This document shows, one piece after another, positions 1 through 32,806 of a DNA stretch of 32,806 nucleotides. The position numbers were made by a program, and so were the translations under genes. Source of the stretch: Ministeria vibrans ATCC 50519 (lineage: Eukaryota; Protista; Filasterea); the NCBI GenBank assembly GCA_943704425.1, contig CALSCP010001130.1, positions 1-32,806 of the forward strand. Direction: 5' to 3'. Position 1 is the stretch's first letter, and the number at the start of each line of letters is the position of its first letter. Under the pieces are notes generated by a model. It was not told the DNA's origin. It worked only from the letters and a program-made list of their open reading frames with translations, and ran no database searches.

Positions 1-4
1 GAGA

Positions 5-56
<52 letters not shown>

Positions 57-63
57 GAGGGAG
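1..63. repeat. (GA)n microsatellite within a POMGnT1-like intron
   Basis: Directly visible; ends about 35 nt before the AG at 97-98. Confidence 0.95.
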
Positions 64-98
64 AAACCGGACGGACACAAATACACTCGCTTGCTTAG

Positions 99-1139
99 AC
101 ATTGCCTGTTTTGTCGTCGGATCCGACCTTGTACTGCGTGAGTGCTTGGAACGACAATGGATACGACAAGCGGTGCCATGACGCCCAGCTGCTGTACCGC
201 GTGGACACCATGCCGGGCTTGGGGTGGCTGCTCTCGCGCGAGCTGTACACGGGCGAGCTGGAGCCTAAGTGGCCCGCTCCCGAGCGTCATTATGACTGGG
301 ACATGTGGATGCGCATGCCCCAGCAGCGCAAGGGCCGCCAGTGCATTGTTCCCGACGTCTCTCGCACATTTCATTTTGGCGCAAGCGGTACTCATTTCAA
401 AGTCTCAAACGAAACTCTCTCTATCACTTTGCTTTTTTTTTTCTCTCTCTCTATCACTTTGCTTTCTCTCTCTATCACTTTGCTTTCTCTATTTCTCTCT
501 TTCTCTCTCTCTCTCGCTTCATCTTTTATTTATTTTACTTCATTCTGATGTTCTTCTCTTATTTATGTCTGTTTGTCTCTCTCTCTCTCTTTCTCCTTTA
601 TTACTTTGCTTTTTCTGTCTCCCCTCTCTCTACTAGGTGTGAATATGAACGAATACTTCCAGTCTCTGTACTTTAAGCGCCACACACTCAACAGTGACGC
701 GGACATCGTCTTGCGTTCGCCGGAACGTCTGACGCAAAAGGCATATGAGGATGAGCTGGAGCGACTACTGACGAGCGGTAAGACGGTGGAAAAGCCCATG
801 GGGTTCCAGTGCGGCAAAGTGGACGCATGGGCGGCGCGCGAGGCGACAGACGCGCCGTATGACCCGGTGCTGCAGACGACTGTGCTGGTGTTATATCTGG
901 CACAGACACAGCCCACCGACTTCTCGCAGTGGAAACACCTCTCCAAGTGTCTGCGCGTGTGGGACCTCGACACACGCGGCTTCCACGACGCCCTCTTTCG
1001 TCTCTTCGTCGGGCCCGTTCACCTTGTCGTCGTCGGTACTCGCTCTCCGTATGCCGCGCGTTTCATGCCCCGCTCGATCGTGCCTCTGTCCTTCCCATCC
1101 AACTCTCTCGCTTCTCCCTTCACCCAACAGAAGCCTTAA
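99..1139 (+). CDS. POMGNT1: Protein O-linked mannose beta-1,2-N-acetylglucosaminyltransferase-like (GT13), last two exons; the 5' part lies upstream of the window
   Basis: Exons 99-387 and 637-1139 (GT 388, AG 635-636, phase 1) join as [24 protein letters not shown]13 motifs [25 protein letters not shown] and [13 protein letters not shown] are present. The C-terminal [12 protein letters not shown]...VVVGTRSPY segment resembles POMGNT1 rather than MGAT1. Confidence 0.85.
415..486 (+). repeat. Three tandem copies of (CT)n-CTATCACTTTGCTTT in an intron
   Basis: CTATCACTTTG at 421, 451 and 472. Confidence 0.9.
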
Positions 1140-1603
1140 GCCAATGCGACTCGAAAACCCTGTATTGTACTATGTGAATTTGAACATTAAGAATCAATTA
1201 ATAATAATATTATTATTTTACTTAATTATATTCATTAGAAGAAGTCATTAATACAATTATAATAATAATAATAATTTTTTTTTTTTGGTTAATAGAAATA
1301 ATCAAAATTTAATCAATAATAAATTAATGATTATTACCGATAAGCTGATAATAACATAGTAGAGATCCGTACCCTACGTCAAAACAAGATAATACACAAA
1401 TCAAAATTCACGACCATGTTTAATATTCCTTCATTATAATAAAAATATTTTAATAATACTAGTATTGTTGGGAAAATGAACAACATAATAGAATATTATT
1501 TTTATTAAATTTAAGTACTGTGACAACAAACAACTCGGAAAAGAAAGTGAGAGAGATGAAAATATACACGATGAGAGAGAAGAAAAGAGAAAGAAAGACA
1601 CCA

Positions 1604-1824
1604 TTAAATGACATTGTTGGCAACTGTGAGAATAATGACTTTGCCGTCACGCAGACCGAGAAGAACATGCCCATCGCCCATCGTCAGCGACACAGAGTGC
1701 ACCGCCATCTGCATGTTTAGACTCGACTGTACACTTAAACTGGAGCAGAACAACACAAGAGTGTGAGACGACAAATAAACACAGGGTTAACCCTAACCCT
1801 AATCCTACAAAGACAATGCACAAA

Positions 1825-1892
<68 letters not shown>

Positions 1893-4800
1893 TACACACA
1901 CACACACACTCACATATATGACTTACTCTGGGAGACGCCTGAGCTCAACCACGCCATCACTACAACCCACGACCAGATGAGTGCCACGACGACTCACAGC
2001 CATGTCCAGCACCCGCTCACTGCACGACGACGACGCAATCAACTTGCCGTTGATGGTGTACAGGCAAATCATGTACACGCCCTAATGCATTTTAACACAC
2101 GGATGTCAGAATTTTACGTTTACTTCTGGGATATCACGAGAAAACAATTCATTGTTCGGTATAATTACCTTCTCCTCATAAGAGAAACGCTCAACGTAGA
2201 CTACCAGAGAACCGTCTTGGCAGATCTTGACGAACCGCACCTGCGGCGCCACCGTACCCATCGGCATGGGCGGCCGGAGGGTGCGCACGTACCGTCCAAG
2301 CCGACAAGTGTGCACAATCACAGTGCCATCCTACACACAGACATAAGATAACGCGATTTTCACCCTAACCCTAACCCTAACCCCAATGCCATTTTCTTCT
2401 TACCTTGGCGCCCGTTACTACCATGTCAAGGTCCGTATCCACTGCGGCACAGAGCAACTCGTCGTCATGGCCGTACAACACTTTTAAAGGCGAAGGAACA
2501 ATGTGGTGGATTGAGCCAGGCTGAGGCGACGCCACCAGCTGCCAGACCATTGCCGTGGTGTCGCGACTGCCCGTCACCAGCACACTATGCGTTGCATCGA
2601 CACACACACACGTCACAATGTCCGCGTGCATCGCCACCGATTGAATCACCCGGCCCACATCGAGCGCCGTCACCTTGATGGTGCTGTCCCAGTGACCGCC
2701 CGACACCGCCATCTTGCCGTCCGCCGACGTGCAAAACAGCGACGACGACACCTCCAGGTTCTGCGCAAACGGTCCACCAATGACGCGCAAGAAGCCCGAC
2801 GACAGTTGCGGGTCCAGGTCAAACGTAAAAGGAGCAACAGCACCCAGTGACGGCGCAGTCGGCACCCAACTATGACACCCAAGCACGCCTTGCTCGCCCA
2901 CCGTCACGACGCGATCCGGCGTGCCCGAGTACACAAATGCATTCAGCTGTGTCTCGGGCACTCCAATGTATACCACGGGCATCTTCGGACGGGTGTAGAC
3001 CTCCTTGAAAAAAGCCTTGAGTGTCTCACGCGCAACAAACACCGACACAGTACCCTCGGCCGAGGTCACACCCATGCCACCGCCGCCGTGCGCAAAACAT
3101 TCACAGTCAGCCACGGTGCCACCACCCACTGCCAGCGTTCCACCACTCACACCCGAACCCACACCACCCGACACCATCGCAGCGACACTTCCGCCTGGGC
3201 CGCCAAGCATCACCGCCCCAGCACCACCAGCGCCACCACCCCCGCCGCCGCCACTCGAGGTGCCCGCTACCGACACAACACTGCCACTGGAGACGGTAAA
3301 GCCACCGGCGACCACGGCATGTGTGTGTCCAAACGTCAGAGCACTCGACACGGCACTGTCTGCCAGCACGCCACCGCCACCACCGCCGCCACCACCACCG
3401 CTACTACTGGCCAAGTCAGTGGCAGCAGAAGTGGTGGGTTCGGACGACTTGGCGTTGCGCACCGCAGGCCCGCGCCCTGCGTACGCCTGTGGCACCACAC
3501 CGGTGATACCGCTTTCGACAAACGGCACAAGCTCGAGGCCCACACGAGGATCCGGCTGTGGCATGTATCGCTGAGGATGTGACCGTTTCAGCAGCTGCGT
3601 TGGCGTCTGCCCAAAGTTGTTGATTTGCGCCTCGATCGAGCGCCGCTCCACCTCGTCCGTCACCGAGTCAATGTCAATGGCACCCTCGTAGGTCACATAG
3701 TAGAAGACATTGTGGGCTGCGACCGCCTCGGGACCGCGCTGCTTCACACCAAAGATCAGATCAATCCAATGGTGCAGATTAGCACTGACAAACTCGGACT
3801 CGAGCGCCGCGCGCATCACCCGCACAAAGTCCTCGGGTCCCTTGGCCCAGGGCGGCAACACGACGTCGTCGACACGCTGCTCCTCGTCGCCCTGCAACAC
3901 ACCCAAGTCCAATTGGTTGAGATTCTGCAGGAACTCGGGACAGTAGTAAAACTCGGGTACGAGTTCCTTGACGTCCGTCGTGCTCGTCATGCACGAATTC
4001 CACGACTGCGCCATACTAATAAATTGTCGATCGGCATGGTCAAAGCGACCGCCCTGCAGGCGAATGTGCAGCGTCGTAAAGGGTTCGAGACGCACGAGAA
4101 AGTGAAGCACAGCGGCCGCCGTGCTGTAGTGCGAGCCATAGTGGAACTTGTCGACGACGCCCGAGGGATCCTCAAAGGAATGGTAGCGCTCGACAAAGTA
4201 CTCAAGACGCTCCGGATTGAGCGCACCCACCGGCTTGGAGAGATCACGGTAGACGCGCGGGTCGCTCAAGTCAAGTTTCTCGCTGGTGTAGTCAGCAAGC
4301 ACCCAAGGAAACACCGGGTACTGGTTGAGGTCGTTGTAGGTGCGTCCGGCAATGGTATTCAGTTGCATGAGGTAGTCAAAGTTGCTAATCTCGCGACGCT
4401 GCCAACGCTGCGTAAGGCCACTCTTACGCAGCATCTCGGCCGGCGAGCGGATGGCCGTCTGGACCAGGTTAGGCGGACGTAGCGACAGCAGTTTGCTGTA
4501 CACACGCGTGCGCTCGGTGCGCGTAAAGTTGAGGAAGCAATTAGTACGGTCAATAAGGAACACCTCCAAGGCGCTGGGACGCAGCATATGACGACGCAAG
4601 TGCACCTCGCGTATCTCGGCGAGGACCCAGTGGAAATCCCACACACGACGATCGACGGCTGTCACAATGTTACTCTCGTCACGACCCCCTTCGCGATCGG
4701 CCGTAAAGCGCACGCCGCTGCTCATGAGCTCCAGTCGGCCAGGCACAATGCTCATGAGCGTCACCAGCTGACAGTCACACACATGCACCAATTGCACATT

Positions 4801-7800
4801 GCTACCCATCTGAAGCAACAGTTCATTGTCTACCATTGTCCAATCGCCTTCGGTGCCGCTCGCTTCGCCCACACCGGCAGCACCCGTGCCGACAGTCACG
4901 TTGCCATCACCATCCACATGCTCCAAATCCATCGCCTCGAGCATCTCGTCGTTCGCATCGGCTCCCTCCGACGCCGACTGCATCGCTCGTTTGGCAGCCT
5001 TGGGCACAATACCCGCCAGACTCATCTCTTGCTGTTCGCCCGTGGCCGCACGACCGCTGTCGCGCGCCACCGACGCCTCTCGATGTCCATTGAAGAGCAG
5101 CGTGCGCGACAGCTTGCGACGCATACGACCCGACGTCTCGGTCGCGTCGAGCACCCAGCCGTTGCGGGGTCGCCAGGTGGTCGCCAAGGCACCTCGCTCG
5201 CCCACCATAAATGCCACATCCTCGTCCCATTGCGCCTGCAAAAGACGTCGCTCGGCATCTCGCTGTCGTCGCGCCAATAACGTGTGACTCGTCTCTGTCT
5301 GCGCTTTGGTCTGCACCACCGAAATAACGCGTTCTTGCGCGCGCTTCAACAGTGCCTCTTCGTTGCGCCGCAGTCGAGCAACGGTGGCGCGCGCCTTCGA
5401 CAGGCGTCGTCCAAATCGTTTCGACAAAAACTCTGCGTGGCCCGCGCTCTCGTAGTCTCCCACCTCGACCGACTGTTTCAGGGGCTCAAGCTCGCTCGCT
5501 ACCCGCAAAGCCCAGGTGGGACTCGACATGAGCGACGAGAGTGCCTCCCGATTCGACTCCTCGAGAGCACTCAGCGGACACAGCATGCTCGCACCCGCCT
5601 GCATGTACGGCAGCGTCTCGTGCCACGTGCGCAACACATATTGAATGGCCTGCACCAGCACGGTGCGTGTGCCACGGTTCGCTCGCGCCGCCCGGTCCAT
5701 GTACCACAAAGCCCAGGTAATGCGTGGCACAGTCTGGCCGTCGCTGCACACGTGCTGCACAAGACGATCAAGTGCAAACTGACACAGACTCGCTTCGCTG
5801 CAGAACAACAACTGGGAGAGACAGCGCAGCGTGACACGCGAGATACCTCCACCTTCGACACGCACATGCGAGCGTCCGCCCAACACCGGGTCGAGGCCAC
5901 TAAAACTAGACGAAAAGGTGCGTCCAAGTGTGTCGGTGAGCCGAATGAGCGCAACACAAAGCGCCGCATCGGGCCACTCAAGCTGCGGCTCGCCACTCTC
6001 CTTATCCTTGCTCGCGCGCTTCTTCTTTTTGTCACCGCCCCTGGCACTCGCCTCGTCCCCGTCCACCACACCGCTCAGCAGCAACTCAAAGGGCCGAACG
6101 CGAACGTCAAGGTACGCCATCGACGACGACGCACCGCCGTGACTACCCAGCGATCCAACTGACGATGCACCACGAATAAGATCTTGTTTGGCGGCCACCG
6201 GTGAGGGCGGAGGCTTTTCACCATCGTCGCTGTCGTCGCTGTCGTCGTGAGCCGTGGAAGAGGCGGCGTTTCCATCGGTGACAGGCATGCCCAATACATT
6301 GAGTGCTCCCAAAGAAACGGCAGTCGAGGCGCCTCCGGTCGCAGCTCCTTTGATCATACCTGCCGAGGGCTGGTAAAAGACAAACTCTTCAGTGAGCAGA
6401 ATGAGGTGGGCAGCAGTCGTAGCCAGCACTGGCGGAGGCTTGTGACGATCGCGACATAACTGTACGTCGTGCAAGCATTGAGAGAGAGCACGCCCCAGCA
6501 GACCGCGCTGAATCCAGTCGCGAAAGAGACGATGCTCCTCTGCCGGGTAGAGCACGTCGACAAACCGCATCGCATCCTCGAATGCCTTCCATGTCTTCTT
6601 GTCCGTGTGGAAACCGGCGCGCAATGCCTCACTGACACAATCGAGAACGGCGCACACAAGTGCACGGGCAGCCGCAAGCGATGGTGTTGCGGACGGCGAT
6701 GTGGGTGTCGATGACGACGTGGAGGAGTGCGAAGGAAGCTTGCTCTTGGGAGCGCCTGCGGCGGCTCGCGTGGCAGCCTCGAGATCAGCATCAAGGGGGT
6801 TGGGGCGGTCCGAAATGAGCTCGCCCAAATTGAGCATCTGAACGGATTGGAGACCGTCGCCTTGGACGTCGCCAGCAGAGGCGCACGCCGCATTCCATTC
6901 TTTGAGCAGCACGCGAGGTCGCAGCGGCACCACTGGCTGGTCGTACAGCAAGGCAAGCAGCTGACTGGACCACGCGAGGGAGGAGCGCAAGACAAGACCA
7001 GACGAGGCACTGGAACGCATCGAGTCGCGGATCTTGGTGACACCGCGACAGCGCAGCGCAGGCTCGCCGGTACGCATAAGCACCACAATGGCCGACACCA
7101 CATAGCTGTTGCGCAAAATGTTGTCACCACGACCGTCGCATGCGTACTCAAAGAGCGCGCGGGTCATCTTCACCGATAGCTCCTTGTTCATCATGCGTCG
7201 CAATAAACCCGCCTCGGTGGCGTCGTCGAGACGGAAGCGCTTGCGCAGTCGCTCGCCAATGTGGCCACTTGTCAAAAAGGCCATCATGGTGCGCATTGCA
7301 GTGAGACGTACCTGTTCTGAGGGACACGCGAGCAGCGTGGCGCACAAATCGCCACCGCCCGCAAGGCAAAAAGCATCGGCAAAGCCCGATATGTTGAGCG
7401 AGTCACAGCAGAAACGCAACAGCTCAAACACCTGCTCGTAGTCCCGACATGCGGCGAGAAACGAGACAATCGCATTGATTTCGGGCTGGCGAATGGCACG
7501 CAAAAGGTACTGGCGAATAATTTCAAGGGCGCACGCGCGCACACCTCGTCGCTCCTCCACTGTCAAACGCCACCGCCGACGCCCCTCGGCCGATACCTTC
7601 TTGGCGGCGGGCGCCGGTGGTGGGGCCGTTGTCTTGGTACCACCGTGTGTCTTGGAAAGCGACGTAGTAGTGTCCGGGGTGTGTGTTGTTGTGGGAGCCT
7701 GGCGTGTCAGCAGTGACGTACTGTACCAATGGTGTGCGTCGAGAATGTGTACGAAGAAAGTGGGACCGTACAGTTGGCGGGTGCGCTCGACACCGCCTTC

Positions 7801-10800
7801 CAGGTCATTCTTGATAAAGGCACTTAGAAGTTGCATGTGGGTCATTTGGGTGGCAAAATCGCAGCGTTCCCACACGTGAAAGTCAAACAACAGGTACTTG
7901 ATCGTCTCATGCTGCAGCGCCTCGTTCTGAATGGCGTCGGTCAGTTCGTGGATGACATGCAGCGCCTCAATGGTGATGCACGCGGAGCGCAGACGTTGCA
8001 AGAGCCACGCAGTCACGGCCATGCCATGACACTTGAGCATGCCCAGTTCGTTGTCGGCGTCCGTTGCAATGAGATCGCGCAACGTCGCAAAGAATTGCGT
8101 GACGAGGATCGCCTGACGCGATTGTATCGACATGAGCAGCGTGTTGCCCTCCGAGGAAACAATCACGCCCGTGTGAAGACGGTGCGTCACGTCAGGCGTG
8201 TCGACAGTGGTCGAGGGGACGAGCGATGGCAGCGACTGTGCGACAAGCACAAGCGGAGCGTGCGATGCAGCAGTGTCAGGAGCAGAAAGTGCGCGTGCAT
8301 TCTCCGCCACCTCCTGACCAGCTTCAGCCAGAGTCTGCTCATCCTCCTCGTCAATCGCCAACAGCGGTGCCATATCGTGCTCTTCTTCTGCCGTCAATTC
8401 ATGTACTATTGCATCCTCGTCGCTGTCTTCATCGCTGTTCGCGTTGGCGGAGTCTTTCTCATACTCACACTCTTGTTCCGCCGAAAGTTCTGGTACCGTT
8501 TCCTCTTCATCGTCGGCATTGTCGTCGTCATCGTCACCGTCATTGTCATTGTCGGTGGCATTGACGTTCTCGGTGGTATTGACATCGTCAGCTGCGTCGG
8601 CGTAAACGTCGCTGGTAGCGAGGTCATGTGTACTCTGGTCGAGGCGGTTGGATTGTGCCTTCTTGGCCTTTGCAGCCTTGGCCAGTGCCTCCATGTCGTC
8701 AGAGTAGAGTCCGGGAAATTCGGGAAAGTCGACCTGGGGCAGAAGCACGAAAAGGAGTTGAGCACCACCGAGGCTGCGAAAGACATCTTTGATGGAAGTT
8801 GTGACGCACTGGTGGCCGTAGAGGAGAGCATTGAGCTGGCGCGCCTTGGGATTTCGCAGGGCCAGGTCGAGACACACGCGACCCTTGCACGCACGCGCAT
8901 TGTAATTGAGCCAGATGCGATTGCTAAGAGAGCCGTCAAAGAGCGAGGCGGCAGCACGCGGGTAGTTGAGCGCGTCGGACTCTTGGAACTGCCCCGTGTA
9001 CTGAGGTCCCAATGCGTATAGGTCTGCGGCTTGCGACGCACCCACCGCATCACTGAGCAGGTAAACAGCGCCCATTTGGCCCCAAAGCCCCGACGCAAGA
9101 TACATGTCCGGAATAGAACCTGACAGTGACGGGTGAGGCATGTGCACAGCGTCGACTGGCCGACCGTTCACAAAAAGGTGTGCTTCCGCCTTGGCAAAAG
9201 GACGACGTGCAGCCGAATGTGTAAACACAACGTGATACCACTCGTTGCGCTTAAAGCGGTGGCGTTCGAACACACACGAGTGTTCGGTGCCGGCCACAAC
9301 TGCCGACAGCACCATCTCACCGCGACCCGTCACGCTCACCGTACACGATTCGCCCGTCGAGCTGACCATGGAAAAGAGTGTGGGTTCGTCAATGCCCGAC
9401 CGATGCGGTGGCTTCTTGTTCTTGAATCGCATGGCTTCCGCGCTGAGACCGCCCGAGCCGGGGGTGGTGCTCGAGCTTCCCGCACTGACACTGGTGCTGT
9501 GCACCCGCGACTCACTGGTGCTGCTGCTGCTGCCACCACCACCACCACCACCACCAAAACTGCCCACATCGCTGGCAGTAGAAGCGCCTCGTTGGCGAGA
9601 GGATGCCATGAGGCTGGCGTCGTCGAGCGGAATGTTGTCATTGGGATTGTGCAGGTCGGAGTCCGACAGAAGAGTGCGCGCTGGATCCACTTGCGACAAG
9701 CCTGCCGAGAGCGAGTAGAAGCGGTTGTCGTTGCCAAAGCTTTCGAAGCGCAACCAGGCACAAAAGGTGTAGCCATTGGCATTGCCTGCGCGACGGTCAC
9801 AAGGTGGGACTACAATACCCGAGCGAATTTCGCGAGGAAAGTCAAAGAAAAAGAGGGGACCGCTGCGCACACACATGCGCTGCACTGCTTTGAGCATGCG
9901 AGGAGCCTCGGCGGGTCGTCGTCGATCACGGGAGGCGCGAAAGAGTCGACAAAGTTGCTTGAGTTCGGCGGCCGACACAGAGTGAGCGCCGAGAAGCTCC
10001 ACAAGACAAACAATTTCCTCAAAGGCGACGGGATCCTCAAGGGCAAGACTGGGCAGTTTGCGCAAGAGGATGCCCAAGACACCGGCGTCGCAACAGCGAG
10101 TGCGGTTGGCATAGCCTTCATCACAGAGACGCATGAGCACGCGACAGAACCAGACGCGGTCGTCGGAGGAAAGGCGTTGGAACATCATGTCGAGGGCGAG
10201 GATGATCGCATTGGCATTCTGAATGACATTGACACCCTTTTCGACGTACTCGCCGTCGACCGCCATGTCGAGAAGGAGAAGCATGAGGCGCCGGTCCACC
10301 TCATTGTTGGTGGCAAGCAACATGCAGCGTCCGAGGTGAGGAAATCCGACGTGTGCACGGAATTTCTCTTTGCATCGATTCGAGCCGGCCATAAGCGACG
10401 TGAGTGTGCGCACGACTTCTTTGCAGAGAGGCAAGCCGGGTGCGCCATCGGTGGGGTGTGCGACGACGACATTGACAATTTTGACAAAAGAGCCCGCACC
10501 AATGAAGGACTCTTGCAAGCGAGCGCGGGTCTCGCCGGCGAGCATGGCGCGGATAGACTGAAGCATGAGAAGACGCACGCTGACTGCAAAGTCCTCGGTG
10601 GGCGACGACACAAAGACCTTGAGAAACATGTTGAGAAGCGTGACCATGCGACCCGAGCTGGCGACGGGCACGGTTCGCACAATGTGCACAATGACGCGCA
10701 GGGACCAGTGCCATACGACGGGCGGGGCGCGTTTGCTTGCAAGGTACGACACGAGGAGTTTCAGGGCGGGGTTGTTGAGGAAGACATCAAGAACGCCACC

Positions 10801-13527
10801 GGGATTACCAATGACATACATGCCAAGGAGGGAGAGGACAGCGACACGCGCGTCCGCACTCATCGTGCTGGTGCAGTCTCGAGCAATGGGCGTCAGTGTA
10901 CTGAGGCACTTGAGCTTTAGCAGCGCATCCTTGCAAACGGCAGGACGCAGAGCGAGAAGCAGAAGAATTTTGCGAGCGACTGCGTGCACGACGGGCGGGC
11001 GATAGGCGTGGAGAGCGAGCGACTGGAGCAAGAGGGAGATGGTTGTGACGGGACTCAGGTGTGGATTGACAGCGATGCGAATGACACAGCGCATGACGCT
11101 GGTTCGCACTGCCTGAAGTGCATCGTGAGCGTGACCATGACGAGTAGCATCGGAGATGCTGAGTGGACGCGACACATTATCCTGGTCATTGCTTGGCTTG
11201 CTGGTGGGGCTGGCAGACCCATCGTCGTCGTCGTCGTCGTCGTCGTCGTCGGCGTCATCGTCATCGTCGTCTCCAATGACATCCTCTTCTCCGTCTGGCT
11301 CGAGGAAATTTGTTCCGTCGCGAATGATGACAAACTTTGAAGAGGACGAGCGACGTAGGGCGGTATTGCTCGAGGTGTGTACGATGGGAACGCGATCGTC
11401 ACCGTTATTTTGCTGCGATCGACGACTCTCGTCGGTGTCAGTGTCGTCGTCAAAAACGGCGGCACTGTTGTTGGTAATTGAGGGGTCCATATCGGTGTCG
11501 TCTTGGTCGTCGTACTCGCCGGTGACGCCACCAGAGATGGAGCCCTTTGCACCAAGATTTGTCCAGATTTTTCGTCGTTTTTCGGCAATCACACGTTCGC
11601 GGGTGCGCACCGACTCGTGAGTTTCGGATGCGGTAGCTTCGAGGCGCAGGGCGAGACACGCATCGACGCTGTTTCCGCCAAACGGCGCGGAGAGAAGTGT
11701 CTCAAGCCAGTGAGCGCGTTCAAACTCGGCGAGAACAAGGCTGCTGTCGATTTGCTCGGCGTGCAGCAACTGGTCGAGCATGGCGACGAAGAAGCATTGG
11801 GCGCGCGAATCGTGCTCCATAATAAAGGTACGTGCATCGTCGTTGTCGCCCTCGGGTCGAATGAGTTCGTTGAAGGCGTCGAGAACGACACCGAGCAGGA
11901 GAGCGGCCAAAGGGCGATTACGAGGGGGAGCTGCAAAGGCCGTGTCGTGCGAGTTGGACGACGAGTCGGCGGTATACTCTTTCGGCATGTCCGGTGTGTT
12001 GCTGCTGGTAGTGCTGGTGGAGGAGGGGGAGGCAGTGGTAGCAGGAGTTGAGGTGGTAGGCAGAGGAGTGGGGGCAAAAGCTTGGACGAGGGCGTCGCCT
12101 GTTGCACGAAAGAGAATGTCGAGTTCGTGTGAACCATTCATAGGTTCGTCGGGGAGGACAACGCGCGGACTGGGCTCGTGTTCGATGACAAGGGTGTCGT
12201 CTGCGCCGGTGGACGAGGCGCCCTGACCGACCGGGTCTGAGGGAGCGCCGCCAAAACAGGCGCCTGGTTCGGAGCGCAAGTCAATGATGATGGTAGGTGT
12301 GCGTGATGTGTCAGACTGAATGAGGGAGGTGCACAAGAGCGTGGGTGCGATGCCTTCGTAGGTGCCAGTAGAACCGAGTGGCGGTGGGAAGTCGGAGGCG
12401 CGTCGTGCGACCCAGAGGAAGAGATCGCAGAGGCGTGTGGCGGCACCGCTACGCTGGAAGCGATCAATGGAGACGGCGGAGCCGTCGAGAGCACAGAGGA
12501 GGGCACGAAAGGCAATGAGCTGCAGGTGAAACTCGTCGCGAAGACCCTGGGCAGTGGCATAGCCATCGCCGCCCATGCTACGTTCGCGCGCAGGACGGAG
12601 AGTTGCATTCCAGCCAATGAGACCCGATAGAGCCTCGAGCGTCCCGTACTCGCGCGCCCGATCGCAAATGACGGATGATCGACAACTGAGGCTGGCGCCG
12701 ACGCACCAAAGGGCCTTCACTTGAATGATTTGAAGGGGCGCAGGCAGCGTGTTGTTGATACGGGCACGTTGAAGAGCCTTGAGCACATGTGTGAGCACCT
12801 CGAGCGCATCCGAGCGCAGGGCAATATCGGCGACGGTCGTGGAGGCGGCAGCAGCAGCCGCCGCCTGCATGGAATGGGGCGACTCAACCGGACGACGCCA
12901 AAAAAAGGAGAGAGAAGAGGGGAGTTCGGGGGGAGTGGCAGAGGCGACGGATGAGGGGGGAGTGGGATGGGGCACAGAGAGCGGGGTCGTCGAGGAGAAA
13001 GAGAGTGTCGAGGTGGACCCTGCTGAGGTGGTGCTGGTGGTTGTCGAAGTGAGAGTGTCGGGGGTCGAGAGGGACGAGGTGGCTGTGGCTGAAGGACGTT
13101 GTTGATGGGCGACGCAGGAGGGGTGGCTCTCGCCACGCATGGTGGCGCGGAAGGTGTGGTTGATGTCAAGAAGGTTCTCGATTAGATGGAGTGCGGCAAT
13201 GACACAGACGTGCATGTCGGCATCAATGGCGTGTTGCAAGGCCTGTATTTTGGACGGGTCGTCGTGCGCGGGCGACGACTGTGCCTTCTGTTGCGATTGT
13301 GTGGGTTGAGTCTGTCGGGTTCGTCGAGTGACCACGTCAGAGACGAAGCGAAGAAAACGCAAAGCCGAAGTGGCCGCACCATGATGGTAGAGGACAAGGC
13401 GGTCGTGGGGTAGCCTTGAGAGGGCCACCAGCGCATGTAGCATGGCAGTGACATAGCTGAGGAGTCGACGGACAGCTTTGAGTTCTCCGTGATCTCTTCG
13501 AGCATAGACTGTGGACGAAGAAGGAAG

Positions 13528-13624
<97 letters not shown>

Positions 13625-14556
13625 AAGAACCAAAGTGATTGAGAGAGAGAGAAAAGAAAGAAACAAAGTGATAGAGAGAGAGAAGGAGAAGGCAGAAGAG
13701 TAGAAATGAGACAATAATAATAATAAAAATATAATAATAATAATAATAACAACAACAACAGAGCTATTATTGCGCTTGACAGTAACTCTTTTGATCAGGA
13801 CACTTGTGTAGGTGGCTACCGGAAGGAAAGGACGAGGCGACATCGACAAAGGCTTCAGTGATACAGTATGGAATGTCATAGCGATGGCCAAGAGACTACA
13901 AGGAAAGATGCGGTGGCGGGGAGTGAGGTGAGTGGGGAGAGAGGGGTTTGTGTTGATCGTTGTACGTGATGGGGAGTGTTTCGCTCGGCGGGCTCCATGC
14001 TTAATAAAGGGCTCTCAAGCTCACTTCTGTATCCGACGGACTCGGAAGAGACGGCGCGCAGAAGAGGATGCAGCGACTGGACGATGGCATCCTGGGGCGG
14101 AAGGAAGGGGCAAGAGTGAGGACGACCACATCAAAAGGGCGACGGAACTGACAACGACATCGTTACCTTGACGCGGCTGTTGCGGGCACGCACATACTCG
14201 TGCCAACAGTGTTCTAATTCGTTTTCGTCGACGCTGCCCGACTCGGCGAATATGCTGAAAGGGAGAGGAGAGAAGAGAGAGAAAGAGAGAAAGAGAAATA
14301 GAGAGAGACAGATGAGAATAAACCCAATGAAGAGGGGGCAGTTGAGCCAAGCAGACAGGTGTGTGTGTGTGGGTGGGGATGGGAGCCACGCGGGGTCGGC
14401 CAGCAGGCAGGGCGGCGGGGGGTGTCCAGAGGGGAGTGCGTACCTGACGGGAAGCGGAAGACGACTGCATTGCGTGCAAGCGGCGTTTTCGGCGAGCGGG
14501 GTGGCCCCGTCGGAGGAGTCAGTCTCCGGCTTGCCACGCCGTTTGAGCCACTGCAT
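1604..14556 (-). CDS. Neurobeachin-like (NBEAL1/2-type) BEACH-domain protein, about 3944 aa
   Basis: Exons 14556-14444, 14254-14167, [14091-14025 uncertain], 13895-13820, 13508-2404, 2330-2169, 2081-1927, 1739-1604 (TAA); all GT-AG with consistent phases if the bracketed exon is skipped. Motifs: ConA/LamG [105 protein letters not shown] and DPSGVVDKFHYGSHYS, WD40 SGGHWD and LVTGSRDTT. The 5' exons are less certain. Confidence 0.93.
1783..1807. repeat. Short interstitial telomere-type repeats (CCCTAA) in the last BEACH-gene intron
   Basis: AGGGTTAACCCTAACCCTAATCCTA. Confidence 0.75.
1826..1914. repeat. (CA)n microsatellite, intronic
   Basis: Directly visible. Confidence 0.95.
2363..2384 (-). 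repeat. Interstitial telomere-type repeat GGGG(TTAGGG)3 in a BEACH-gene intron
   Basis: CCCTAACCCTAACCCTAACCCC on the + strand. Confidence 0.9.
13531..13760. repeat. Compound (GA)n plus (AAT)n/(AAC)n microsatellite in BEACH-gene intron 13819-13509
   Basis: Directly visible; it produces the spurious LLLL/LSLSLS N-terminus of the 3793-aa ORF. Confidence 0.95.
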
Positions 14557-14655
14557 CACAACTATTGAGAAATAATGAGAAGTAAGAATGAAATTCTTTT
14601 ACAAAAAGAAGTCAACAACTCGATTGATTCTACAAATTTCACTCAAGGGTGGCAA

Positions 14656-14696
<41 letters not shown>

Positions 14697-14925
14697 AGAA
14701 AGTCAAGTCGAGAGCTAGTGTGGGCTGTCTGAGACGGTTGGTCTGATCAGCCAGCAGGAGAATACAATAATTAAATTAATTGTATTATTGGTCGAGGCGG
14801 TTTATGATGATGGCGGTGAGACAGAAAGCGACGAAGGAGTTGGTTGCTTTCATTTGTACAACGGACAGGTAAAGGGCCAAGGAGCAAGGTTGAGGTGGGA
14901 GGAATCGCATGAGGACTGACTGAGG

Positions 14926-15747
14926 CTAGGGATAGGCTTCGTTGACGTCGCCTGGCTTGTAGCAGCCGACGCCGCCAAGCCCGCAGTATCCGTCGACGTT
15001 CTTCGCCAAGTATTGCTGATGGTAATCTAGACACATCGACGAGAAGGGGTGAGACAGCAGCGCAACAAAGACGAGCGCACGATGGCGAGTTCACCTTCGG
15101 CAAAGTAGAACGGGGGCACAGGGGCGATTTGGGTGACAATCTTGCCAAAGCCCTTTTCGGAAAGACGCTTCTGGAAGGCATCGCGGGTGGCCAGGGCGAG
15201 CTTCTGCTGTGCGTCGGAGTAGAAGAAGATGGCGCCGCGGTACTGGGTGCCCTTGTCGCCGCCCTGGCGGTTCAGCTGGGTGGGGTCGTGGTTGGCCCAG
15301 AACACGTCGAGCATCGCTTTGTACGTCGTCTTGGACGGGTCAAAGATGACTCGGACAACCTCGGCGTGGCCCGTGGTGCCCGAGCACACCTCCTTGTACG
15401 TGGGGTGCTCGAGAGAGCCGCCGGCATAGCCGACGGCGGTTGAAACCACTCCGGCTTGCTGGAAGAACTTCCGCTCGGCGCCTGACGAGAAGGGAAGGAG
15501 ACTAGCGTGAGCCGGCTCGGCGGGACGAGGTTACTATCGTACCCCAAAAGCAGCCCAGGCCAAACATGGCGCGCTCCATCCCCGCGAACTCTCCGTCGAG
15601 CGGCGCAGACAGGACGAAATGACGGTCGGGAACTTGAATGGGATTACGGGCCATCGAGCTTGTCGAGAAGCAGGAAGCAGAAGAGAGGGCGGAAAGTGTA
15701 AAGAGTGTGAGGGTTTGGCGGAATGATTGACTCCAACGACTCAGCAT
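14926..15747 (-). CDS. MSRA: Peptide methionine sulfoxide reductase A, about 230 aa, with a probable mitochondrial presequence
   Basis: Exons 15747-15543, 15481-15095, 15026-14926. Catalytic GCFWG spans intron 1; also [56 protein letters not shown] and GYCG. Confidence 0.96.
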
Positions 15748-15940
15748 AAAATTGTTATTAATTTTTATTGTTATTAATTGTTTCACTGATCACTCCACGA
15801 TCACTCATTGACCATTGTGTCATTCACTTTCCTCGCCTCGTTCGACTTGAATTTGACTCAATAATCAATTCATTTAGTAGTCGAGACCCACGTGGCGTTG
15901 TGTATATACATTTATATTGTATATAATTTGATATTTCGCG

Positions 15941-17391
15941 ATGGCACATCCCAGGCGCAAATATGACCTGGTGGAGATCGACCAAGTGCCCGTTTATGTT
16001 CAGAGACCTCATATTATGTAAGAGAAGAAAGACCGGGATGAGAGGATGAGGAAAGGCGTGGCGGGGTGGGGGGGTACTTTTCTCTAACTCCTGAGTTGNN
16101 NNNNNNNNGGGGGGGGGGATCGGCTGATGTGATGCGAGGCAAGTCATGCCTTTGCCATTGCACGTGGAATTGGCGCTGCTGGGCCGCATTCCCGCTGGCT
16201 TGGGATGCATGGTAGAGGGAGTTGTTGTTGGGGATGCGACCGCGGGAGGTACGCGTGCCCGATCTGTTGACTTTTTCTGCGTTTCGTTGCAGAAGCGGCT
16301 ATCGACCGGAGATTCCCGAGTGGGACTGGACCCTCTCGACCTTTCTCACCATGCACAACGAGACGATCAACATCTGGACACATTTCTTGTCTCTCCTGGG
16401 CTTTGTTGTGTCTGCTGTGTACCAGTTGGAGGCGTCGTGGAACGATCCGTCGGACGTGATCGCCGCCTGGCTGCTCTTCTACGGCACCACCTGCTTCTGC
16501 TTCCTCGGCTCCACGACGTACCATCTGATGCAATGCCACTCGTCGCGCGTGTACCACTTTGCAGTCAAGTTTGACTACGTCGGCATCTTCTTTATGATCT
16601 CAGGCTGTTCAGTCTCCACTCTGCGCTTCGCTCTGTACTGCTATCCTTTTCACGTTTACTACATGGTAAGAGATTATTATTTTTACATTTTCTTATTATT
16701 ATTAATATTATTAATATTATTATTATTATTATTAATATTAATATAATATTCTTATTCTTATTCTTATTCTCATTCTTATTATTATTTTGAACTGTGGTGT
16801 GTATGTCTCATCAGTTTTTATTATTTCTCACTATCACTTTGCTCATTATATTTTCTTTCTTTTTTCATTCTTTCTCTATCTCTCTATCACTCGGTTTACT
16901 CTCCCTCTTCTCTCGCTTGAAGGTGGCTATTTTAATTGTATGCTCGGTGGGTTGTGTGCTTGCTGTGCTTCCCATTTTTGATGCGCCACGATTCCGTCCG
17001 ACACGCCTCGCCTATTACACGGGAACGGTACGATCAAATCCATTTTTATTGGTCATGGTACAATAAAATGAAATTTTATTGATAATTTATTCTGGCATTA
17101 TAGGTTGCACTTGCACTTCTGTCGGCTGTGCACGGCAGTGTCTACCTGGGCATGTCGTTTCTGTTGCGCTTCTCCGGTCTGGTCGGTCTATACCTGGTTG
17201 GCCTTGTGTTCCTGGGAAGTCGGTTTCCCGAGTGCCGTTGCCACCGTCGCTTTGACAATGTGTGTGCGTCTCATCAGATTTGGCATGTCTTTGTGACGCT
17301 GGGTGCGCTGTGGAACCTCAGTGGTATGCAGCTTTACTACGAGCAGGTCATGCCCTTTGTGACGGGCGCACAGAGTTGCCCTGCCCTCTGA
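15941..17391 (+). CDS. PAQR / hemolysin-III family membrane protein (adiponectin-receptor/Izh-like), about 280 aa
   Basis: Exons 15941-16017, 16293-16665, 16923-17027, 17104-17391 join in frame. Motifs PHIISGYR, HNETINIWTH, SxxxH (GSTTYH), KFDYVGI, SRFPE and ASHQIWHVFV (Zn-binding HxxxH). Confidence 0.92.
16672..16786. repeat. (ATT)n/(ATTCTT)n low-complexity tract in PAQR intron 2
   Basis: Directly visible. Confidence 0.9.
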
Positions 17392-17678
17392 TGCCGGTTT
17401 GGGCATGCGCGTTGCAACTGATGTATCATAATATTACAAGACAATAATAATTATTGTTCTTGACTGATAAAAACATAATTATTATTATGACGTTTTATTT
17501 GTTTTCGCTTGTTTTGGCACTGAGTACAATATAATTTTTCGCTTTCGTGTTTAATAATAATAATACTAAAAATGCGAACAATAAGAATGTATATTATTAT
17601 TATTATTATTTTGCTGATATTTTTGTTGATATTTTTGAAAGTTAGCCTTTTTTGGTATGTTCAGAAAAGTTCGTTGGA

Positions 17679-19700
17679 CTAGTAGCACTGAAGAGTGGAG
17701 GAGCGAAGAGACGAAGAGAGGGCAAGAACACGCACAACGTCGACAATGGCGCGCGCATTTTGGTCGAGCACTGTGCGGTCAACGTTGCGTGCTGTGTCGC
17801 ACTTTTGGTGGTAGCACGGGTCAAATGCAGTGTTGGCGACACCACCAAAAATGTCGCGTTCTTTGGGAGTCTTGAGCACTTCGGCGCCCGTGTCGAGGCC
17901 ACCCGCCGGCACACCTGCCTCGATAAAAGGCCCATAGTCGGAGCGCCCGTTGAAGTTGGAGGCGAACGTGGGCAGTCCGATGGCATTAAAATGATCGTTG
18001 AAGAGTTGCTCGACGCACGTCGAGCCGAGATGCACTTCATGGCCATAGTCGCTGAGGACGGTGGGTGCACTGCCGTGGTACACGCCACGAATGGCATTGG
18101 GTGAGGCAGTCATGTCAAAGTTGAGATAGATTGCAATATCTCCAAGAGTCCCCGCCTCCTGTTGTTTCTTCACATATCGCGTTGAGCCAATTAGCCCCAA
18201 TTCTTCGGCAGACCACCAGCAAAAGCGGACCCTAAAATAAAATAATAAATAAGATTATTTGCGATAGTGTCACCAGACAACAAAAGTACAAGTGAAATTA
18301 CTATCCAGCAAGGGAATCACACCGGGTGCACCACACACACAAACAAAAAAACAAACTAACAAAACAGACAAACAAAACAAACAAACAAACAAACAAACAA
18401 ACAAACAAAACAAACAAACAAAAACGTACTGGTTCTGCAGACGAGTAGACCAGCCGTGTTGGGCCATTTGAATGGCAAATTCAAGGATGGTCATAGCACC
18501 CGAGCCATTGTCGTTGATGCCAGGACCCGCATCAACAGAGTCCAAGTGAGCACCCACAAGCACCACATTGGAGGGGGCGCCTGAAGGCGAGTCAGCACAC
18601 ACATTTTGAGAGTAGCCAATGTCGACGACACCCCAACTGCGCATGCGGACAACGGGAGAGTCTTGAGCCGCGAGTTGTTCACCGAGCGAACGGGTCAATG
18701 TAAATGCAGGAACATTGGGATGGTAGTAATCTTCGGTGAGTGTCCCATGAATGACTAAGAGAGAGGGAAAAAGAATAAGGGTGTAACAAGAGAAGGCGAG
18801 TCTATTGACGACTATGGACTGCTCTTTGTTCTATTGGCTAACCTGAGGCGGAATCATGACTGTCGTAGATGAGGACACCAGCAACATCAAGTAGATCGAT
18901 TGCAATATTCGCCTTTTCATGGAAAGTGCAGCCTCCTCGCTCGAACAACATGATGGTGCCGACAGTGTTTGAATTGAGGAGGGATGTGTAGTGCGATGCA
19001 TTGCAACCTGTGAGTTGTGAAAGAGGAAAGGAAAGAGGAGAAAATGAGAAAGAGAGAAGCGATGTTGTCCGGATTCACCTGTGAGGCCCTGAGGCATAAG
19101 AGTGAGATTGCCTTGCACGTCGCCGGCGCCCTCAAAGGAAAGAGGGTAGAAGTCTGTGCCGTGTGTGTAGTTGACAAAGGTGGGCAAGACTGACATGAAC
19201 TGTGCAGGGAATTGTTCGGTTGGGACGGCGAGGCGAAAGTGTTCTTCGTAAACAACAAAGTCTGTGTAGAGACGCAGCTCCTCGGCGACATAGGCGGAGC
19301 TCATGTTGAGACCGGTATTGACGGAACGTGACCCACTGTTGAGCGCAGCAATGTACTCCAAGTGCTCGAGACGTGTGATGATGGACTGTGACTCGACCAT
19401 GGGTTGCCAATTCGTTTCCGAGACCTGTTCCGACGTATTCTCGTCGTGCGAGGCCGGGTCGTCGTGTCCAAGGGTCGCAGCACGGCCGTAAGCAACGACT
19501 GCGACAAGAAGGAGGGTGGAGAGAACGACGATGGCGATGGTACGCGGATCGCGAATCCAACTCGTCTTCTTCTTGTTCGCTGCGAGTCCACCATCGTCGA
19601 CAGTGAGAGGCATCATGGGATGCGCCTGATCGTCAACGTCAACAACGTGCTCATCCAAATGAATGTCGTCGTCATCGTGGTTAGTCAAGAGACGGCTCAT
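17679..19700 (-). CDS. PA-domain M28 zinc aminopeptidase (aminopeptidase Y/SGAP-like) with an N-terminal transmembrane anchor, about 554 aa
   Basis: Exons 19700-19079, 19007-18843, 18754-18430, 18231-17679. PA domain ERGGCTFHEK; metal and catalytic motifs GAHLDSV, PGINDNGSG, WWSAEELGLIGS, YLNFDM, GRSDYGPF and DPCYHQKCD. TM segment IAIVVLSTLLLVAVVAY. Confidence 0.93.
18339..18424. repeat. (AAAC)n microsatellite in peptidase intron 3
   Basis: Directly visible. Confidence 0.92.
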
Positions 19701-19870
19701 GGTTGTTTTGGGTTGTTCTTATTTGGGGGAGGAGAGGAAGACTGGAAGAGAGAGAAAAAGAATGAATATTATTAGTAATAATTATTCGTAAACTGTAAAG
19801 ATGATAAATAGCAAATAGTACTTCGGTACTTCGTACTTCGTACGGAGTAGTAATACGTAAGTAGTACGTA

Positions 19871-19944
19871 TAGCGTAGACTGGCGGTGTACGGTCTGTGA
19901 AAGTAGACGAAATTCCGTCATCAAGAAAAATCGGGTTCGAATCC
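19871..19944 (+). promoter_or_regulatory. Pol III type-2 promoter-like A box and B box without a cloverleaf
   Basis: TAGCGTAGACTGG (19871-19883) and GGTTCGAATCC (19934-19944). Confidence 0.4.
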
Positions 19945-20158
19945 GGTTCAGGACGTGTTTTACACAGGCTTTACTAACTTATTTTTCTCGACTTCAGTTT
20001 CGGTTTGAGGAACTTTCTATTTTTTTTTTTTGGTCTATGCAATGGTATGACAGACGACATACTCATCCATCGATGATTCTGAGATGGCTACAAACAATAC
20101 AGCGGAGTGTGTGTGTGTGTGTGTACTGGCTATTTACAGGAGAACGGAGTGTGCCGTT

Positions 20159-21786
20159 TCAGTGTCGTGAGTTGCGCTTGGCATACTTCTCTTCTTCTTC
20201 GACCGTTGCCGGGTCAAAGTGGAAGATTTTACGAAGCTCTTCGTACACCAGGAATGTTACAGCGTTCACTAAGCACACGCAAAACAGTCAGCTTTTGAAG
20301 AGACACACATGCACACTCAAGAATAATCACGCGGAATGTGGCGAGCGAGCGTTCTTTCTTACCGGGAAACGCTAAATGGCAAAGAGAAACAACAGACAGT
20401 GACAGAGATGACACAGAACATAGGGGAGGAGAGAGAGAGAAACAAAAGCGGGTGAGCGAGGGTGCGGAAAAAATGATTTACAAGAAAGAAAGAAACCTCT
20501 GAAGATGGTGGCGCCAAGACCACGAGTGAAGACACGGGCGCCGCCCTCCGCATAGGTGCGTCTGCAACAGTCAACAAAGCCGGCGTAGGGAAGTTCCTTG
20601 GAGGAGACCGTCTGGATTTGCAGACGGGTCTTGACAATGTCCACGGGGTAAACGGCGAACCAGGTAGCAACGCCGGCAACACCACCAGCCAGCAACTGAC
20701 CCATCACTGTCAGATGTCCCCCACACACCTTTTCACGGATAGTTTCGCGTGACCACTCGTACGACGCGTAGTACAGACCATACGAAGGCATATCGCGGAG
20801 AAGAGTGACGTTGAAGCCGCGAAAGAGCGAGCGCAGACCGCCAGTTTTGAAAAGATTACGAGCGACGCGCAGTGTCGACTCGCCGCCCTTTTGACGGTCC
20901 ACCTGCTGAAGCACCTTGATCAACTCAATGGGAGTCGTTACAAAGGTACAGAGACCACCGGCAATGGCACCCGCCACAAACGTGTTGAGGCCAGCGTCAC
21001 GAGAGCGTGCCTGAGTGTGGTCTTGATTGTCGTTGAGGTAGCGTAATGTCGCATCGTACGAGACGAAGAGAATCGCATTCTGAAAGGTCGCGCCCACGGC
21101 CGGTGGATAAAAGCCCTTGAAGAGACCGAGAAACTGAAGAAAACGAAGGAGGAGGAGGAGGCGACGATGCGATGTGATGAGTGAGTGACGACACAACGGC
21201 AAGCATGTGCACGCGGAACCGATACGGACACATCGCGGAGGCAAGCGAGGCGGGGAGGGGGATCAGTCTCGACGCAGCACAGCAAGTGCAATTGTTCCCG
21301 ATGAATGAGACTGGGGCAAGTGGATGGGAGTGGGCAGGAGGCAGTGTGGCGTGACGGGATGACGACGAGTTTGAAAATAGTGTCACGGTGTGCCGCACGA
21401 CTCACAGAGGGAAATGCACATCCAAGTCAAGACACCGTTGAGTTCATGCAAAGCAGAGTGGGCATAGGGAACTGCGCATAAATCCACGGTACCGTTGGCA
21501 ATGCGAGACGCTTCCACTTTTTTTTTTTCTCGATTTTTTTTAATCTCTCTCTCCTTACGCCTTCTTGTTTGACTGTGCGAGCCAAACAGTCCACAAATCC
21601 CTTGTACTGATACCCTGTTGAGGACTGCGTCTGAAGTCTACACGCGGCGGGGCGTTGAGCGGCGACGATGGCGCGCAACAGACTCGCTCACCTGATTCGC
21701 GTCGTATCGAGCGGCTGGCCCACAAAGATGCCAAAGGCACCAGCAATTCCGCCACAAACTAGTTCATGAAAGGCAGAGATGGTCAT
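20159..21786 (-). CDS. Mitochondrial carrier (SLC25), amino-acid/carnitine clade (SLC25A20/29/45/48-like), about 309 aa
   Basis: Exons 21786-21692, 21637-21559, 21133-20497, 20371-20363 (9 nt), 20268-20159. Three Px[DE]xx[KR] signatures (PLDTTR, PIELIK, PVDIVK), EGxxxxFKG/TRG motifs, RDMPSYGLY and RAFPVNAVTFLVYE. Confidence 0.93.
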
Positions 21787-21922
21787 AGAACAGAAATGTT
21801 TTGTAATTTGTATCTTTTAATCTTTAATCGTTCTTAGATTTGAATTTTTGATGATTATCAAACAATATTTTTTTTACTGTCATCAGTTGTATACCGACCC
21901 AGGCTTTGCAGCGTCCGCTTTA

Positions 21923-22843
21923 ATGCTGAGCAACGTGTCTGAGAATGATATCCAGTCGGCGCAGTCGGCGTGGGCAGGTGACGCCGACGAGCACCATCGC
22001 CAGTCTTGTTCGACCGTTGAGCCGTTGAATGGAAAACAACGCGGCGAGACATTACCGACAATCCATTGCGACGCCTACGTCTACGACGAGAATGCGTTGG
22101 GGGACGCGGAGGGAGCGAGCGGCGACCAGACGCCTGATGACTCGGGCATTTTCGACGATTATGGGTCACCTGAATTTTCAAACGCAAAAAAACAACACGC
22201 AACGCCCACGCGCCGCATTGAGCCCGACGTTGATCTCGATGCCATGCAACAGGTTCTACGAAAGCTCATGGGTGTCATTATGGACCAGAGGGCCGCACAG
22301 GTGCCACAGCGGCGGCGAGGCGAGACTGAAATTTCAAAACTGCTTTTTAACGGACACGTCTTCCGAAAATGCTCCAACGTTCTGGGCGAGTCGGCGGGCC
22401 AGGCCTTCCAGAGCGCCATTGAAGCGGTGAAGTTGCAACGGCAGGCGAATCCGCCTGCTTCGCCGCCGCCACCACCACCGACTGCAAGTGCGCGAAAGTT
22501 GCGGTCACCGCTGGCGACCACAGCGGGAGACGCCGCGTCACTGCATGCCAGCGCAGCAGAAAATGATTCTGCAGCTGTCACAGCGGGTCTAGAGCGCATT
22601 GACTACTACGACGATGATTACGACGAGAGTGATTGCATTTGTGACGATACGCCTTTGTTGGAGCCGCTCGACGACGAGGGCACCTACGACGACGACAACG
22701 ACGATGACAACGACGACGTTGATGACAGACACAACACCTGCATTTCGTCGACCGTCTTAAACGAGTGTCGTCTTCTTGGTCTTGACGTGCTCTTGAGTCA
22801 AGCGGAGGAGGATGAGGACGATGAAGATGGCAACAACAATTGA
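21923..22843 (+). CDS. Hypothetical acidic, largely disordered protein (about 306 aa), family not recognised
   Basis: Stop-free GC-rich ORF between AT-rich flanks, first plausible ATG at 21923. The ORF is open from 21848 and a possible acceptor (ttttactgtcatcag) lies near 21886. D/E-rich C-terminus and a polyproline stretch. Confidence 0.7.
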   Translation: MLSNVSENDIQSAQSAWAGDADEHHRQSCSTVEPLNGKQRGETLPTIHCDAYVYDENALGDAEGASGDQTPDDSGIFDDYGSPEFSNAKKQHATPTRRIEPDVDLDAMQQVLRKLMGVIMDQRAAQVPQRRRGETEISKLLFNGHVFRKCSNVLGESAGQAFQSAIEAVKLQRQANPPASPPPPPPTASARKLRSPLATTAGDAASLHASAAENDSAAVTAGLERIDYYDDDYDESDCICDDTPLLEPLDDEGTYDDDNDDDNDDVDDRHNTCISSTVLNECRLLGLDVLLSQAEEDEDDEDGNNN

Positions 22844-23161
22844 GGGAAGATTGAGGGAAGGAAGATGTGTATTATTCATAGTGTATACATAAACATAATA
22901 ATTAATACGTCATAATTATTTTTGGAACTCACAAACATACTCAAGCTACGCTTGTACATACTTGAACAAAACGTAATCAACAGTCCCTCCTGGGTCCTGG
23001 CGGAGAAACAGAGTATGGCGCTCCATGATACTGTCGAGGATTGAGGTAGTGGATTCGTTTCACGTTGTCAATTGTCATATGTTTGACGTTTGTTTTGTTT
23101 AGTGTAAGTCTATCGTGTATTGCGCAAGAACTTATACTTGACAAATTGACCTGATCTTTTC

Positions 23162-23186
23162 AAAAAAAAAAAAAAAAAAAAAAAAA
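23162..23186. promoter_or_regulatory. Poly(dA)25 tract upstream of DNAJC3
   Basis: 25 consecutive A about 135 bp before the ATG. A nucleosome-excluding role is inference. Confidence 0.5.
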
Positions 23187-23322
23187 CTCAAAATAATAGA
23201 ACTTCGAAAAAATAATAGCTGAAGCCTGAAAGTCTGAAACTTGACTCTTGAAAGTTAAAACTTGAAAGCCACTTTTTGACTTTTGTTACTGCCAAGTGTC
23301 TGTCTTGATCTACTCGTACGGC

Positions 23323-24457
23323 ATGCATTGGGGAGCACTGATCGTCGCCTGCGGCCTTCTGGCGACCATGGTCACTGGCGAACCGGATCGCGCCAAATAC
23401 CAGATTCACATGGATCGGGCCAAGGCAGCCATGGCCACAGCCGACTACGGCATGGCACTGAGTGAATACACCCTTGCGGCAGGTATGAGGGGGCGCTGGT
23501 TGCGTCGCGGCGCCCGCTGTCGATGTGGACGCCATTCATTGGCCCGTCTCGCGTAGATGCCGACCCGACCAACTACATGGCGCTGTACATGCGCGCCATG
23601 GTCCAGCAGGCCACCGGTCGAACCAAGGCAACGCTCGTCGACCTGGCGCGCGTTCTCGAAATGCGTCCCGACTTTCATCAGGTTCGTCCGGTTTTCCCTC
23701 TACCTCTTCATTCGACTCTGGCCCTCGCCCCGCCCCTCCGCGTCATGCCGCTGCCTTCTTATCCGGCTGCTTGTTGACTATTCTCTCAAATCACACACTT
23801 GCATGCCTCTCAACTGCTCGGCGATGGGCGTTGGAACACACTCAATAATATAATAATTATTATTACGTCTTTGTTTTTGCGCAGGCTCGCGTTCAGCGCA
23901 TGGAGGTGCACATTAAGGCGTACAACCTGAAAGAGGCCCGTGTCGATCTCGCCGAGCTTCTTCGCACCTTTCCCACCAACGAGGAGTATCACGAAGCGGT
24001 ATGTAGTAGTACATCGGTGTTGGAACGGGAACTGACTGACGTGCGCGGGATAGGAACGCAAAATGATGAGTGCCGAGACCAACTTGAAAGCCGGAAAAGA
24101 TGCCGACGCCCGTGGAGATTATCACAATGCCGATCGCTTTTATTCGTTTGTCATCGACGTGGCCCCCAACTATGAAGAAGGTGCGTGAGCGTTTCAACTC
24201 ACTTGGTCTGCATGGCATGACTCTTTGCCCTTTGCCTGTCTCCTTTTAGTGCGCATGCTCCGCGGACGTGTGAAGTTGCACAAGGGTGAACCGGAGAGCG
24301 CGGTAGGAGATGTGGCACGTGCGGCTAAGCTGCGCAGTGACAACACACAAGCGTACTTGCTTCTCACTGACATTTACTACGATCTCGGCGAGCTCGACGA
24401 AGCACTCAAGTACAATTATTATTTTCTTTTCCCTATCCCCAGTTGACCCTTGTCTGA

Positions 24458-24555
<98 letters not shown>

Positions 24556-25140
24556 NNNNNNNNNNNNNNNNNNNNNNNNNNNNNNNNNNNNNNNNNNNNN
24601 NNNNNNNNNNNNNNNNNNNNNNNNNNNNNNNNNNNNNNNNNNNNNNNNNNNNNNNNNNNNNNNNNNNNNNNNNNNNNNNNNNNNNNNNNNNNNNNNNNNN
24701 NNNNNNNNNNNNNNNNNNNNNNNNNNNNNNNNNNNNNNNNNNNNNNNNNNNNNNNNNNNNNNNNNNNNNNNNNNNNNNNNNNNNNNNNNNNNNNNNNNNN
24801 NNNNNNNNNNNNNNNNNNNNNNNNNNNNNNNNNNNNNNNNNNNNNNNNNNNNNNNNNNNNNNNNNNNNNNNNNNNNNNNNNNNNNNNTTTTTTTTGCAGA
24901 CCTGCGTGCCATATTCGACAATGGAGAAGATCCGCTCGATGCGGAGGAAGTTCAAAAGGTACTTATCTCCTTCCTCTCATTCTAAGTAGACGATGTTGGT
25001 ACACATTTGCTAACAAACCCCCCTGTCGTTCTGTCGTTGTGCAGCGCCAGCAACAGCAGCAGCACCAGCACCACTTCAATCCCTTTGGCGGCGGTGGCGG
25101 TGGCGGTGGCCAGCGCTTCCACTTCAACTTTGGTGGTTAA
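23323..25140 (+). CDS. DNAJC3: ER TPR + J-domain co-chaperone P58IPK; middle exons lost in an assembly gap
   Basis: Exons 23323-23482, 23557-23681, 23885-23998, 24054-24180, 24250-24409, [gap], 24900-24958, 25045-25140. Signal peptide; TPRs DPTNYMALYMRA...DLARVLEMRPDFHQARVQR and AAKLRSDNTQA; C-terminal RAIFDNGEDPLDAE and a G/F-rich tail FHFNFGG typical of DNAJC3. Confidence 0.9.
24462..24554. repeat. (GT)n microsatellite abutting the assembly gap
   Basis: Directly visible. Confidence 0.95.
24556..24887. other. Assembly gap (332 N) inside DNAJC3
   Basis: Run of N. A second, 10-N gap lies at 16099-16108. Confidence 0.99.
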
Positions 25141-25280
25141 TTCAACCTCCTCCTCCTCCTCTTCTTCTTCCTTCTTTTTTTTCCGTCAATGTAGAATTCA
25201 CACACGTCCACTTCACCAACACCAAAAATAACAATAGTTATAATTGTATAGTAGTTAAGAAAGGGAGAAATGAAGGTGTT

Positions 25281-25678
25281 TTATCGTACATGCGCAACGG
25301 TGAGCTCCACCATGAAGATGTCGCGCCACACTTCACCGAGCACAAGCAAAAAGAGGATGCGCTCCTCCTCGCTGGCAAACTCCACCTGCAACGGCGAATG
25401 GCTCTCGGAGTCGTCCATGTCGTCCACCACGAGTGTCGCTGTGTTGCTCAGCTGCGAGTCGTCGCACACCACTCGCGTTATACTGTCGACTGCCACTTGC
25501 GCCAGTTGCACCAGTCCCGCGCCGCCCGTTCCCCCTCCACATACATGTACCAGCGTACTCGTCACCACAACCGTTACCGACGTGTACTCGCTCCCTACAA
25601 AATACAAAAGCAAACAAAAATAAAAAAAAACATAAAATAATAAGAATAATGATAATCATAATAAATAATAATAATATA

Positions 25679-25759
<81 letters not shown>

Positions 25760-26145
25760 GCAATAATTTAAGAAAGCAAGAGCCTTGGTGCGAGTGACTC
25801 ACCCAGTTTGGTCGGCAGAGGCTCATAGGCTCCCATCCAGGAACGTAGGGACAGTCCGCCCAGAGCAAATGTATTAGCTGCTGCCGCACGACTAACATGT
25901 GCTGCGTGTGCCCGCGAACGTCGCTCACAGTACTCGCTTAGGTCCTTGGCCCAGTCGGCAGGAATGTCTCCTGCAGAATAATGATGCAATGATATTATGA
26001 ATAGAAACTTAATATAATTTGTTTAAACCTTTTATCATAACTAATAGAAACGTCATAATAATAATAAAAATAATAAACAAAATGAAAAGCAGAATAAAAA
26101 ATAATATTAAAATTTATTATTATTATAATTATTATTATTATTATA

Positions 26146-26183
<38 letters not shown>

Positions 26184-29100
26184 AACTTAGAGTACCTGAA
26201 CAAACAAAGGACTCATGGGGCGCAACCAAGCGGACGCTCTTAGCATCGTCCACAATGACCTACGCAAACATTTACAAAATTCAAAAACGACTAACAGCTT
26301 GAGCTTGGTACCTCTAAGGAGACAAGAGGCAGTACATGGGCGATTTCAAGCTGTTCGCCTTCGCGACAGACAACCAAAATGTCGCTGAACATGACAACCC
26401 GAGCGGGTGAGACAGAACCCACAGCGGAAATAAGGTCTTCGCGGAAGAAGCGGCGACCGGGACGCAAGAGAGGCTCGCAGTGCGATCCCATGAGTGCACG
26501 ACACCACTCGCGCGCCTCTCCTTCCGTCTCCGCCGCCAACACCATTGTCTTGCCGCCACAAGACACTTCAAAGGCATTGGGCTGCTGCGCAATTGTTTCC
26601 TCAAGTCGTGTCAGACGAAAATCGCCACTGCGCAGTGTCAGCAGATCGACCGGCACCGCATCGCCACCCGCCTTGTAGTGGTGCAGCTCGCCTCCCTGAA
26701 TTGAAAAAGGGCCCAGCGCTTGCCACCGTTCACGACCCCACGACGTTGCCTTGTAGCGCAACTGACCCGATCGCAGAAGTCGTCGTGATGAATACCACGA
26801 CAGGTACGGCTCGCCGTTTAGCGTCAATCGTTTCACAATACGCTGCAGGTTCTCATCCACCGTACTCCAGAGTTGCTCTCCGTCAGAGTCGTCGCCATCA
26901 CCACCATCATTGGCGCCCGCGCTTGCCCCCTCTCCATCGCCACACAGCTCGCACGCACGCTGGAGCTGCGAATAAGCATCGCCAAGTACACGACGTGCAC
27001 GCCCCAGCACGTAGTGGCGCATCTTGGCACCGTCCGGTGGCTCAGTGTGACACAACATGGCATCGACTGCGGCCTTGCCGGCAACATCGTCCCGACGCAA
27101 CGGCACGACAACCATGCCCACCCGCTGACACGCTTGCAACATCAGCTGTAGTATGCTCTCGGTGAGTTGTTCCTCGCGAGTCACAAAGACAAGCTCGACA
27201 CGCGGAAAGCGCAACGTGAATCCCTGCGAGCGTAGTCGCACTTGGATGTCCTTGAGCGAACGCAGATCATCGGATGCGTCCGCGTGGCACTTCTCCTCTG
27301 TGTCGACCGGCATTTGCGACATGACGTAGACAGCAAAGTTGGTTAGCAGTAGAAAAACCATGCGTTCAGTTGCGGGCATCGCCGGTCCGCCTCCGCCACG
27401 CCCAAGTTGCAACAAAGACGACGGACCCGACTGGGGCGCCGGTGGTTGTTCCAAAAGACGTACGCGTTCCACCATCAGAAGCTTCTCGTTGTCGTGGCGA
27501 AATACCTCCAGAAGTAACTTGAGCTGCGTCTGGTTGTCAAGCACCACTGACGAGCCGAGAGATCGACTCGACGATTTCATCAGAGCCCGTTGCATTCGCC
27601 CCAGTTCGCCGCCCTCACGTTCGTCAGCCTCGCGCGCAACTCTCGCTTCCTCTTCGGCAGCAGCAGCGGCAGAAGCAGCAGCAGCAGCAGCAGCTACGGC
27701 CGTTGCTGCTTTCGCTTCCTCTTCGGCAACACGACGCTGCTTCTCTTCCTCTTTGCGTCGCGCAGCCGCCAACTTTTCCTCTTCGGCACCACGCCTTCGC
27801 CGTGCCTGTTCCTCCTCCTCCTCCTTTTTCGCAATTTTTTGGCGCTCTCGTTCCGCCTCCGCTTCGGCCGCTTCCTTCCTTGCAAGTGCTTCTTGTGCGC
27901 GCTTCTCGCGCTCCAACTGTGCTTTCACGCGGTGCTTCTCTTCTGCTTCTAAGCGGTCCATCTCTGCCTGTTGTGATTCGGACCGTGTCGACGTGCCTTT
28001 GGCCTTTGCCTCCGACTTCTCCTTGGGCGAGCCCCAGTACACGCCCGACTCAAACTGCTTCCCTTCAGGTTGGATCTGAATATAGTCGAGGTCTGGGTTC
28101 CAGTCGGGCCCGAGCGGCACCGAGCCCACCGCCTGCTTCTTGCTGCCACTCTTCTTCTTCTTCGTTGCCTCCACCAACGTCGCTGCAGTGACGGTCGGAG
28201 GCCCATCGTCGAGCACCTCGTCGCCATACACATTACCATAACGGCCCACCGAGGTTGAAAGAGACGCACTGCCGAAGGAGTTGGACGTGCTTGTCATGCT
28301 CAGGTTGCGCGACGAATCGCCACTGGCCATCGTGTCGCGTTCGTCGTCGTCGTGAACGGGACGAGCAGCGCGGCCCGCGGCAATGCTCATGGGTTTGGAT
28401 GCCGGTAATGACATGGTCGCCGCTGTGACAGAAGGGCTGGTGGTGGTGGTCGTCGTCGTTGTCGTGGAGGAGGGGCGCGTCGTGGAAGGAGTAGTGGGTG
28501 CTGAGACGTCGGCGACGGACGCATCGTCATCAATGGTGTTGATGACCGACGCTGGCAAAGCGGGAAATGAGTCAAGAGCAGCGACACTCTGAGAGCGACT
28601 CGACATGGCCGAGGACGACGACTCTCCGTCCAGACTCACAATCTTGGGCACCTTCTTCTTCTTCTTCTTCTTGGTAGTACCGTCGGCAGCGCGTACCTTC
28701 TTCACGCGAGCCTGGTGCTCGAACACGAGCGGAGCTGCAGCATTGATGGAGCCATCCTCGGCGGGCTCTTCGAGATCGGCGGTTCGTACTTGTGAGTGCG
28801 CCAGACTGCTGCTGGTTGAGTGCTCGCCAGGAAGAGTGAGCGAGCTGGGCTGCGAAGCGGAGGCAAACACCGACGGTAGGACAACTGCAGCTAATTCGGG
28901 CTCCTTGCCACGGGTCTGCTTCTTGAGAGATGCTGCTGCTACTGACGATGACGCAGATGATGAGGTGATGGGAGCAGGCACGACGATGGTGGGACCATCT
29001 GCTGCTGGCGACATTGACGTGTGTATTGTCGGCCTTGGTCCAGCTTGAACCACGAGCTTGTCAGCGCCATAGTCGAGCTCGTCCAGAGCACTGCTACTTG

Positions 29101-29884
29101 GGGGCAATTTGAGTCCGAGTGACTCGACGGCGGCGACATGCACGCTGAGAGTGTTCAAGCGATCCGAGTCGAACGCCAGCGAGTGCGTGCGGTACGTCTC
29201 CATCTTGATCTTGGATGCGTCCGCCGAGATGATGTTGAAGTAGCTCTCAAGAGCACCTTCGTTGACGGCAATGCGCACCCACGACCGTGCGCGACCACTC
29301 CCGGTTTTCAATTCGACCTGGAGCGAAAAAAGCGAAAGGACAAAAACAAAGAGAGCGTCAGCCGGAGAGAAACCGACGGATCGCAGTACCTTGCGCTTGA
29401 TTCGGTCGACTGTATCTCCGTGCGTGATCGTGATGAGATAATTCCAGCAGGAAGCAGACGATGAGGTGTCGCGCAGTGCGTACGAGAGAACTGCAGATGC
29501 AAAACAAAAGAAAAAAGGTGGTGGGAAGAGTGTTTTGAGTGGATGTGACGGGGTACAGCGAGCGCTCCATGATCGACAAGGAATGCAACCACAGCCAAGC
29601 CCAGGCATGTGCTGTGCGCGTCTCACCTCGGTCGATGCTTCGACAAAAGCGCTCAAGAGACCAGTCGATTTTGCCCGCCGAAGTGGGCCCTTCTTCGTCG
29701 CGCTGGACAAAGGCGCTTTGGACCTGGGGCAGAGGGGGGTGGGGGTAGAGGGATGAGGGGCAGTGCGGGCGAGAGGGAGCGGCAGCCGAACCTGCTTGAC
29801 GGCTGAGGCAACGTCACACACGATTTTGTCCTTGGCCGGCGCTGCCTCTCGAAAGCGCTTCTCCTTGTCATCAAAGAGGCCCAT
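25281..29884 (-). CDS. RUN + PH domain protein, PLEKHM2/SKIP-like (putative Arl8 effector), about 1280 aa
   Basis: Exons 29884-29792, 29723-29627, 29490-29390, 29317-26312, 26259-26196, 25970-25803, 25594-25281, all phases consistent. RUN: KDKIVCDVASAVKQ, LERFCRSIDRVLSYAL, GRARSWVRIAVNEGALESY. Also DNQTQLKLLLEVF, LLLTNFAVYV, a PH end (LAAETEGEAREWCRAL) and a C-terminal FLLVLGEVWRDIFMVEL, all resembling PLEKHM2. Confidence 0.82.
25682..25759. repeat. (TTA)n microsatellite in the last RUN-PH intron; a similar tract lies at about 26050-26181
   Basis: Directly visible. Confidence 0.95.
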
Positions 29885-30118
29885 TTCGAGAAGACGAAAA
29901 AGAAAGAAAGTGTGAAGATAAATTAGATTAAGTGATTAACGTGATTCAAGTTTCAAGACGGAAGACGCAAGTAAGAAGAAAAAGTCGAGGATTCGAATGA
30001 ACCATACGATAAAAATACGGATCAAGAAAGGACTCAAAAGAATCAAGTGCTGACTACTTAGTACTTTCTTTCAGTGAACTTGGTAGCGGTGGTCGTGCAG
30101 AGTAAATATTGATCAATT

Positions 30119-31080
30119 ATGCTGTCGCGGACTCTGTTGCGAAGGCTCCCCGTCCAGGCGACTGCGTCTGTTGCAACTCGATTCGCCGCACTTTCGGCGA
30201 CTCGCTCTGCTCCTTTGGCCGAGTCGGACACGAGAACGACGCAGCGCTCACTGTTTAGAAGAATGCTTCAGGCCGTAGGCGTCGCTGCCGTCCCGGCAAC
30301 CACAGCTTTGGTACGGACACGATTCCTATTCTTTGTGAACTCATCGACGATCACCCACAGGCAGAGACAAGCGGTGCGGGCGCCGCGTCGTCGGTTGCAG
30401 TGTCCCCTTTTCTTGCGAAGTTCCTTGCCGTTTCTCCTCCAGCCTGCTTTATATTTCTGCAGGCTTCCGGGTAAGACGGTGTTTTGCCCGTTTGGTTGCG
30501 TTTTCCTCAACGATCTCTGGCGCCTCATAGGATGAAGACTGTGCGCGAAATTCAGCAGGAGAAGAGCGTTGGCGATCGCTCGGTACTTCCCTTTCTTTCG
30601 CTCATGGTCAACTGCATGACGTGGTCGGTGTACGGTGCAATGGTACAGGACATGACCGTCCTCTTGCCCAACCTGTCAGGAGTCTGCTTTGGTGCCTACC
30701 AGACATACGTGTATGCGCAGCACAACAAAGCCTCCTTGGCGACGTATTATGCTACGGCTGGAGCCATTCTGGCGTCGGTGGGTGTCATGGCGACCACATT
30801 GCCACTTGAGGTCGCGTCACACAGCATTGGACTGACCGGGTGTGCGCTTGCCGTCTTCATGATGTCAAGTCCACTAGCTGTCATCCGCACAGTCATCAAA
30901 GACAAATCTACGGCGGCCCTGCCATTCATCACGAGCGCCGCAGTGTTTTTTAACTCGTCCACTTGGTTTGGCTACGGCTACCTCGTCGCCGACAACCCTC
31001 TCATCTACGTGCCCAACGGCCTAGGCTGGATTTCCGCTGTGGTTCAGCTCTCTCTCTTTGCCGTTTATCCCCGGAAATAA
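30119..31080 (+). CDS. SWEET (MtN3/saliva) sugar transporter with a long N-terminal extension, about 283 aa
   Basis: Exons 30119-30310, 30361-30470, 30531-31080. Two MtN3 repeats: KTVREIQQEKSVG..LPF..NCMTWSVYG..LLPN and SPLAVIRTVIKDKSTAALPF..NSSTWFGYG..IYVPNGLG..QLSLF. Confidence 0.93.
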
Positions 31081-31185
31081 ACACAATGAATTGGTTGGTA
31101 TGGTGCGGAGTGGAGACGTACTATAAAGGTTGATTCTTTTATACACACTTTTATAACTACAAGAAAACATAAAGATGCACATTCG

Positions 31186-31465
31186 CACATCAATAGTAGC
31201 ACTGCTGACTGAGAAGACTCAGAAGATCCAATAAACCCACGTCGGATCGATTGATAATACAGTGTGTTTGTTTACAGCAAAAATAATTATTATAGCTTGA
31301 GATTGATAAACTTGGAATGTTCTTCAGATTGATGTTCTACTAGGCAACATTTAAGACGCACAGTCTTAATTACAGCACTACATTACACACATCAATAGCA
31401 GCACTGCTGACTGAGAAGACCCAATGCACCCACGTCGGATTGGTTGATAATACAATGTGTTTGTT
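31186..31465. repeat. Diverged direct repeat of about 80 bp (31186-31272 and 31388-31465)
   Basis: CACATCAATAG[T/C]AGCACTGCTGACTGAGAAGAC...ACCCACGTCGGAT...TTGATAATACA[G/A]TGTGTTTGTT is present twice. Confidence 0.92.
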
Positions 31466-31471
31466 AAATAC

Positions 31472-32036
31472 TCAGGTTTGGAAGTCGCTTGCAGGTAGCG
31501 TAAAGTACACATGGGACGTCGAACGCTCGGCATCGTCTACAAAGCAGGAAAGAGACGGGGGAGGGGCGTGAGGAGAGAAGGAGAAATGAAAATGAAACGG
31601 AGAGGTTGGTTACCAGTCGTCTCGTCGGCGTGGCCGGGACAGATGTCGCTGTCGTCGCTGGGCGCCTCGTTCTACGGGGAGAGGTTCAGTGGCGCTGGGA
31701 GGGGGCGCGACGGGGGATGCACTACGTACCAGGGCATCCATGTTGTACATGGTTGCAAGCTTAGCCCACACCTGCAAAGCGACACGATGATGAAGATGGT
31801 TCTTTGACCTTCGTTGCGGCTCGTCCGACCGCCTTACCTCAGCCACCGCAGGACATCGGTCTCCAAGGCGCTCGTGGAGATATGCCATAACATGGGCCAT
31901 GTGTGCGTGTCGGTGGACGCCTGGCAGACAAGAGGTGAAGGGGCAGCGGACGAAAATGCATTGCGTTACCTATCGGTCTATGCTCAACCATTACCTCGAA
32001 CAAGGCAATTTCGAGCAGAGTATCGTCGCCAGACAT
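31472..32036 (-). CDS. MRGBP: Chromatin modification-related protein EAF7/MRGBP (CT20 family), about 104 aa
   Basis: Exons 32036-31970, 31920-31838, 31771-31730, 31671-31614, 31536-31472 give EIALFEVMVEHRPIGVHRHAHM, VWAKLATMYNMDAL and FTLP, matching the CT20 pattern. Confidence 0.85.
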
Positions 32037-32164
32037 ACTGAGGGGAGGGGGCGAGCCTTTGTAAAGAGTGATAAAAAGGAATTAATCAGATTAATCAGAT
32101 TATCTCAGAACATTGAGACTTAAGAGAAGAATTAGAATTAAAATTTATAATAATATATTGGGAA

Positions 32165-32262
32165 AAATGCAAAGTGCACACCTTTTGAAGTACAAAATGC
32201 AGTAGTGCACACCCAAAATGCAAAATGCACACCTTTTCAAGAAATAAATGCAAAATGCACAC
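32165..32262 (+). repeat. Four AAATGC..TGCACAC units in a 51-bp higher-order repeat
   Basis: Units start at 32165, 32195, 32216 and 32246. Confidence 0.9.
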
Positions 32263-32806
32263 GGAAGCGGCCGATGTACTCTCGCGTTCCCTCGATGGCC
32301 AGAAAACACGCCTCTTCTGTCTCACCTGGTGTAGGACTGTAGGGCTGCTTGGGAAATTGGGTGTCATGAAGGCTGGCGCTCTCGTTGCACACGAATTCGC
32401 TGTGCCCGTGGGGAATTTGCGCGCGCAAGCAAAATACGCGCGAAAAGGTACTCTCACAACGTCGAAATATCTCAGTTAAGTCAGTTTTTTCACTTTTCCT
32501 AGCAAATCGAACTCTTTAGCCTTCAGTGGTCTCAAGCTGCTCGTGGCGATATGCAGGTTAGGGTTTCAGTACAGCTTTAATTTGCGTTTTCGGGTACTTC
32601 GCTGTTTTGCACGCTCGCTGCTCGATGTTCTACATATGCGGGTTCTGGTTGGCCCACAGTGGGCTGTATCTGGGCCCTGATTGGGTGATCATGATGAGTT
32701 GCTGTAATACTGTTTGCCTGCTTGCTGCTTGCTGTTTGCCATCGAAGCGAGGTTGCAGCCGAAGGAAAGTAGCTGAAGAGCATCACCACAGCACCCCCGC
32801 TCGCCA

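Follow-up and report, generated by a model that had tools for sequence, protein, structure and literature searches.

Gene structure at the SWEET locus

The window, by which we mean the whole 32,806-nt stretch of Ministeria vibrans DNA that was analysed, carries on its plus strand (30119-31080) a gene for a SWEET-family transporter, which we modelled as three exons separated by two GT..AG introns; joined, exons 1-3 give 852 nt, that is, 283 codons followed by a TAA stop. The same 283-residue model had been put forward in a first-pass annotation made from the sequence, and its coordinates, splice sites and frame all check out. An AT-rich spacer of 234 nt separates the gene from a divergently transcribed minus-strand gene with its start at 29884, and within this spacer we read a short upstream ORF of 18 codons (29997..30053, plus strand), which would be relevant only if transcription begins upstream of it. 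Elsewhere in the window, positions 2377-13758 of the minus strand hold a single, seemingly intronless open frame of 3793 codons encoding a neurobeachin/BEACH-WD40 protein (PF02138, E = 2e-125).

Exon 3 (30531-31080, plus strand), which encodes TM2-TM7 and ends in the TAA stop, matched PF03083 in two stretches with an E-value of 1e-33 (115.5 bits against a cut-off of 23.7) and aligned to the plant transporters AtSWEET13 (5XPD) and OsSWEET2b (5CTG); the codon-usage log-likelihood of its coding frame was +32 bits. Both MtN3/PQ-loop repeats were recovered by the genome scan, and alignment to full-length relatives gave the 3+1+3 arrangement of seven helices, with TM1 in exon 2 and TM2-TM7 in exon 3. 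The two Trp/Asn pairs of the sugar pocket are kept, aligning with W58/N76 and W180/N196 of AtSWEET13. The protein matches PF03083 and not PF03650, the profile of the mitochondrial pyruvate carrier (MPC), and a look-up in the protein atlas returned generic SWEET clusters only.

Exon 2 (30361-30470, plus strand) encodes a short N-tail and TM1 (about 30394-30465), and because it can be aligned residue by residue with TM1 of relatives known in full length, the position of the 60-nt intron 2 that follows (30471-30530, GTAAGA..CATAG) is fixed. An intron matching intron 2 in position is also present in P0029, the nearest relative; the 763-nt contig of P0029 stops within the intron that precedes its last exon and so is silent on exon 1. 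The frame of exon 2 is open back to 30259 and no farther, without any ATG, so an upstream exon is required for TM1, and exon 1 (30119-30310, plus strand; 64 codons, residues 1-64), which is open in one frame only, is by our reading of the sequence the sole candidate for the start codon of the TM1 exon. An in-frame TGA (30110-30112) lies two codons 5' of the exon 1 ATG, and the GC content, about 0.23-0.47 in the spacer, rises to 0.6-0.7 at about 30119-30140 and falls to 0.43 within intron 1. Of the donor/acceptor combinations that keep the frame, that of this 50-nt intron (30311-30360, GTACGG..CACAG) is the best.

The database entry for this gene, which derives from ENA metagenome contigs of the same species, consists of the 182-residue exon 3 ORF alone; its own cluster likewise holds only the exon 3 ORF, with no transcript-derived product in the database, and a scan of metagenome contigs queried with exon 3 found no closer relatives with upstream exons. 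A same-species metagenome contig differed from the window at three places in 1188 nt, namely a Q13K replacement, a silent substitution in exon 2 and, at +3 in intron 1, an A or G (both purines). Near-identical contigs occur in the ENA metagenome assemblies ERZ23497376 and ERZ23497041 (sample series SCHR19-1), so the organism or a close strain of it was present in those samples.

The N-terminal leader

Known SWEETs begin a few residues before TM1. In the three-exon model about 75 residues lie ahead of TM1, bearing out the N-terminal extension that the first-pass annotation had described, and this leader can be divided into three parts. Residues 1-34 (30119..30220, plus strand) resemble a matrix-targeting signal in composition, with 5 Arg, 8 Ala, 6 Leu, 4 Ser and 4 Thr and no Asp or Glu, so that the earlier remark on an Arg/Ala/Ser/Thr-rich start without acidic residues proved accurate; within this part R21-F22|A23 fits an R-2 site for the processing peptidase MPP, a putative assignment judged by eye. 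A polar linker follows (residues 35-46, 30221..30256, plus strand), which contains the first acidic residues, E35 and D37. The third part (30257..30366 including intron 1, plus strand) is like a sorting signal: the twin arginine R47-R48 precedes a 16-residue uncharged stretch, M49-L64, which is moderately hydrophobic (Kyte-Doolittle 1.68 over 12 residues), and an A-x-A site, A63-L64-A65|E66, straddles the junction of exons 1 and 2. The opening residues MLSR are shared, as had been noticed before, with an MsrA-like ORF that begins at 15747 on the minus strand of the window.

We asked how often such a composition arises by chance. When first-ATG ORFs of at least 64 codons were taken from all six frames of 92 kb of the genome, 25 of 309 (8%) had no D or E and at least 5 R or K within their first 34 residues, as the leader does. 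The maximum hydrophobic moment of the leader (0.55 in an 11-residue window) was not above that of shuffled sequences (p = 0.84). With 8% of arbitrary ATG-started ORFs also passing, the composition by itself is weak evidence, and the leader gains significance only from the gene context in which it sits and from its recurrence among relatives.

Comparators from the same genome

The HSP60 of this genome has a leader of the same make-up as residues 1-34 of the SWEET, and it ends in a textbook R-S-Y|A site. Cytochrome c1 has F-R-R followed by an Ala/Gly/Val-rich stretch ending in A-x-A, which resembles the second element of the SWEET leader. Its first exon (L017, G000:C1199, reverse strand 659-1237) has two possible in-frame starts, MFRR... 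or, 34 codons upstream, MRLR..., and the choice between them decides whether a full bipartite leader is present. A gene for an IMP-type S26 (S26A) peptidase lies on contig C1546, where three exon pieces match PF10502 positions 6-48, 53-80 and 115-168, and the gene also matches TIGR02227. Cytosolic HSP70 has an ordinary acidic start, and its best named matches are animal proteins with 70-73% identity; a source organism that is related to animals and lacks plastids agrees with the choanoflagellates among the SWEET relatives. The second SWEET of the genome (contig C2418) begins directly with TM1 and has no leader. Citrate synthase, ATP synthase beta and mtHSP70 were left out of the comparison, as their N-termini were not cleanly readable across introns.

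Long (TG)n/(CA)n microsatellites occur in the introns of the second SWEET (L002 1600-1900, G000:C2418) and of the IMP peptidase gene (L018 1190-1440, G000:C1546), and in the latter locus there is a run of N upstream. The first ORF of an MFS-type transporter (L011, G000:C368, about 4987 downward, minus strand), which adjoins the triosephosphate isomerase (TPI) gene, has a basic, presequence-like start (MLRLSRLL...); this could be another transporter with a leader or a sign that such starts are common in this genome.

Recurrence of the leader among relatives

Among the best full-length matches of the first protein search were proteins that also have long N-terminal extensions, including chlorarachniophyte sequences, one of which opens with the first four residues of the window protein. 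A profile built from five extended proteins and run against 1.8 billion representatives gave 3965 matches, and in the best 150, which we examined, there were many with 45-130 residues before TM1, a basic acid-free start and acidic residues later on. Three kinds could be told apart among these 150: proteins with no extension; proteins with a hydrophobic, signal-peptide-like start and then an extension; and proteins with a basic acid-free start that becomes acidic later, often with a second uncharged stretch immediately ahead of TM1. The third kind is found in the choanoflagellates Salpingoeca infusionum and Choanoeca flexa, the foraminiferan Bolivina argentea, the diplonemid Sulcionema specki and the chlorarachniophytes Amorphochlora, Norrisiella and Lotharella, and the sequences of these named carriers come mostly from transcriptomes.

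A quick LG+G4 tree of 154 domain sequences, from which six short rows and extra cluster members had been left out, contained a split with 99% SH-aLRT support between a side of 84 rows that includes the window gene and a side of 70 rows. By a presequence rule of our own making, and with many tree rows being incomplete gene calls, 24 of 74 N-complete rows on the window side passed as compared to 4 of 63 on the other side (Fisher p = 2e-4), where 15 of the 63 were signal-peptide-like. The suggestion that the extension might be conserved in a clade of protist homologs thus found support in a well-supported branch that often carries it. Many of the "no extension" rows on the window side are probably truncated gene calls; the database entry for the window gene itself is truncated in the same way. 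Across this branch the Trp/Asn pocket pairs are conserved at 90% or more, which makes a sugar-like substrate the default guess.

The two sides of the split also differ in the helices. Mean Kyte-Doolittle hydrophobicity of the helices was 1.41 on the window side and 1.61 on the other, and TM3, TM4 and TM7 were each less hydrophobic on the window side (p = 1e-8 to 1e-11), although both comparisons reflect one deep split and are not phylogenetically independent. Lower helix hydrophobicity is expected of imported mitochondrial inner-membrane proteins. An internal uncharged run was present in 39 of 57 extended relatives, mostly with K or R before it and E or D after it. The AlphaFold2 model of the Choanoeca relative has a confident seven-helix SWEET core (pLDDT 96-98), a low-confidence helix at residues 2-20, and an extra hydrophobic stretch that is not packed into the bundle, a predicted picture that weakly fits a targeting element. 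One well-supported subclade (P0021, P0022, P0039 and P0047) has N-terminal regions of 280-330 residues, partly acidic and with no Pfam match, which are followed by a strongly hydrophobic extra helix; to judge by these sequences, a true eighth helix would fit this pattern better than a cleaved signal.

A possible route to the mitochondrial inner membrane

The interpretation to which we give the most weight, while regarding it as evenly poised between right and wrong, is that the window gene encodes an inner-membrane SWEET that would be imported by a bipartite and probably cleaved presequence. Residues 1 to about 34, basic and acid-free, would bring the precursor to TOM and TIM23 and would then be removed by MPP. 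The second part, made up of the twin Arg, the 16-residue uncharged stretch and the A-x-A site, would play the role that the sorting signal has in cytochrome c1: it would either halt in the inner membrane or be re-exported, and the IMP peptidase may cleave it. This would put the mature N-terminus on the intermembrane-space side and the C-terminus on the matrix side, the usual N-out, C-in topology of SWEETs with the matrix standing in for the cytoplasm. Since the mature protein keeps the SWEET sugar pocket, a neutral sugar or a comparable small solute would be able to equilibrate through it between the two sides of the inner membrane. The sequence establishes the structure of the gene, its SWEET membership, and the leader with its make-up and its recurrence in relatives, while import, cleavage, topology and substrate are inferred. 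A mitochondrial targeting role is favored by the recurrence of the leader in several supergroups, including the plastid-free choanoflagellates. The first-pass annotation had suggested a mitochondrial inner-membrane SWEET of this kind, importing a sugar or small metabolite; of that proposal the leader stood, being real in the sequence and recurring in relatives, while a job in matrix sugar use drew no support from the hexose kinases described below. We found no report of a mitochondrial SWEET in the literature searched.

The alternative that survives best, though we consider it unlikely, is a secretory-pathway SWEET with eight helices, in which the uncharged stretch would be a signal anchor and the basic N-tail would stay in the cytosol by the positive-inside rule, perhaps carrying a di-arginine sorting motif. 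To our knowledge the characterized SWEETs all reside in plasma, vacuolar or Golgi membranes. The Arg-Arg before the uncharged stretch and the Glu after it fit a helix with a cytosolic N-terminus and a lumenal C-terminus, which would leave TM1 in its normal sense, and the subclade of P0021, P0022, P0039 and P0047 shows long, partly acidic N-termini ahead of a strongly hydrophobic extra helix. However, in the window gene and most of its relatives the basic part is at the extreme N-terminus and an acidic linker comes before the stretch, an arrangement that is predicted by a cleaved presequence and not by the positive-inside rule and that consequently argues against an eighth helix. The only moderate hydrophobicity of the stretch, its place outside the bundle in the AlphaFold2 model of the Choanoeca relative and the lowered helix hydrophobicity of the branch also speak against a signal anchor.

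We think it improbable that the 5' end has been mis-modelled, such that translation starts at M49 (30263), the only alternative in-frame start, or follows other splicing, and that the first 48 codons are untranslated and look like a presequence by chance. The chance rate calculated above would allow for this, as would the database record, with its exon 3 ORF and its lack of a transcript-derived product. Codon usage does not favor the exon 1 frame either, as its log-likelihood was -9.6 bits in frame versus -2.8 bits in another frame. A local junction-frame check found several other GT..AG pairs that preserve the frame, but every one of them still begins at M1 or M49. Between these two starts, M1 is the first AUG that a scanning ribosome would take, it follows an in-frame stop at the point where the GC content reaches coding level, and the spacer to the divergent gene is short at 234 nt. 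A start at M49 would moreover give a leader without a charged n-region, and relatives known from transcriptomes translate the equivalent basic N-terminal part. Dual or other targeting, for example a mitochondrial form from M1 and an endomembrane form from M49, is in our view very improbable: the basic part is bracketed by two in-frame ATGs and the cluster of one relative has gene calls of differing lengths, but the differing lengths come from how genes were predicted on metagenome contigs and do not show two products, and nothing in the sequence demands such an arrangement.

A broader proposal, which we hold more tentatively than inner-membrane import of the window protein itself and put a little short of an even call, is that an old and widespread SWEET branch, spanning animal relatives, Rhizaria and diplonemids, may reside in the inner membrane by way of a TIM23 bipartite presequence and may there uniport a neutral sugar or small solute. 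The SWEET fold would then have been recruited to this membrane twice independently, the MPC being the other case.

Relation to known transporters and to sugar metabolism

With canonical SWEETs (PF03083; AtSWEET13, OsSWEET2b and human SLC50A1) the window protein shares the two MtN3 triple-helix repeats and the linker helix, the Trp/Asn pocket pairs, and prolines in TM1, TM2, TM5 and TM6. It differs from them in the roughly 75 additional N-terminal residues, with their presequence-like and sorting-like parts, and in the less hydrophobic helices of its branch. Like the two-part presequences known from cytochromes b2 and c1, and like N-out polytopic proteins that bear a presequence, such as Oxa1, the leader combines a basic part with further basic residues, an uncharged stretch and, after it, a small-x-small site; yeast c1 and b2 and Oxa1 enter here as established background. 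No SWEET-family cargo of the bipartite-presequence route was found in the literature searched.

We know of no free-sugar transporter that has been established in the mitochondrial inner membrane. The nearest precedent for the fold is the MPC, since MPC1 and MPC2 (PF03650) are described as having a SWEET/semiSWEET-related fold in the inner membrane, with three-helix subunits that form heterodimers and, lacking a presequence, enter by the carrier (TIM22) route (PMC6945462). The window protein differs from these in having seven helices, a match to PF03083 rather than PF03650, and a leader of presequence type. MPC1 and MPC2 are both present in this genome as separate genes (contigs C241 and C1258), which ruled out the SWEET as a substitute for the MPC. 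For the protist Blastocystis, the glycolytic-intermediate carrier GIC, a member of the SLC25 family, has been proposed to connect sugar metabolism in the cytosol with the matrix of the mitochondrion (PMC11115451). The GIC belongs to the mitochondrial carrier family and moves phosphorylated intermediates (PMC11115451), whereas a SWEET would be expected to move uncharged sugars.

The idea that sugar-using enzymes of this genome might carry presequences was not borne out by the hexose kinases. Hexokinase (L034, G000:C376, reverse strand around 731-1237) has a short hydrophobic start rich in Ala, Gly and Val, which in sequence is closer to the anchor by which plant and animal hexokinases attach to the outer membrane than to a matrix presequence, and glucokinase has no N-terminal extension. 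With no matrix presequence on either of these two hexose kinase genes of the genome, we found no obvious consumer of matrix hexose. The TPI gene is single and not fused to GAPDH, and a link to mitochondrial glycolysis is unsupported, given the single unfused TPI and the two kinases without presequences.

Should the mitochondrial interpretation be true, the branch would provide a candidate for the exchange of sugar or a small neutral solute with the matrix in many protists, and the SWEET fold would reach the inner membrane by the presequence route while its relative the MPC does so by the carrier route. It would also offer an easily tested case of how an N-out polytopic protein with an odd number of helices is oriented during import. 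Some choanoflagellates (e.g., Salpingoeca rosetta) are transfectable, and since the clade includes choanoflagellates, a localization test should be practical.

Relatives with a signal peptide and an extension

The relatives that combine a signal peptide with an extension of 40-80 residues (P0023, P0028, P0035, P0049, P0074, P0084, P0088, P0116, P0128 and P0159) are concentrated on the side of the tree opposite the window gene. Several of them have Phe or Tyr just after the likely cleavage site, as in the plastid-targeting leaders of algae with complex plastids, and judged by these N-terminal sequences this class could represent plastid SWEETs.
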